A DNA stretch of 64,000 bases from an uncultured virus (IMG/VR IMGVR_UViG_3300030109_002585) (IMGVR_UViG_3300030109_002585), one strand, 5' to 3'. Shown: positions 1-64,000, counted from the stretch's first letter. The notes: generated from the sequence alone by a model not told the origin. Translations and numbers: made by a program.

Positions 1-23
1 TTTTTACTTGAATAGGTGATAGC

Positions 24-893
24 ATGACTTGGAATTGGTACGATATTAAAAAGCGAACAGAAATGGATAGAAACCTAAACAGGGTAAAATCAGAACAAGA
101 GATTCAAGCCGAAGCCGATGACAAAGCAAAAAGAATGAAAGATATTCAGGCCCGTTATAATGAAGCAAAAAGAATACAAGGACTTCCTAAATTACCTTCT
201 GATGAAGCAATAGGCCAAGCAAAAGACCCAAGGGATAAAAAAAAGGAAAGATTGGCTGAAGCCGGTAAGTCTTCACCAAGCATGTTTAATTTGGAGGCGG
301 AAGAAAGTAAGCGTATAGCAGAAAATCTGTTAGAAGAAACTAAACCTAAACCACCTGTTAAACCTAAACCACCTGCTCCCCCTAAACCTCCTAAATTACC
401 TACTAAGTTACAAATGGAAACAAGTCAAATAAACGAAATGCTAGACGAACCGGATAAGCCCGTATCTGAACCTGAAGAACCTGCTAAACCTGAAGAACCT
501 GCTAAACCTGCTAAACCTAAAGAATCCCTTTCATCAAGAGCAAAACGATTAGTGGACAAAGGGAAAAAAATGAGAGATAGAGTCGGACATAGGCTTATTA
601 GAAATCTCAAACCTTCAGGAAACCCTAAAAGAATTACAACAGGTGGTCGTAAACAACCTACAAGAATTACAATGGGTGGAAAACAACCTAGAAAAATTAC
701 AACGAAAAAACAACCTAAACCGGCTACTTCATCTAAACAAGAGGGTGGGTCAGAAAAGCCTAACCCATTACAAGGAAAAAAGTTTAGTGATATGAAAGCC
801 ACAAAACCTAAACCTAAACCTAAACCGCTTAGTGGTGATGTTAAAGGACAATTAAAAGACTTTAAGATAGATGATGTAATTACGAATGATTAA
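24..893 (+). CDS. Pro/Lys-rich low-complexity hypothetical protein with MxW-type N-terminus (possible virion protein)
   Basis: 289-aa ORF with PKPP/EEPAKP repeats; begins MTWNWYDIKK; GGTGA RBS just upstream. Confidence 0.6.
   Translation: MTWNWYDIKKRTEMDRNLNRVKSEQEIQAEADDKAKRMKDIQARYNEAKRIQGLPKLPSDEAIGQAKDPRDKKKERLAEAGKSSPSMFNLEAEESKRIAENLLEETKPKPPVKPKPPAPPKPPKLPTKLQMETSQINEMLDEPDKPVSEPEEPAKPEEPAKPAKPKESLSSRAKRLVDKGKKMRDRVGHRLIRNLKPSGNPKRITTGGRKQPTRITMGGKQPRKITTKKQPKPATSSKQEGGSEKPNPLQGKKFSDMKATKPKPKPKPLSGDVKGQLKDFKIDDVITND
468..518 (+). repeat. Short in-frame tandem repeat (gaacct/gctaaacct units) encoding EPEEPAKPEEPAKPAKP
   Basis: Visible directly in the sequence. Confidence 0.7.
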
Positions 894-1107
894 TATGTTC
901 GACAAAATACCAATCAGCGAATTTAAAAAATATTTAGAGATTCAAAAAGAAAGACAATTAGCCATGCAAGAATTATCAGAAGTATTAGGTATTGATGTTA
1001 GTTTTAGTAATGAAGAAGTATTAAAAAATGCAGAAGAAGCCTTTGTCAGAGCAGTAAATAAAAAAGTAAAAAAGGAGATTAATGAATGGATGAAGTCTCG
1101 CTTCTAA
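886..1107 (+). CDS. Hypothetical protein
   Basis: 73-aa ORF overlapping both neighbours in the structural operon. Confidence 0.55.
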   Translation: MINMFDKIPISEFKKYLEIQKERQLAMQELSEVLGIDVSFSNEEVLKNAEEAFVRAVNKKVKKEINEWMKSRF

Positions 1108-1595
1108 TTGATTTAGTAAGTAGTAAATGGGCTTCTTCCGCTACTACTTTACAAAGTGCTGGCACTATTTCAGCAGACCATGTAGGTACTCCTAACTTTG
1201 TTGATGTTAGAACATTAGCAAAGAATAAAGGGGTTAGATATGATTTAACCGCTAAAGATGTAATTATCTTTTTTGAAGATAGTCAAAATATAGAATACCC
1301 AACAGTCACCTTTGATATAAGAAGTGAAACTTATACATTTACTATGCACATACGCACGATTCACGATGAAAGAGCCGGAACGGATGCTGATTTCGGCAAA
1401 GATAGGCTAAGGGCTTTATACTTGATTGCTCGTCATGCACTTGAACGGGGTCGTACAGGCTACACTGCAAGTGACGGTTCTAACTTTAATCAAGTATTTG
1501 TTGGCTCAAGAACAGAAAGTAATGACCGTTCAAAAAGATTATTTGGATATAAATTAAACATTGAAACAAAAAGATTCGCATTAGCACTCCCTTAG
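1086..1595 (+). CDS. Putative tail terminator/neck protein
   Basis: 169 aa; directly upstream of the major tail protein; size and synteny typical. Confidence 0.45.
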   Translation: MDEVSLLIDLVSSKWASSATTLQSAGTISADHVGTPNFVDVRTLAKNKGVRYDLTAKDVIIFFEDSQNIEYPTVTFDIRSETYTFTMHIRTIHDERAGTDADFGKDRLRALYLIARHALERGRTGYTASDGSNFNQVFVGSRTESNDRSKRLFGYKLNIETKRFALALP

Positions 1596-1624
1596 TAAGT
1601 TTGTAAAGGAAAGGAGAGGATAAC

Positions 1625-3202
1625 ATGGCAGTTGAAAACAGTAGTATATTTTTAGGTAGCGGCGCAACAATGACAATGGTTCCAGAATTGGACTTTTTCT
1701 TTAAAGCGCAAACAACAAGCACGACAGCAATTCAGATTGAAACAACCAATGCGGTTCAATTTCAATTAGTTGATGATATGTATGTTGGCTGTACTCTTGA
1801 TTGGTATGATGCTGGGGTTTATGCTTCTTCTCATACAATTACTGCAAATGACCATGATACCTTTACAATTACACCTGCTACGAGTGCGGCGGTTGACGCT
1901 TCAGCAGATGAGTTTGTATTAAGAGCATATGGCGCACCTTGCCCTGCACCCGATTCAGATAATGACGGAACAGGTAAAACAAGACTTCATGCCGACAATT
2001 GGTTAGGATTAATCGAAACTGCTACATTTCCTAACATTGAAGTTGAAATGAAACAATTAAATCTTTCTCTCGGTGGTACAAGAAACTTTACTCATCAATA
2101 CAAAGGTATTGAAACCGCTTCTGGCGGCAACTTGGCTTTGATGTGTAATCATGTAACTTGGCTTTATTACGCATTGGGTCTATGTACTCAATTATCTGCC
2201 GCCAATGCTACTGTTGACCCGCCCTCTAATTATCATACCGGAACTGCGGCTGATAAATTGTATTTCCACAATAAAGATAGTAACACTTCACATGTTAATG
2301 AAGGACCATTTATTTATCGTGTTAATTCAGTAAGCGGGGCTGACCACATTGTTCCTCCTATTCTAAATACTGTTGAAGATACTGCGGCCGATTTAGATTC
2401 AATGGTATATCCTGTTACTGATTCATCATTAATTACATATAAGTTTGAAGAATCTAATACTGCCCACTTACCTTCTTTTGCTCTTGAATATTCATTAAGT
2501 AAATTGGCTACAAATCCTTATCAGTCTGATAATGATGCTGATGCTGAAGATTTAAACTTCGTTAGAGTAGCAAGAGGAAATAGAGTTAATACTCTTACAA
2601 TGACCGCTAATGAAAATGAAGAATTAAAGATGACATTAGACCTTAATACAAGGGCAGTTACAGAAATTCCACAGGCTATGGCAGTAGGAACAGGCTATGA
2701 ATCAAGGGGCGGTCAAGCAACCAATTCAAGTTTGTTTAACTTTACAACAGATGAAGGTCACTTGGAACCTTTCTTCTTTTCAGATGGTTCGATTAGTATA
2801 TACGGAAATACATTCCTAAAGATTACTAACTTTACACTAACTATTAACAATAACTTACAAGATAAGAGATTCGTTGGTGTTGGTAGTAAGTCTATTAAAG
2901 ACGGCATTCCAGCGCAAAGAACATATGAAATCGCTATCACTGCTTTAGTAACTGATGATACTTTATTCACAGAATTACTAAATCAAAATGAGAACAACGA
3001 TACTTCCCAATCTTTGACATTAACATTCAGTAAGGCGAATACTCCTTCCGAAACCTTTACTTTAGAGTTTGACGATTATTTCACTACTGCGAATACATGG
3101 ACTGTTCCTGACGATAAAGGACCGATTACTGTTGAAGCAACATTAATGCCTAGAACATTGACTAATTGTACTACTACAACCCATTGGGTTCTTCAAGGGT
3201 GA
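1625..3202 (+). CDS. Major tail tube protein
   Basis: 525 aa, Thr-rich; C-terminal half (ITNFTLTINNNL...RTYEIAIT) resembles tail tube proteins; precedes the chaperone pair and tape measure. Confidence 0.7.
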   Translation: MAVENSSIFLGSGATMTMVPELDFFFKAQTTSTTAIQIETTNAVQFQLVDDMYVGCTLDWYDAGVYASSHTITANDHDTFTITPATSAAVDASADEFVLRAYGAPCPAPDSDNDGTGKTRLHADNWLGLIETATFPNIEVEMKQLNLSLGGTRNFTHQYKGIETASGGNLALMCNHVTWLYYALGLCTQLSAANATVDPPSNYHTGTAADKLYFHNKDSNTSHVNEGPFIYRVNSVSGADHIVPPILNTVEDTAADLDSMVYPVTDSSLITYKFEESNTAHLPSFALEYSLSKLATNPYQSDNDADAEDLNFVRVARGNRVNTLTMTANENEELKMTLDLNTRAVTEIPQAMAVGTGYESRGGQATNSSLFNFTTDEGHLEPFFFSDGSISIYGNTFLKITNFTLTINNNLQDKRFVGVGSKSIKDGIPAQRTYEIAITALVTDDTLFTELLNQNENNDTSQSLTLTFSKANTPSETFTLEFDDYFTTANTWTVPDDKGPITVEATLMPRTLTNCTTTTHWVLQG

Positions 3203-3207
3203 TTAAC

Positions 3208-3330
3208 ATGGTTTCGTATAATGATAAATATAGGGCTAAATTAGAAAGACTGGCTTCTGAAAAGAAGAAGCCTAAAACAGTTAAGACTGAGGTAAAGAAA
3301 GAGGAACCTAAGAAGTCTAAACTAGAATAA
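3208..3330 (+). CDS. Small Lys-rich hypothetical protein (40 aa)
   Basis: Read manually as MVSYNDKYRAKLERLASEKKKPKTVK...; GGTGA RBS upstream; below the ORF-track cutoff. Confidence 0.5.
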   Translation: MVSYNDKYRAKLERLASEKKKPKTVKTEVKKEEPKKSKLE

Positions 3331-3380
3331 TATTCCACCAACACCGTTTGTTCGTTTGTTGGTTTTGTAGGTGGAAGAAT

Positions 3381-3746
3381 ATGTTAGATAAAAAAATTAT
3401 AACAGATAAGAATGTGCTTTTTGCACTGAGCGAATCGACACTACATCACATTAAAGTGTCACCCGAATTAGATGAATACCTAAAGGTATGGATTAAAGAA
3501 CCTACTTGGCTTGAAACCGAGAGGGCACTTAATTCCGTAATGAAAATTGATTCTCGTACTCAATCTTTTGACCTTGACCTAAACGCTATGTATAGGTATA
3601 TGGTTGAAAACTTTATAGAAAAGACTGAACCTTCACTAAGTACAGTGGATATGTTGCGTCTTAGCCCTTATGTGGGCAACCAATTAAAAGAAATACTCCC
3701 TAATCCTATGAATATGATGCAGGGGGATGAAGAAAAAAACGATTGA
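3381..3746 (+). CDS. Tail assembly chaperone (gpG-like)
   Basis: Lies between tail tube and tape measure; ends with slippery A AAA AAC; ATG at 3381 preferred over the TTG at 3348. Confidence 0.7.
   Translation: MLDKKIITDKNVLFALSESTLHHIKVSPELDEYLKVWIKEPTWLETERALNSVMKIDSRTQSFDLDLNAMYRYMVENFIEKTEPSLSTVDMLRLSPYVGNQLKEILPNPMNMMQGDEEKND
3734..3740 (+). other. Programmed -1 ribosomal frameshift site (A AAA AAC)
   Basis: X XXY YYZ heptamer in the correct frame; a -1 shift enters ORF 3743..3949. Confidence 0.75.
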
Positions 3747-3949
3747 TTAAAGATGTATTTAAGGGTAAAAAACACAGCCCTAAAATATCATCTTTAATCG
3801 TGGTTTACATGCTCGCTAAAGCATTAGCGATAAGCCCATTAGAAATATACAAAATGCCAACGCACTTAGTTTTAGATTTATTAGCGGTTCATGCAGTTTC
3901 AGAAGAATTTCAAGCAGAAGCATTAGAAAAGATGAAAAAACAAAAGTGA
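3743..3949 (+). CDS. Tail assembly chaperone frameshift extension (gpT-like)
   Basis: In the -1 frame relative to the upstream ORF; only a TTG start; directly before the tape measure. Confidence 0.7.
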   Translation: MIKDVFKGKKHSPKISSLIVVYMLAKALAISPLEIYKMPTHLVLDLLAVHAVSEEFQAEALEKMKKQK

Positions 3950-3958
3950 GTTGTTAAT

Positions 3959-6088
3959 ATGGCTGATGAGATTTCTGATGTAGTTAATGACCTAAATGCT
4001 TTGAATACTGCTACTCTTAGAAGTGCAGTGGAATTTTCAGGTTTTACTAAATCAATTACTCAAGCCGCCGCAGGTGCAGATGGCGCAAGTAAAGCATGGA
4101 CTACATTTAGTCGCTTAGTTTCAGGTAGTCCCATTTGGGCAGTACAGAATAAATTAAGAGCATATTTGTCTATTTTAGCGGCTTTTGAGAATACATCAAA
4201 GGCTAATGTAAAGGCTATGAAAGAAGAAGATAAAAAGTTTGTTCAGAAAATTCATAGCATGAAAAGAGTCAATAAACAGCATCAAGAAATGAATGAGTAT
4301 GTTAAAGAAAACATAAGATTTCAAGTTAAGCATAAAGTTAGTTTTGAAGAATCCTCTGATAGAATTAAAACTTACAGGAAAGACATTGAAAAATTAACAA
4401 AAACTTTGGAAAAGGAACAAGCGGCTGAAAGAAAGGCTATTCAACAGAAAAAAGAAATGGCGGATAAAATTGAGGCAGATATAAAATCAAGAAATATCGT
4501 TGACGATTTAGCAAAAAGGTCAATGAGACTTGCTATGAAACTCAATAAAGAAGTGGAAACCTACACTGAAAAATTAGACAATCAAATTGCGTTAAAAGTA
4601 AAGGAAGCCGAAAGTTTCAATGCAAGCAGAGAGTCAGCGCAACAATATACTGAACAAATAGAAGAAGCAGTTAAAAATACAAAAGAATATGCTTTGGCTA
4701 TTGCCGCAGGTGCTACTGAACAAATGGCTTTTGCTGAAGGAACCGTGCAATTAAATGCTAGATTTAAAGAATTACAAAAGGATGAAAAGAAACTAACTAG
4801 AGCCGCTAAAAGCGCATACGCTTTTGATACTAAAAGAGCATCAACAAGAAAAAAATTAGCAAGAGAAAAGGCTAAAACCGCAGGTAAGGGCAGATTAGGA
4901 CAAATGCTCGCTGGAAGAACAGGTGCAAGAAGAGAAAAGGCACAAATGGCTAAAGAGCAAAAAATAATAAAAAGCAAAGAGATTTCTGAAAATGCCCAAA
5001 TGCTACCTAGCATAAAAGACCTAGAGCCATTAATGAAGTTAGGCGCACCCCTATTTGCTATATTGAAGATAGCAGGGGATAGAAAGAAACTACAACTCAA
5101 AATGATTAAATTCACCAACAAACTAAAGGGTGGATTAGATATAGCGTTTAGATATTTCCTGTTTGGAGTATTAGCAATAATAGCATTTATGACTTTAATT
5201 CCTGTATTCTTTGCTATAAAGAATGCAATAAAACCATTTATGGGTGACATCAAACATTTCGGTGGGAGGCTGTTAGACTTCGGAAAAGATATATTTGATG
5301 TTATTAAAACCTTTATGGATGGAGATTTTGATAAAGCAATTAAGATGATAGGGCCGTTAGTTGATACAGGAATAGGTTTATTGATAGATTTTGGAATGGG
5401 TCTATTTACAATAGGTAAAGAAATACTCTTTGCATTAATTGATATGGGAATAGAGTTTGTTCATAAATTCTTTACTGACCCTGAATTTAGAGAACCTATT
5501 GTTAAAAGATTATTTCAAGTCGCAAAGATTATTTTAGCCGCATGGTTTGTTAAAACAATATTAGCAAATGCAATACAATTGGCGGGAATATACCTTATTC
5601 CCGCTATGATAGCAATTGTTATTGCGGCAGTAATATACAGGGCTTGGATGCTTTTGGTTGATGAATACGCAAGCCTAGTAACTCATTATGTTGAAGGTGT
5701 TTCTAATTATCTAGAGAGGATATGGGATTACATTCAAGAGGTATGGAAGGGGTCAAAAAAATTCATTAAGTTTGTAAAAGACGGAATTATGAATGTGTTA
5801 GATGCTTTAGATTGGGATTTACTGCACACAGGAGGGGTTGCTTCAGGAGGAACCACTATGGTAGGTGAAAGAGGGCCAGAATTAGTTCAATTACCTAAAG
5901 GTGCAAGAGTTTACAATAATCAACAAACTCCATCAATGTCTAAAGGCGGAGGCAATACTGTCAATAATTATATCACAATCAATGCAAAAGATACTTCGGA
6001 CCAAGAATTAAGAAGAATTGCGGATAAAATAGGTTCTATGGTAAATAATAAAATTAATAGGACTACTTCTTCTAGAACATTCGGGTGA
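3959..6088 (+). CDS. Tape measure protein
   Basis: 709 aa; coiled-coil with hydrophobic segments; C-terminal HTGG...VGERGPELV motif common in tape measures. Confidence 0.8.
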   Translation: MADEISDVVNDLNALNTATLRSAVEFSGFTKSITQAAAGADGASKAWTTFSRLVSGSPIWAVQNKLRAYLSILAAFENTSKANVKAMKEEDKKFVQKIHSMKRVNKQHQEMNEYVKENIRFQVKHKVSFEESSDRIKTYRKDIEKLTKTLEKEQAAERKAIQQKKEMADKIEADIKSRNIVDDLAKRSMRLAMKLNKEVETYTEKLDNQIALKVKEAESFNASRESAQQYTEQIEEAVKNTKEYALAIAAGATEQMAFAEGTVQLNARFKELQKDEKKLTRAAKSAYAFDTKRASTRKKLAREKAKTAGKGRLGQMLAGRTGARREKAQMAKEQKIIKSKEISENAQMLPSIKDLEPLMKLGAPLFAILKIAGDRKKLQLKMIKFTNKLKGGLDIAFRYFLFGVLAIIAFMTLIPVFFAIKNAIKPFMGDIKHFGGRLLDFGKDIFDVIKTFMDGDFDKAIKMIGPLVDTGIGLLIDFGMGLFTIGKEILFALIDMGIEFVHKFFTDPEFREPIVKRLFQVAKIILAAWFVKTILANAIQLAGIYLIPAMIAIVIAAVIYRAWMLLVDEYASLVTHYVEGVSNYLERIWDYIQEVWKGSKKFIKFVKDGIMNVLDALDWDLLHTGGVASGGTTMVGERGPELVQLPKGARVYNNQQTPSMSKGGGNTVNNYITINAKDTSDQELRRIADKIGSMVNNKINRTTSSRTFG

Positions 6089-6723
6089 TTAAGATGGCAT
6101 ATGTATATTTAAAGACAGGAAAATTTGATAAAGACTCTAATGATTTAACCATTGACACTATTCCATTGAATGTTACATCAGTAGGGGTTGCAGTAAGCAA
6201 AACTATTCCTTCTTTTCCTATTCCATTTTCAGGAGTAGTTACCGGAGAATCATTAACCGCCGCATTAGATTTAGGAATGTGTACCAAGACAATTGATTTG
6301 AGCGGATTTATTTCTGAAACTTCTATTAGAAAAACTAGAACCCCTGCTTCCGGTGGAACAGAAGTTAATACTGCTTTAACTTACACTGCTCACGAAATAG
6401 CACAAATGATAGCATCAGGTGTGGACTCAACCGGATTACAGGATAACCAATCTATGAATGAATTAGTTATTTTGATGCCTTCTAAAGTTAGTAATGCCTA
6501 TGCCGCTAGAACATCAACACTAGTACCATTTAATTTTGCATCTAGAGGTACTGCTGGTTTTGGTGACAATACAGGAGTAGCATTTAAAAAATCAACATTT
6601 CCTGATTCTCAAACTGATACCGGTATGTCAGGTTTTATTCGTAGTTTTTCTTTTAATATGGAATCAGAATCAATTGATTTAAGTTTTAGTATGCAGTTTG
6701 AAGTAGCAACAATAGGACCGTGA
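6085..6723 (+). CDS. Putative distal tail protein
   Basis: Synteny directly after the tape measure; beta-rich. Confidence 0.45.
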   Translation: MIKMAYVYLKTGKFDKDSNDLTIDTIPLNVTSVGVAVSKTIPSFPIPFSGVVTGESLTAALDLGMCTKTIDLSGFISETSIRKTRTPASGGTEVNTALTYTAHEIAQMIASGVDSTGLQDNQSMNELVILMPSKVSNAYAARTSTLVPFNFASRGTAGFGDNTGVAFKKSTFPDSQTDTGMSGFIRSFSFNMESESIDLSFSMQFEVATIGP

Positions 6724-6727
6724 TACG

Positions 6728-7984
6728 ATGTATGAAGTCTTAACCGGAAAACAACGCTCTTTGGTTTTTCCAATTATGTGTAATGCTTTCGTTAAGATGG
6801 ATTATTCGGATAATGTACCAAATACAGGAGATTCTGCAACCTACGATGATGTAGCCTACGGGCTTTGGGCGCATGAGGGTTCATTTTCCTTTGAAGCATT
6901 AATCACTCCGTATGAAATTAATGGTAATAGTACACATCAAATCACAATTGACCACGCCGCTACCGCATTAGGAGTAGGTCAAAGCAGAAACGATAGCAAG
7001 AAAATAATGGCAGGGCTATTACAAGATACTTATGCTTTAGGCGATAGCGATGCTAATGACGAATCTGAAATGCAGAATGAAAGATACTTAACTAGAGCAA
7101 ATAGAATAACTCATGAAATGATGATTTTTAATAATGATAATTTCACAATATCTTTGCTTAATGCTACTACTCACACTCAAAATAATCCAGCAGAATATAA
7201 AATAAAAGCCACAGTTAAGATAGGAAGTACCACTAAAACAGTCACTTCTGATATTGTAATTAAGCCAAGTCAAGGACATGGGTTTAGATTTAATGGTACT
7301 AATGGAGCCGCCCTATTTAGTGGCTTCGATGATAAAGGAAGAGTAATGTACGCTAAAGTGGCTGAAGTACATAGTGGAGGTTCTAATGACAATATAGACA
7401 TAATTGTGGCTTCCGCTACTAATCCCTTATTTGCAACCCAAGAATTATTTATTAGGGGCGATATTGCAAATGAACCTGCTTTTGATACTGGAACATCTTT
7501 TATCTCTCTTGGGACTATACATTCGGTTGCTGGTACTGACATAGAGATGACTAGTCCAACGCCACAGATGAATGGGGGTACTGACCTATATATCCCAACA
7601 TACAAACATGCGGCCTACATAGACCAAATGTTTCATGTAGGTTGTGTTTTTAATAATAGAACTAAACAAATATCTTTGTATCTTAATGGAATTTTGATTA
7701 AATCCGATACTCACGGAGAAACTTCTGATTTTGTATTCTCTAAAACAGACACATATATAGGTTCTAATGGATTAAATGATACTTCGATTTCAGGAATAGA
7801 AGATAAATTAGGCGGCGGCACGGCTTCAGGACAAGATGCGGCTACAACATGTAAGCAATTTATGGGTGAATTTCATGAATTAGCCATTACTGGAAATACT
7901 TCAGAATTTTCTATGATAGACAATCTTATGCCTAACTTTAACGATACTCTGCTTTATTTACGATTTGAAGAGGTGGATTTATGA
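6728..7984 (+). CDS. Tail protein with a LamG/concanavalin-like domain
   Basis: FSFEALITP...FHVGCVFN...LYLNG...YIGS...FMGEFHEL pattern. Confidence 0.65.
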   Translation: MYEVLTGKQRSLVFPIMCNAFVKMDYSDNVPNTGDSATYDDVAYGLWAHEGSFSFEALITPYEINGNSTHQITIDHAATALGVGQSRNDSKKIMAGLLQDTYALGDSDANDESEMQNERYLTRANRITHEMMIFNNDNFTISLLNATTHTQNNPAEYKIKATVKIGSTTKTVTSDIVIKPSQGHGFRFNGTNGAALFSGFDDKGRVMYAKVAEVHSGGSNDNIDIIVASATNPLFATQELFIRGDIANEPAFDTGTSFISLGTIHSVAGTDIEMTSPTPQMNGGTDLYIPTYKHAAYIDQMFHVGCVFNNRTKQISLYLNGILIKSDTHGETSDFVFSKTDTYIGSNGLNDTSISGIEDKLGGGTASGQDAATTCKQFMGEFHELAITGNTSEFSMIDNLMPNFNDTLLYLRFEEVDL

Positions 7985-10900
7985 GTCGTATTTTTGCAGA
8001 GGGTTCAGGGGCAGTTAGGAATGTTTCAGAAACACTTAACACTAATAGTAATACCACATTAACTAATGTTGGTGGAGTTTATTATATTGGTATGGGGGTA
8101 ACAGGCACAGGTATTCCTGATAATACATATGTTACTGCTACTTCATTGGGTTCGGATGAATTAACTATATCTCAAGCCGCTACTGCAACTGCCGAAATAT
8201 CCGCAACATTTAACAAAACTAATTATGATACTGCCACTAATCCTAGATTTAAAACATTTAATGCTTATTCAGGTAGTGAAAGGCTATACACAATAGTATA
8301 TGAACAAACTCCGTCAGGAAGTGCTGAAACTTTAGTACAACAACTAGCAGGTTCCGATAGTGCAGATACCGAGTATTCTAATTTAGAAACTACTGAAGGG
8401 TTTAAGATAATGGCTTATGACTTTAATACAGGTGTAGGGTTAGAATTATCTATGAATTTAACTAATGATAATTACTTTGTGTTGGTTCATTCCGACGATT
8501 ATACCCAACATCATTTCGCTAAAATAACTTCCACTATTACAGAAAATAATACTACTAATGGAGGAACAGTGGAAAATACTGTGGTTGGTTTTGAATTTGA
8601 ACCAAAATTAGGAACAGAGATAGAAAGAGATACTAAGTTTATGGTATTTAAGGGACCACCCGTTGCTGATACTGCAAGAGCATGTAAGTTATTAGCAGTA
8701 TCGGCAGGGATTAAAAAGGATTTACAAAATGACTTAGTATGTGCAAAGCCTTTATTTTATTTCTTTAATGATAACTTAGACAAAGATAATCAATTAGACC
8801 ACAATACTAAGTATTTTATGAAGTTCTTAGGAGCAAATGCTACCACTGTCACTCCTAGCGTAACGAATACATTTGTTACTGTAAGTGATAATAAAGCAGT
8901 AATAAAAGATTATAGTAAATATACTCACAATATAAAAATAGTTGACAATCTTAAAAATATGGATTATCCAGCCTACAAAGAAGGGGGAACTAATTTACCA
9001 TTAGCACTAGTTAATGAATGGAATGGAACCAATACTCACCCTACAACTGTTCCTTCAGTATTTACGGATTATAATGATTGTTTTCCTAATGCTAGAAGAG
9101 ATAGTGATTTAGATATTTCTTCCACTGCGGCATTAAGTGGTGCGGGTCAATCAGCACAAGTATTTACAGGACCAATTAGATATGTTCATTATGACTTTTC
9201 ACCTACAAGAGCAAATAAAGCATACAATGTATTCGATTTAAATGTATTAGATTCTTCGGAAAGCAGAGGTTCGTTTTTAGAATGTAAAATGGTGGATAAT
9301 AAAAGACTGTTAGATTCTAAATTAAAAAGATTAGATAAAATTAGAGTTAGGCATAGACTACATAAAGGAATCTTTAATGATTGGTTTGCATTAAAAGCAA
9401 CGATAAAATCTTCTTTAGGTTCTAATGAATATAGATTTACTACCGAATATGATTTAGATACCATGTTTAATGTAGGAGATGAAGTTAAAATAGGAACAGG
9501 TGCTAGTGCGCCAATTTTAATTATCGAAACAATAGACGCTATTAATAATTCAGGAACCACAGGAAAAGAACAAGATATTACCTTTAGAGCAGTAAGTCGA
9601 ATAGAAGGGACAGGGCTATTTGGTAGTAGTGGATATACTTTATCAGAAGGTGCTGTTATTTACAGAAGGGCTTGGAATAATACAGATAAAACCCTTTTAA
9701 CTACATTTGATATAATAGAAAATAGACACAATAATTTATATGTTAAATTAATATCCAGCGATTTTGGTTTCTTAGAAGCCAGTGTTACTAATTCAGATGC
9801 TAATAAACAACTATTAACTTTAAGTTTTGCAGGTACAAGTCATAGTGGTTCCGATACTGCGTTAGATTACATGGATGGCTCTTTTTACATAGAAGTGGAA
9901 AAGTTTTCGGGTGCTATTGAAAAAATACACAAGACAAAGAAAGACGGACAAACTATATTTACAATCGCAGGTAGGTCCGAAGTTAGAAAACTATTAGGCC
10001 CAATTGTAAATAAAAATACATTACATTCAGAAGACATTATTTATTCAACTAATAGTCCTTATGAAAGGTTATTTTATGCAGGTAGTGGTGTAGCGGCTAC
10101 TTGTTCGTTTAATAGTAAATTAGTAGTTTGTTCTGGAACACATAGTTTGGCGGAAGGTGATGATATTTACTTATTAGGCGGTGGAAATAGTGACACTGTT
10201 TCTTATATTGGAAGAGTTGATGTTTTGGGTGGCTTGGATGGAGATGGCGACCCCGATGGCAGTAATTCCACCACAAGAGTAGTTTTGGAAGAAAACTCTT
10301 TAGCAGAATCTAATGAGGGTACGGGCGCACATATTCTTTTGCGAAGTCATTCAAATTATTATGTTTTTAATAAAGCACTTTCTTCTAACAGAGCAGTGGA
10401 TTCTGTTTCCACTTTATCGGGAGCATCTTCTAAAGGACTATTTTTTACAGGAGGCACAAGTCAAAATTTAGGAGGAACGGAGACAGGTTCTTTAATAGGG
10501 ACTAGTTGTAGCACTAATCCAAAGGCTAAAGGATTTTATTTAAGCGATTGTTTATCTATTTTATCCGATGGTAAGTTTCAAGCCAGATTAGATGATAATG
10601 CCACAGGTACTACAACTGCCACAGATAAAACTTATCAAACATTTGATACGGTTAATACTTTATTAGATTTCACCGTATTATCTCAAACAAGAACGGATAA
10701 TAGAACAGTTGTGGAATTAGCCCCGTACATACCTTTAACTTTAGGAAGAGTTGATATTAATTATGCAAATGTTAAAGACACTACATTTAATGCTACTACT
10801 TTAGGAGTAGTCGGTGCAAGCACTATCGGTGATATGAGTTTTGTCACTACTGCCGCAAGTGCTAGTTATAATGCGTTATCCACTACGGCAAGTGCTAGAA

Positions 10901-13900
10901 AATACCACGGTGAACCATTATATGCCAATGGAGTATTTATAGGAAGAATGATAATGGCGAATCAAGTTATTGCTGATAGTACAGTAACCATTTACATAGA
11001 TACTCCACTCACTGCTGATATTGATGGACAAACTATTCAAACAATATCTGCAACAGGAAACTTTGGAGAAACTACTAAACTAACTCATGAATTAAATATG
11101 CTCAATGGTGGACATTTACATGGAGGTAAGTTTATTGGTTTATTAAATCCATATATTCGCTATGAAGGTGGTGTGGATTATAGACCTACATTAATGAATT
11201 ATCCTCTTTATTACAAAGACGCTAGTGGAAACATCACTAATTCAGCCGCCCAAAACAGTAATATGGAATGTAATACATATATACAGAAATATGGCGCACC
11301 AATATATAGGATTTATAATTTAGAAAAGGGTAATTATAACCGAGTAGGTAATTCTAACGGGGTTCAGTTTACAAACGATTATATCACAAGCAGGTACTAT
11401 ACAGAAATTCTTAGTAAAATTCCATATTATGCTTCGGCGTATAGGGTCAATTTCGGATATACTATAATAGGAAGTAGTGGCTATCTTAATAGAATAACAG
11501 GAGTAGGTAAAACCGATAGAACCGATTATGGTCATGGTCATATATTACCTGAATCAAGAGGCTTACTACCGGTTAATGGTTCAAGGTTTTTTGATACTAG
11601 TATTCATGAAAGCAATAGTGGGGCTGATGAAGTTGTATTTGGAACAACACCATTTACTCAAATCCCACCAAATCCTTTCTTATCAAAGGAAGTCCTTTAT
11701 CAAATAGACCCAAAGGTAGCAAGAATGTTTTTGTTTTCTAATTGCGATAAAGATGTCTATTCGTCAAAACGATATGATAGTTTAATGGCCGTTAGTGCTT
11801 CGTCACCTGTAATAAATAGAGACATCACGGATTATGCTTTCTTTGGTTTAGAAAAGCCATCACCCACTACCAATTCTGACCCTAAAGAATCTATGATGGG
11901 ATATACAAGTAGCGTTAATTTAACTGATGATAATTATGTTACTTCTAATATTGTATCTTCCAGCAAAACATTATCATCCCTGAAAAGATTTTCTCTTATG
12001 AGATTAACAGAAGTAGTGATTGATTGGTCCTTTAATCAAATAGACCCTGAAAACGCACCAAGCAAAGATAGGGTTCTGCCTATATTTACTTACAGTGGTT
12101 ATAATTGGACTTTAATAACAGGCGCTTCGGGCAAGTGGCAAAGCAGTACGAATGACAAGCCAGAAGTAGCCGATTATTCAGGTTCAACATTAACTGCTGA
12201 TGCTGATGTTAGTTCCGTATTATCAAACAATGATTTAGTAGTTGATGAAAATGGCAGATTGATAGGTCAAGTTGCAAGTGTTGGTGGAGCAGGTAATACG
12301 GTAATTACATTTAATGCGGCGGCTAATAAAACAAACGGTAATGCCTATTCGACGGGTCATTTGTATAAAGTAACTGCTTTAATTTCAGATAGTAATGAAG
12401 TAACTTCTTCGGGACAATCAGTTTATGGGCATGGAAAGGAAGATACATTTAATGAATGGCAACAACCTATACACATGTTAAAAAGTATTGTTACAAATGA
12501 AGCGGCAGAATATGGTAAAAATAATAGTGATTTTGATGATTTTTATGGCGTACATTTAGATGATAGCGTTCATAGTAGTAGGGCTTCTAATATCTTTTTA
12601 CCAATATCATTTGAATTAAATATGGCAAATGTTACTCAGGGCGGTGCTTCTCAAGAAAGCGACATGGGTAGCGGGACCAGCACTACGATGCAAAAGCATC
12701 CTTCTAAAATAATGAATGAATTAGACGGTATGAATACTTTTACTGATAGTAGTACGGTTGATGATAAAGACGCATTATACAATGGAATGTTACCATTGTT
12801 TTTAGATAGATTTAGCGTTGAGAATGGAAAATCAAGAGCAGATAAAGGAATGGTTGGTCAAGTAATAACAGCCGCAAGTGGTCAACAAATAGACGATACT
12901 CCAACAGATACTACCGATATGGGAATAATTGGGCTTAGAACATTTAGAGAATTTAATAGATTCGATAACTCCAAAGGAGATAGTAATGCAATAAGAACAT
13001 ATGACAAAGATACAGACGGTGTTATGTTAACATTTAAACCAAGATTATTTTTTGATGAAACAGGAGTTACCGATACATCAGCAGGGAATAGAAGTGTGTT
13101 TCATTACTTTATTGATATTGATGCAAATAAAACTGTTAATCATTACGATGATTCCGATGCCGATGATTTAGTTTCCTTTGTTTCAGACACTACTGCCGCA
13201 AGAATAAACAGGAGAAGCCTAAGATTGATGAATGATTTAACAGGTTGTTATTTAGTTTCTGAAGCAGGTAAATATCTAAATGAAAGTAATTCAGTCACAA
13301 CATATAGTCATAATGTAGTGACTCCTATATCTTTAGATGAAATGTCGCCTACTACAATTGCTTATGTATTATCTCACGAAATAGACACTACTAATACTAA
13401 TTTAAGACATATCATAACTACTGATAAGGCACTCCCTAATGGATTTTATAGAATTATGCAACCTAATCATGTCTGCATGTATAATTATTCTCCTAAAGAA
13501 ATATCATTGAATACTTTATCTTCTAAATACACTAAGATGTCAGGGGAAGATTCTTGTTATACATCTATCAATTCATATATAGTAGCAGATAAAAAATCAA
13601 AAAAACAAATTCAAAATGTATATAACACAGGAGATAATGAGGCGGCTTTATCTATGTATTTAGTTGCTGATTTAGATGTTCAGGGTTCTTCGGATTATGT
13701 AGTTTTAAGAGAAGGAAATAACTTTGAGAGTATATTAGATAGCGATATAGCATATAATGTGTGCGTTTCAGATGGAGAAAACCCATTCAAGGCTTCTTTG
13801 GAATATATTGATAGCGGCGTTGACATAGGACATGTTATTAAATTCTCAGATATGAAAGAACAATTAGGTATTGTTTCTGTTTCTGAAGTATTTAATTTAA

Positions 13901-14865
13901 CTTTATCAGAAGATATAGAGTTAGACATGGAAAGAGGTATGATAGGAAGTACCGTTACTATTTGTAATGAAGCGGAAGATTTAGTTAATGAATTGTTGGA
14001 AGAAGAAGGTATTGAGTTTGAAAATACTTCTCCCGAATACCCTTTATTTATAGCACCTAACTATCAGGGTATTGATTTATTTTCAGCAATAAACTTTTTA
14101 TTAAGCAAGAAAGAAAAAACTCTTTTCCATGATAATGACACTTTCCAAATAAAATCAAAGAGCGATGTTTTCTTCGATACGGGCGTGTTTATTAGTGATT
14201 CTTCTGATGTTGAATTATATAATTACGAAAGAGAAGAAGATTTATTCAATCTAAAAAATGAAATTGCAGTATATGGGTCAAGTCATAAAGCAGTTAGAAG
14301 TGATTTTACCAGCATAAAAGAAGATGGTAAGAAGACTTTAGAAGTGTATGATAATAAATTAACTACTCAGGAAGAAGTTAATGAAAGAGCCGAACAAGAA
14401 TTAGCACTACATACATCTTTAAATGAACGAATAGAAATAGAAGTAGGACACAAAAACTTATCCCAAGTAAAAGCAGGTGACATAGTGGAATTAGAAATAC
14501 CAAGAGAAAATGTCCGAAGAAATACATATAAGGTTTTACAGAATGAGCATTTATTAACAGGCAACATGAAACTACAATTAGGAAGATATAGTAAGGTTTT
14601 AGAAGATAGGTTCTCAGAATTGGCTATTGAGGCAAAAAATTTAAGAACAGCAATTAGAGATAAAAGATTTGACGAAAGTAAGGTAGGATATATTATGTCA
14701 GAAGACATAAAAATTAAACCTATTCGTTTTGTTATTAGAGAAAGGGGAAGTAGTGGTGGTGCGCCTTTAGGATTTGGGACACCCCTAAATACTAGCACTA
14801 GGCCATTAGGACATGAGGAAGGTAGTGGTGTTACTTACACTACATTATTGGAGGAAGAGTATTGA
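7981..14865 (+). CDS. Giant tail tip/baseplate-hub or host-recognition protein (2294 aa)
   Basis: Hub-like segments (FSGAIEKI..IAGRS; C-terminal AGDIVELEIP...YKVLQ) interrupted by large beta-rich insertions. Confidence 0.6.
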   Translation: MSRIFAEGSGAVRNVSETLNTNSNTTLTNVGGVYYIGMGVTGTGIPDNTYVTATSLGSDELTISQAATATAEISATFNKTNYDTATNPRFKTFNAYSGSERLYTIVYEQTPSGSAETLVQQLAGSDSADTEYSNLETTEGFKIMAYDFNTGVGLELSMNLTNDNYFVLVHSDDYTQHHFAKITSTITENNTTNGGTVENTVVGFEFEPKLGTEIERDTKFMVFKGPPVADTARACKLLAVSAGIKKDLQNDLVCAKPLFYFFNDNLDKDNQLDHNTKYFMKFLGANATTVTPSVTNTFVTVSDNKAVIKDYSKYTHNIKIVDNLKNMDYPAYKEGGTNLPLALVNEWNGTNTHPTTVPSVFTDYNDCFPNARRDSDLDISSTAALSGAGQSAQVFTGPIRYVHYDFSPTRANKAYNVFDLNVLDSSESRGSFLECKMVDNKRLLDSKLKRLDKIRVRHRLHKGIFNDWFALKATIKSSLGSNEYRFTTEYDLDTMFNVGDEVKIGTGASAPILIIETIDAINNSGTTGKEQDITFRAVSRIEGTGLFGSSGYTLSEGAVIYRRAWNNTDKTLLTTFDIIENRHNNLYVKLISSDFGFLEASVTNSDANKQLLTLSFAGTSHSGSDTALDYMDGSFYIEVEKFSGAIEKIHKTKKDGQTIFTIAGRSEVRKLLGPIVNKNTLHSEDIIYSTNSPYERLFYAGSGVAATCSFNSKLVVCSGTHSLAEGDDIYLLGGGNSDTVSYIGRVDVLGGLDGDGDPDGSNSTTRVVLEENSLAESNEGTGAHILLRSHSNYYVFNKALSSNRAVDSVSTLSGASSKGLFFTGGTSQNLGGTETGSLIGTSCSTNPKAKGFYLSDCLSILSDGKFQARLDDNATGTTTATDKTYQTFDTVNTLLDFTVLSQTRTDNRTVVELAPYIPLTLGRVDINYANVKDTTFNATTLGVVGASTIGDMSFVTTAASASYNALSTTASARKYHGEPLYANGVFIGRMIMANQVIADSTVTIYIDTPLTADIDGQTIQTISATGNFGETTKLTHELNMLNGGHLHGGKFIGLLNPYIRYEGGVDYRPTLMNYPLYYKDASGNITNSAAQNSNMECNTYIQKYGAPIYRIYNLEKGNYNRVGNSNGVQFTNDYITSRYYTEILSKIPYYASAYRVNFGYTIIGSSGYLNRITGVGKTDRTDYGHGHILPESRGLLPVNGSRFFDTSIHESNSGADEVVFGTTPFTQIPPNPFLSKEVLYQIDPKVARMFLFSNCDKDVYSSKRYDSLMAVSASSPVINRDITDYAFFGLEKPSPTTNSDPKESMMGYTSSVNLTDDNYVTSNIVSSSKTLSSLKRFSLMRLTEVVIDWSFNQIDPENAPSKDRVLPIFTYSGYNWTLITGASGKWQSSTNDKPEVADYSGSTLTADADVSSVLSNNDLVVDENGRLIGQVASVGGAGNTVITFNAAANKTNGNAYSTGHLYKVTALISDSNEVTSSGQSVYGHGKEDTFNEWQQPIHMLKSIVTNEAAEYGKNNSDFDDFYGVHLDDSVHSSRASNIFLPISFELNMANVTQGGASQESDMGSGTSTTMQKHPSKIMNELDGMNTFTDSSTVDDKDALYNGMLPLFLDRFSVENGKSRADKGMVGQVITAASGQQIDDTPTDTTDMGIIGLRTFREFNRFDNSKGDSNAIRTYDKDTDGVMLTFKPRLFFDETGVTDTSAGNRSVFHYFIDIDANKTVNHYDDSDADDLVSFVSDTTAARINRRSLRLMNDLTGCYLVSEAGKYLNESNSVTTYSHNVVTPISLDEMSPTTIAYVLSHEIDTTNTNLRHIITTDKALPNGFYRIMQPNHVCMYNYSPKEISLNTLSSKYTKMSGEDSCYTSINSYIVADKKSKKQIQNVYNTGDNEAALSMYLVADLDVQGSSDYVVLREGNNFESILDSDIAYNVCVSDGENPFKASLEYIDSGVDIGHVIKFSDMKEQLGIVSVSEVFNLTLSEDIELDMERGMIGSTVTICNEAEDLVNELLEEEGIEFENTSPEYPLFIAPNYQGIDLFSAINFLLSKKEKTLFHDNDTFQIKSKSDVFFDTGVFISDSSDVELYNYEREEDLFNLKNEIAVYGSSHKAVRSDFTSIKEDGKKTLEVYDNKLTTQEEVNERAEQELALHTSLNERIEIEVGHKNLSQVKAGDIVELEIPRENVRRNTYKVLQNEHLLTGNMKLQLGRYSKVLEDRFSELAIEAKNLRTAIRDKRFDESKVGYIMSEDIKIKPIRFVIRERGSSGGAPLGFGTPLNTSTRPLGHEEGSGVTYTTLLEEEY

Positions 14866-15215
14866 TAACAGACAAATTCAAATCGCTCATGGCAGACCAA
14901 TTAGTTACATTACTAACTAACGCAAGGGTCGGACAAGGTGGTAATTCAACTAGTCCCGCCGCAACAGATTTAGATGTCGATATTGGAGCGTCTGATTCAT
15001 CTTATACTAAATCAGCAATCAAGTCTGGTGAAAATACAGTGGAATACAGTCTAAGAATAGCAGGTTCTAATACTAATTTAACGGGCAAAAGTATTAGAGA
15101 AGCGGCATTTTTTGATTCAAACGGTAATATGTTAGCAAGATTAAATTTTGACGCAATAGGGCCAATAGCAAATACAAGTGATTTAGAAATATTTTTCTTA
15201 TTAGAGGTGGAATGA
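14862..15215 (+). CDS. Putative tail-collar/fibre attachment protein
   Basis: IREAAFFDSNGNMLAR resembles tail-collar fibre N-terminal domains. Confidence 0.55.
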   Translation: MITDKFKSLMADQLVTLLTNARVGQGGNSTSPAATDLDVDIGASDSSYTKSAIKSGENTVEYSLRIAGSNTNLTGKSIREAAFFDSNGNMLARLNFDAIGPIANTSDLEIFFLLEVE

Positions 15216-15216
15216 A

Positions 15217-17175
15217 ATGGTACAAATAGAAAACCCGCATTGGTATAGTACAACAACAGGCGCAACAACTACAACGCAAATAACTGACGATATTGATTAT
15301 CCGCATACAGGATTAATTAAATCATTAAGTCAAGGTATTAGAGGCAATTATGCTATTAAAAGTAGTGCTACTTGTTTTGATATTACATTTGCAGATGGAG
15401 GTTCATTAACTACTATTGCAGTATTAACAGGTAAAGTATTTAGAGATGGTAAATTAAAAACTGTTACTGCTCTAAGCGCAACGGACATGGCAACTAATTA
15501 TAACTCAGGAACAGGTGCAGTTGATATTACCCCTCATGCAACTGAAGATGTATATTTATTACTGGTAGCAAAAGATGGCGGAGGTTCTAATGATACAATG
15601 GTATTACGAGGAAGTAATGCTGTAACTAACAGGGTTCCTGACTTTGTTGAAGGAGATATACCTATTGCTGTTATTAAAATTACAGCAGGTTCAGCCGATG
15701 ATTCAGCCGCAACTTCTGATAGATTAGTGCAATTCTTAACTACAAGTAAAGTTAGTAATGATTTAAGCATTGGATATGATAGTTCGGGATATACTGAAAT
15801 GTCTAAAATAAGTGCCGCTTCTGGCGGAACAACTGTTGAAGTCGGTACTGCTGGTGGAGATTTTATTATTGATAATACAGACGCAGATAAAAAAATTGTA
15901 GCGAGATTAGGTAGCGATACTACCGCTACTGCTTTTGAAGTTAGAAATAATTCTGATGCGGCTAAGTTTGCAGTTGATGGTTCAGGAGTTACTGATATTA
16001 AATCGTTAAAAGTAGGTACTGCGGGTGAATTAACTATTACAGAATCTTCTGATGATATTTACATAACAAATACAGTTTCAAATAAAGATATTATTTTTAG
16101 AGTAAATGATGACGGTACTGCCGACCAACCGGTAATGACGATAAGTGGGTCTGCACAAAAAGTAAGAATTACTTCTCAAGTTACTGGTACAGGTAATGGG
16201 CCAAAGTTAGAATTATTGCGTGACCCTTCTGATAATGGTACTGCTGATGGTGATGATTTAGGATTAATTAGTTTCTTAGGTGCAGACCACAATAATACTG
16301 AACAGGAATATGTAAGAATAATGGCTGAAATAGTTGATGAAACCCATGCTTCGGAAGATTCTCAACTGTTTATTAGAACCATGAAAGGGGGTTCTTTAGT
16401 CTATAATCTAAAATTTACACCTACTCAAACTATGTTTAATGCGGATAATGAAGATATAGATGTAAGAATTGATGGTGCGGCAGACTATTTATTTTATGCT
16501 GACTCTTCTGCTGATGCAATAGGCATAGGGACAAATGCACCTGCTAATAGACTACAAGTTTCTCATACTGCGGCAGATGGTGATAATGGAATAATGATTG
16601 TTAGAGAAGATACTTCAACTGCTGATGGAGATTTATTAGGGGGTATTGGTTTTGATTCCACAGATGGAAATGTCCCTTCATCCGTTTTAGAATCTTCTGC
16701 TTTTATTGCTTCTCTTGCAACTGAAGACCACGGAACCGGAGATAAAGGAGGTAATCTTAAACTTGGAGTATCTTTAATAGATGAAAATGATGATGTTGTT
16801 TCCACTACTCTAGCAAGTATAGGGCCACCTGATACTACGGCTAATGCAACTTGTCATGCTGGATTTAATTCAAGAGCAACAACCGCTATTGTAGCGGCGG
16901 CTACTTATGCTCCTACTATCGGAGATTCAGGAACATTAGTTATATTTAAACACGCTAACTCTAATTTAACTTTACCTTCTGTTAATAATGACACAAGTGC
17001 AGGTGTTCAATTTACTGTATTTAATGAAACAGGTTCGGACATTAGCGCACAAATAGCCGTTTCTAATTCGGCTACGATTAATGGTGGTGCGGCTTCCGCT
17101 TTAGATGATATAGAATCCTATAAGGCGGCTACATTTGTTTGTAGCGGTAATAACACTTGGATAAGAATTGGGTGA
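15217..17175 (+). CDS. Tail fibre/receptor-binding protein
   Basis: 652 aa, G/T/D-rich; IGIGTNAP fibre repeat motif; C-terminal beta domain. Confidence 0.65.
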   Translation: MVQIENPHWYSTTTGATTTTQITDDIDYPHTGLIKSLSQGIRGNYAIKSSATCFDITFADGGSLTTIAVLTGKVFRDGKLKTVTALSATDMATNYNSGTGAVDITPHATEDVYLLLVAKDGGGSNDTMVLRGSNAVTNRVPDFVEGDIPIAVIKITAGSADDSAATSDRLVQFLTTSKVSNDLSIGYDSSGYTEMSKISAASGGTTVEVGTAGGDFIIDNTDADKKIVARLGSDTTATAFEVRNNSDAAKFAVDGSGVTDIKSLKVGTAGELTITESSDDIYITNTVSNKDIIFRVNDDGTADQPVMTISGSAQKVRITSQVTGTGNGPKLELLRDPSDNGTADGDDLGLISFLGADHNNTEQEYVRIMAEIVDETHASEDSQLFIRTMKGGSLVYNLKFTPTQTMFNADNEDIDVRIDGAADYLFYADSSADAIGIGTNAPANRLQVSHTAADGDNGIMIVREDTSTADGDLLGGIGFDSTDGNVPSSVLESSAFIASLATEDHGTGDKGGNLKLGVSLIDENDDVVSTTLASIGPPDTTANATCHAGFNSRATTAIVAAATYAPTIGDSGTLVIFKHANSNLTLPSVNNDTSAGVQFTVFNETGSDISAQIAVSNSATINGGAASALDDIESYKAATFVCSGNNTWIRIG

Positions 17176-17179
17176 TTAA

Positions 17180-17635
17180 ATGGGCTTACATTGGCAATAC
17201 GGCGTTGTTCAAAATGCTAGTGGTGCGTCCCTTGCAGTTTCATTTGTTACTGACGGTTCTGCGCCTTTAGATGAAAATATAAATTATGCTGTCGCCCAAA
17301 CAGGTTCAACAGTTGCTTTTATTTCGGGTACTGGCGGAGTCCCAATATGGGATTTATCAGTGGTGGCTACGGGCGGTAGTGGAAGTTATACTTATGCTTG
17401 GACTAATAGCGAAGTAGGGGGTTCAGATACATTTAATGTTTATAGTGTTAATTCGACTGGAACAACAAATGCCGCACGATACAATACATTGGCTATTAAC
17501 GGTACAATACCAGCAAATGCTTCTGACCCGCCTCATGATGTATCATACGAAATTAGTTGTAGGGTTCAAGACGGTGCAGGTGGAGATATTACAGTAACAA
17601 GAACCTGTGCGTTTATAGCAGTTGCAACACCGTGA
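17180..17635 (+). CDS. Ig-like virion accessory protein
   Basis: ATGGSGSYTYAW motif; last gene of the tail operon. Confidence 0.5.
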   Translation: MGLHWQYGVVQNASGASLAVSFVTDGSAPLDENINYAVAQTGSTVAFISGTGGVPIWDLSVVATGGSGSYTYAWTNSEVGGSDTFNVYSVNSTGTTNAARYNTLAINGTIPANASDPPHDVSYEISCRVQDGAGGDITVTRTCAFIAVATP

Positions 17636-17677
17636 ATAGTCCAATTTGCGTTCTTAAAAAGACCATTTGAAAAACCA

Positions 17678-17722
17678 AAAAAAAATGGGAGAAGTAGCCC
17701 GTAAAGACTACTTCCCCCTATT
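17678..17722. terminator. Terminator hairpin between the convergent structural and replication operons
   Basis: A-tract followed by the gaagtag...ctacttc stem-loop at the strand switch. Confidence 0.6.
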
Positions 17723-17861
17723 GTGTTTTATTAGACCAAATACCGCCGCATTCACGGCATTCCCATAACTTGAGTCTTTCATTGGAACCTACATAAAATC
17801 CCAATAAACGCTTCGCTAAAGTATCTTTATTACAATACTTGCAATTCTGTTTTAAACTCAT
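17718..17861 (-). CDS. Small Zn-ribbon protein (47 aa)
   Basis: Read manually: MSLKQNCKYC...WECRECGGIW. Confidence 0.6.
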   Translation of the reverse strand: MSLKQNCKYCNKDTLAKRLLGFYVGSNERLKLWECRECGGIWSNKTQ

Positions 17862-18013
17862 TGTTTCCCGTCACCTTCGGATTCTCCAATAAGCCTTCTC
17901 ATGTAATCTTCAACGCTTTGGTCGGTTATATTGTTACCACCAAAAGCCGCAAAGAATAACAGAGTTACTACTATTAGAAAAATCAAAAGACCGAACCATT
18001 CTGCTGTACTCAT
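17858..18013 (-). CDS. Small membrane protein (51 aa)
   Basis: Read manually: MSTAEWFGLLIFLIVVTLLFFAAFGG...; one transmembrane helix. Confidence 0.55.
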   Translation of the reverse strand: MSTAEWFGLLIFLIVVTLLFFAAFGGNNITDQSVEDYMRRLIGESEGDGKQ

Positions 18014-18615
18014 TACCATTCCACTCCTAATTCTATAAACTCTTCTTTGTCAATAGAGAACGCTTTAACAATACCTTTATCCTGTCCATACTTCCAAAGG
18101 TCATATACTAGTTGAGTATCTTTCATACAATATTCAACGACTTCATCGTATTGGCCCATTTTCCATAATTTAGGTGCATCTGCGCTTTCCATTAGTTTAG
18201 CATCATCTAAGGAACACTTTACTAGATTCTTTAGTTGAATCCTTTCACCGTGTTCCTTTAAAATATATTTACTTGTATCAATATATTTTTCATCTCCTAG
18301 ATATTTATGTATGCAATAAATATCCATAGAGTCTCTTAATATAGGTAAATCAAATGCGGCTATGTTATGTCCTAACAATACTCCGCCTTTTTGTAAATGA
18401 TTATCTAAATCATATTTTAGTTCACCTAATGATTTAACTACATGACCTGATTTAGCAAATGTATCTAAAGGTTCATCGACATAAACAGTACCATTATTAC
18501 CATCCCAAGTAGCAACGGTTGATACTTGAAACATGTGAGTATTACCGAAACCACCTATGTCATGAGACATATTCTTGGTTTCAATATCTAATGCCAAAAC
18601 CGACATTATAATCAC
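18013..18615 (-). CDS. DEDD/DnaQ-like 3'-5' exonuclease
   Basis: LDIET, GHNIAAFD and YCMKD ExoI-III motifs. Confidence 0.85.
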   Translation of the reverse strand: MIIMSVLALDIETKNMSHDIGGFGNTHMFQVSTVATWDGNNGTVYVDEPLDTFAKSGHVVKSLGELKYDLDNHLQKGGVLLGHNIAAFDLPILRDSMDIYCIHKYLGDEKYIDTSKYILKEHGERIQLKNLVKCSLDDAKLMESADAPKLWKMGQYDEVVEYCMKDTQLVYDLWKYGQDKGIVKAFSIDKEEFIELGVEW

Positions 18616-18839
18616 GCACTACCATTAGCCCAAAGTTTAGAGATTTTCTTAGCATCTTCGTCAACTTCTTCTTCATGGCCGCCAATCTTTCTTTTTAAGA
18701 AAGCAACGATGTTTGCACCTGCTATACTTAGCATAGAACAACATTCCCATCCTTCATCGCCATAAGTGTCTAAAGTCTCTATAATTACTTTTGGTCCTTT
18801 TGTTACATCAAAAACTACATATGTATTTTCCCATTTCAT
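18612..18839 (-). CDS. DUF4177-like small protein
   Basis: KWENTYV...LDTYGDEGWE pattern. Confidence 0.55.
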   Translation of the reverse strand: MKWENTYVVFDVTKGPKVIIETLDTYGDEGWECCSMLSIAGANIVAFLKRKIGGHEEEVDEDAKKISKLWANGSA

Positions 18840-20365
18840 TTCTTCTCACCTTTTAATCTAATGAATACTGACCTACCAACTTTATCTGTTTCAAAGTTAT
18901 GTTCATTGTTATTCCACAATTGATATATTCTGCTCTTTTTAAGACCGGTTTCTGATAGAAGAGTATCTAAAAATAATTTCTTACTAACATAGCCTTCTTC
19001 ATCTTTATCCATTTCTGTGAATATCTTAATAAAAGCAGGTTCTTGACTTTGTTCAGCCGTTGTCCTACGCCTTACTCTTAGGCTTCGCTCTAACCAGTCC
19101 ACCAATGTCATATAACACTGTCGCACGATAGAGGCCGCTTGCCTCACATTGTACCCCGTAACCAAGAAGCGGTCCTCTTCTTTGGTAATAGACCGACTTT
19201 GCGCCACACTGCATAGAACAGACATTTTAAACAGTATTTTAAGCAAACGGGTAGTAAAATTAGATGCTATCTTTCTAACTTCAGGAGAAGCCGACTGAAT
19301 GTATGCTTCCATACCTTCGTATTCAAACTCTAGAACAGCATTAAATTCGGGTGAAAACTTCATTACTTTTAATCCATCTTTACCGACTTCTTCCCATCTT
19401 TGCTTTACCATAGAATATATTTTAAATAAAGCATTTGCATGTTTATCAATTGGCATGTCTATATCAACGATTTTACCTGCATAAGATATTTGTTTTCTTC
19501 TCATTTTATCCTGAATAAAATGCGGAACATCCCAGATAAACAACAGCATTCTTTGAAGAACACCCTTTTCTGTCATTACTGATTCTAACTTGTGAGGTGG
19601 ATATGTCATAGCCAATACTGAACGCTCACAAAAACATTCCATTGTGTCGCCTTCTTTTAACTTTTTAGACACAACCCAATTTTCACCATGTAATGTATTC
19701 ATAAAAGTATTAAGCATAACAATAGCATCTTGTTTATGTTGACTTTCTTTAAATACCCCTGAGTATTCAAATTCGTCCCAATGTGCTAAACCACTATTTT
19801 CTAATTCACCTGCAACTCTTTTTTGTCTAAACTCGCCTTTAGTTTCACTATCTTCTCTTTTATCTAATTCTTCTTTATAGTGTCCTATAAGTGCCGCATC
19901 AGTGTATAGAGTAGTTGAAAACACATTAAAGTTTTTAGGTGCTTTAGTAACAAAATCTCCTTCATATTCAGGAGGAATCAATTCTGCTAGGGGATGACTA
20001 TTAGTATCATTAATTTTCTTAAATGTTTTTCTAGCCACCGGACCCACGAAATTATACAAAGTTGATTTTCCTGTACCCGAAGTTTGGATTTGACAAAAAT
20101 GTATTCTTGAATCTTCAATACTAAAACCATTTGGTATCTTAATATAGTCTTTACATATTTGACCTAATATAACAAAGAAAGATACTGCGGCAGGTATTTC
20201 ATTATAGTGCGCTACATTAGTAGCGTCTTTTTGAAACTCTTGAACAATTGCAGGTAATTGGCCTGTAAAAGCCTGAGTATTTTCTTCATATATCTCCATA
20301 TATTTTTCTTCATCTTCACCTTCATACATCAAGGCTGTTCTATTCTCTTCACTAACTTCATTCAT
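18836..20365 (-). CDS. AAA+ ATPase, putative MCM-like replicative helicase
   Basis: Walker A SGTGKST, Walker B HWDEFE, LQR arginine finger, C-terminal winged-helix-like region. Confidence 0.6.
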   Translation of the reverse strand: MNEVSEENRTALMYEGEDEEKYMEIYEENTQAFTGQLPAIVQEFQKDATNVAHYNEIPAAVSFFVILGQICKDYIKIPNGFSIEDSRIHFCQIQTSGTGKSTLYNFVGPVARKTFKKINDTNSHPLAELIPPEYEGDFVTKAPKNFNVFSTTLYTDAALIGHYKEELDKREDSETKGEFRQKRVAGELENSGLAHWDEFEYSGVFKESQHKQDAIVMLNTFMNTLHGENWVVSKKLKEGDTMECFCERSVLAMTYPPHKLESVMTEKGVLQRMLLFIWDVPHFIQDKMRRKQISYAGKIVDIDMPIDKHANALFKIYSMVKQRWEEVGKDGLKVMKFSPEFNAVLEFEYEGMEAYIQSASPEVRKIASNFTTRLLKILFKMSVLCSVAQSRSITKEEDRFLVTGYNVRQAASIVRQCYMTLVDWLERSLRVRRRTTAEQSQEPAFIKIFTEMDKDEEGYVSKKLFLDTLLSETGLKKSRIYQLWNNNEHNFETDKVGRSVFIRLKGEKK

Positions 20366-21066
20366 ATTTTCACCTTCTTTTCACTATTTAATGTGTCTAA
20401 TATTCTTTTTGCGGTTTTCTCACCGATACCATCCATGTAACACAATTCATGGACTGTTTGCTCTCCTATTTCCATAATGCTTCCATATTCTTTAATAAAG
20501 GCTTTAGCCTTCTTTAAGGAAACACCTTTGATGCTAGTTAATACATCTAATCTTAAATCATCCGTTGTTATTCTTTTGAATATCTCAGGTCTAATTACAT
20601 CTCTTTCAATAGGTTTCATTTTACAAATGGCACTTATAATTAGTGCCGCTTCTTCTTCTGTTGGAACCCAAAAAGCCTTTACATCAGTATCTAAAGTAAT
20701 TCTTCCGATACCACCTAGAAACTTATTATTTAACATTATACTTCTTGCAGGTTCTTGAATGTTGGATTTACCATGTCTTTTAACATTATAAATCGCTTCT
20801 TCTAGAGTACCATAGATGATTACTACATTGGTTTTGTAGTGTCTATCCATGTTATCTATTTGAGTCCATATTCTTTTACTCATAACTGAGCCTAAGAAAT
20901 CAGTTGTTGATTTTGCTTCAAAGCATACATCATCAAAAACATAGTCTCCAATCTCAAGCCATTTCTTTTCTGTTTTAATACCTAAAGTTTTACATTTAGA
21001 CTGTACTAATTTAACTAATCTAGAACCTTCTTTTTCTCTGCTATCTATTACTAACATATTACTCAC
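20362..21066 (-). CDS. ERCC4/XPF nuclease with HhH motifs
   Basis: IDSRE, GDY and EAKS..DF motifs; GIGEKTA HhH. Confidence 0.9.
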   Translation of the reverse strand: MSNMLVIDSREKEGSRLVKLVQSKCKTLGIKTEKKWLEIGDYVFDDVCFEAKSTTDFLGSVMSKRIWTQIDNMDRHYKTNVVIIYGTLEEAIYNVKRHGKSNIQEPARSIMLNNKFLGGIGRITLDTDVKAFWVPTEEEAALIISAICKMKPIERDVIRPEIFKRITTDDLRLDVLTSIKGVSLKKAKAFIKEYGSIMEIGEQTVHELCYMDGIGEKTAKRILDTLNSEKKVKI

Positions 21067-22114
21067 CTAAATAATCTGGATAACGCCAGCACTTACCAAC
21101 ACAGTAACCTTCACTAATTAACTTATTACAGAAAGGAGTTTTATAATTACCAAATACTGTAAACTTAGCATGTTTTCTAGTTGTGTGTTCATCCCAATCT
21201 AACCATACTTCATCGTTAGATTCAACCAATTGTTTTATTTCTTTTACAATTAAGTCTAATACTTCTTGTTTTTCTTTTAATGAATTTAAAGGTCGCCTTC
21301 CTGTTAACAAGTCTCTATACCAAGAAACTAAGTATGCTCTAGCAATATGTGAAGGATTCTCCGTCATGATAGCATTGTGTAAACAAGGTAATATTGGGAG
21401 TTTTCCTGTATATTTTGGGACAGAAATTTCACCTTCAACGGCTTCGATAGGGGGTACATCAGGAAAAGTTACCTCGATATTGCCACCCATTTCAAAGCGT
21501 AAATGCCTTGGTTTGGTTGCTAACTCTAGTATAGAATCTAAACTATGGCTAAGGTCTTCCTTCTGTAATGGGATGCAGTATAGTGGATTGCCATAATAAT
21601 TAGAGGACATATTCACGGTATTGGGTACTCTTCTCAATCTAGTGGTTTGACCTACTCTATCATCAAGCGTCATTTTACCAGCAACATTCGCTCTCATGTA
21701 TGCTTTAATATCTCTAAAGAAGGTTTGAATACTTCTGATACTTTCGGCAGGTTTACCGAATAAAAACAAATGGAATCCTCTTCCAGAAAAGAACATGGTG
21801 TATCTCCAATCTCTTTCTAAAACCCTTTGCATTACCATTTTTAAATCCCTCCATGCGTATTCTAAATCATTATCATGTCCGTCAAAATCTAAAAATATTC
21901 TATCTAGTATTACTGATGAATCTATTTTTGCTGTCTCTGAAAAATGTTCAAAGTCATACACCGTTGTATAAACATTTGTCCTATTATTTTGAGCGTTAAC
22001 AAACTTAGCATATTCATTCCTCGATGAGACTACTTTTCGTTTCATTTGTGGTGCGTTCTTTATGTGGCTCCCCGCCCATACTTCCCTCGGATATTTCATT
22101 TTTATTTCCTCCAA
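21059..22114 (-). CDS. Archaeo-eukaryotic primase with a fused C-terminal Cys-cluster (PriL-CTD-like) domain
   Basis: FLDFD, FSGRGFH and RLRRVPNT motifs; C-terminal LPC...FCNK...YCVGKC. Confidence 0.85.
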   Translation of the reverse strand: MEEIKMKYPREVWAGSHIKNAPQMKRKVVSSRNEYAKFVNAQNNRTNVYTTVYDFEHFSETAKIDSSVILDRIFLDFDGHDNDLEYAWRDLKMVMQRVLERDWRYTMFFSGRGFHLFLFGKPAESIRSIQTFFRDIKAYMRANVAGKMTLDDRVGQTTRLRRVPNTVNMSSNYYGNPLYCIPLQKEDLSHSLDSILELATKPRHLRFEMGGNIEVTFPDVPPIEAVEGEISVPKYTGKLPILPCLHNAIMTENPSHIARAYLVSWYRDLLTGRRPLNSLKEKQEVLDLIVKEIKQLVESNDEVWLDWDEHTTRKHAKFTVFGNYKTPFCNKLISEGYCVGKCWRYPDYLGE

Positions 22115-22388
22115 AATTTACTGTTGCTGAATCCAACATATTACTTATTACACCAGCAATTTCGCCAGATAGTTTTGTATTTATTGCTTTTCTCATTATA
22201 TCTTCAAAGGTATGTCCTACATAACTTTCATTAATCCTTACATCTCTAACTAAGGCAAATCTTTCACCTAGTTTAGATTCAGAATAAATCTCATTACAGA
22301 GTAAGTTAATAGTTTGTTTTAGATTAGATATTTCCGTAAAAGTCCAATCTCTAGCCAGTACCTTTTGTTTAATTATATCGTCATTCAT
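22014..22388 (-). CDS. Hypothetical protein
   Basis: ORF in the operon; likely start MNDDIIK. Confidence 0.5.
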   Translation of the reverse strand: MNDDIIKQKVLARDWTFTEISNLKQTINLLCNEIYSESKLGERFALVRDVRINESYVGHTFEDIMRKAINTKLSGEIAGVISNMLDSATVNFGGNKNEISEGSMGGEPHKERTTNETKSSLIEE

Positions 22389-22517
22389 AGATGATTCCCC
22401 CTCATTCTTTCCGGTATAACTTTTAACCAATTACAAGTATCACAAGCATATCCGCCTTGACTTAGATAATGACCGTAGCCTTCTATTTCTTCTTTACATA
22501 ATTTACATTTCATTTAA

Positions 22518-23423
22518 TCACACCCATGTATCTTCTTGTGCCGCATCGCATATTCCAAAGAAGGAACAGAATGAGCAAGTTTTGTAAAAGAATTTAGCAG
22601 GGAAATGACTATTCTCATAAGACCAAATTAAATGTGCTATATGATTCATTACAGAAGTCATTGTTCTCTTTGCAACTTTTTGCGAAAAGGCATAATTAGA
22701 AACAGGATAGTACCAACCCCAATGAGTTACCTCCTTTTCGGGGTCTAATCCGTTCTTAATCAATACTTCATCAGGAGAGTTTTCAATCAAAAGTTGATAA
22801 AACGCCATTTCTTTACGCATCATAGTTTTCTTGTAGTCTTTCCACGGCCCAGTTTTATATTCAAAAGGAAGATAACTACCATCCACTTCAAAGATACGGT
22901 CAATAATTCCTTGAATGTGTATTACATAATCTCTTCTTAGAGGATATTTAGGGTTAGTGTCTTTACTAATAGTTATATTAGCATCAAATTGTCCTTCATT
23001 ACAAACAGGCAAGTATTCATCTAACTTACCTTCTGCCCTTGCTTCAAGGAAACGCTCTGCCTCAAATGCCGATTGTGTGATTGATATGTCTAAGTAATCA
23101 TCAATAGGATGAAGGCTTTGACAGTATTCATGTACTTCTTCGGCATTCATTGATTCTGCTTTCTTGACATCAAAATCATTAAAAAAGTTCTCTCTTGATG
23201 TATGACAGATTGTTCCCTTCAACATAGCGTCTGTTTGGTCTTGAGGCAAACGCTGAATATAAGAAAAATCGTACTTTTTATTACACCATTGAAATGAACC
23301 CAACGAAGATTTCGTTATTTTTAGTATAGGTTTACTAGGGTCATCATAATTTTCGGGCTTCCAGTCATAAGTAAAATCTTGCATAGAAGAAATTACCGCA
23401 TTATATTTTTCATCGTTATTCAT
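22518..23423 (-). CDS. Cas4-like PD-(D/E)XK exonuclease
   Basis: GIIDRI...EYKTG; one N-terminal Cys plus C-terminal CSFCSFFGIC. Confidence 0.85.
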   Translation of the reverse strand: MNNDEKYNAVISSMQDFTYDWKPENYDDPSKPILKITKSSLGSFQWCNKKYDFSYIQRLPQDQTDAMLKGTICHTSRENFFNDFDVKKAESMNAEEVHEYCQSLHPIDDYLDISITQSAFEAERFLEARAEGKLDEYLPVCNEGQFDANITISKDTNPKYPLRRDYVIHIQGIIDRIFEVDGSYLPFEYKTGPWKDYKKTMMRKEMAFYQLLIENSPDEVLIKNGLDPEKEVTHWGWYYPVSNYAFSQKVAKRTMTSVMNHIAHLIWSYENSHFPAKFFYKTCSFCSFFGICDAAQEDTWV

Positions 23424-23424
23424 A

Positions 23425-24306
23425 TTACCACCAATCGTCTAATTTTTTCTGTATTTTACCGGTTCTTATGCTTGATATATCCCAATCCATAGCCTTGTAA
23501 ATAGGTTCTGCCTTTCTTACTACCTCTTGGGCGTAGTGGTCCCAATCAATTAGATAGCCGTCGAAGTCTGCATAGGTTGTTCCTGAAACATATTCGACTT
23601 GTTTCATTTCGTGTGTTAATGGATTTCTAAAAGAATCATTCACATGTTTTACTTTTACAAATAAGTAAGAGTCATCAAACTCCATATTCTTCTTTTGCCA
23701 TCCATATAAGATACCTGCAATACCTGAACCAAAGGTAGGTTTCTTACCTTCTAGAGTTGTAAAGTATTTACTATCTTTACCACATTTACCACACCATTTG
23801 AAGTTTTCTCTTATAGAGTATTTAGTCTTACATTCGGGACATTTTACAGTAAACCTGTTAGCCCTTAGTCTGCTTCTTTTAATGACTTCACTAGGTTCTA
23901 GTTTACCTTCTCTGACATTACAATAGATAGAATGCAGATATTTATTTATCTCATGAAGAGAACATTGATTCACCCACATAGTTAGCACTTCTGTTTGTAC
24001 TGATTTTGCAAGTTTAGTTTCGCTTACTCTTTTAGCAGTAAAGCCGGTCATAGTAAACTTAGGTTTATCTAACCATTCTCCATCCTCCCAAGATACTAAA
24101 CCAGCATTTCTATTCTTAGTGGTTCCAACACCCAATGCTGAAAAATACTTTTCAAACTCTAATTGAACGGGGTGTTCGTCTAACCCCATAACATTAGGAA
24201 AGTGTTCTCTGACAGATGCTTCTATTTCTTTAATAGCAATTTCAGCAGTTTCCACTGAATCTATTTGAACATAGATTGAATCTGTATGTCCGTAAACTAC
24301 TTTCAT
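23425..24306 (-). CDS. polB: DNA polymerase family B, C-terminal half (split gene)
   Basis: Starts MKVVYGHTDS (a YGDTDS variant); LEFEK, KNR and GF..KR motifs; inserted CPEC/CGKC Zn finger. Confidence 0.9.
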   Translation of the reverse strand: MKVVYGHTDSIYVQIDSVETAEIAIKEIEASVREHFPNVMGLDEHPVQLEFEKYFSALGVGTTKNRNAGLVSWEDGEWLDKPKFTMTGFTAKRVSETKLAKSVQTEVLTMWVNQCSLHEINKYLHSIYCNVREGKLEPSEVIKRSRLRANRFTVKCPECKTKYSIRENFKWCGKCGKDSKYFTTLEGKKPTFGSGIAGILYGWQKKNMEFDDSYLFVKVKHVNDSFRNPLTHEMKQVEYVSGTTYADFDGYLIDWDHYAQEVVRKAEPIYKAMDWDISSIRTGKIQKKLDDWW

Positions 24307-24311
24307 AAATA

Positions 24312-24527
24312 TCACTCCAATGGGTGTTCTATATTTTTATCTCCAAGAGTCCACTTTAAGGCTTTGATTACTCCTTCCAATGCCTTGTAGTTTCTCATGT
24401 GATATATGCGGTCTTTCTTATTAGGACTCTGCATTTTAGTATAGTGCATGTTTTGTTTTCTTTCTGCCTTTTCAAGCATAGCGTGTATATCAGCCCAAGA
24501 CCTATCATAAGTAAAGGGCATAATCAC
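24312..24527 (-). CDS. Hypothetical protein
   Basis: 71-aa ORF between the PolB halves. Confidence 0.55.
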   Translation of the reverse strand: MIMPFTYDRSWADIHAMLEKAERKQNMHYTKMQSPNKKDRIYHMRNYKALEGVIKALKWTLGDKNIEHPLE

Positions 24528-24805
24528 ACCTTCAATTTAGCAAGTATTCTTTCTTCTATCTTATCAGATATAGTCTGATGGTTAATAGTCCAAGCATCAA
24601 TCTCGTTGATTCTAAGAGTGTCTGTTATATCAGAAGATGCTCCCCGTTGTTCTTCTAGTTCAAATAACTTATTACTTAACTCTTCTATTTCATTTTCTAA
24701 AGAGGTAATAGTTTCCATTACAGATTCTAATTTCCCAATTAGACTGTTTGTTCTTTCTGATAAGGCTTCGTTTTCCATTGTTAATCTTTTTATTTCTTCA
24801 TTCAT
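24524..24805 (-). CDS. Coiled-coil hypothetical protein
   Basis: Heptad-rich 93-aa ORF. Confidence 0.55.
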   Translation of the reverse strand: MNEEIKRLTMENEALSERTNSLIGKLESVMETITSLENEIEELSNKLFELEEQRGASSDITDTLRINEIDAWTINHQTISDKIEERILAKLKV

Positions 24806-25073
24806 AATATCACCGTCACTATTGTTATAATGGTTGCTATGTTTACGATATTTACCATCATCAATATCTTGTTACTCTTTGCTATCATAGCCAGCAATTC
24901 TTCTAATAACTCATTCGTTTTGTCCATCATCATTGATATTCGCTCCTTGCTCTATATCTTGAATGATAGCATTACGCTTCAAGTTATTCATCATTTGAAA
25001 TAGTTCCTTTATTTCTTGTAAAGTAATATCCCAAGTCTCTTCTGTATCATACGATACTTTAACTGTTACATAT

Positions 25074-25292
25074 TTAGTTTTCATTCCTTTCCCTCTTTTT
25101 GTAAATGAACCTATCTTTTTTCTTTCCTATTACATCACAATGCCTTCGTAAAAATTGACCTATTGATGTCGAGGAAACTGTATATTTAGTTCCATGTTTT
25201 TCAATCAATTTTTCTCTAATTGTAAGTGCTGAAAAGGTACTATCCATTTCGTCTATTATTTTAAATGTCCATCTTTCACAATGCTTATTCAT
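25074..25292 (-). CDS. Small winged-helix-like protein
   Basis: Likely start MNKHCERW; FSALTIREKL...SIGQFLRR pattern. Confidence 0.45.
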   Translation of the reverse strand: MNKHCERWTFKIIDEMDSTFSALTIREKLIEKHGTKYTVSSTSIGQFLRRHCDVIGKKKDRFIYKKRERNEN

Positions 25293-25293
25293 T

Positions 25294-25431
25294 TTAAAAA
25301 CTCTCCTTATGATTACATTTATCACAAACCATTGTTGCCTTTGCTTTAGTAAAATAGAGGTTATGTTTCTTTTTGATTGGAACATATTCTGTTATTTTCA
25401 ATACTCCATCTTCACATACAGGACATTTCAT
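25294..25431 (-). CDS. Small Zn-ribbon protein (45 aa)
   Basis: Read manually: MKCPVCEDG...MVCDKCNHKESF; coupled to the HNH stop codon through an ATGA overlap. Confidence 0.6.
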   Translation of the reverse strand: MKCPVCEDGVLKITEYVPIKKKHNLYFTKAKATMVCDKCNHKESF

Positions 25432-26119
25432 ACTTCCATCTCCTTTGCTTTGTAAAAATAATGATTCTTTCTCATATTTTCTGTGTCTTTAAGTGGCTGT
25501 AAGTTTTCTAAGGCCCAACACTTCTTGAAATCTTCATCCTCCATAGATGTAAAATTAAAAGAGGCCACTGGCTTAATGTGGTCTATGTGCCAAAGGCCGT
25601 GATTATTCCAATTCATCCAATCATCAAATTGGTTTTCTAAATGGGTTCTTAATTCATCCATAGTAAAATCTAACCCATTAAGATACTTACTTTTGCGAAT
25701 ACGGATTTTAGGTTTTAGTCCTTTTCTTACTGCATCTTGCACTGCCATATTAAGTTTGTTTTTAGGTTGTTTGTGCCAATTACTAAATGAGCATTTTCTT
25801 GAACAGAAAGTGATGTGTTTAGCCCTTGTTGTTGGGGTGAAGTGTTCTTTACATTCCTTGCATTGAATATCTATCTTAGGTGGTCGCCTTGTTTCACGCC
25901 ATTTCTTTTTGCGTTCCGTAATATATTTCCTATGCTTCTTTTGATATTCAGATTTCTTTATAGCGAGAGCCTCTGCATTTTCCTTTCTCCATTGTTTAGA
26001 GTATTCTGCTCGCTTCGCTTTCCTACATTCTTCACTACAAGTAACATGACTAGAGCGATAGGCTTCAAACTCCTTATTACAAACCACGCATTCTTTCATA
26101 CTTCCATCTCCTTTGCTTT
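25426..26119 (-). mobile_element. HNH insertion bounded by a 26-bp direct repeat
   Basis: tttcatacttccatctcctttgcttt at 25426-25451 and 26094-26119. Confidence 0.7.
25428..26099 (-). CDS. HNH homing endonuclease-like protein with N-terminal Zn fingers
   Basis: WHIDHIKP...NLQPL...N HNH core; two CxxC/CSxxC fingers. Confidence 0.85.
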   Translation of the reverse strand: MKECVVCNKEFEAYRSSHVTCSEECRKAKRAEYSKQWRKENAEALAIKKSEYQKKHRKYITERKKKWRETRRPPKIDIQCKECKEHFTPTTRAKHITFCSRKCSFSNWHKQPKNKLNMAVQDAVRKGLKPKIRIRKSKYLNGLDFTMDELRTHLENQFDDWMNWNNHGLWHIDHIKPVASFNFTSMEDEDFKKCWALENLQPLKDTENMRKNHYFYKAKEMEV

Positions 26120-27757
26120 AAATGCCGCTAATCTAATTGCTTCTCTCGCACTTGCTGTTATACTTGCGGCTAAATCAACATCAGCCCAAGCAAAACCTGT
26201 ATATCCAATGATACCATAAAAGGAAGCCATTAATCTTTTGACAGCCATTTGATTGTTATACCACTTAACATATTCACTTTCATTGTTGGACTCTCTTGCT
26301 TCACGCATGAGCCGCTTATATTCGTTACGGAGTGCCTTTAACTCCAAGACTGATTTAGGCAATAAACCCAATTCATCCGTCTTATAATAAAGCATATCAA
26401 CTTCTGTGACTTCGCTGAAATCTCTAGGTGTTAGAATGTTAACTCCAAACTCCGTAGGTTCAGATGATTTAGTTTCAAATGAAATATTCCGTGCAATCAT
26501 CATAGCAGGGTACAAACCTGCATAATCAAATGCCGCTACATTGACATGCAATCCGTTAGTATTCTCACTCAATGGGTCATATATCATAGCCCCTTTGTAT
26601 GATTTCTTTTCTGCTTTCTTATTGCCTGTTGGTGCTTTCCACTTAGCATTACGCATAAAGTAAATAGAACCCATATGGCTTGCATAGAAACAAGCATCAA
26701 ATGGTGCTTTCAATAATCTTTGAAGTGAAAGTATTGCTTCACTACAATAATTAGTTTCATCTATTTCAACAATCAATTCAACATCTTTTAGAGCATACTG
26801 TAAATAAGTTTCAGTATCTTCTAGCCAAGCCCTACGGTAAAACTCGTTTGGGTCGGGAAACTTCTCTGAAACTAACTTCTTCTTGTTAAGTAAAGATTCA
26901 GATACATAGTCCAAAGATAGAGAAGGTAATGTACCTCTTTGTGAATCATTCCATTGTCTTTCAAAAGCAAGGTCTAATGAGAGGGTAATGCGGCCTCCTA
27001 TCGGCTGTTCTATCGGTGAGAACCCATTCTCACCTTTAGTAAACTTAAAGCCGTTCTTGGCCTTCTTTAGCCCATCCACTCGATTAATCGGTGACATTCT
27101 CTTAGGGTTAATTCCTAATTCACAACATCTTTCTAAGAGTTTAGGTATATCCGCAAAGTGACCAAACCATGCAATTAACATATCAGGGTCTTTGTCTATC
27201 ATAGTATTAATGAAGTGTTCAAGCATATCTCTTTCAGAATTAAAAGCATACATTTGTTTATATTGTAAAGTGGAGAATCCATTAGATTTTCCATTAGGAA
27301 ACCATACCCATTGGTAATATTCTTCGTCATAGTTATCATACATTACAATAGTAGTAATCATGTCGTGATATTCTCCACCTTGTTGCCATTCCATATCCCA
27401 ATACCATTTACGCATTTTGTATTCTGGCATTTCTGAAATAGTATCAACAGCGTATCTAAATGTATAAGGTACATCTGCTTCATATGTTTTCTTAAACTTC
27501 TTTCTAGAAGAGAATGTATCAAATGAGTTATCGACATATACTTTCTTTAGTTTCTCTCCGTCTAGGTTTGTCCATTCACCGTGTTCATATTCAAACTCTC
27601 TTTCTAGATACCTAGAAGGAGCATATGTACGATGTTCAGTTTCATTTTCATTAACGAAGAAATAAGGTTTGAATGCTTCTAATGCAAACTTCTTTTCACC
27701 ATTTTCTCTCCAAGATTTATACACATGCTTACCATCTGAACATCTGCTAATTATCAT
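26096..27757 (-). CDS. polB: DNA polymerase family B, N-terminal half (exonuclease and palm/fingers)
   Basis: WDME ExoI, YALKD ExoIII, FDYAGLYPAMM region II and KRLMASFYG region III. Confidence 0.92.
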   Translation of the reverse strand: MIISRCSDGKHVYKSWRENGEKKFALEAFKPYFFVNENETEHRTYAPSRYLEREFEYEHGEWTNLDGEKLKKVYVDNSFDTFSSRKKFKKTYEADVPYTFRYAVDTISEMPEYKMRKWYWDMEWQQGGEYHDMITTIVMYDNYDEEYYQWVWFPNGKSNGFSTLQYKQMYAFNSERDMLEHFINTMIDKDPDMLIAWFGHFADIPKLLERCCELGINPKRMSPINRVDGLKKAKNGFKFTKGENGFSPIEQPIGGRITLSLDLAFERQWNDSQRGTLPSLSLDYVSESLLNKKKLVSEKFPDPNEFYRRAWLEDTETYLQYALKDVELIVEIDETNYCSEAILSLQRLLKAPFDACFYASHMGSIYFMRNAKWKAPTGNKKAEKKSYKGAMIYDPLSENTNGLHVNVAAFDYAGLYPAMMIARNISFETKSSEPTEFGVNILTPRDFSEVTEVDMLYYKTDELGLLPKSVLELKALRNEYKRLMREARESNNESEYVKWYNNQMAVKRLMASFYGIIGYTGFAWADVDLAASITASAREAIRLAAFKAKEMEV

Positions 27758-28561
27758 TCAGTCTCCCCTCGTATAAGGTGCTTTAACTGCCATCTTAGAA
27801 TGTCCCACAATTAATAGTGGAAACTCATCTCTAACATAGAAATTAACTAAGGGTTGGTCTTTGAAAAACTTATGAAGTGGCCCACTATATTGTAATGTAG
27901 CAGGTTCTCCAATACTGTGTATAGGAGTTAGTGTTTCACAAAAGGCGTTAGCCGTTCCATTCTCACTACTAAAAGATACACTACCTTCTCCACTATTGAT
28001 AAGATATACTCCACTCTTAACTAATTCACAACCACTGATTGCATCATTGAAAGATTCAGAAGTTAGTTGTATTGCGCCTTCAAACTTCTTTGAACCAAAG
28101 TCGTATAATTTTTCAGGTACAGGGTCAAACGATATGTCACTAATCATCTGTCTGATTCTTGTAATTGCATCAAAGTTGGGATGCTGAATAGCCGCAGGTA
28201 TTGATGCAGTTTTAGTACCAGCACTAATAGCCAAAAAGTCATTATAAGATACTGTAATTTCTCCGTCAAACTTCTTCAGATAAGGCACTATTGTTTCTGC
28301 ACTGCCTGTAAAAGAACCATTAGTATTTCCTGTAACTTCAATAGTCAAAGTAATACCGCAGGTTGAATCACCATTCCACAGCCTCAATACATTCCCTTCT
28401 AATTCCATAAAGACATAAGGGCTTAGTTTAGAATTAGAAAACCCTTTGTCTCCTAAGTACATTCCTTTACCTTGTATATCTTCTAAAGCCTTTGTTAATA
28501 ATTTTGATTCCACATTAAATATCAAACTTTTCCCTCCCTTAATTCGGGAATACCATTCCAA
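27758..28561 (-). CDS. PCNA/sliding clamp-like protein
   Basis: About 250 aa, two-domain alpha/beta pattern ending FPLLI...KAP; next to PolB and RFC. Confidence 0.55.
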   Translation of the reverse strand: MEWYSRIKGGKSLIFNVESKLLTKALEDIQGKGMYLGDKGFSNSKLSPYVFMELEGNVLRLWNGDSTCGITLTIEVTGNTNGSFTGSAETIVPYLKKFDGEITVSYNDFLAISAGTKTASIPAAIQHPNFDAITRIRQMISDISFDPVPEKLYDFGSKKFEGAIQLTSESFNDAISGCELVKSGVYLINSGEGSVSFSSENGTANAFCETLTPIHSIGEPATLQYSGPLHKFFKDQPLVNFYVRDEFPLLIVGHSKMAVKAPYTRGD

Positions 28562-29337
28562 ACGATATTAGGGGGAGTACCTTGTCTAACAGTCCAAGTC
28601 TTACCGACTAAGTTACCATTAGTGCGACTACCGACTAATTCAGCCAAGTAGTGTATCTCTCCCTTAATCTTCTTTCTTGAACAATGAATCTCTTGTTCTA
28701 ACTTACCGCCCCAATCTTTCCAATTAGCAATCATACCAATTGGAGTACCGTCGTGGTACTTTTCGGTTTCATGAGTTATGTAAACTATGTCACAATCTAA
28801 GAGATAGATTGAATCCAATAAGTGATAGAAGGTCTTGTTTCTAGCACCATATTGAAATGGCATAACCTTTGTAACTAAAGTAGGGTTAGGGTTAATCTTC
28901 AAGATACAAGAATCGAGCCAAGTATCAACGCCGTCAAGAACGAATACTGGTCTTTCTCCTTCTTCAATCTTAGACCTGACATACTTGATAAACATGTGAG
29001 AGTTTTCTTCACTTGTTTGTATATCAATAATGTTATCCTTATTCATTTCAATAGGACAATATACCTGTATTCTTTCTGTTGAGTCATGATGCTCACGCCA
29101 TGTTGATTCAACCCCCTTATCCCAATCTAAAACATAAATTGGTCTATCGGGGAAATCCAAAGCGATTCCTGTCTTTCCTGTTTTGGGATGACCCCAAACA
29201 CCTAACACTAATCTAGAATTAACTTGCTTTCTTTTATTAGCCATTAATTCTTGAAACTTGTTGTTAAACTGTTCCTGTTTCTTTCCAAAATCCATACTTG
29301 CTGTTCCTTGTTTACTAGTCAAACTCATTATCTTCAC
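28522..29337 (-). CDS. RecA-fold/AAA_24 (Sak4-like) ATPase
   Basis: GHPKTGKT Walker A; LDWDKG, VLDG and ITHE motifs. Confidence 0.7.
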   Translation of the reverse strand: MKIMSLTSKQGTASMDFGKKQEQFNNKFQELMANKRKQVNSRLVLGVWGHPKTGKTGIALDFPDRPIYVLDWDKGVESTWREHHDSTERIQVYCPIEMNKDNIIDIQTSEENSHMFIKYVRSKIEEGERPVFVLDGVDTWLDSCILKINPNPTLVTKVMPFQYGARNKTFYHLLDSIYLLDCDIVYITHETEKYHDGTPIGMIANWKDWGGKLEQEIHCSRKKIKGEIHYLAELVGSRTNGNLVGKTWTVRQGTPPNIVWNGIPELREGKV

Positions 29338-29578
29338 CTAATTCTTCTATTTTTATTTCTATTTTATTTCCGTGAACCCTAGTCCACTCTTCTATTATCA
29401 TTTTTAATTCTTCAAGTGAACATACATACCTTGCTTCTTTAGAACCTATGTGCATCTTTAGCCAATAAGTTCCATATTCGGTTGAGTTCTCTTTCCAAGT
29501 TAAGAAGTCCACATTGATTAAATCAATAATGTAACTTCCTCCCTTTAGTAAAAATCTATTTTCTATAATTCCATTCAT
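29315..29578 (-). CDS. Hypothetical protein
   Basis: 87-aa ORF with upstream RBS. Confidence 0.55.
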   Translation of the reverse strand: MNGIIENRFLLKGGSYIIDLINVDFLTWKENSTEYGTYWLKMHIGSKEARYVCSLEELKMIIEEWTRVHGNKIEIKIEELGEDNEFD

Positions 29579-29763
29579 CTTTATTCCTCTTAAATCTAAT
29601 TAGGGCTTTGCACCCATTTGAATGTCAATCTCTCCACAAGTCACATTTACCTTGCCTATATCCTAATCTCAGCATGAAATCTGTAATGTCGCCAACACAT
29701 CATACCCCCACAGTCTAACCATCTTACGACAATTCTAGGGAGAGATTAGACAGGAGTTTCACT

Positions 29764-30981
29764 TCAAAACCAATCGAAGTCTTCTTCAATTGGCTGATTT
29801 ACTTCAACAGGTGAACCTCTCTTATCGGTTACATAAATACCTGATACATTGATAGTTACCGGTTCCGGTCCTTCATCAGTAATTCTTTGTGATGTCCTAC
29901 CAATCACAATTACAGAAGAACCAATACCAAAGTCTAGTTCTAGATTAGATGGAATCCAACATGTTGTCATGTTAGTATCATTATCATAATCAAACTCTGC
30001 ATTCAAATCAGTAATGTTCAAGATACGATTACCATTCTTAGTAGGCATCATATTCATATTACAAACTGTTCCGTCAGTAATAACGAATCTGTCTGATGTA
30101 GGTAAAGTCTGTCTCTGAATGTGCGCTCTATCAATTTCAACAAGAGGAACCAAATGGCTACTAAAGTTATTTGCTAGACACTCTTGGAAATCAAATGTTT
30201 CCATATTCCTGTAATCGGAATTATCAGGATTTAATTCTGCATTTCTAATTAGACTTGCTTTAGTTGATTCAGTCATACCATATATGTTATTACCATCTTC
30301 GCTTGGAATAGCCCTAAAGTGAACAAAGTCATAGGTATCAGGAGTAAAGTCAACTCCACCTTGATTCTTGTATGAGAAGTTATACTTCTTCATTTCTCCA
30401 CCTTCAACGCTACCAAAGAATACTCCACTGCGTCTGAATTGTTCAAGAGGAAGTGGTTTTCCAAAGTTACGGTTTTCGCCGCCATTTTGGTATCTTTCTG
30501 TACTATCCAAAGGAATAATCCAAACTCCGTCTTCCATTTCTTCGGCAGTAGCAGGTCTTTCATCAACTTCCTTTTGTTGTAAATCGCCCTTAAAGTAGCG
30601 GGTGATTTGCCATTTACCCATAGCCGTTTCTTCAGCATTAGCGATAATACCCTCTGTTAGAGCATTGTCAGCATCTCTGCGATATTCGTCTTTGGCCTTA
30701 TTTCTATTCCAACTCATCATATCTCTTGGTTCTTCTAAAGAGACAAAGAAACCGAATACTGCCTTTACAAGAGAATTGCTTCCGCTTGTAGCATTATTAC
30801 TTGGTTTGTTAGCCCTGCGACTTTGTGCTACATAATTGCGCCATAGTCCCTTTGCTAACGGGTCGTTTGTCTCTATTCCGTTTTCTGAACAAATATCATT
30901 AAACTTAGCAATCGCATCTTCGACGCTCATATTGATATATTGTGCAGATTTCTCTATTTCATTTTTCATTTCTTCGTTCAT
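29764..30981 (-). CDS. Putative RPA-like ssDNA-binding protein
   Basis: C-terminal OB-fold-like strands and an acidic/aromatic tail (EEDFDWF); next to the recombinase-like ATPase. Confidence 0.55.
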   Translation of the reverse strand: MNEEMKNEIEKSAQYINMSVEDAIAKFNDICSENGIETNDPLAKGLWRNYVAQSRRANKPSNNATSGSNSLVKAVFGFFVSLEEPRDMMSWNRNKAKDEYRRDADNALTEGIIANAEETAMGKWQITRYFKGDLQQKEVDERPATAEEMEDGVWIIPLDSTERYQNGGENRNFGKPLPLEQFRRSGVFFGSVEGGEMKKYNFSYKNQGGVDFTPDTYDFVHFRAIPSEDGNNIYGMTESTKASLIRNAELNPDNSDYRNMETFDFQECLANNFSSHLVPLVEIDRAHIQRQTLPTSDRFVITDGTVCNMNMMPTKNGNRILNITDLNAEFDYDNDTNMTTCWIPSNLELDFGIGSSVIVIGRTSQRITDEGPEPVTINVSGIYVTDKRGSPVEVNQPIEEDFDWF

Positions 30982-30999
30982 AATTTTCCCTCATTTTTT

Positions 31000-31914
31000 T
31001 TATATTAATTGTCCTACCATCCAAGATATTAGTACCTTTGGTGTCATGGTAGTGGAACGCCATTCGCTTTCTCCTATTGTTCTAAGCAGTTTAAACTTCA
31101 TCATGTTATCCAATCCTTCTGAATTTATTACTGCATTGTGAAGTCCTAAACAAATCTCCTTTACATTACGACCTTCATAAATTAAATTATGAAGTTGTTT
31201 TAAAGATTCATTTGGTTTTTTATCTAGTATTAGTATTAGTATTTTATTATATTCTTGTAGTGACGATTCTATTTGTTTAGTTAAAGAATAACCCGAAGAT
31301 TTAGCGGCTTGTATTTCCGTTATCGCCCTACGCATATCACCGTCCAAGGAATATATAAGCCGAGTCAAGTCTTCCTCACTGAAAACTTCGACCTTTTCAT
31401 TTTGGAGTATTTCTTTGATAACTTCAAAGACCACCTCATTAGCAAGAGGTTTGAAATGATAGTTAGCACACCTGCTTTGGAGCGGGTGAATAATCTTAGT
31501 CTTATCATTACAAGTGATAATAAATCGAATATTACTTGAATATCTTTCCATGATACGCTTTAGTGCATTCTGAGCATCAGTAGTCATACCATCCATTTCA
31601 TCCAATAAACAGATTCTAAATGGTACATCACCGATAGTGCCACTTTGAGCAACATTCTTGATTGTGGTTCTTACAACTTCAAGTCGTCTATCATCAGAAG
31701 CATTCACTTCAACAAAGTTATCCTTAGCACCTTCTCCAAGAATACTTCTTGCTAATGCTAAACCTGCACCTGTTTTACCTGTACCTGCATTACCGTAAAG
31801 CAATACATTAGGCATGTTTCTTTCTTCAACCCAAACCTCTGCATCTAATACAAAGTGTTCTTGTCCCTTAATATCTCTCAAAGTCTTTGGTCTATATTTT
31901 TCAGTCCATAGCAT
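31000..31914 (-). CDS. rfcS: Replication factor C small subunit (clamp loader)
   Basis: LWTEKYRP, GTGKT, EVNASD, LDEMD and LQSRC motifs. Confidence 0.95.
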   Translation of the reverse strand: MLWTEKYRPKTLRDIKGQEHFVLDAEVWVEERNMPNVLLYGNAGTGKTGAGLALARSILGEGAKDNFVEVNASDDRRLEVVRTTIKNVAQSGTIGDVPFRICLLDEMDGMTTDAQNALKRIMERYSSNIRFIITCNDKTKIIHPLQSRCANYHFKPLANEVVFEVIKEILQNEKVEVFSEEDLTRLIYSLDGDMRRAITEIQAAKSSGYSLTKQIESSLQEYNKILILILDKKPNESLKQLHNLIYEGRNVKEICLGLHNAVINSEGLDNMMKFKLLRTIGESEWRSTTMTPKVLISWMVGQLI

Positions 31915-32152
31915 TTTTATTCCTCCAAACTCTTAACTTCCTACCCCTCGGTAGTTTTCTTTCTGTAACCATAACAAACTTAGGATTACCTTGCAATAAA
32001 ACTACAACCTGTCGATAAGTAGGTACTAATCTTCTAGTCCTACCATTCACCTTTAGGTCAATTATTTTGTCATGTACTTCTCTGCTGGTTAATTCTTCTT
32101 CTCCTAATACTGTTATTATATTATTGATATATTTATCTGTTCTAGTTGCCAT
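31901..32152 (-). CDS. Small winged-helix-like protein
   Basis: LTSREVH...PTYRQV pattern. Confidence 0.45.
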   Translation of the reverse strand: MATRTDKYINNIITVLGEEELTSREVHDKIIDLKVNGRTRRLVPTYRQVVVLLQGNPKFVMVTERKLPRGRKLRVWRNKNAMD

Positions 32153-32999
32153 AGTATTCCTCCAATGTATTTATTTTTACCTTTACAGGTGAAGTTTTCT
32201 TTCTTCTTTTCTTCTCTCCCAATAAAAGAATCCTACAATCACCATTGTTGAATCTAGTCTTTGCATACCTAACAAAATCTTCGTCCTGTTTTAGTTGCAA
32301 AAATATTCTTTTATCTGCGTTTTTAATACCTATTCTTCTTAGAAGTTTAGGTATTTTTGAATATGTTCCTCTTTTCGGCATACTTACTCTTCCATGAATA
32401 TTACCGCTATGACAATACGAAAGCATTTCATAAAAGTAATTCTGAGGCCATCTTCTTTTGACTACCCCATCAATAAATAAAATCTTATTTGGGTGTATAT
32501 TTTCCACCAACCAAGATAATATTTGAGTGTCTGCTGGTTTGTTATGCTTCAATAAGTTTGAAACTAACTCTCTATCTGTTTCTTTTAGAAAGAAACTTAC
32601 TAAGGAAAAGGTATCTTTATCTAAGGAAAATGGTTCTTCGCTATGTGGTGCTAAGTCTTTAATAGACTCAAACAAATAGTTACTTGAACCTGCCCGTTTA
32701 ATTTGGCATTTACTTTTGATTTCTTTAGGCACATCTTTCTCATTTATAGATGTTAGCACTACTTCTCCCCTGTACCTTCTAATAACATTTAGAATAGAAT
32801 CCTTTATTGGTTTGTAATGAACTTCTTCGATAATGATTCCATCTTCTTTGGGATGAGAACCTAAATCCTGTATGTTCATTTCATTTGCATAAACAACTAA
32901 AGCGTTAGGAAGCATATTCCTAGCCTTTGTTGTTTTTCCTGTTCCTGTCTTTCCTGTTATTAGTATTGGTCTATTTTTATTTAAATTGGTCATACCCAT
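32142..32999 (-). CDS. AAA+ ATPase, divergent clamp-loader large-subunit-like
   Basis: GKTGTGKTT and IIEEVH; near rfcS. Confidence 0.55.
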   Translation of the reverse strand: MGMTNLNKNRPILITGKTGTGKTTKARNMLPNALVVYANEMNIQDLGSHPKEDGIIIEEVHYKPIKDSILNVIRRYRGEVVLTSINEKDVPKEIKSKCQIKRAGSSNYLFESIKDLAPHSEEPFSLDKDTFSLVSFFLKETDRELVSNLLKHNKPADTQILSWLVENIHPNKILFIDGVVKRRWPQNYFYEMLSYCHSGNIHGRVSMPKRGTYSKIPKLLRRIGIKNADKRIFLQLKQDEDFVRYAKTRFNNGDCRILLLGEKKRRKKTSPVKVKINTLEEYYGN

Positions 33000-33000
33000 T

Positions 33001-33405
33001 CTATATCAATCCCTTTAGATTAAAGAGACTATCTAATCCTTCAGTAGTTAGATGTTCTCCGTTTGAAACTATATTAACTGCCTCTCTAAATTGAGGCCAT
33101 GTATTTGTTCTATCAGCCAGCCCTAAATCAAGCATGTGGCTTAGTTTGTAAATGTTTTTTATGCCCCCTACTCTGAGTATTGGTTTAGGTCTTGCCTTTG
33201 ATTCTAATGTATGTAAAGAAGAATCTATTTCATGTTGATACAGACTTCTTCTTACATCTGATAAGAACCTATTTTCGCCTCTAAGATTTACTTTAAGTCT
33301 TACTCGATAACCTATACCTGCATTATCATCTCTGACAATTTGTATTTCAGGCTTGGCACTGCTTAACATTATACCTATTAATATGCCTTTACTATACATA
33401 TTCAT
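33001..33405 (-). CDS. LAGLIDADG-fold protein, probably catalytically degenerate
   Basis: GYRVRLKV strand and C-terminal GEHLTTEGL typical of single-motif LAGLIDADG proteins; the motif helix lacks the acidic residue. Confidence 0.55.
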   Translation of the reverse strand: MNMYSKGILIGIMLSSAKPEIQIVRDDNAGIGYRVRLKVNLRGENRFLSDVRRSLYQHEIDSSLHTLESKARPKPILRVGGIKNIYKLSHMLDLGLADRTNTWPQFREAVNIVSNGEHLTTEGLDSLFNLKGLI

Positions 33406-33748
33406 TCGCCTCCATTACTCCAATAAAGTCATTCTTCAGTCTAAGATAATCCAGACCTTCAGAGATAGTTGATACTATCAAGTCCTCTAAGTCTTTATTA
33501 TTACCACGGAACACTACATTTATTTGCGTTCCACGAAATTGATTTAGTGCATTCGCCAAGTCTTCGTCTATTATTTCTTCAATGAATAGCATTGTGCTAT
33601 TTTTAGATTTATGAATTAGTCTAATAGTTAGACCTTGTTGAATAAGAAATAAATCTCTTTCATCCACTGTTCCATAGACAATAAATGTATAAGAAGTTAC
33701 ACTACCGTAATCTCTTATCCATTCTTGAATATGACTGTCTTGAAGCAT
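33392..33748 (-). CDS. Hypothetical protein
   Basis: 118-aa ORF in the operon. Confidence 0.55.
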   Translation of the reverse strand: MLQDSHIQEWIRDYGSVTSYTFIVYGTVDERDLFLIQQGLTIRLIHKSKNSTMLFIEEIIDEDLANALNQFRGTQINVVFRGNNKDLEDLIVSTISEGLDYLRLKNDFIGVMEANEYV

Positions 33749-33752
33749 TTCA

Positions 33753-34199
33753 TCACTGTTTCCTTATGTATTCTTCCTGTGAAGGCCAATGCCCATTGGG
33801 TTCTTGGTTAGCACTCAATTCCCACCAATATATATGTTTAGCAGAAATGCGCTTATGATTTAATTCTTTAGCATTATTTTCTGCCCAACAAACCATATCG
33901 GTTACTGCTCCTTCTATCCACTCATGTAGTAAGGCACTAAAAGTTCTGCTAATCGGCATATCAGTAGCATTCCTAACTAACTGATTAACGCTTATCCTAG
34001 AATTATTTTTCTTTAGTACAGGCTTCTCCGGCACAATAAAAGTACCATCTTCAGCGAAGTAGGGTACTAACTCATGAGCCACTTTCTTATATCTGCCATT
34101 GTCATTAGTCACATCTTTCAGATAAGCATATCCATCTTCAATCTTCATACAATTATATGTATTAAAATCAATAACAGTTAGTTGCCCTTTCTCTATCAT
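33753..34199 (-). CDS. Protein with a C-terminal histone-fold-like domain
   Basis: ISVNQLVR...PISR...AENNAKELNHKRISAKHI. Confidence 0.5.
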   Translation of the reverse strand: MIEKGQLTVIDFNTYNCMKIEDGYAYLKDVTNDNGRYKKVAHELVPYFAEDGTFIVPEKPVLKKNNSRISVNQLVRNATDMPISRTFSALLHEWIEGAVTDMVCWAENNAKELNHKRISAKHIYWWELSANQEPNGHWPSQEEYIRKQ

Positions 34200-34633
34200 T
34201 CAGTCACTTCCTTTTGGCTTTGTCTCAAAATGTTCAGAATCAATTCGGGGTCGGCCCCGTTCTCTAGTTGCATAATGGTTAAATTAATAACTTGCTGTTG
34301 TCGAAGGGCAAAATCAAACTTTTTATTATACTCCTTCAATGCCTTGAACTGATTTATCATATTAGAATCCAACTTCACACCTGCTTCACTCATAATCTTC
34401 CTTTTAAGGTGCAGGGCAGTTGCTTCTTCATCTTTAGGAAACTGTTCATTATCAAAACTCCAAAGATGTCTCCATAATTTTTGTAAAGAAAACATGTGTT
34501 GTTTAAGTCGTGTCTTGTGATACTTAATCGTCTTTTCTGTTTTCCTTTTTCCCATGTCTTCAATCTTACAAATAAATCCCTTTTTATCCACTACATGTTC
34601 TTGCGAATGGTATGTATTATTAAACTCCCTCAT
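34196..34633 (-). CDS. Hypothetical protein
   Basis: 145-aa ORF. Confidence 0.5.
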   Translation of the reverse strand: MREFNNTYHSQEHVVDKKGFICKIEDMGKRKTEKTIKYHKTRLKQHMFSLQKLWRHLWSFDNEQFPKDEEATALHLKRKIMSEAGVKLDSNMINQFKALKEYNKKFDFALRQQQVINLTIMQLENGADPELILNILRQSQKEVTE

Positions 34634-36168
34634 ATTATCATCTCTATCATATCATCTAAAGTATTAATATCCGCAACAAACTTATCGTCACGAATACGGA
34701 CAAGTCTAGGAAATCTTAATCCATAGTTGCCCTCTGCATCTTGTGTAATTAAATCAGCAGTTACTTCTAAAACTACTCTTGGCAAGAAGTGATAGACCCC
34801 ATCACTGTGACTATCCACTTGTCTCCTTAAATCGTTAGTTAGTTTAACTAATTGACTATCAGTGAATCCACTACCAATGGAACCGATATTAACATAACCA
34901 TCACTTTCGGTTCTAATTCCCATTCCAAAAGTACCGAATACATTTGCTCTTTTACCTTCACCATACTTAGCAGTTAAAATAACTACATCTAAGTTAATGC
35001 GTGGAGGTTTGTATTTAGCCCAACCTACGCTTCTTTTACCTGCTTCATATGGCATAGAAGCATCCTTTACGATTATTCCTTCAAAACCGTCATTAATTGC
35101 TCGGCTGTAAAAGGCGAGAGCATCAACGCATTCATCCGGCATTCTATGTGCTTGATTAGGTAATCCTTTGAATTTGTCAAGTCTCTCTCTATAAGATAAT
35201 TCCATAATAGTCTCGCCATTAAACTTTAGACAATCAAAAATTACCCATTCAACAGGAACCTTTTCAATTGCTTCTGCATGGTTTTTAGAGTGAACCCTTG
35301 TACCCATCTTCTTGTGTTCTGCTGGCGTACCATCTTCATTAATAGGATATATTTCACCATCTAGTATAGCATTAGGTACATCATATTCTCTAACAATATC
35401 CGCTACATCAGAAAACTGTGGAGTAACTACATTACCCTTACGATTAAAGATAATTACATTGTCTCCATCTTTATGAATCTGATAACGATTACCGTCATAT
35501 TTGTAGTCCACTATTTTATCAAGAGGCCATTTATTCATAGGCTGGTCTTTTGCTAACATAGGTGCTACAAAAGAACCATGTTCAAGATTCATTGGTGGCT
35601 CTGTATTAGATTCATAATACCGTGCAACATTGGAAATAGAATTAAAGTTACAATGCCTTTTGACATCAGATAACTTCTTGCCATAATGTTTAGCAAGAAC
35701 CTTCTGAACCAAACGAGAACCGATACCATTTCTAGGAGTCCTTAACCAATATCTGATAAACCACTTACATTCTAAAGCAGACATATTAACAATAGCCTGT
35801 CTAATTGTAGGATATGAGTTACCGTCTATTGAACCACACTTCATAGAAAGAAGGTGTAAGACAATAGGTACGGGAGTTTCTTCTGCCGTTTCTGCTGATA
35901 TATCCAATTGATAAATAGCCTCTCCTAAATCATCATGTGCTTTGTATTCATCTTCTATTTCATCGTCATGGACATTATATATTTTAGCCATCCATTTCTT
36001 AGCCCTTGAAAGTCCTATATCATTACTAGGATATTCTTGTGCTAAGATAGAAAATAATGCTGGTTTATTGTGAAATCCCGCCACTGCCTGTGTAATCAAG
36101 GTCACTTGTTGTGTTGGGGCTTTTTGGTCTGTGCTTTCTAGAAGCCTCGCTAATCTGTTCATTGTCAT
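34630..36168 (-). CDS. lig: ATP-dependent DNA ligase
   Basis: KYDGNR, LDGE, EGIIVK and LRFPR motifs. Confidence 0.95.
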   Translation of the reverse strand: MTMNRLARLLESTDQKAPTQQVTLITQAVAGFHNKPALFSILAQEYPSNDIGLSRAKKWMAKIYNVHDDEIEDEYKAHDDLGEAIYQLDISAETAEETPVPIVLHLLSMKCGSIDGNSYPTIRQAIVNMSALECKWFIRYWLRTPRNGIGSRLVQKVLAKHYGKKLSDVKRHCNFNSISNVARYYESNTEPPMNLEHGSFVAPMLAKDQPMNKWPLDKIVDYKYDGNRYQIHKDGDNVIIFNRKGNVVTPQFSDVADIVREYDVPNAILDGEIYPINEDGTPAEHKKMGTRVHSKNHAEAIEKVPVEWVIFDCLKFNGETIMELSYRERLDKFKGLPNQAHRMPDECVDALAFYSRAINDGFEGIIVKDASMPYEAGKRSVGWAKYKPPRINLDVVILTAKYGEGKRANVFGTFGMGIRTESDGYVNIGSIGSGFTDSQLVKLTNDLRRQVDSHSDGVYHFLPRVVLEVTADLITQDAEGNYGLRFPRLVRIRDDKFVADINTLDDMIEMII

Positions 36169-36278
36169 TTATAATCATCTCTTTATTTATTTCTTTAATT
36201 AATTGTTTAAGAAGGTCACTAATTCGACCTTCGTGTTTTTCGGAATATTCCCACATGGCACTAGCCAAGTAAATCCAA

Positions 36279-36647
36279 TCATTCTTCTTCATCGGGAACA
36301 ACCCCTTGGTCTATACTATTCATTAACCTTACAAAGTTAATCATCATAGTTTGAACAAGTGCTGATTCTTCTTCTTTACCTTGTTCCATCAAACGATGTA
36401 GCATATGAATCATAGAGGCTTGTGATACAGCCGGAGCCAACCTTGCCAAATTATCAGAATGATACATTTCCCAATACATCATAAATGATGCTCTTGGTAA
36501 GAACATTCCATTTCTCACTACTGCATAATTGTCCTCAAAGTGAGCCAATGCCGCAGGGTTTTTCTTAATCTTCTTCTTTGTGGCTTTAGCCCAATCGACA
36601 AATCTTTTATCATTCGTTATATCTAAAAACATCTTATTCAAATTCAT
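36279..36647 (-). CDS. Hypothetical protein
   Basis: 122-aa ORF. Confidence 0.55.
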   Translation of the reverse strand: MNLNKMFLDITNDKRFVDWAKATKKKIKKNPAALAHFEDNYAVVRNGMFLPRASFMMYWEMYHSDNLARLAPAVSQASMIHMLHRLMEQGKEEESALVQTMMINFVRLMNSIDQGVVPDEEE

Positions 36648-36910
36648 TCTTCTTCACCTTCCTTAAATGCCATAGCCTTCAATAATGTTCCTTGAAATCT
36701 ATGCCAACACATATCAATATGTTTCTTTGTTACTCTTGCGCCTCTTCCGTGACCAGCAGGTACTTCCATATTCATATCAATAAATGCTGACCATAAATCA
36801 ATTAATTCTGAAGCGTATTTTCTATGTCTGCCTAATGCACCCATTTCAAATTGCCTGTATTTATTTGCTCTCCTAACGCTTGCCTTTGTTTGTACTTCAC
36901 TAATTCTCAT
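36644..36910 (-). CDS. Small basic protein, possible histone fold
   Basis: RISEVQTKASVR...GARVTKKHI. Confidence 0.4.
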   Translation of the reverse strand: MRISEVQTKASVRRANKYRQFEMGALGRHRKYASELIDLWSAFIDMNMEVPAGHGRGARVTKKHIDMCWHRFQGTLLKAMAFKEGEEE

Positions 36911-37101
36911 TCTAATTCTCTCCTTAATATACTTAACAATAATTTGGCTTCTTCTGTATTTAGACGAATGCCCTTTGTTGGCTTTCCATTCTTATGCCAA
37001 CGAATATCGACTACTTCAATATTCCAATAATTTCCACGCTTAACTAATACTTCATCATTAGCGTTTCGTACTATTCTTCCTTTAATTTCAAAATCACTCA
37101 C
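36907..37101 (-). CDS. PC4/p15-like ssDNA-binding protein
   Basis: VDIRWH..GKPTKGIRL motif. Confidence 0.75.
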   Translation of the reverse strand: MSDFEIKGRIVRNANDEVLVKRGNYWNIEVVDIRWHKNGKPTKGIRLNTEEAKLLLSILRRELE

Positions 37102-37498
37102 TGAACCACCCCTGTTTAAATTTGTCTAATTCCTTTCTTGAGGTAAAGTATCTTGGTGTATCTAATTCATCTAGACGATTAACTACCCAACATGCACCGC
37201 CTAGTGATGATACTTGCACTATTTCATATTGGCCTTTGTTAATTTCTATTACTTCAATAGTATTAACTTCAGGCACTAAACCATATGTCTTAGTAATCTC
37301 GTTAGCAACCTCATGTATATTTTCAACAACATACTTGATGATATGCGCTCTTTGAATAGGTATCTTGGGCGCAACTTGAATAGATAACTTACCTGTCATT
37401 TTACAGACAATACATTTGTTTCCTTCACATATGGGACACTTTACTTCTGCCGCATGTGGCGCAGGTAAAGTAACTGTTACTGCCCTTTTCTTAGACAT
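37094..37498 (-). CDS. Zn-finger-containing hypothetical protein
   Basis: CPICEGNKCIVCKMTG, a DnaJ-type CxxCxG pattern; next to groEL. Confidence 0.5.
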   Translation of the reverse strand: MSKKRAVTVTLPAPHAAEVKCPICEGNKCIVCKMTGKLSIQVAPKIPIQRAHIIKYVVENIHEVANEITKTYGLVPEVNTIEVIEINKGQYEIVQVSSLGGACWVVNRLDELDTPRYFTSRKELDKFKQGWFSE

Positions 37499-37499
37499 A

Positions 37500-39038
37500 T
37501 TATTCCTCCAACAATACTGCTACTTCAGTTGATAAGAATAGATTAGCAATAGACATAGCCGCAAGGAAACTATTCTTAGTTACCTTTACAGGGTCAATGA
37601 TTCCTGAATCATACATATTCTCAATTTTACCCGTTAAAGCATTTAGTGAATAATCTTTCCCTACTGTGTAGTTTACTTCTATATCATGAACATAGTCAGC
37701 ATACTTCAAGCCGCTATTATCAAATATACAGGATATTGGCGCACTTAGAGAATCATAAACTAGAGCATGACCTGTCATTGATATATCTAATTCCTGTCTA
37801 GCGATGATAAATGCTTTACCTCCACCAATAACAATACCTTCATCTAAAGCCGCTTTAGTTGCGTTTAACGCATCATCAAGTCTTTCTTTAGTTTCACGCA
37901 TTTCCATTTGTGAAGATGCCCCTATTTGTATAGTAGCAACACCACCGTTAAGTCTAGCAATTCTTCCCTTATATCTCATCTTGTCATATTTATCTTCAGC
38001 AGATTCATATAACTCTTTGAGGCTAAGTATCTTACTTTTCAAATTATCAGCATCTCCATCTCCACCTACAATGATAGTATTATCTTTACCAACCACTATT
38101 TTATCAGCAGTGCCTAATTCATCCATAGTCGCCATAGCAGGGTCGTCTTTACTTTCTTCGTTGAATAGTTTACCACCACAAATAGCAGTGATGTCACTTA
38201 ACTCATCTAATTGAGCATCACCAAAGTTAGGAGCCTTTACTACAACCACTTCAATAGTTTTCTGTAAGACATTCATGATTACATTACTTAGTGCAGTGCC
38301 TTCCATTCCCCTACAAATAATAACTAGAGGTCTTTTGTTTCTAGCGCACATTTCTAACAAAGGAAGTATGTCTTGGAAATGTCTTATAATAAGATTAGAA
38401 GTAAAGATTACAGGATTGTCAAAAGTAGTTTTACCATCTTCTCCGTTACTCATCATGTGACTCAAATAGCCTTCATCAAACTCTAGCCCATCTCTAACTA
38501 TCAGGTTAGTGTTGTGGGATTTAGATTCTTCAACAGTAATCACTCCATCTCTTCCAACCTTATTAATAGCCTCTTGAATTAGTAGCCCCAAGTTAGAATC
38601 ATTGTTAGCCGCAATTGTGGCTACATTTAGAATGTCATCGTCAAGAATAGGTTGAGCCTGTTCAACAAGAGAGGCTAGAATTATCTCTTCTGCTTCTTTG
38701 AACTCATTTTGCAAGTTACGCATATTGTAAAACTCTTGTTCCTTGATGCCTTTAACTAATGCTTGAGCAATAATACAAGCAGTAGTAGTACCATCACCTG
38801 AATTATCTTGTGCTTTACTTGCTAAGTTTTGAACCATCTGAACACCCATTTGAACATACGGGTCTTTACTTGAAATATACTTAGTAATGGTTACTCCGTC
38901 ATTAATCACAACAGGTGGATTGCCTTGCAAAATTACTGTTTTTGCTTGTGGTCCCAATGTTGGTTTTACGGTATTTGCTACCAAATCAACTCCTTCTTGT
39001 AATTTCTGTTTAACTTCTTTTCCATTAATTATCATCAT
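37500..39038 (-). CDS. groEL: Group I chaperonin GroEL
   Basis: TLGP, NDGVTI, GDGTTT, KAPNFGD and IIDPVKV motifs. Confidence 0.95.
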   Translation of the reverse strand: MMIINGKEVKQKLQEGVDLVANTVKPTLGPQAKTVILQGNPPVVINDGVTITKYISSKDPYVQMGVQMVQNLASKAQDNSGDGTTTACIIAQALVKGIKEQEFYNMRNLQNEFKEAEEIILASLVEQAQPILDDDILNVATIAANNDSNLGLLIQEAINKVGRDGVITVEESKSHNTNLIVRDGLEFDEGYLSHMMSNGEDGKTTFDNPVIFTSNLIIRHFQDILPLLEMCARNKRPLVIICRGMEGTALSNVIMNVLQKTIEVVVVKAPNFGDAQLDELSDITAICGGKLFNEESKDDPAMATMDELGTADKIVVGKDNTIIVGGDGDADNLKSKILSLKELYESAEDKYDKMRYKGRIARLNGGVATIQIGASSQMEMRETKERLDDALNATKAALDEGIVIGGGKAFIIARQELDISMTGHALVYDSLSAPISCIFDNSGLKYADYVHDIEVNYTVGKDYSLNALTGKIENMYDSGIIDPVKVTKNSFLAAMSIANLFLSTEVAVLLEE

Positions 39039-39250
39039 TCCACCGCCATTATCTGTTCATAAGGAATATACATTACATTGTTCTCTGTTGTATATTCTAG
39101 TTTATCATTGAAAACTACAATCTTATCTCTAAGCGTTGTGTCACATTGACAATCAAACACCCTTCCTCTGTTAGAGGCTTTTGTTAAGATACCGCTATCA
39201 GTTTTCTTTTCTTCTATTAATACTACAACCCAATTTCCTACTGCTTTCAT
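39035..39250 (-). CDS. groES: Co-chaperonin GroES
   Basis: KAVGNWVVV...KKTDSGIL...QIMAVE; adjacent to groEL. Confidence 0.8.
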   Translation of the reverse strand: MKAVGNWVVVLIEEKKTDSGILTKASNRGRVFDCQCDTTLRDKIVVFNDKLEYTTENNVMYIPYEQIMAVE

Positions 39251-39519
39251 TCTTCTTCACCTAAACTAAATTTATTCATTCTTGCTACTTGGCAACAAAG
39301 TCTAATCTTTTGAGTTGATTCTAAATTCCAAAACTCATCATCCTTCCAGCCAAGTTTAACTTCAATATACCTACATAATTCTCTTCTAGTCATATTCTGA
39401 AAATCATCATCAATAGGTACTCCTAGTATCTCTCTAGTATCGTGGGTTAGAAACTTATCTAAGAATACATACACTCTTCCCATTAAACCAATTAATCTTC
39501 TAACAGTCCATTGTATCAT
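39247..39519 (-). CDS. Hypothetical protein
   Basis: 90-aa ORF. Confidence 0.5.
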   Translation of the reverse strand: MIQWTVRRLIGLMGRVYVFLDKFLTHDTREILGVPIDDDFQNMTRRELCRYIEVKLGWKDDEFWNLESTQKIRLCCQVARMNKFSLGEEE

Positions 39520-39606
39520 TCTTCTTCGCCTCCATCAATTCTTGCCATGCTTTCGCTAATTCATTTTCAAGTCGCCAAATCTTCGCCCGTATTACTTCAA
39601 TGTCAG

Positions 39607-39891
39607 TCATTCTTCTTCACCGCCAATTTTAATCCATCCCATATTTAGGTCTGCATCAATAAAAGTATGAACATGAGTTTCATAAAACTCATCTAGAATA
39701 TCATCCTTATATCCTCTCTTTCCCCAATAAACACCTTTAGTTCTTTTTTGGTTGTTATCATTAGGATGCCTTCTCTTATGGTTAGCCTGTCTTTCTTTAA
39801 GAGTTATCTTGCCTTGAGGCGTTCTAACTTCAACGATAGAAACCTCTCCATATTTGTTTCTTACTTCTTTAAATGTAGTATTATATTTCAT
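39607..39891 (-). CDS. Hypothetical protein
   Basis: 94-aa ORF. Confidence 0.5.
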   Translation of the reverse strand: MKYNTTFKEVRNKYGEVSIVEVRTPQGKITLKERQANHKRRHPNDNNQKRTKGVYWGKRGYKDDILDEFYETHVHTFIDADLNMGWIKIGGEEE

Positions 39892-40421
39892 TCTTCTTCA
39901 CTCCAACCTTCACCGCATTTTTCATTTTCATCATATCCATAAGTGCCTTCTCCCCATCTTTGTACTCTTTCAAATCCATAATCACGGAAAATCATTAATT
40001 GTTTTGGCTTGGTATTTTCCCAAGAACCATAATGTCCTCTTCCGCCTAATACATAGGCAGTTTTCATAAGTGGTTCCCAAATAGATACTGTCCTAATATC
40101 AGTCCCACTGAAATAAGCAGAACCGAATGGATGCGTATGAATCCAACACTTAATCGGAAGTTTCATTCCAACAGGGTCAATCTTAAAATCAACATAGCCT
40201 GATGTTCCCGAAGAAACATGTAAGGCATCATTAGCATCAATTACTACTTGTACTTCTAATCCTTTAAGAATCTTAGTTGAAGCAAACCAAATAGCATCAT
40301 GAAAGTTTGTTGCTGATACATCACCATCATAGGATTCTTTAATAGTTTCCTCGACTAATGTGTTATTCCATTGTGTAATTTCTCCTACTGCCATATCCCA
40401 ATTAAATTCCATCTTCATCAC
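39888..40421 (-). CDS. JAB/MPN+ metalloprotease (deubiquitinase-like)
   Basis: WIHTHPFGSAYFSGTD matches HxH-x7-S-x2-D; upstream Glu in LEVQV. Confidence 0.85.
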   Translation of the reverse strand: MMKMEFNWDMAVGEITQWNNTLVEETIKESYDGDVSATNFHDAIWFASTKILKGLEVQVVIDANDALHVSSGTSGYVDFKIDPVGMKLPIKCWIHTHPFGSAYFSGTDIRTVSIWEPLMKTAYVLGGRGHYGSWENTKPKQLMIFRDYGFERVQRWGEGTYGYDENEKCGEGWSEEE

Positions 40422-41493
40422 CTTTTAGTTTATTTAGTTTCTTTTCGGCCTTAGCAATTTTCTTGTCAATCTTTGCTTGTTTCTTAGCCGCTTTTCGTGC
40501 CTTTCTTCGCTCTGAGCGAGAAGGTTTCTTTTCTCGTAGTGAATCGCTCACTTCATTCATTACAGAATTAGTTATTTCTGTCGCTCGCATAATCAAATCC
40601 TCGCTGTTAGAATATACGAAATCAAAGTGCTTTTCAACATGCTTTGCGATAACCCAATAAGGTCTTCCGTATCTTTCCCTTGCTTCATCAATATTCAGAT
40701 GATGGAAATAAACCAATACATCTAAAGATTCTTCTTCAGCCCACGGCTTTTGAGTATTAGGGTAACTAGATGTTCCAAAATTCAAAGTAATAGGTTTGTT
40801 TTGTTTCTTATGTTCATTTTCATAATGTTCCCTAGTACCTTGTAGTGGTTCGTCTGCCAATAGATGTTTTTCAACTTCTAACAAATGTCCCATATCATTA
40901 TTTGCAATATATTCCTGTGCTTGATTGTGTCTTAATACCCTATTCCATCTAGAAGTAACTGCCTTTTGTGTTCTATTTTCAATCATAGGCCAACCTTTTT
41001 TCTCCTTCTTCCATTCAATAAGAATAGCATCTTCTTCAGGAGTCCATCTAGACGATGTAGCAAAGTTATTCCCTCTTCTTCTATCTTCTTGTACCGCTTT
41101 CTTTGGCTTTTCTTTACTTAACATAGCAATCATGTCACCTGCAAGTTTCTTAGTAAACTGACCATTTCTTGCCGCAACCATTAATTCATCAAGAAGAGTT
41201 TCCCTTTCTTCTCTTGTACCTTCAGGTAAACTCAAACTAGCAACATACTTGCATTGTCGTCTAGTAGCAGGGTCTTCTGTCCAAACTACCTTTTTCTGTG
41301 GTTTAGGTGATGGTTCTGGCTTTTTAACCTTTAAATCGTATTTCTTTGATAGTCTAGCAATAGTCGATGAATAGTTAGATTCACTTCTTTTGGGATGGCC
41401 TTCAGCATACATTTCAAATGCTATTGTACCCCATGTTTTTCCTTCTTCTCTCTTCTTTATTGCTAATGCTATTTCTTCTGATTTCCATTTCAT
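40402..41493 (-). CDS. Multi-HTH/Myb(SANT)-like DNA-binding protein
   Basis: KWKSEE, RWTPEEDAIL...RTQKAVTSRW and PWAEEE repeats. Confidence 0.6.
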   Translation of the reverse strand: MKWKSEEIALAIKKREEGKTWGTIAFEMYAEGHPKRSESNYSSTIARLSKKYDLKVKKPEPSPKPQKKVVWTEDPATRRQCKYVASLSLPEGTREERETLLDELMVAARNGQFTKKLAGDMIAMLSKEKPKKAVQEDRRRGNNFATSSRWTPEEDAILIEWKKEKKGWPMIENRTQKAVTSRWNRVLRHNQAQEYIANNDMGHLLEVEKHLLADEPLQGTREHYENEHKKQNKPITLNFGTSSYPNTQKPWAEEESLDVLVYFHHLNIDEARERYGRPYWVIAKHVEKHFDFVYSNSEDLIMRATEITNSVMNEVSDSLREKKPSRSERRKARKAAKKQAKIDKKIAKAEKKLNKLKGDEDGI

Positions 41494-41495
41494 AT

Positions 41496-41708
41496 TTATG
41501 CCTCCAATTCTTCATTCATTTCTATTTTAAATTCCCATGTGTGGAATACTTCATGGCCTCCTAAAAAGCCACCTGCTTCTCTAATAGGGCCAATGTATCT
41601 TGACCCACAAACTTGACAGTAAACAAGAACAATTCTTTCTTCATAATAAGAACCTTTCTCGTCACTAAATTCGACTATATCTCCAATATTATCTTCGGTG
41701 TATTTCAT
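41496..41708 (-). CDS. Small Zn-finger protein
   Basis: CQVC...HEVFH. Confidence 0.5.
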   Translation of the reverse strand: MKYTEDNIGDIVEFSDEKGSYYEERIVLVYCQVCGSRYIGPIREAGGFLGGHEVFHTWEFKIEMNEELEA

Positions 41709-42265
41709 ACATTCACGACCATAAAGGATTTTACTTCTTCTTCATTAAACCAACGCTGAATCCATTGTGCGCCAATACCTGCAATTGCGGCTTGCATGAA
41801 ATGAACATTTTTATTAGTACCATCCCATGAATCACCCTGACAACTGAATGAGCCTTCCGGCCCTGCTAATAATGTATCGTACATTTTAGGGTCTGCCTGA
41901 TAAGAAATTAAAGCCGCATTACGACCTTGCGCTCTCAAATCTAACCACTTAATATCTGAATTATACATTGTTTTCCTAAGTCCTATATTATCAACACAAC
42001 TGATAACTAAATCAAAATTAGCCATTTGCTGTGCAGTTAGAATAGGAAACTTGGAACCTGTTAATACAGTCTTGTATCTATTAGCCATAGCCTGAACCTT
42101 AAATTCACCTACTTCCTCTTTTGTAAAGTTTTGATAGGTAATATTTTTTGTTTCAACCTTGTCAGGGTCGGCAATTGTAATTCTATACATATCGACTTTA
42201 TCTAATAAAGGTACTAGGAAACTCCCAATACCGCCTGTTCCAATAACTAATATTTTTCTTTTCAT
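41705..42265 (-). CDS. ThiF/E1-like ubiquitin-like activating enzyme
   Basis: GTGGIGS, DPDKVETKNITYQ, DLVISCVDN..R and WLDLR motifs; candidate catalytic Cys in FSCQ. Confidence 0.9.
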   Translation of the reverse strand: MKRKILVIGTGGIGSFLVPLLDKVDMYRITIADPDKVETKNITYQNFTKEEVGEFKVQAMANRYKTVLTGSKFPILTAQQMANFDLVISCVDNIGLRKTMYNSDIKWLDLRAQGRNAALISYQADPKMYDTLLAGPEGSFSCQGDSWDGTNKNVHFMQAAIAGIGAQWIQRWFNEEEVKSFMVVNV

Positions 42266-42266
42266 T

Positions 42267-42614
42267 CTAATCTCTCCATAATTCTATCATTTTGTTATAT
42301 TCTTCTTCACCTAAATGATTAAAAACATACGCCTCATTCTCTTTGTAGTTAAGGGGTAAGTTTTGATAATCAAGATGAGTTAATTTTCTCCCAATATTTT
42401 CTTCTATTTCTTTTTGAGTAGCAAGACGATGTAATGGCTTTTTACTCGCTTCTTCCCAGATACTATCCTTTACTACAAATAACTCAAACTTTCCATCATC
42501 CCATCTTTCTTGTCGTAATTTTTGCAATATTTTATCTTGCATATAACGACTAAGAGTTTCATTTTTAAACATTTCTTCATCTCTCATTCTAATTTCTCCA
42601 AATTTGCATTCCAT
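42267..42614 (-). CDS. Hypothetical protein
   Basis: ORF in the operon. Confidence 0.5.
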   Translation of the reverse strand: MECKFGEIRMRDEEMFKNETLSRYMQDKILQKLRQERWDDGKFELFVVKDSIWEEASKKPLHRLATQKEIEENIGRKLTHLDYQNLPLNYKENEAYVFNHLGEEEYNKMIELWRD

Positions 42615-43219
42615 CTTGTATTGTACGAATCTATTTCTTTGTTGTATTTTGTTTTGAAATGGTCTTTAGGCCACCATTCAGGCATTCTGTTTTGTCTCCA
42701 TTCAGCAAACTTCCATTTACCTTCAAGGTAATAATGTCTGTAAGACTTGATTACAAAGTCCCAATCGGGAATCCTGTTATCTTTAACTAATCTATACTTG
42801 TCATCCATAGCAATAGTTACAGGAGTAGCCCACCAAGGGTCAGCCTGAAAATCAATTGTATATGCTATATCTAGTATTCTAGATTGTGAGCCATGCTTCT
42901 TATTGTAACGATGAGTATATTCATCACAAAGAGCGCATCCGTGCGAGTATAACCATCGAGTATTGTTAGGGTTTTGTCTAGCCCATATTGTTGAAGGATG
43001 ATTTAACATAGCAGGTTTCATTAGGTTTGAACCAATATCTTTGTGAAACTCTTTTAATTGTGCAAGAGTAGGTTCTTCACCATAATGCTCAATATAGTCA
43101 AAATACAAAGCATTAGTATGTAACATCTGACAGGTTTCAGTTGGCATCTTAATTACATGCTTATCCAGCATTTGTTCTGCCGCTTCTTGTGGATTTCTTG
43201 ATAGTGCAAATATATTCAC
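42584..43219 (-). CDS. Pyrimidine-dimer DNA glycosylase-like protein
   Basis: MNIF...DKHVIKMPTETCQML...NHPSTIWAR...YRHYY. Confidence 0.7.
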   Translation of the reverse strand: MNIFALSRNPQEAAEQMLDKHVIKMPTETCQMLHTNALYFDYIEHYGEEPTLAQLKEFHKDIGSNLMKPAMLNHPSTIWARQNPNNTRWLYSHGCALCDEYTHRYNKKHGSQSRILDIAYTIDFQADPWWATPVTIAMDDKYRLVKDNRIPDWDFVIKSYRHYYLEGKWKFAEWRQNRMPEWWPKDHFKTKYNKEIDSYNTRWNANLEKLE

Positions 43220-43401
43220 AGTCTTAGCCTCCTGATTGAAGTTTCGTATGCTTTGGAAGCATACATGCCTTGAGATACTAATTGTTTGAATATCTCAATT
43301 CTCTTTTCTTCTCTTCTAACTAGCCTTTGTAAAAACTTTGGCTTGTAAAATCTATGCTCACTGGCTGGTATCTTGTCTTTCATTCTCATTTGTATCACCA
43401 T
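43216..43401 (-). CDS. Small basic hypothetical protein
   Basis: 61-aa ORF. Confidence 0.4.
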   Translation of the reverse strand: MVIQMRMKDKIPASEHRFYKPKFLQRLVRREEKRIEIFKQLVSQGMYASKAYETSIRRLRL

Positions 43402-44269
43402 ATATTATATTTCGGCCTCTTATATCGGCCATTTTGCTATATCCAAGCATTTGAATTATTTTCTTACTAGTCTTTCCTATTGCGGAAAGAGAAATGCCTG
43501 TCGATTCAGATATGTCGGATTTATTAATCCCTGAATATCTAAATATGTTTACTGCTAACCAACATACACTTGCGTAGTATGCTCTTGGTTTATTGTAACA
43601 ATGAGACTCTGTTATAGGGTCTAGTTTTGTTAATAAATCAGTAGCGTTTGAATAAAACATTACATCATCTGTAATCTTATTACATGTTTGTTTCATCATG
43701 TATGATGGGTCAGCCCCGTATAGTACATTTTTATTCATGAAGTGATTAATCATCTTCTGCACTAATCTATTTACTATTTTAATAGAACATGAGTATTCAG
43801 AACATAAATCCTTTAGAGGAAGAGGGGTTCTATTTTCCTTTAGAACATAGTACACAGTAGCAGTACACCTTGCTTCTAAGCGGATATTACCGAACAGCCC
43901 TTTTCTTTGAGCCTGTAAATAGCATTCTTCCACTCTATCCTTCAAAGGATGATTGACTTGTATAGAAGATAATATCATATTACAAGTCTGTATTCCAGCA
44001 ACAATATGTCTAGGAGTCAGAGAGTTATTGCCCCTCTTATTGAATTTGGAAGAACCTGCTCCTGTTATTACTGAACCCAATTTACCATTATCGGCTGAAT
44101 GAGTCACTTCTCCATTATTCACAAACCTAACAGTCTCTTCAAACAATTCAGTAACTACGACTAAGCCGCAATCACTACATTCTGTTTCTCCCATTCTTTC
44201 ATTGTAATTAAATACTAAACTTCCACATTCACTGCATTTCATCCATATCAACCCTATACTCATTTTCAT
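43358..44269 (-). CDS. tfb: Transcription initiation factor TFIIB/TFB homolog
   Basis: CSECGS...GETECSDCGLV Zn ribbon followed by two cyclin-like repeats. Confidence 0.85.
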   Translation of the reverse strand: MKMSIGLIWMKCSECGSLVFNYNERMGETECSDCGLVVVTELFEETVRFVNNGEVTHSADNGKLGSVITGAGSSKFNKRGNNSLTPRHIVAGIQTCNMILSSIQVNHPLKDRVEECYLQAQRKGLFGNIRLEARCTATVYYVLKENRTPLPLKDLCSEYSCSIKIVNRLVQKMINHFMNKNVLYGADPSYMMKQTCNKITDDVMFYSNATDLLTKLDPITESHCYNKPRAYYASVCWLAVNIFRYSGINKSDISESTGISLSAIGKTSKKIIQMLGYSKMADIRGRNIIYGDTNENERQDTSQ

Positions 44270-45506
44270 TACTATTTAAATATCTATTAATTGTATTGAC
44301 TCTTTTAACTGTAAGAACATCGTTTAATAACGCTAATGCTCTCGCTACGAATTGGTCGCCTACTGAAGAACCACCTGTCATATTATCAATACAAATTGGT
44401 CCTTTCCATTTAGGTTCTCTAACTGGTTTAGGAAGGCTTTCTTCAAGATTATCCATCAATTCCGTCGTTGGCATATCAGGGTTTTCTTTCACAAACAATT
44501 CATTTCTTTCTTTTATCATTGCTTCTGTTTCTGCCCAAGCATCTAACTGTTCTTTGTATGTTTCTTGTGTAACAGGAGTTGACCATACATAGGTGGAAAC
44601 CGCTTGAATGTCAGACTTGTATTGATTATCTGTTAACTTCCAATCCCAACCGGTTCCTCTAACTAACATAGTTTGAGGCTTTCCATCTTTAGAGAATGAA
44701 ACCCTAATTCTATCAGGGTATTTTGCGGCAATATCTTTAACTAAAGTTATAGCCCTTGCTTCAACAATGTTCTGTTGCCTGTTCTGCTTCAAAAACTCTT
44801 TCATGACTTTCATATCAGAAAGTTTTGGCTTCTCTTTCATCGTTCTTTCATACAACAATTCAGGAGAAACGAATGTCCACTTCTTGCTGTTTTTCTTACC
44901 ATTTAGATAAAAACCACAATAGGAATCTAATTCCCTGAATGTCATTGTTCCCCAAACGCCATCTGCTATCTCAATAGCAATTTCATTATCGGAAATCTGT
45001 TGACAATTTAATCTAACTTGTATTTTGGTAAAGTCGTCGAAGAAATGAAAGGGTATTCTATTTTCTATACAATATTTTACATTCTCAGGCATTGACAATG
45101 AAGAGTATAACGATTTCAATAATTTACCTGTATCTTTCTCAAATACAGACTTGAGTGTTAGACGGGCTAAAGCATTAGCCACTGTTGCAAGACTTTCTGT
45201 TGAACCATTAATGCTCAATCTATTCTTGGTTCTTCCAATCGCTACTAGGCATCCTCCAATACTAATTACTGAAGAAAAATCAGTGTGCGGAAGTGCGAAA
45301 TATCTGTATGTTCTTCTAGAGTTAGTTCTTCGCTTTAAGTTACTAGTCCAAAAAGCAACAAGACTCGCATGTATTGGGTCTTTCTCATTTCTTTCTCCGT
45401 AAAGAGAAACATTTTGTCTATAAGGAATCATATCTGAAGATATTTCAGTTGTCCATTCTGCTCCTGAATCATCAGGTTTTCTTATTCTTACTTGTAATTT
45501 ATTCAT
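44229..45506 (-). CDS. Hypothetical protein; C-terminal GPICID resembles the E2/UBC active-site region
   Basis: 425 aa; KGPICIDN compared with the E2 GxICLD consensus. Confidence 0.35.
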   Translation of the reverse strand: MNKLQVRIRKPDDSGAEWTTEISSDMIPYRQNVSLYGERNEKDPIHASLVAFWTSNLKRRTNSRRTYRYFALPHTDFSSVISIGGCLVAIGRTKNRLSINGSTESLATVANALARLTLKSVFEKDTGKLLKSLYSSLSMPENVKYCIENRIPFHFFDDFTKIQVRLNCQQISDNEIAIEIADGVWGTMTFRELDSYCGFYLNGKKNSKKWTFVSPELLYERTMKEKPKLSDMKVMKEFLKQNRQQNIVEARAITLVKDIAAKYPDRIRVSFSKDGKPQTMLVRGTGWDWKLTDNQYKSDIQAVSTYVWSTPVTQETYKEQLDAWAETEAMIKERNELFVKENPDMPTTELMDNLEESLPKPVREPKWKGPICIDNMTGGSSVGDQFVARALALLNDVLTVKRVNTINRYLNSNENEYRVDMDEMQ

Positions 45507-45631
45507 ATTATCACATCACATAACTATTATCTTCTATTTTATCCATGCACTCTTTGTGCATTTCTTTCTTCATATCTTCAGGGAGAAGTAATTGTCCTCC
45601 GCAAATCCTACATTTAGTAGCGACTCTTTTC

Positions 45632-46030
45632 TTATACGACCACGCACTCTCTGTATATTCGGGATTCTTTTCTTTCATTATTCCACCTATCCAATATTTC
45701 ACATACTTTACAATAACTATTACAATTTTTATTATGGTATTGTATTGCTTCTAATCTTTCATAGAAGTATTTCTTAGTATATGCTTTGAACCCCATATCC
45801 ACTGCTTCGTTGTTTTCCCACAACACTGCATAGATAGTTTGCCAAAACCTAAACCTTTTGTCTTTTTCAAGAACAATATTATCACATGCGTTGATTGCTA
45901 ATTTTATTTTTTTAATTGCTTGGTTAGACCAATCGAAGGTCTTAACAATTGACTTTAATTCGTCATATGTTAAGTTTCTGATTCGTCTATCCATGTTAAT
46001 CACCTTAGATTTCACATGCTCCGCCAGCAC
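45632..46030 (-). CDS. Hypothetical protein
   Basis: ORF; likely start MDRRIR. Confidence 0.45.
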   Translation of the reverse strand: MLAEHVKSKVINMDRRIRNLTYDELKSIVKTFDWSNQAIKKIKLAINACDNIVLEKDKRFRFWQTIYAVLWENNEAVDMGFKAYTKKYFYERLEAIQYHNKNCNSYCKVCEILDRWNNERKESRIYRECVVV

Positions 46031-47873
46031 AAGCCAATTCGCCTGTTAAGTTAGTATCATCCTGTTCTTCAATAACCTTAGTTAAGTCAATCTTCTTTAG
46101 ATTAACCATCATCTCATCGTAGGTCTTTTTATCAATTGTTTCAAATGGTGCTTGTTTGTAAGAACCACCATCATAAGGCAATACAGAAAGTCCATTGTAA
46201 TAATGTCTATTCATCCATAGCCATTCTCCCACATCATCCCATTCATCCTCCTTAACAGATAGAGTAGCGGAGACATTGTGAGTATTCAATCCATCAACAT
46301 GCCCTGTTCTAACCCATCTAATGCTGAAATTCTTGACCCTCTCCATCAAATCAAATACTGATTCATGCCGAGTTATCGAATCATCAGGTGATTTTTGAGG
46401 TATAGAAATAACAGCCTGTTCTTCAGGATTAAAGTATTCATCCTCAACTAATTCAGGATGATTATTTAATAGATAGGAATAAATTGCTTCGTTCTTACCT
46501 ACTCTAATTCTTCTAATGTAATAGTCATCATGCCATGCGTGAATACCACTACTTGTACCTAATACAAGAGAAGTAGTTCCGGCAGGTTTTACACAAGTAA
46601 TTCTTGCCGCAGGTTTTACACCAATAATCTTAGCAATTTTCTTATTCTCCTGTTTCGCCGCAAAGGAAGCCATTTCTAAATCTAGATGTTCGACTACATT
46701 TGAAGCAATACCTGTCATTGATACACCTAACAAAGAATCCTTTTCAGTATTCTTTCTCCATATCTCTCTTAGATAATGGAAATCAGTATATCCGGCTTGT
46801 AGTGTTCCTAAGAATGCCGCCGCCTTAACTCTTGATTCTAAATCTGCTTGGTCTTCAACATCAGAAGCATTGACTTCTGTTAAGTTACAGAATTGATATG
46901 GTCTTAGTGCTATTTCACAACAAGGATTAGTACCCCAATCTTTGTCATTACTGAAATAAACAGCAGGTTCACCACTGCCACTATGTTGTATTCTTTCCCA
47001 TAATCCCATAAAGAAATCTCTTGTTACTCTATGTCTAAGAATAACTGCTGAATTATTTGCTCTGCCTCTTTGTGGGTTATTCTCCCACCAAGTACCTGCT
47101 TTGCAACTAATCATCTTTGAATCGTCTGCGCTAAATAAACTAATCATAGCGGCTCTGCGAATACCTCCGGCTAATACTGCATCAGCCAAATAACACATAA
47201 TATCATGTGCTTCTATTGATTCTAATTTAGAGCCATTAGTTTTATTTTGAAGTATTCCTTCTATTTTAACTAAACATTCCCTTAATGGCTGAAAACCCGG
47301 TGCTTTTCCACCACTAGTCTTTAATAGACTTCCTTTAGGTCTAATATCAGAATAATCAAAAATAGGACTACTACTCCTAATACCGGTATAACATTCCAAA
47401 AGGATTCTAATTGAATCAGCCCATCCTTCGATAGAATCGCTAATAAGATACCTGCGTTTTCTTTCGGGATTAGGTTGAATGATTTCTGGTAATTGTTCAA
47501 TATGATGTCTTTGGACTGAATATCCAACCCCCGTTCCACCGAGAAGTAAGAACATAGCCTCGCTAAAAGATAAAAGGGAATCAATAGGCATATAAGCACA
47601 ATTATAGACCCTATTTGGACTAATTTCCACAGGCTTACCCCCAAACTGCATAGAACGCATAGAAGGGAGGACTTTCTTTGTTTTAACGAATTTTTCATAT
47701 AATTCACCTATTTCACTTGTTAATTCTGGATATTTTTTAATGTGCATGTTTCTATTTCTAGTAACTATTTCATTCCATGTTTCTCTTCTTTTCTTTTCAG
47801 GCAAATACCTTGCATATTTCATATGCACAGTAATGTCTGATAATGTCTCGATTGCTGTATTCATAGTTAACAC
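46005..47873 (-). CDS. nrdJ: Class II (B12-dependent) ribonucleotide reductase
   Basis: YNC, TNPCCEI, TCVKPAGTTS and C-terminal CAGGACEI. Confidence 0.93.
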   Translation of the reverse strand: MLTMNTAIETLSDITVHMKYARYLPEKKRRETWNEIVTRNRNMHIKKYPELTSEIGELYEKFVKTKKVLPSMRSMQFGGKPVEISPNRVYNCAYMPIDSLLSFSEAMFLLLGGTGVGYSVQRHHIEQLPEIIQPNPERKRRYLISDSIEGWADSIRILLECYTGIRSSSPIFDYSDIRPKGSLLKTSGGKAPGFQPLRECLVKIEGILQNKTNGSKLESIEAHDIMCYLADAVLAGGIRRAAMISLFSADDSKMISCKAGTWWENNPQRGRANNSAVILRHRVTRDFFMGLWERIQHSGSGEPAVYFSNDKDWGTNPCCEIALRPYQFCNLTEVNASDVEDQADLESRVKAAAFLGTLQAGYTDFHYLREIWRKNTEKDSLLGVSMTGIASNVVEHLDLEMASFAAKQENKKIAKIIGVKPAARITCVKPAGTTSLVLGTSSGIHAWHDDYYIRRIRVGKNEAIYSYLLNNHPELVEDEYFNPEEQAVISIPQKSPDDSITRHESVFDLMERVKNFSIRWVRTGHVDGLNTHNVSATLSVKEDEWDDVGEWLWMNRHYYNGLSVLPYDGGSYKQAPFETIDKKTYDEMMVNLKKIDLTKVIEEQDDTNLTGELACAGGACEI

Positions 47874-48286
47874 CTAAATTTACTGGCTTTTGGTAATTCA
47901 AATAGAGTTGAAAAGGATTCAAGCCATTCACCTTTTTTACTAATTACCCACTCTTTTTCTTCTAAGAATTGCCATTCATCGAATTGATGAAAAGCATTTG
48001 GATTATCTTCTAATAGATTACTAATAGAAGTATATCGTTTATTATTGAATATGATTATACTTTGTCCACAAGCATAGAAAAGACCATGCTTACCACGGCC
48101 TAATACATAGCCATGAGGATAAAAGTCTGGCTTGAAACAAGCCATATTTTCTTTAATTACGGGTTCAGTTAACTGCCACCCATTAATATCAAACATTATT
48201 TTAAGCGCATCGGGAGACATAAAATGCTTCAGATTCATGATTACCACACTGCAAAAAGGGGAGAATAGTTTAGGTATAAAAAGCAA
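47867..48286 (-). CDS. Hypothetical protein
   Basis: ORF; likely start MNLKHF. Confidence 0.5.
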   Translation of the reverse strand: MLFIPKLFSPFCSVVIMNLKHFMSPDALKIMFDINGWQLTEPVIKENMACFKPDFYPHGYVLGRGKHGLFYACGQSIIIFNNKRYTSISNLLEDNPNAFHQFDEWQFLEEKEWVISKKGEWLESFSTLFELPKASKFRC

Positions 48287-48336
48287 AAACCTAAACCATT
48301 CCCCCCAACAGGAGCCTAGTTAAAACTGTATTTAGT

Positions 48337-48540
48337 TTAACCGCCAACGATAGCAGGTGTCAAATCGACATCTGTAACATTAGACCAATCAATTTCAGAA
48401 ATTGATTCCCTTGCTACCATTTCCCCATTGATAAAAACCCAATGAGTCGGGTGCGTGTCTATCTGTTCAATGACTTCTTCAGAAGCCAACATCAATTCAG
48501 TGTGTCCTGTTTCGTTTAAAATTGTAATCTTAATCATCAT
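48337..48540 (-). CDS. Ubiquitin-like (ThiS/MoaD/SAMP-type beta-grasp) protein with C-terminal GG
   Basis: 67 aa; IKITIL...VFINGE...VDLTPAIVGG*. Confidence 0.8.
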   Translation of the reverse strand: MMIKITILNETGHTELMLASEEVIEQIDTHPTHWVFINGEMVARESISEIDWSNVTDVDLTPAIVGG

Positions 48541-48573
48541 ACCATCTCCGTTCTGTTCTCTCTATGTTCTCCG

Positions 48574-48584
48574 CATATATAAGG
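48574..48584 (-). promoter_or_regulatory. Archaeal TATA-like promoter (CCTTATATATG) upstream of the Ubl gene
   Basis: Identical 11-mer also at 55265-55275, upstream of gene 54733..55215. Confidence 0.55.
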
Positions 48585-48622
48585 CGAGCCGCCTATCTGT
48601 ATTTTTTCCATATTTTTCATTT

Positions 48623-49960
48623 CTATTCCTCCTTAATTCGTGTTATTTCTTTGCTTGCTTCTTTTCTAGTTAATCCTAATCTCCATTCAGGATTTTCAGG
48701 GCTATACCCCAAATCTTCTAAGTATTTAATTTGCTTAGATGTAGCCTTGGTTCTTAATATGTCTTTTAGACTATCAAGTTGATTTGCTGACAAACTATGT
48801 TTATCAGACATCTTCATTTGTATGTTTCTTAGGAAAGACATTTCCCAATCGGTCTTGCCTAGTTTACTATCAAAAGGCTCAACACCATAATATTGACACA
48901 TTTGAATAAAGTTTTCATTATCTGAATGATTGTCTAGATTACGAGTATTTTTTGCTAACCTTTCCGCCTTATCTCTAGCCATTCTTGCTTCTCTTTCTTC
49001 TCTTACAATTCTTCGCCTTTCTCTTTCTCTTTCCTGAGCAACTCTTCTTGCTTCGACATTTTCAGGAAGATTGTAAATCCGTTCTTCTTCCAACCTTTCT
49101 GCTTCTCTTCTTCTTTGGTCTTCAAGTGTACGCTGTCGCCTTGCTTCATCTCTAACCCTTCTTTCTTCTCTTCGGGCTAATTCTGCAACAGTTTTTTCTT
49201 GCTGTTGGGATAACATTACCTCATAGTTTGCTCTATGTGATATATTACACATAGCATCAAAGATAATCATATCTTGCCACAACTTATCTGTTGGATAACC
49301 TCTTGATTGAGATTGCGCCCTTGAATTATCAGGGTGTTCCCATCTCCAAACAATAGAAGCCATTTTGTAATATCTGTCAGTAGGGCTACCTTCTGATTTT
49401 TTCCTTAAAGACGATTTCCAAACATACTGTGGGTTTTCACTGTCATAGTTCCAAACTAAATTAGGATAGCCCTTTACATTAGTAAGAATATCAATTTCTT
49501 TAATCCTTTCATAGATTTCATCAAACATTTTACCATGCTGGTGCATCCATGCTTTAGCCATCATAGTCTTGGTTCTCTCTTGAATCCATTTATCAATATC
49601 TCCTTGAGTAATGTCATTAATATCCTTTCCTGTTCTTTGTGATATTTCTTTCATAATCAAGTAAGTATTAATGTGGTCTGAACCAACACATTCAACTATT
49701 CCGTTTTCTGTATTAACTATCTCAAAGTGATATACTACGCTATGACCACAAAGACATTTACCTCTTCCCATTTGTGAGTTTTCGACCCAATTAGGCATAT
49801 TGTCTTCTCCGCCCCACCAAACATTACCTGTGGCTATCCATTCTTCTTTAGCCTCTTCGTAATTATCTGCTACGGATAATTCAACCATCTTCTTCATTAA
49901 AGCCCTGTCCCATCGACCTGAACCTAATTGTCTTTTTGCTACAATAGTTTCAACCATCAT
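48623..49960 (-). CDS. Hypothetical protein with an N-terminal Zn-binding motif and a charged helix
   Basis: CLCGH...CVGSDH; E/R-rich helix; ATSKQIKYL tail. Confidence 0.6.
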   Translation of the reverse strand: MMVETIVAKRQLGSGRWDRALMKKMVELSVADNYEEAKEEWIATGNVWWGGEDNMPNWVENSQMGRGKCLCGHSVVYHFEIVNTENGIVECVGSDHINTYLIMKEISQRTGKDINDITQGDIDKWIQERTKTMMAKAWMHQHGKMFDEIYERIKEIDILTNVKGYPNLVWNYDSENPQYVWKSSLRKKSEGSPTDRYYKMASIVWRWEHPDNSRAQSQSRGYPTDKLWQDMIIFDAMCNISHRANYEVMLSQQQEKTVAELARREERRVRDEARRQRTLEDQRRREAERLEEERIYNLPENVEARRVAQERERERRRIVREEREARMARDKAERLAKNTRNLDNHSDNENFIQMCQYYGVEPFDSKLGKTDWEMSFLRNIQMKMSDKHSLSANQLDSLKDILRTKATSKQIKYLEDLGYSPENPEWRLGLTRKEASKEITRIKEE

Positions 49961-50198
49961 TCATCATCTCCAAATCTTCTTTCTCAAATTGCCTTTGTTC
50001 TTGCAAATAACCTGTTAATATCATATCTATCTTTTCAGGTAAATTACCCATAATACCTGCAATTAGTTTTCTATTCAGACTTAGCCATATTCTGTGGTGT
50101 GTATTCAATACTACTTTAGGCTCATCATCCTCATTCTGTGAAATTACAATCGGTGGTAATTCATCTGTATTTACTACTCTAAATTCAACATTTGTCAT
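49950..50198 (-). CDS. Hypothetical protein
   Basis: 82-aa ORF. Confidence 0.5.
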   Translation of the reverse strand: MTNVEFRVVNTDELPPIVISQNEDDEPKVVLNTHHRIWLSLNRKLIAGIMGNLPEKIDMILTGYLQEQRQFEKEDLEMMNDG

Positions 50199-50501
50199 TC
50201 ATATTCCCCCTGCTACCGTGAACAGTTGTGCTATATTTTTGTGGGCTATAAACCCTTCAATGGTACTCAGGTAATCTTGAGTATTATTGATGTACTTGCT
50301 GTGGTTGACCATGAGACTAGCCACTGTTTGTGCTAGTTTCTGATTACTCAAACCTGATAGTAATTTAGACAACTCAAATGCTAGATGTTCTCTATAATTA
50401 TCATCCATCATACATGAGATACATTCCTTCTTAATCATACAATCGTGTTGATGGTCAGGTTCAATTACATATCCTTTACCTTTACATTCTAGACATTCCA
50501 T
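50199..50501 (-). CDS. Zn-finger hypothetical protein
   Basis: CLECKGKG...CISC. Confidence 0.5.
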   Translation of the reverse strand: MECLECKGKGYVIEPDHQHDCMIKKECISCMMDDNYREHLAFELSKLLSGLSNQKLAQTVASLMVNHSKYINNTQDYLSTIEGFIAHKNIAQLFTVAGGI

Positions 50502-50752
50502 CAGAAATCCGCCTCCGTATTAAATCCATCAAAGATAGTCTTGTGAGTCCAATACTGATAGGCTAACATAGCATTTAGCATCATATTGTAATTGACTTGG
50601 CTAGGGTTATCCAAATAACTAGCATTGGCTTTACCTAATGCTCTAGTTGACGCTATTCTCTTTTCTCGCCTATACCATCCATTCACAGGTACATGTACTG
50701 TACCGTATTCTTGTTCTAACAAGTCCGTTATTGTTTGTTCTATATTATTCAT
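50501..50752 (-). CDS. Hypothetical protein
   Basis: 83-aa ORF. Confidence 0.5.
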   Translation of the reverse strand: MNNIEQTITDLLEQEYGTVHVPVNGWYRREKRIASTRALGKANASYLDNPSQVNYNMMLNAMLAYQYWTHKTIFDGFNTEADF

Positions 50753-50756
50753 ATTA

Positions 50757-51017
50757 TTATTCCTCCTTTTTTACTAGTGGTGGAATCCACCGTGAGTTGT
50801 AAAGAGCGTTATATTCCTCCAAACATGACCCACATAATCTAAACTCTATTACTTCTTCATTGAAGGTAGTAGTCATATCATATGTTGCTCTAAGGCCACA
50901 TCTTGTGCATTTTGGAACCGGAATAACCGGAACCCTTTTTATGTGTTTAAATTTATTTTTAATCCAATTAATCATATTTATCACCATAAAGTGCGGGAAA
51001 AAGGAAGGATTCAACAA
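50757..51017 (-). CDS. Small Zn-finger protein
   Basis: CTRC...LCGSC; likely start MINWIK. Confidence 0.45.
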   Translation of the reverse strand: MLNPSFFPHFMVINMINWIKNKFKHIKRVPVIPVPKCTRCGLRATYDMTTTFNEEVIEFRLCGSCLEEYNALYNSRWIPPLVKKEE

Positions 51018-51509
51018 AACCCCTGTTACAATTGTATCACCAACTTCTCCTTTTATTACTTCTCAAAACCCTAATTAGGCAAAAGACTTTTCTTTTTACA
51101 ACTGGACGCAGGGAAATTCTATAAACCCCGTATCATCGCTCAAAGACAGAGTATCGCTACAATAGTCTTTTTTACTTAGCAAACCTATGTCTCAGTTGCC
51201 CCTTCGCAACCTTGACTATAATTTCTGATAGGCAATAATACCTACCTTTTTATTATTTACTATTAAATACAGTATATCTCTTTCTTCGACTAACATAGTA
51301 ACATCATCAAGATATTTACTCGCCCATCTTTCAAGGTTAATTTTCTGAATTGCATTCATAGTATGTCATCTCTTGTATGTTTAATTATTCTAATCTTTTT
51401 AAGACCATCCAATATACTAAGGACGCATCCTGTGATTACGCTTCCTAAAAACATTCCTATTATTAATTCCATATAATTCATCTCAATCATCAATTCCATA
51501 TTATTCACC

Positions 51510-51854
51510 TTAAAACGATTTACCGTGCATAAATTCACGGCTTTCGTTGTATTCCATCTTAGCCAAGATAGCACCTGCAATATCCAAATGCTTACCAAAG
51601 CCGTAGTCCATTATACGGATTACTGCATCTGCCAATTCTTCTTCGACAGATGAGTATTCCATAATCTTATTAGAAGTAGGGTTGTTATCCCTCAACGCTT
51701 CTAATGCTTCACTTATTTCAGCATGGATTAAAGCCATGCGCTCACCATCGTTTACTTCGCCTTTCCAAAAGCCATGATTAACAGCGTTTGTAAAAATCTT
51801 TCTTGCTTTCTTATTCCATTCCGTTTCAAAACTCAAATTTTTCACCTCTTTCAA
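51510..51854 (-). CDS. MazG-like NTP pyrophosphohydrolase
   Basis: IHAEISEALEA...EEELADAVIRIMD...KMEYN. Confidence 0.85.
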   Translation of the reverse strand: MKEVKNLSFETEWNKKARKIFTNAVNHGFWKGEVNDGERMALIHAEISEALEALRDNNPTSNKIMEYSSVEEELADAVIRIMDYGFGKHLDIAGAILAKMEYNESREFMHGKSF

Positions 51855-52074
51855 TTGCCCTTTCTTGTAACTTTGCTATGTGCTTCTTTGGTGCATGTTG
51901 CTTCGCCATTACTTGTATTAATGATTCACTAACACTAGAATGCACCGGCACTACTGTTGCACATTTGCTACATAAAGGCTTATTCGTTTTATCACATATT
52001 GTTACCGATGTCTTACTACCTTTACAAAAGGCACAAGCCGGTTTATTGCTTCCCATATTTTTCAATCCTACCAT
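51826..52074 (-). CDS. Small Zn-finger protein
   Basis: CAFC...C...LCSKC. Confidence 0.45.
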   Translation of the reverse strand: MVGLKNMGSNKPACAFCKGSKTSVTICDKTNKPLCSKCATVVPVHSSVSESLIQVMAKQHAPKKHIAKLQERAIERGEKFEF

Positions 52075-52076
52075 AT

Positions 52077-52319
52077 TTATTCCTCCATATCATTTACCGG
52101 ACAATCAACATTTAATGTTTGATGGTCTAAGTTATTGCATTCGCAAATATCTTCAGGATTATCCCCATCGACCCATGTTCCTTTTACAAGATAATAACCA
52201 CAATCATTGAGTAAGTCGGAAGCATCTCTAAGTTTCCTTTCCAATCCCAAAACATAATCCACCAATTCTGTTGCTGGCATATCCATTAATTCTTCATATT
52301 TTTCATCTGACATATTCAT
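52077..52319 (-). CDS. Hypothetical protein
   Basis: 80-aa ORF. Confidence 0.45.
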   Translation of the reverse strand: MNMSDEKYEELMDMPATELVDYVLGLERKLRDASDLLNDCGYYLVKGTWVDGDNPEDICECNNLDHQTLNVDCPVNDMEE

Positions 52320-52453
52320 TCCTCACATACACATCTGTTTTGAAATGTTCTCCACGCATCAGTAAAAGATACATTATCAAGAGCGTTATATTTAGCCGTA
52401 GCATCGCAAGTCCAACAACTCATTGTTTCCATTTGTACTAATTTTCCATTCAT

Positions 52454-52654
52454 TCAAATACACCCCATAAACATTTTAGCCCATTCGCTAAACTTACTGT
52501 AATAAACCACATCATCTGCATTTACTTCAGACAAGTCGAAAGAAGCATCAGTTAAGAATACTACGCTTTTAGTACCTTTGTCCCATGCTACTTCTTTGGT
52601 TATCTCCCATTCATCTAGTGCTTTTATCATTATACTATATTTATTCATATTCAT
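52454..52654 (-). CDS. Hypothetical protein
   Basis: 66-aa ORF with RBS. Confidence 0.45.
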   Translation of the reverse strand: MNMNKYSIMIKALDEWEITKEVAWDKGTKSVVFLTDASFDLSEVNADDVVYYSKFSEWAKMFMGCI

Positions 52655-52950
52655 GCCTCCGTTAATTCTAATACTTCTTTAGCATACAAAGTAATTAACT
52701 TTAAATTATTAAGCCAACTTTCGGATAAAGTTTCTTCTGCTAAATGGTCTTTGCAGAATATAGATAATAGATTATTTGCTTTTTCAAATTTTTTGTTATT
52801 CATTCTTCTTCACCTACAAATGCCGCTAAAAACCCCGCACCAAATTGGTCTGCTATATTATCAAGCATAGTCAATTGTTCATCTAACAATACTGCTAATG
52901 TTTTCTTATCGTAGTCCTTCATCAATTGTTTTATTCTTTTATTCATATTT

Positions 52951-54384
52951 TCAACTCCTTGGTTTTGGTCCGCAATAGAATAGATTCTTCTTTGCTCTAG
53001 TAATTGCTACATAGCAAATGTTCCTCTCTTCTTTAGGATTGGTTGCTCTCGGATGAGGCATTCTTTCAGTAGCAAGGATATACACATTATCAGCCTCAAG
53101 ACCCTTAGCCTTGTGAACAGTTGATAGCATGATTTCACCCTTGTCATTGTTATCGAATACCCTCTTAATTTCATTGACTATTCCACCAACAGTGGTAGCC
53201 ATTGTTGCAAAAATCTTCAAACACTCAAACTTGTCTTCAAGGTTGTTTGCTTGATTAACCTTATCAGCCGCAATCAACTTATCATAAGTAAACTTGAAGT
53301 CCTGTGCTAGTAATTCTGAAAACTCTTCAGCACCCATACTATCATTCTTAGTAATCTTTCTAACACCATTGATTAGTCCTTTAGTCATATCTCGACCAAG
53401 AACATATGCTGACTTACCCTGAAGGATTAAGTCATAGAATGCTGAAACTAAAGGAGCATTATATCGACATAGAACCATGTCACCCTCTTGAGGATTAAAT
53501 GGTGCATTTTCGACAACTCTTCCGTCTTCAGCATCAGAACGGCAACTAAAGTTTGTTACATATCTATTTGCTTCAGAAACGACTGTTTTAGGACATCTAA
53601 ATGTTTGACTTAAAGTAAAACGCTTGATTTCTCTATCGCCACCATTAAGTCTTGCAACAAACATGTCCATTGAATTTGAATCTGCTCCACGGAATCCGTA
53701 AATTGCCTGATTAGGGTCGCCTACAATAATACACCTGCCGTTTACAACACATCTTTGAATCAACTCTCTTTGCATTTCATTGAAGTCTTGTGCTTCATCG
53801 ACAAAAAGAGTATCGAAGGTAGGTAATGGCATGTTTAGCATCAAAGGTAGCCAAATCATATCATCAAAATCAATCAAGTTAGTATTTTGCATACATTGAT
53901 TAAGAATAGCCGGAATAGCATCTAAAGCGATTACTTCTTCTCTATCCGAACTAAATTCAATTTGGTATTCATCAATCAATTGATTAATAGCCTTACTATC
54001 ATTCCAACCTGTCATTGAACCTTTAATTAGGCTAATTAATTTAACTAATGGCTGTGCGTAAAAGTCACGACCTAGAATATCATCAATAATATTCTTTACC
54101 TTGAAGTTATTTACTTTGGTTTTGATACCTGCGGCTCTTAATGCGGCAAATCCTAAAGCATGGAAAGTTTTTGCTTCAACATCATTAGGAAGTCTTTCTC
54201 CTAATTCAGTTGCTATTGACTTATTAAATGCCAAAAACGCTTTCTTGTTTCCACTATCTCTATTCGCTCCTTCAACAATAGTGAAAGTTTTACCAACACC
54301 GGCTCCCGCATCAACTATGATGTGTGAGTTACCGTATTCTATTTCTTCCCATATTGCCTTTTGTTCTATTGTTCCATTTATCAT
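52951..54384 (-). CDS. UvrD/Rep-family SF1 helicase
   Basis: AGAGVGKT, VDEAQD, GDPNQAIYGFRGA, TVHKAKGLE and YVAITRA motifs. Confidence 0.93.
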   Translation of the reverse strand: MINGTIEQKAIWEEIEYGNSHIIVDAGAGVGKTFTIVEGANRDSGNKKAFLAFNKSIATELGERLPNDVEAKTFHALGFAALRAAGIKTKVNNFKVKNIIDDILGRDFYAQPLVKLISLIKGSMTGWNDSKAINQLIDEYQIEFSSDREEVIALDAIPAILNQCMQNTNLIDFDDMIWLPLMLNMPLPTFDTLFVDEAQDFNEMQRELIQRCVVNGRCIIVGDPNQAIYGFRGADSNSMDMFVARLNGGDREIKRFTLSQTFRCPKTVVSEANRYVTNFSCRSDAEDGRVVENAPFNPQEGDMVLCRYNAPLVSAFYDLILQGKSAYVLGRDMTKGLINGVRKITKNDSMGAEEFSELLAQDFKFTYDKLIAADKVNQANNLEDKFECLKIFATMATTVGGIVNEIKRVFDNNDKGEIMLSTVHKAKGLEADNVYILATERMPHPRATNPKEERNICYVAITRAKKNLFYCGPKPRS

Positions 54385-54732
54385 TTATATTCCTCCATTT
54401 TAATTTGTGAGTAGGAGAGGGAAGGAGCAACGATACCAATAAAGACGGTATCAATACTTCTAATAGCCACTGTCGCTCAACTTCCCTCATTAATAACTAA
54501 TGCTTCATATTTAATCAATAATTACCCAATTATCGACATTACACCAATCATCAGTAGTAGGGGTCGCCGACCCTTTTATACCGCCGCCACTTCGGGCGAA
54601 GGTCGCATTTCAAGAAAACAATGTCCCACCAAAGGGCATTGTAAGAATAAAAAAGAGCCTCCACCACCGGCGAACCGATGATGAAGGCAAAAACCCGTTA
54701 GGGTGAAACTAATTACTTACTGAAAGGCTACT

Positions 54733-55215
54733 TCACTCTTCAGAAGAATCTTCACTAGACAATAGCGACTCAACGCTTCCATCCCATGTCTTTAGTTTAT
54801 ACATCTTAGAAAGACTGTTTCGTACTTTCTTAGATTGTGCTACTGCATAATGTTCAGCAGAGTCAAAGGTTCCGCCACCTGATTTAGCATGTTTTAGTGT
54901 TACTGCACTAATAATGCCATCGTGGTTATAGTACACTAAAGATGCTTCTTCAACAACACCGCAAATACGGTCAATTGCTACTCTTACACTTGCTGGTACT
55001 GCACTTCTTTGTCCTCTTCGACCCAAAGGTGAACCATCACGGCCCTTCAAAAGAGCCTTTAGCGCATTAGCCGCCGCTTCTCTTTCATTTGGGTTTTCTT
55101 GACCAACTTGAAGGTGCAACTCAACAACTTGCTTGAGTGCGCCATCTAGTGTTTGGTCTGCTTCTAGGTATTCATTAATCTCTATAACGAGACTGTCCCA
55201 TTTTACTTCATCCAT
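54733..55215 (-). CDS. Hypothetical protein, paralog family A
   Basis: Similar to 58946..59482 and 55981..56568 (G.R..VPA, HxKxGG, WDG). Confidence 0.65.
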   Translation of the reverse strand: MDEVKWDSLVIEINEYLEADQTLDGALKQVVELHLQVGQENPNEREAAANALKALLKGRDGSPLGRRGQRSAVPASVRVAIDRICGVVEEASLVYYNHDGIISAVTLKHAKSGGGTFDSAEHYAVAQSKKVRNSLSKMYKLKTWDGSVESLLSSEDSSEE

Positions 55216-55329
55216 ATTATCATATCTCTGCCCAGTTTGTCGGGCAAACTATCCATAGGTTAGCCATATATAAGGAGAGGGAAAGCAATTATTAGCCATT
55301 AAAATCCATTTTAAAATACGCTTAACTTT

Positions 55330-55700
55330 TTATTAACCGGATTATTTTCGGAGAAATGTTGATTATTTTCGGATTAAATATTATTCCACCGGAAAAAAGA
55401 GCGGAAAAATAATACATTGAGAAACTTCAGGGTAATGTTACACTACCCTTTAGTTTCTAATGGTCTAGACATTATTCCATTATTCCACTCCACAAAGGGG
55501 GGTCACTAACCAAGAGAGATAGATTAGCCCTTAGAAACTCAAGGGTAATGTAATACACTACCTAAGAGAAATGAGAGGGGGTGGTGAAGTAGTGTATGTA
55601 TGTAATGGAATAATGGAATAATGGAATGTAATTAATATCTTAGGGGTAGTGTTACACTACCCTCTAGTTTCTTCGATTCTTTTTCCAAACCACTGTGGAA
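55330..55700. repeat. Cluster of palindromes and iterated repeats (candidate origin, terminus or injection-stop signal)
   Basis: gggta(a/g)tgttacactaccc palindromes at about 55430 and 55644, an inverted copy at 55531-55553, and attattcc/ggaataat iterations. Confidence 0.65.
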
Positions 55701-55921
55701 ACTTCGGTGGAAACATCTTTTCCATTGTATATTATATTGTATATCATATTGATATTGAATACTATACCATAATTATACGGTCAATTGAAACACATAGTAA
55801 ATAATAGGGTATTAATATGGAGTGTATTTATTGATACCATTTAATCGCTCGATAACAGTATGTAGTTTGGTTGTAGTGGCTTTGATTAACGGAAACCCTA
55901 TCAAAAAAAAAAGGAAAAAAC

Positions 55922-55960
55922 CGATACTAGAGGACCAATGTAAGTCATCCTCTAGTATCG
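55922..55960. terminator. Hairpin with the conserved loop ccaatgtaagtca, copy 1
   Basis: 13-bp perfect stem flanked by A- and T-tracts. Confidence 0.7.
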
Positions 55961-55980
55961 AGTTTTTTTTCAGTAGTCAA

Positions 55981-56568
55981 TCAAGCCCTGTCATGTTCAT
56001 ACATGCCAATCATTCTAGGTGGTTGAATTGGGTGTCTGTCACCAATATATTTGATGCCCTCTTCTGTGCCATCCCAAATGCCTTCTCTAAGAGATGCAAT
56101 TAGCCTTCTCCTGAGTTTGGCGCAATGTCTGTCCAACCATCTATCAAAAAGAACAACTTCATGATTATCTTGGGTGTCAAAATCGTTCAATACTCGGCGA
56201 TTGACAATAAAAGGACAAAAGCCGACCAAAGGTAGCCATTGTCTCTCCCAATCTTCCATACTGAATCTAAACTGGTCAACTAATTTCTCAATGGTTGCTT
56301 CAATTTGGGCAGGGACAAGGTATCTCTGCCCGCCGGTCAAATACGCCGCTCCATTAATTCTAAGAATGTCCTTTAATGCGCTCCACTGTTTTTCAGCATG
56401 ATAGTCAATATAATTGTTAAAATCATCCTTTCTGTTTTGCAACCAATCAAACATAATACAAATTACTTGCATTACATCTTCTGGTACTTCAGGTTCTCTG
56501 CCCATCCATTCTCCTATTGCTTCTAATCTTCTTTCTAGGTTTTTTACCTTAACTCCGATACTATTCAC
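55981..56568 (-). CDS. Hypothetical protein, divergent paralog family A
   Basis: GTG start at 56568 preferred, downstream of the repeat/TATA; GGQRYLVPAQI...LREGIWDGT. Confidence 0.55.
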   Translation of the reverse strand: MNSIGVKVKNLERRLEAIGEWMGREPEVPEDVMQVICIMFDWLQNRKDDFNNYIDYHAEKQWSALKDILRINGAAYLTGGQRYLVPAQIEATIEKLVDQFRFSMEDWERQWLPLVGFCPFIVNRRVLNDFDTQDNHEVVLFDRWLDRHCAKLRRRLIASLREGIWDGTEEGIKYIGDRHPIQPPRMIGMYEHDRA

Positions 56569-56744
56569 CAATAATGACTTATTCCTTGGTTTATGTAGGG
56601 TACTCCAAAGTTCATACCATATGGTTGTAGTGTCCTTTGAATAACGGAATGCCCCATAAAAAAAGCGAGAAGCCGAAAATAGAAGGTAAAACAAAAAAAC
56701 CTTCTATTTTCGACCCCTCTAGAGGTGTTATGAGTATTTCCTCT

Positions 56745-57335
56745 TCAATAGTAGTGGGCTACCATATTGCGTAGGTTGAATGTCTTAATCATAATAGTTA
56801 AGACTTCCAGAGGGTCGAACCAATCTTCAACCTCTTTAACATCATTGTAGTTGTTACTGTATTGGTTGCAACCACATAATACCGTAATACTACCTACTTC
56901 ATCACCAAATTCATAGAATCTGATACTAAACATCATTTGGTCACCATTTCCAAGGCCATCCCACTCTCGTCTAGTGTGGTATGAAGTAATTGTTGCTTGA
57001 TATTGTTGAGATGTTGGTTTTCGTACTCCGTATTTAGTAACATAGCCATAAGAATCCCTTCTAATATCAACTAATAGGTGTGGGTGAATATAATCTAGCA
57101 AAGTGTGAATATCACTGCCAAAAGATGAATTCAAGTCCAACATACCTTCTCCTGTGTCGCATTCCCAGTCTTTACCATTGGAATCTTTAGTAAACTCATG
57201 TAGTCCAAATTCTGAACCTGTGGAGTATTCTTCCTGCAATTTTTCGATTTTATCTAGTAATTCTTGTTCTTGACCTCTAAAAACTGTTTTTACTTCTTTT
57301 AAGCCGTTTTTCTCTATTATTATTCCATTAACCAT
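56745..57335 (-). CDS. Hypothetical protein
   Basis: 196-aa ORF between repeat copies. Confidence 0.6.
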   Translation of the reverse strand: MVNGIIIEKNGLKEVKTVFRGQEQELLDKIEKLQEEYSTGSEFGLHEFTKDSNGKDWECDTGEGMLDLNSSFGSDIHTLLDYIHPHLLVDIRRDSYGYVTKYGVRKPTSQQYQATITSYHTRREWDGLGNGDQMMFSIRFYEFGDEVGSITVLCGCNQYSNNYNDVKEVEDWFDPLEVLTIMIKTFNLRNMVAHYY

Positions 57336-57510
57336 TGTTAATCCCTCTTATATTGTAAATTATAGGTGCTTTATCTAGGGTATGTCAAAGTAGCATACCA
57401 TATGGTTGCATCTTTGAATGTAACCCTAGTTTTTAAAAAAAAGAGAAAAATGCCGGTCTTTCCCGACTGTCACCTCTAGTCTAAGGGGCGAGGTTTACCC
57501 CATGTTTGCG

Positions 57511-57759
57511 TCATGATTCAGCAGTGTCCTGTTCTGCTGGGAGTGTTTCGTCTTCATCATCGCAAGCGTCTTTTAATTCTTTCCAATTGATGCAATTAAA
57601 ATCCATCATGTCAGTATAGAAACCAGTATAGCCAATGTCTTTAATTCCATGTAAAAAGACCGTTTCTATCGTTTCTTCGATATATTCAACATCGCTCACA
57701 GTTACGGGGTCAAACCAAAGGCTCACAAGCCAAGTTGCTCTATTTGTCCAGCCATTCAT
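57511..57759 (-). CDS. Hypothetical phage protein (NGWTNRATW type)
   Basis: 82-aa acidic ORF between repeat copies. Confidence 0.6.
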   Translation of the reverse strand: MNGWTNRATWLVSLWFDPVTVSDVEYIEETIETVFLHGIKDIGYTGFYTDMMDFNCINWKELKDACDDEDETLPAEQDTAES

Positions 57760-57874
57760 ATTATCACTTAATAATATTATAAAATTATGAATATATAGGG
57801 TACTCCAAAGAGCGTACCATATGGTAGTAGTCTTCTTTGTCTTTTGACTACTACCACATAAAAAAATAAAAAAA

Positions 57875-58335
57875 AGAGAAACGCCGCCTACTCCAACACT
57901 CGAATCACCGCTTCATCAGTTTCCCGCCAATTCGCCATGGCTCCTTGGACTCTGTTTACTTTTTGAAGACTTACAACGCATGTTTCGGCTTTGTCTCTCT
58001 ATGGTTTATTCCGGCTTACGCCATAGGAATGTAAAAGGTGTTGGACGGGCTATCTTTTGGATTCCCGCATTGTGAGTGGATTATCTTGTACCACTAAGTT
58101 TGAAAGTGCGCTATGGCATTTCATATATGAGGTCACAAACTACACAATCTATTCATTGACAGTCAATCAATGCCCTTTTGGGGAACATAGGTCAAGAGCC
58201 ACTATTCTAACTCATTTGAGCATCGAATAATGGTTAAACTCGCCACCACAGCGATTAGTGTATGCCTTACTCCCTTCCAAGAGCATTCGGCCACCAACTT
58301 ATCCCAAGAACCCGCTAAAGTCGCTTGAGACAATA
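57875..58335 (-). ncRNA. Candidate structured non-coding RNA (about 460 nt)
   Basis: No ORF of 60 aa or more; higher GC; several hairpins; TATA upstream and T-tract downstream on the minus strand. Confidence 0.45.
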
Positions 58336-58440
58336 ATAAGCACATAATACCCCTATATAGGGTCTTTCAAAGTTAATACCATATGGTTTGGTAGGTCACT
58401 TTGATGATGACCGGTACGAACCATAAAAAAAAAGAAAATA

Positions 58441-58477
58441 AATGATGCAGGGCCAATGTAAGTCACCCTGCATCATT
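58441..58477. terminator. Hairpin with the conserved loop ccaatgtaagtca, copy 2
   Basis: 12-bp perfect stem with a different sequence from copy 1. Confidence 0.7.
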
Positions 58478-58497
58478 TTTATGCCTAAATCTGAGAA

Positions 58498-58821
58498 TCA
58501 CTCAGAAACATGAATTGATTCAATAGTCAATCCGTGTTCTTTGACTTCATCTCTAAGCATGTGTACTGTTGCAACACCATTACCACGGATAGCACCTTTC
58601 ACAGTGGTCGCCGTTGTGATGTTTTGACAAGCAATCTCGATTATCTTATCTAACATGCGTTGCTGTGCTTTTTTCAGAGAAGTATATACTCCAATCTGCC
58701 TTGTCTGTTCCTTTCCTCTCCTATCAGTAAAGTTTCTGATTAGTCTGAAAACTCGGTTATTCTCTATCCTCACTTTTTCACCTATTAATGTGAATAATAC
58801 AGTATTAAATAGGGTACTCAA
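58498..58821 (-). CDS. Hypothetical protein (true start probably near 58780)
   Basis: ORF between repeat copies. Confidence 0.5.
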   Translation of the reverse strand: MSTLFNTVLFTLIGEKVRIENNRVFRLIRNFTDRRGKEQTRQIGVYTSLKKAQQRMLDKIIEIACQNITTATTVKGAIRGNGVATVHMLRDEVKEHGLTIESIHVSE

Positions 58822-58945
58822 AGTTCATACCATATGGTTGTAACTTTGTGCATTACGAAGTAACTTGACCCTATATAGGGGTATGTACCCCTAATAATTG
58901 CTTCAAAGGGATTGAAGTGGTATTAGGGGTTACTTAATACAGGAG

Positions 58946-59482
58946 ATGAAAAAAATGGACATGGAAAAATGGACTCAACGAAGCACAGATATTAGAGAAT
59001 GGCTCAAGCACAATGATGCTGGGGCTATGGCTACACTAATCGAACAAACCCTAGATGCGGGCGACAATTCTGACAACATGGAAGAATTAGACCGTTTTTG
59101 GGAGGCAGTAAGAGCAATATGCAAAACCTTACCAAACACACCTATCAAGCAGGGCCGTGGCTCAACACTAGCACCGGCAATTCAGGCGTGTGTGGATGGT
59201 GTAGTGAATCGCATACAAACTGCCTTTGCAGTAATTGGTGACTCTGACCTAATTTTGGAAGTTATGCTTCCACACGGAAAGACAGGCGGCGCATATGCCG
59301 ATATTGACGCTTTTGCAAACGATATGGCTACAAAAGCACAAAGGGTACTAAAGGCGGCATTGAAAGATGGCCGTTGGAATGGTACAATGACTGAAGATGG
59401 ACTAACCGGACTTACCCCGCCGGTCAAGCAAACTTCAGACAATGAAGAAAGTGACGAGGACTCAACGGAGGAATCGCACTGA
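58946..59482 (+). CDS. Hypothetical protein, paralog family A (opposite orientation)
   Basis: GGAG RBS; clear similarity to 54733..55215. Confidence 0.7.
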   Translation: MKKMDMEKWTQRSTDIREWLKHNDAGAMATLIEQTLDAGDNSDNMEELDRFWEAVRAICKTLPNTPIKQGRGSTLAPAIQACVDGVVNRIQTAFAVIGDSDLILEVMLPHGKTGGAYADIDAFANDMATKAQRVLKAALKDGRWNGTMTEDGLTGLTPPVKQTSDNEESDEDSTEESH

Positions 59483-59741
59483 TACTCACTTCAATCCCTT
59501 TGTAGCCACAATCAAACTCCAACGGCGATTTGCACGGATTGAAAAGTCAAGACAGTCGGACCGGCTCACTTGCGTGAAATGCAAATTAGGAGCAGGGTGG
59601 ATTGATGGAAAATACCTAACGGACCCATCAATCCACCTTGTAGCCACTTTTTTTATGAGGTTGTGTTCCCGATGGTGTTTCAAAGTACACACACAACCAT
59701 ATGGTATTGATTGCTTTGTGTCAATACCCCGTCAATAAAAA

Positions 59742-59782
59742 AAAATAATAGAGAGCCGATGTAAGTCACTCTCTATTATTTT
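59742..59782. terminator. Hairpin with the conserved loop ccgatgtaagtca, copy 3
   Basis: 14-bp perfect stem with a third distinct sequence. Confidence 0.7.
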
Positions 59783-59939
59783 CTTTATTTTGGACACCCA
59801 CTATGGCACTTTAGACGACCATGTTTCATCAGTTATCTTCAATACTATCTTCATGGAGATAACCTGATGAGTATTCGTTTCCCCGTCATTTTTCTGTACC
59901 AAACTATTCGGTCAGATTGTGCCACAGTGAGTGTGGAAT

Positions 59940-60155
59940 CTATTCATCCCATAAAGCGGCCCTGAAATGTTTTTCGCTGAATGTGTGGCTATCTTCCTTT
60001 AGCATAACGCACATCTCATCAATTAAGTCTTCATGGCGGATTAGGCCATCAGACATAGTAACATGATTGATTACTTTCACTAATGCGAGATAATGTCTTT
60101 TCTGAAACTTGCTCATTCTTCTTCCTCTCCTGATAGGTCCAAGTCCCGAATACAC
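59940..60155 (-). CDS. Hypothetical protein (likely start MSKFQK)
   Basis: Coupled to the upstream ORF. Confidence 0.5.
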   Translation of the reverse strand: MYSGLGPIRRGRRMSKFQKRHYLALVKVINHVTMSDGLIRHEDLIDEMCVMLKEDSHTFSEKHFRAALWDE

Positions 60156-60589
60156 AATACAGCCGCATGGCGGTATTTATCGAATGCGTCGTCATTATCG
60201 AATAGCGTTTCAGCCATTTTATCCAATGAAACTGATACTATCGGTTTTATGTCGTCATCCTTAACCTTAATCAAGTGAAGTTGTTTCTGTAACTTCAACA
60301 ATTTATTGACTCTGCCTCTAATCCATGCACGGTCAATCATTTTGTTTCCTGTGATACTAACTTCATCTATTTGGACGATTCCGACATCTTTTCCAAAATC
60401 AACATAATCAACGCATGTAATTGTTAATTTGTCAAGGCTCATAGTCCATTCAATATCAGTGCTTGTATCTCTTTCATTCCACATGCTAACCATTGTGTTA
60501 GTATCTGTGAATTGATATACCATTTGTTTCTTGATAGTGCCGTCATTATACACCGTATCTCCGTAGGTCGTTGTTATATCCATATTCAT
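60113..60589 (-). CDS. Hypothetical protein
   Basis: 158 aa; GGAG RBS; downstream of repeat copy 7. Confidence 0.6.
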   Translation of the reverse strand: MNMDITTTYGDTVYNDGTIKKQMVYQFTDTNTMVSMWNERDTSTDIEWTMSLDKLTITCVDYVDFGKDVGIVQIDEVSITGNKMIDRAWIRGRVNKLLKLQKQLHLIKVKDDDIKPIVSVSLDKMAETLFDNDDAFDKYRHAAVLCIRDLDLSGEEEE

Positions 60590-61384
60590 TAACTCCTTTG
60601 AATAATAGCAATATTACTCTCTTTATAGGGTTGCACAAAGTAGCAACCATATGGTACTATTATGAGATATTGTTGTCTATATAGATGGGGTATATGAGCA
60701 TTGTTTTCTTTTAGAATGAAATGTTTCTATAATAAAACATAACACTTTAATTGAGTTGAAGGGATTATTTAGGTGATTTTCGCTTAAACTAAAACTCACC
60801 TATATATTTACAAATTTATCTATATAGTACCACATAGCATTATACAACCATATGGCTTTGTCCAAATTTTTAATATTGCTATATCAGTCTTATAATGCCA
60901 ACATTACATCATTAATTCATTAATATGAGCATTTGAAGGTTAATTATCTCGCCATTATACCGGCATACTTATACCATAAACAGGACTCGCTTAATACGGG
61001 ATTGATTGTGACTGATGCGGATGATGTATCTAAACTATTAAAAGACATAGTTGATGCTATTACACCAATACTTTCGGATATTAAATCTAATACTAAATCA
61101 GCATTGAATATACAAGTAAGTCAGGCAAATAAGGTTAAATTAAAAGAAATAGCAAAGAAACTTGAATCATTAAAGAGCAAGATTATACCATTATATCATT
61201 TAGATTATAAATCAGGTTCAACTACACAAACTTCATTAAATATAAAATAACATTAAATCATTAAGATTTTATTCTGGGAATACATAAGTTAATTAAAAAA
61301 GGCTGACGCTAGTGCCAAAAAAATTCCGCCACAATTTTTCAAAAACAAATTCTATTTTAAGCAATTAACAGGAAAAGGGTTATT

Positions 61385-61654
61385 ATGACATGGAAAGATG
61401 AGATTAGAAAAGACGATGAAGAAGATAGAAAGTATAAGATAATTGCACCTCTATTAGAAAAGTTAGAACAATATATAGAAGATAATAACTTAGACCAAGT
61501 ATCGTCTATTAAGAAAGCCTTTGACGAGTTAGAATTTGAATTAATGTCTGATATTGGATATACCGGCAAATATGAAAATGAAGGCGATACTCCTATGGAA
61601 GACGCTATGTATCGTGAAAGAGAAGCACAAGGCGATAGATATTCAATGATGTGA
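61385..61654 (+). CDS. MxW-motif hypothetical protein
   Basis: Starts MTWKDEIRK. Confidence 0.6.
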   Translation: MTWKDEIRKDDEEDRKYKIIAPLLEKLEQYIEDNNLDQVSSIKKAFDELEFELMSDIGYTGKYENEGDTPMEDAMYREREAQGDRYSMM

Positions 61655-61659
61655 TTGAT

Positions 61660-61917
61660 ATGACATGGAAAGATAAAATACAGAAAAAAATGCCTAAAGG
61701 AGAATTATTGGGCGGTATGGGTATGAGAATTACTGTTGATTCTCTTACCGCAAAAGAACGACTTTACAAAAGAATAAAAAGTGACGAAGCACAAACTTTG
61801 GCTGATTTTTTACAAGAGGCTAGAATTACCGCATTAGAACTAATGAGTAAAATTAATGATGCAAATAAATATTATGAAGAAAATAAAGATGCGCTTGATA
61901 GAAAAAAAGGCGATTGA
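61660..61917 (+). CDS. MxW-motif hypothetical protein
   Basis: Starts MTWKDKIQK. Confidence 0.6.
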   Translation: MTWKDKIQKKMPKGELLGGMGMRITVDSLTAKERLYKRIKSDEAQTLADFLQEARITALELMSKINDANKYYEENKDALDRKKGD

Positions 61918-61918
61918 T

Positions 61919-62086
61919 ATGACACGCTGTAATTACTTAGAAGACTGGTTCGATAATGAATCTGCTAAATTGGACAAAGTTGAAAATGACTATGGTAAGT
62001 GTTTAGTTACAGGTCAAAAGAAAAAGGCTACTACTTTAACTAAGGCTCAAGCATGGGCTAAAGTGTTTAGGAGGAATAAAGAATGA
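61919..62086 (+). CDS. Small hypothetical protein
   Basis: Likely start MTRCNYLEDW. Confidence 0.45.
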   Translation: MTRCNYLEDWFDNESAKLDKVENDYGKCLVTGQKKKATTLTKAQAWAKVFRRNKE

Positions 62087-62364
62087 GTTGGGAAGATATA
62101 GTGAAAGTATCAATTACAGAGGGTCTATTCAATCAGACAAAAGAAAAGATGAAAGACATAAAAGCAAAGTTAAGTAGTTTAGAGAAGAATAGTTATACGA
62201 AAACATCTTTAGAAAATATAGTTGATATTTATGAACAAGCAAAGAAGGCTCATAGGGAAAATAATAAAAAACTACTTGGATTTCATCTTAGAACAATGAC
62301 AATAATAGGAAAAGAAATATCAGACTACTTTGATGCACAGGATATAGGAGTTGTCAAGGAATGA
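62083..62364 (+). CDS. MxW-motif hypothetical protein
   Basis: Starts MSWEDIVK. Confidence 0.6.
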   Translation: MSWEDIVKVSITEGLFNQTKEKMKDIKAKLSSLEKNSYTKTSLENIVDIYEQAKKAHRENNKKLLGFHLRTMTIIGKEISDYFDAQDIGVVKE

Positions 62365-63074
62365 ATTGGAAAAATATACTAAAGAGAGAGAAACCACCCC
62401 TTGTCCCTGATGAAGCGAGGTTTAATATTCCTACTGGAAATTTAAATAATCCTCCTGAAAGCAGGTATTTTGAAAATGCACAGGTGCATTGGATGGAATC
62501 TGTTAAATTTGTAGGAGAAGAGTTAGAAAAGCGATATATACCTACTAAACAACACTTAGAAGCCATAAAAAAACCTTATAGGATAAAGTATAACGAAAGA
62601 TTGCGTAGTAGCCAACCTGAAAATTTGTTTGACTTCCATGCGACACTTTCAGATGAACAAGTGGAAAGCAGAAGGAAAGCGGCAACTGCGGCTTATAGAG
62701 TGGCCGAAGAAGCAATCAGAAAGGTTATTGACCCTTACATGGAGTTTTTGGGAAGTTGGGATAAAAAGAAAAACTTACAAGAAGCGAATAAAGAATGGGA
62801 ATATCTAACCCATAGAGTTATGCTCACTGTTCACACCGCATTAAACAATTTATTCCCAACAGTGGAAGACGCATACAGGTCTAGAAAGTTAAATGGTTTC
62901 TTGCATTGGAAAGGTGAATACTATCAGAATCTAATGAATAAGAAACTACCTGATACTATGGAACAAATTAAACCAGCGAAGAAACAACCATCGAAGAAAG
63001 AGCCTCCAAAGAAAAGAGACTATATGGCTGAAAGAAAGGAAAGAATAGAGCGTCTTAGGAGGGATAGGAAATGA
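62361..63074 (+). CDS. MxW-motif hypothetical protein
   Basis: Starts MNWKNILK. Confidence 0.6.
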   Translation: MNWKNILKREKPPLVPDEARFNIPTGNLNNPPESRYFENAQVHWMESVKFVGEELEKRYIPTKQHLEAIKKPYRIKYNERLRSSQPENLFDFHATLSDEQVESRRKAATAAYRVAEEAIRKVIDPYMEFLGSWDKKKNLQEANKEWEYLTHRVMLTVHTALNNLFPTVEDAYRSRKLNGFLHWKGEYYQNLMNKKLPDTMEQIKPAKKQPSKKEPPKKRDYMAERKERIERLRRDRK

Positions 63075-63454
63075 GTTGGGAAGATATAATGAAAAAGAAT
63101 CCTATGCGCTCAAGGTCGAATGCTGAAAAGAAAAAGAGGCGGGAAAACAAAAAGACTCTTGAAAGATTAAAAGGGGATTTAAGTTTTGATAAGGAATTGC
63201 TTCAGCAGTTGATAAGAAGAAGAGATGAACCTAATCGCAGAAAATCACAATATGGTGTAAAGTCAACTCATCGGTATTTAGATTCTGACGGAAGAGAGAA
63301 AGAGAGGTCTAAAACAGAAGCAGAAATGAAGAAAGAAAGGGCTGATAATATAAAAGAATACCAAGCCTTTTTAGATAAAATGAATAGTAAAATTAGACCT
63401 CTTGAAAAAGAGATTAAAGAAACCGAATCCCAAATCAAAGAATTAGAGGGATAG
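63071..63454 (+). CDS. MxW-motif basic coiled-coil protein
   Basis: Starts MSWEDIMKK. Confidence 0.6.
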   Translation: MSWEDIMKKNPMRSRSNAEKKKRRENKKTLERLKGDLSFDKELLQQLIRRRDEPNRRKSQYGVKSTHRYLDSDGREKERSKTEAEMKKERADNIKEYQAFLDKMNSKIRPLEKEIKETESQIKELEG

Positions 63455-63457
63455 GAT

Positions 63458-63754
63458 ATGAGTTGGAAGGATTCACTAAAGAAGTATCGAACCAATGTAA
63501 GTGGTTCCGGTGCGGTCCCTTTACAAGATGTTCAGAAAGACCATAAAGAATTAAGTCTGAAACTTAGAGGAATTATGGGTGCAGTTGGTAGTCTTAGAAA
63601 TAATATGCCACGAAGCGTTAGTAAAGTAATGGCTAAGTTAGATGAAATCAAAGAAGAAATATATAAAACAGAACAATTACTTGATTCTATGACTGAAGAA
63701 TATGACAGTATAGATAGAGATAATTGGGACAAGACAATGGAGGATTTACAATGA
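63458..63754 (+). CDS. MxW-motif coiled-coil protein
   Basis: Starts MSWKDSLKK. Confidence 0.6.
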   Translation: MSWKDSLKKYRTNVSGSGAVPLQDVQKDHKELSLKLRGIMGAVGSLRNNMPRSVSKVMAKLDEIKEEIYKTEQLLDSMTEEYDSIDRDNWDKTMEDLQ

Positions 63755-64000
63755 ATTGGTTTGATGTAATCAAGATGTTAACTCCTAGAGAGTTTCTAGA
63801 AAAATTAAACTTGGATGGTGACATCAAAGGCACTACCGGTAAGAAAGGCACTAACATGTCGCTTCAGCACGATGCTGGTTTTGTTAAAGTCAATCAATCT
63901 AAAACAGGACCATACATAGTAAATGTTGATGGTGAGAGATTTACTGATTATAGTTTAAGTAAGTTATTAACAGAAGTAATGGGCGCAGTTAAAAAGTCCC
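63751..64000 (+). CDS. MxW-motif hypothetical protein (runs off the window end)
   Basis: Read manually: MNWFDVIKMLTPREFLEK...; open to position 64000. Confidence 0.6.
   Translation, partial: MNWFDVIKMLTPREFLEKLNLDGDIKGTTGKKGTNMSLQHDAGFVKVNQSKTGPYIVNVDGERFTDYSLSKLLTEVMGAVKKS

Follow-up and report, generated by a model that had tools for sequence, protein, structure and literature searches.

A probable stand-alone manA-type RNA gene with two self-complementary loops in a magrovirus-like archaeal virus

Main

We analysed a 64,000-nt stretch of DNA from an uncultured virus (IMG/VR IMGVR_UViG_3300030109_002585; hereafter the window) and found that a slot of about 460 nt, read on the minus strand, is very probably a real, stand-alone gene for a structured RNA of the manA type. 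The first ~300 nt of this RNA are, by covariance-model matches and comparison with relatives, an expanded and divergent manA-type RNA that falls below the Rfam threshold. New here are the enlargement of the core, the extra 3′ domain, the occurrence as a stand-alone gene and the carriage by an archaeal virus. A manA-type core combined with two loops that have been kept self-complementary leads us to predict that the RNA binds its own copies, and on balance we lean towards a stand-alone, self-associating manA-type RNA, rather than a leader, as the reading of the whole element. That self-association is the mode of action of the RNA is a more tentative proposal, to which the comparative evidence gives, in our estimate, slightly less than an even chance.

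The manA family (RF01745; Rfam 14 paper, PMC7779021) has been an orphan riboswitch candidate since 2010, when its members were described from putative 5′ untranslated regions (5′ UTRs) and as riboswitch candidates (Weinberg et al. 2010, PMC2864571). The carriers named in the literature that we drew on are cyanophages, gamma-proteobacteria including Photobacterium, and marine metagenomes. In 2026, manA was put forward as a case of RNA-only cage formation in vitro: according to an unreviewed preprint (July 2026, bioRxiv 10.64898/2026.07.01.735769), manA RNAs of <200 nt assemble into 8-mers, 10-mers and a 60-mer cage as seen by cryo-EM, and the 60-subunit cage is built from pentamers via kissing loops.

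A non-coding cassette with its own promoter and terminator signals

An initial sequence-only reading of the window had singled out positions 57875–58335 as a slot between two copies of a dyad that lacks any open reading frame (ORF) of at least 60 amino acids. This description is borne out, as the ORFs that overlap the slot encode 31, 57, 47 and 32 amino acids, and a 10-nt perfect dyad is present on both sides, at 57816–57825 and 58378–58387. The TATA element and the T-tract that the same reading had placed in the slot are both there (Table 1), and the slot is indeed richer in G+C (0.447) than its 2-kb flanks (0.391) or the window as a whole (0.354). The 10-nt dyad occurs seven times in the 64-kb window, always within 56616–60655, against an expectation of 0.05 copies, and seven copies were reached in none of 100 shuffles. 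All seven copies of the dyad-promoter element fall in one 4-kb small-gene region (56592–60669).

The upstream control element of the RNA recurs at the head of the neighbouring protein-coding cassettes, and a dimeric viral or host regulator is likely to bind the dyad. Four of the protein cassettes in the window have their start codon 33–34 nt past the same TATA motif, a spacing that implies very short leaders and that would place the start of the RNA near 58332. The TATA and oligo-T motifs of the RNA unit are also found in the protein cassettes, and their spacing would fit an archaeal-type unit, with TATA ~25 nt before the predicted start and oligo-T at the predicted end. The next dyad-promoter cassette follows 56 nt beyond the T-run. 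A neighbouring protein, encoded at 56745–57335, has no relatives in IMG/VR.

T4-type phages shuffle small genes in promoter–stem-loop cassettes. The units described here are similarly small, carry a repeated promoter element and a terminator hairpin, and vary in order and orientation between relatives. They differ in having TATA and oligo-T signals of archaeal type together with the 10-nt dyad, and in that one of the units is an RNA gene.

Table 1 Features of the RNA cassette in the window. Positions are counted from the first letter of the window; paired segments are joined by 'with'.
Feature	Position	Strand	Remarks
Upstream control element	58364–58403	−	Larger inverted repeat with the 10-nt dyad (58378–58387) at its centre
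TATA-like palindrome, 12 nt	58351–58362	−	Putative archaeal-type core promoter
Non-coding RNA, ~460 nt	57877–58332	−	Predicted ends, from promoter spacing and T-run
Expanded manA-type core, ~300 nt	58031–58330	−	RF01745 partial match and 72-pair drawing
5′ hairpin of core	58302–58330	−	
Long-range closing helix of core	58291–58299 with 58037–58044	−	
Loop-E-like hairpin of core	58264–58292	−	
Small hairpin with conserved 7-nt loop	58240–58254	−	
Long inserted hairpin	58199–58233	−	
Three-way branch	58154–58183	−	
Hairpin CAUUGA/UCAAUG	58154–58172	−	Pairing kept through both-side changes in relatives
Site 1, 10-nt perfect palindrome	58121–58130	−	Large loop of helix 58097–58141, in the core
Hairpin AGUGG/CCACU (terminal manA hairpin)	58075–58095	−	Pairing kept through both-side changes in relatives
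Hairpin GCGGG/CCCGU (extra hairpin)	58045–58068	−	Pairing kept through both-side changes in relatives
3′ domain, ~155 nt	57877–58030	−	Absent from the Rfam manA model; 43 unique copies aligned
GNRA-capped hairpin (GGC-GUAA-GCC in AUUCC/GGAAU)	58008–58030	−	In the 3′ domain
Closing helix with second loop-E-like motif	57982–57997 with 57877–57894	−	Helices 15 and 16, 97–100% paired
Site 3 hairpin, 4-bp stem, 14-nt purine-flanked loop	57927–57948	−	8-nt perfect palindrome at 57934–57941
Oligo-T run (8 T, one A, 7 T)	57860–57875	−	Putative archaeal-type terminator

The carrier is a magrovirus-like virus

The virus in the window is an archaeal tailed virus of magrovirus-like character. The best deposited relatives of its family B DNA polymerase are those of haloarchaeal tailed viruses, at 25% identity, and it also encodes a GroEL-type chaperonin, a ribonucleotide reductase, an ATP-dependent ligase and tail proteins. 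GroEL together with ribonucleotide reductase has been described for group B magroviruses (Philosof et al., PMC5434244), and the same paper assigns magroviruses to Marine Group II archaea. For the helicase gene at 52951–54384 we found 124 relatives in IMG/VR and kept 79 loci, many of them on contigs of 90–97 kb. All members of the RNA family come from marine viral or metagenome contigs; the virus of the window is magrovirus-like and not a cyanophage.

BLAST searches of deposited phages returned no match for the slot and none for a near-canonical relative; the nearest virus record (G001, 25.6 kb) also gave no match and is probably a fragment without this region. The main texts of the magrovirus papers that we searched make no mention of RNA genes, and we found no published description of this RNA. 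Within the literature searched, no RNA gene had previously been noted in a magrovirus.

The core is an expanded and divergent manA-type RNA

The sequence-only reading had interpreted the slot as a dedicated large viral non-coding RNA of unknown class. The first half of this interpretation stands, in that a dedicated, structured viral RNA is what the evidence supports. The second half does not, because manA was the only family to recur when the relatives were compared with the Rfam covariance models, and the class is therefore not unknown. Beyond manA, this search at E ≤ 10 yielded only scattered single matches far below cut-offs. No covariance-model match was obtained for other large RNAs (RNase P, SRP, tmRNA, group I and II introns, GOLLD, ROOL, OLE, raiA, HEARO and other families of Rfam 15), and no tRNA or tmRNA was found.

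At gathering thresholds the window has no match in Rfam. The window copy of the RNA has a partial RF01745 match at 58074–58294 (cmscan, 17.3 bits, E = 0.034; cut-off, 55.2 bits). Its link to manA runs through relatives. RF01745 matched three of seven loci in a first set, nine of 20 in a second set at E ≤ 1 (five of them at E ≤ 4.3 × 10−6, with a best score of 48.7 bits) and one of four viral records. In a subfamily that has the same 3′ domain and a different core, ten of 18 loci matched RF01745, all at E ≤ 4.2 × 10−10; these matches span all 192 model positions at 50.2–54.6 bits, with E values down to 2 × 10−11. The best relatives score 54.6, 54.4 and 53.9 bits, and none reaches the gathering score of 55.2 bits. 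The manA family is hereby extended beyond the reach of the Rfam threshold.

The helices of the RNA follow the order known from manA: a 5′ hairpin, a long-range closing helix and a loop-E-like hairpin, then a junction with a conserved-loop small hairpin, a terminal hairpin and a conserved 3′ tail. Both RNAs occur in marine viruses. They differ in that the core here measures ~300 nt compared with 192 model positions, because helices have been inserted, and in that a ~155-nt 3′ domain has been added. Whereas manA was described in 5′ UTRs and from cyanophages and Photobacterium, the RNA reported here sits in a cassette with its own putative promoter and terminator in an archaeal-type virus.

The canonical manA of cyanophage S-CREM1 scores 100.6 bits (PMC9964418). 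In the S-CREM1 record (9745–10643, locus L211), it is annotated between tRNA-Leu and tRNA-Asn with a spacer of 0–1 nt, and the surrounding cluster consists of tRNAs together with the wcaG and abiF RNAs. It has the look of a stand-alone RNA released by processing, not of a leader; with tRNA genes directly adjoining it on either side, it need not serve as a leader in this phage either. Our family profile, built from sequence without structure, gave two weak colinear matches inside this manA (E = 0.014 and 1.1). Cyanophage Syn9 yielded no manA match.

Compensatory changes support the fold

Four hairpins had been proposed from the window sequence, and all four are present on the minus strand. Three of them are kept through changes on both sides of the stem in relatives (Table 1). 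Single-sequence folding energy is ordinary compared with shuffles (z = −0.35 for the minus strand and +0.86 for the plus strand), so that the case for structure rests on comparison and not on stability. Of the two strands, the minus strand has the more favourable folding energy, by 22 kcal/mol.

Homologues and covariation had been put forward as a check of the initial reading, and both were obtained. Using nhmmer to collect homologues and RNAalifold on 30 full-length copies, we found 69 consensus pairs, of which 51 are compensatory, that is, changed on both sides. In slid controls, in which the 3′ partners were moved by 1–3 columns, only 18–23 pairs were compensatory. Likewise, 95.1% of cells were paired across the 69 consensus pairs compared with 42–54% in the slid controls, and the covariation score was 0.455 compared with 0.07–0.11. 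The observed values of pairing and covariation were reached by none of 500 shuffles.

The subfamily of the window aligns poorly to the other members in the 3′ half of the core. We therefore drew its core by hand after the manA plan and scored the pairs in five sequences, namely the window copy, two of its close relatives and a further two at ~70% identity. This drawing comprises 72 pairs, with 96.6% of cells paired (slid controls, 33–43%) and 24 compensatory pairs (slid controls, 1–4), representing essentially two lineages. As the drawing was made from the window sequence, the paired fraction is biased upward, and the compensatory count is the fairer figure.

These data also bear on whether the element acts as RNA at all. 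If the stretch functioned as DNA instead, for instance in replication initiation, in packaging or as an array of protein-binding sites, this would account for a conserved non-coding stretch with palindromes in a repeat-rich region. Such a reading is nonetheless very improbable: G–U intermediates and compensatory changes run through nested helices that span up to 270 nt, an RNA covariance model is matched, the minus strand is the better-folding one by the margin given above, and RNA-library contigs lie on the stretch.

A decayed protein gene or a set of conserved short peptides, both named in the sequence-only reading as outcomes that would speak against it, are scarcely credible as explanations. 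Short frames do exist, for example of 57 and 47 amino acids, and by eye the site 3 palindrome of the window holds a start codon after a purine-rich run. However, no ORF is conserved in the relatives; among 11 of them, no stop-to-stop frame is common in position or frame. The small frame at site 3 has 16 codons in the window and three in L021, and it is absent where the palindrome centre differs (both by eye). Moreover, the pattern of substitutions tracks helices, not codons.

An added and modular 3′ domain

The 3′ domain is closed by a helix that contains the second loop-E-like motif and is almost fully paired in the aligned copies (Table 1). For the helices inside it, MAFFT alignments, a column-pair scan and single-sequence folds gave no clear fold. 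L002, L003 and L019, which are nearest to the window copy in their 5′ part, have other, shorter 3′ ends, indicating that the domain is modular and not obligatory. At the one canonical locus searched, S-CREM1, the 3′-domain profile found nothing, and there is no room for the domain before the flanking tRNA.

The cassette recurs in different contexts

Searching with the window sequence alone (nhmmer), we detected the element in 11 of the 79 helicase-linked loci, and a profile search raised this to 17. Relative to the helicase, the cassette has the same orientation in six of these 17 loci and the opposite orientation in 11, which indicates that it moves as a unit. Two-part pattern scans of viral loci returned true members in 11 of 22 and 11 of 35 cases. 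The other 11 of the 22 loci were unmatched by the family profile and by eye resemble unrelated sequence; the other 24 of the 35 were rejected as non-members. In metagenomes, 47 of 64 pattern loci were true members and 17 were not, and the pattern scan of 185,579 species genomes gave eight loci with no true member among them. After removal of duplicates, 31 full-length and 26 partial unique copies remained, all marine viral or metagenomic, with a mean pairwise identity of 65% (minimum 40%); these copies share ancestry, and their counts overstate the number of independent events.

In 29 of 31 members, a dyad precedes the RNA by no more than 90 nt; in the remaining two, the contig ends there. A further dyad follows the RNA at a distance of at most 176 nt in 12 of 14 loci. 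Across 30 loci, the ORFs that come first after the RNA sort into 13 unrelated groups. With its downstream dyads and unrelated downstream ORFs, the RNA misfits the leader of a particular gene. In place of the 5′-UTR position of the original manA description, oligo-T and then a new promoter follow the RNA.

It is accordingly improbable that the RNA is a cis-acting, riboswitch-like leader that controls read-through of the T-run into the downstream cassette (gene at 57511–57759). Such a role would agree with the first description of manA, and a same-strand gene does start 118 nt beyond the RNA. Yet this gene has its own dyad and TATA promoter, the genes in its place in other loci are unrelated, and the cassette is inverted with respect to the helicase in most loci. 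In addition, the run of eight and seven T lies directly past the closing helix, with no alternative pairing seen, and the canonical manA in S-CREM1 is flanked by tRNA genes.

In the main subfamily, the RNA lacks an immediate long T-run and is instead followed by one of two conserved downstream blocks (first 100 nt past the RNA in L023, L021, L018, L146, L151, L093 and L198; likewise in L083, L097, L171, L176 and L191). One of them forms a long hairpin, and the other shares sequence with a frame of 54–79 amino acids that starts 18–87 nt after the RNA. An additional RNA element or small gene may thus be present here.

RNA libraries contain part of the slot

Part of the stretch is contained in 22 public runs from 13 studies, and 13 of these 22 runs are recorded as RNA. 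Four runs from four studies all gave contigs inside 57952–58306. The best contig is 355 nt long, with one mismatch and a word depth of 359; it stops at 57952 and omits the last ~75 nt of the RNA, which hold site 3. The flanks (57300–57951 and 58307–58900) gave no contigs in the four runs, an absence of cover that does not count as evidence, and contig ends differ between runs and are silent on the ends of the RNA. Metatranscriptome coverage with sharp ends had been suggested as a check of the slot; RNA-library contigs do lie on it, and sharp ends are beyond the reach of contigs. As contigs show no strand, ends or level, and RNA libraries can also hold DNA, expression of the RNA is partly shown.

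Two loops are kept self-complementary

Perfect palindromes of at least 6 nt are less frequent in the RNA than in shuffles (4.7 compared with 7.5 per copy), yet they cluster at three positions of the alignment. At one position the palindrome is an invariant hexamer, which the window copy lacks. At the other two, sites 1 and 3, the sequence varies and palindromy is kept.

At site 1, a palindrome of at least 6 nt is centred in a 10-column bin in 30 of the 31 full-length copies, and it measures 8–10 nt in about 30. Four versions occur in full-length copies and two more in partial relatives. The exceptions are L155, which has no palindrome, and L187, which has only a 6-mer. By eye, the palindrome is absent from the near-canonical subfamily, and in the main subfamily site 1 overlaps an intramolecular stem.

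At site 3, a perfect palindrome of at least 6 nt (range 6–16 nt) is present in 42 of 43 unique copies, the exception being copy L178, compared with 36% of shuffles of the same 40-nt windows. Palindromes of at least 8 nt are found in 29 of 43 unique copies compared with 8.7% of shuffles. The site exists in 14 versions with six different central tetramers. Once the sequences are centred on the palindrome, all 29 of 29 unique ones pair at the three innermost symmetric positions, each of which shows 2–4 pair types. Site 3 thereby shows the hallmark of a kissing-loop hairpin, an apical-loop palindrome of at least 6 nt that is kept through sequence change. By nearest-neighbour calculation, the self-duplexes are estimated at −14.6 and −9.8 kcal/mol.

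Could the palindromes be ordinary hairpin tips or protein-binding sites in a monomeric, trans-acting RNA that serves as a protein scaffold, sponge or decoy? We regard this as unlikely, albeit a serious contender. The site 3 palindrome of several relatives continues into an ordinary hairpin stem of 5–8 pairs, the two conserved loop-E-like motifs are of a kind that commonly provides protein or tertiary docking sites, and the signs that this RNA assembles are signs in its sequence. On the other hand, the tip of a hairpin neither needs a palindromic centre nor gains anything from one, yet nearly all copies have kept theirs despite the six central tetramers. The sequence of site 3 is also too variable for one protein recognition site. 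Moreover, the 8-nt palindrome in the 14-nt loop of the window class cannot pair within itself. Selection for pairing between two copies of the RNA is the simplest account of these observations.

The retroviral dimerisation-initiation hairpin has a perfect palindrome in a purine-flanked apical loop, which varies between lineages and stays self-complementary. Site 3 is alike in its loop; its context, a viral non-coding RNA, is unrelated, and its dimer is a prediction. ROOL, GOLLD, OLE and raiA are large, ornate phage-associated RNAs that multimerise. The RNA described here is likewise long, highly structured and virus-borne, with signs of self-association, but it has no covariance-model match to any of them at any threshold used. 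ROOL, GOLLD, OLE and raiA are also cited as earlier RNA-only assemblies in the manA preprint (bioRxiv 10.64898/2026.07.01.735769).

Compared with the manA homo-oligomers of that preprint, the RNA belongs to the same core family, and where assembly there depends on loop–loop (kissing) contacts, two loops are kept self-complementary here. The contacts in the preprint connect different loops (for example, L5 with L7′ and L8 with L9′), and the preprint text available to us does not mention palindromic loops. The RNAs also differ in size, <200 nt there and ~460 nt here, and our RNA is known at the level of sequence.

A model for a self-associating viral RNA

We propose that the ~460-nt RNA would be made on the minus strand, from about 58332 to 57877, under a dyad-controlled TATA promoter of the same kind that would drive the neighbouring small early-type cassettes. 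The transcript would end at the oligo-T run and would not be the leader of a particular gene. The RNA itself would be a particle that binds copies of itself via the palindromic loops at sites 1 and 3, with dimers or larger homo-oligomers as the predicted products. Going one step further, an enlarged manA-type RNA expressed from a free-standing gene might build closed multimers or cages in the infected cell through two-fold loop contacts. We consider this extension rather doubtful; if true, the virus would make an RNA-only compartment or decoy, in which the modular 3′ domain sets the geometry.

The relative of manA described here is a separate gene with a putative promoter and terminator, it is present in RNA libraries, and it occurs in viruses of a different host domain. 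Together with the loops that are kept self-complementary, this argues that the family works in trans, as a particle that associates with itself, and not as a leader. The palindromes and their natural variants allow cheap tests of whether RNA assemblies matter in nature.

Other features of the window

Three hairpins (55916–55970, 58435–58479 and 59737–59791) have different stems and a near-identical 13-nt loop. With an A-run on one side and a T-run on the other, they resemble two-way terminators with a conserved loop. A fourth copy of this hairpin is found upstream of the RNA cassette in the relative L004.

The stretch 55216–55980 extends over ~760 nt without an ORF and contains a ~40-nt unit in triplicate, with both direct and inverted copies. 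It is conserved in the same position in L004, L045, L002 and L003, the closest relatives (E = 1 × 10−58 to 1 × 10−65), with weaker matches on the opposite strand, and could be an origin or another RNA locus. Finally, 62067–63482 harbours three or four adjacent small plus-strand ORFs with a near-identical ribosome-binding region and near-identical first 8–10 codons, which look like a paralogous small-gene array.
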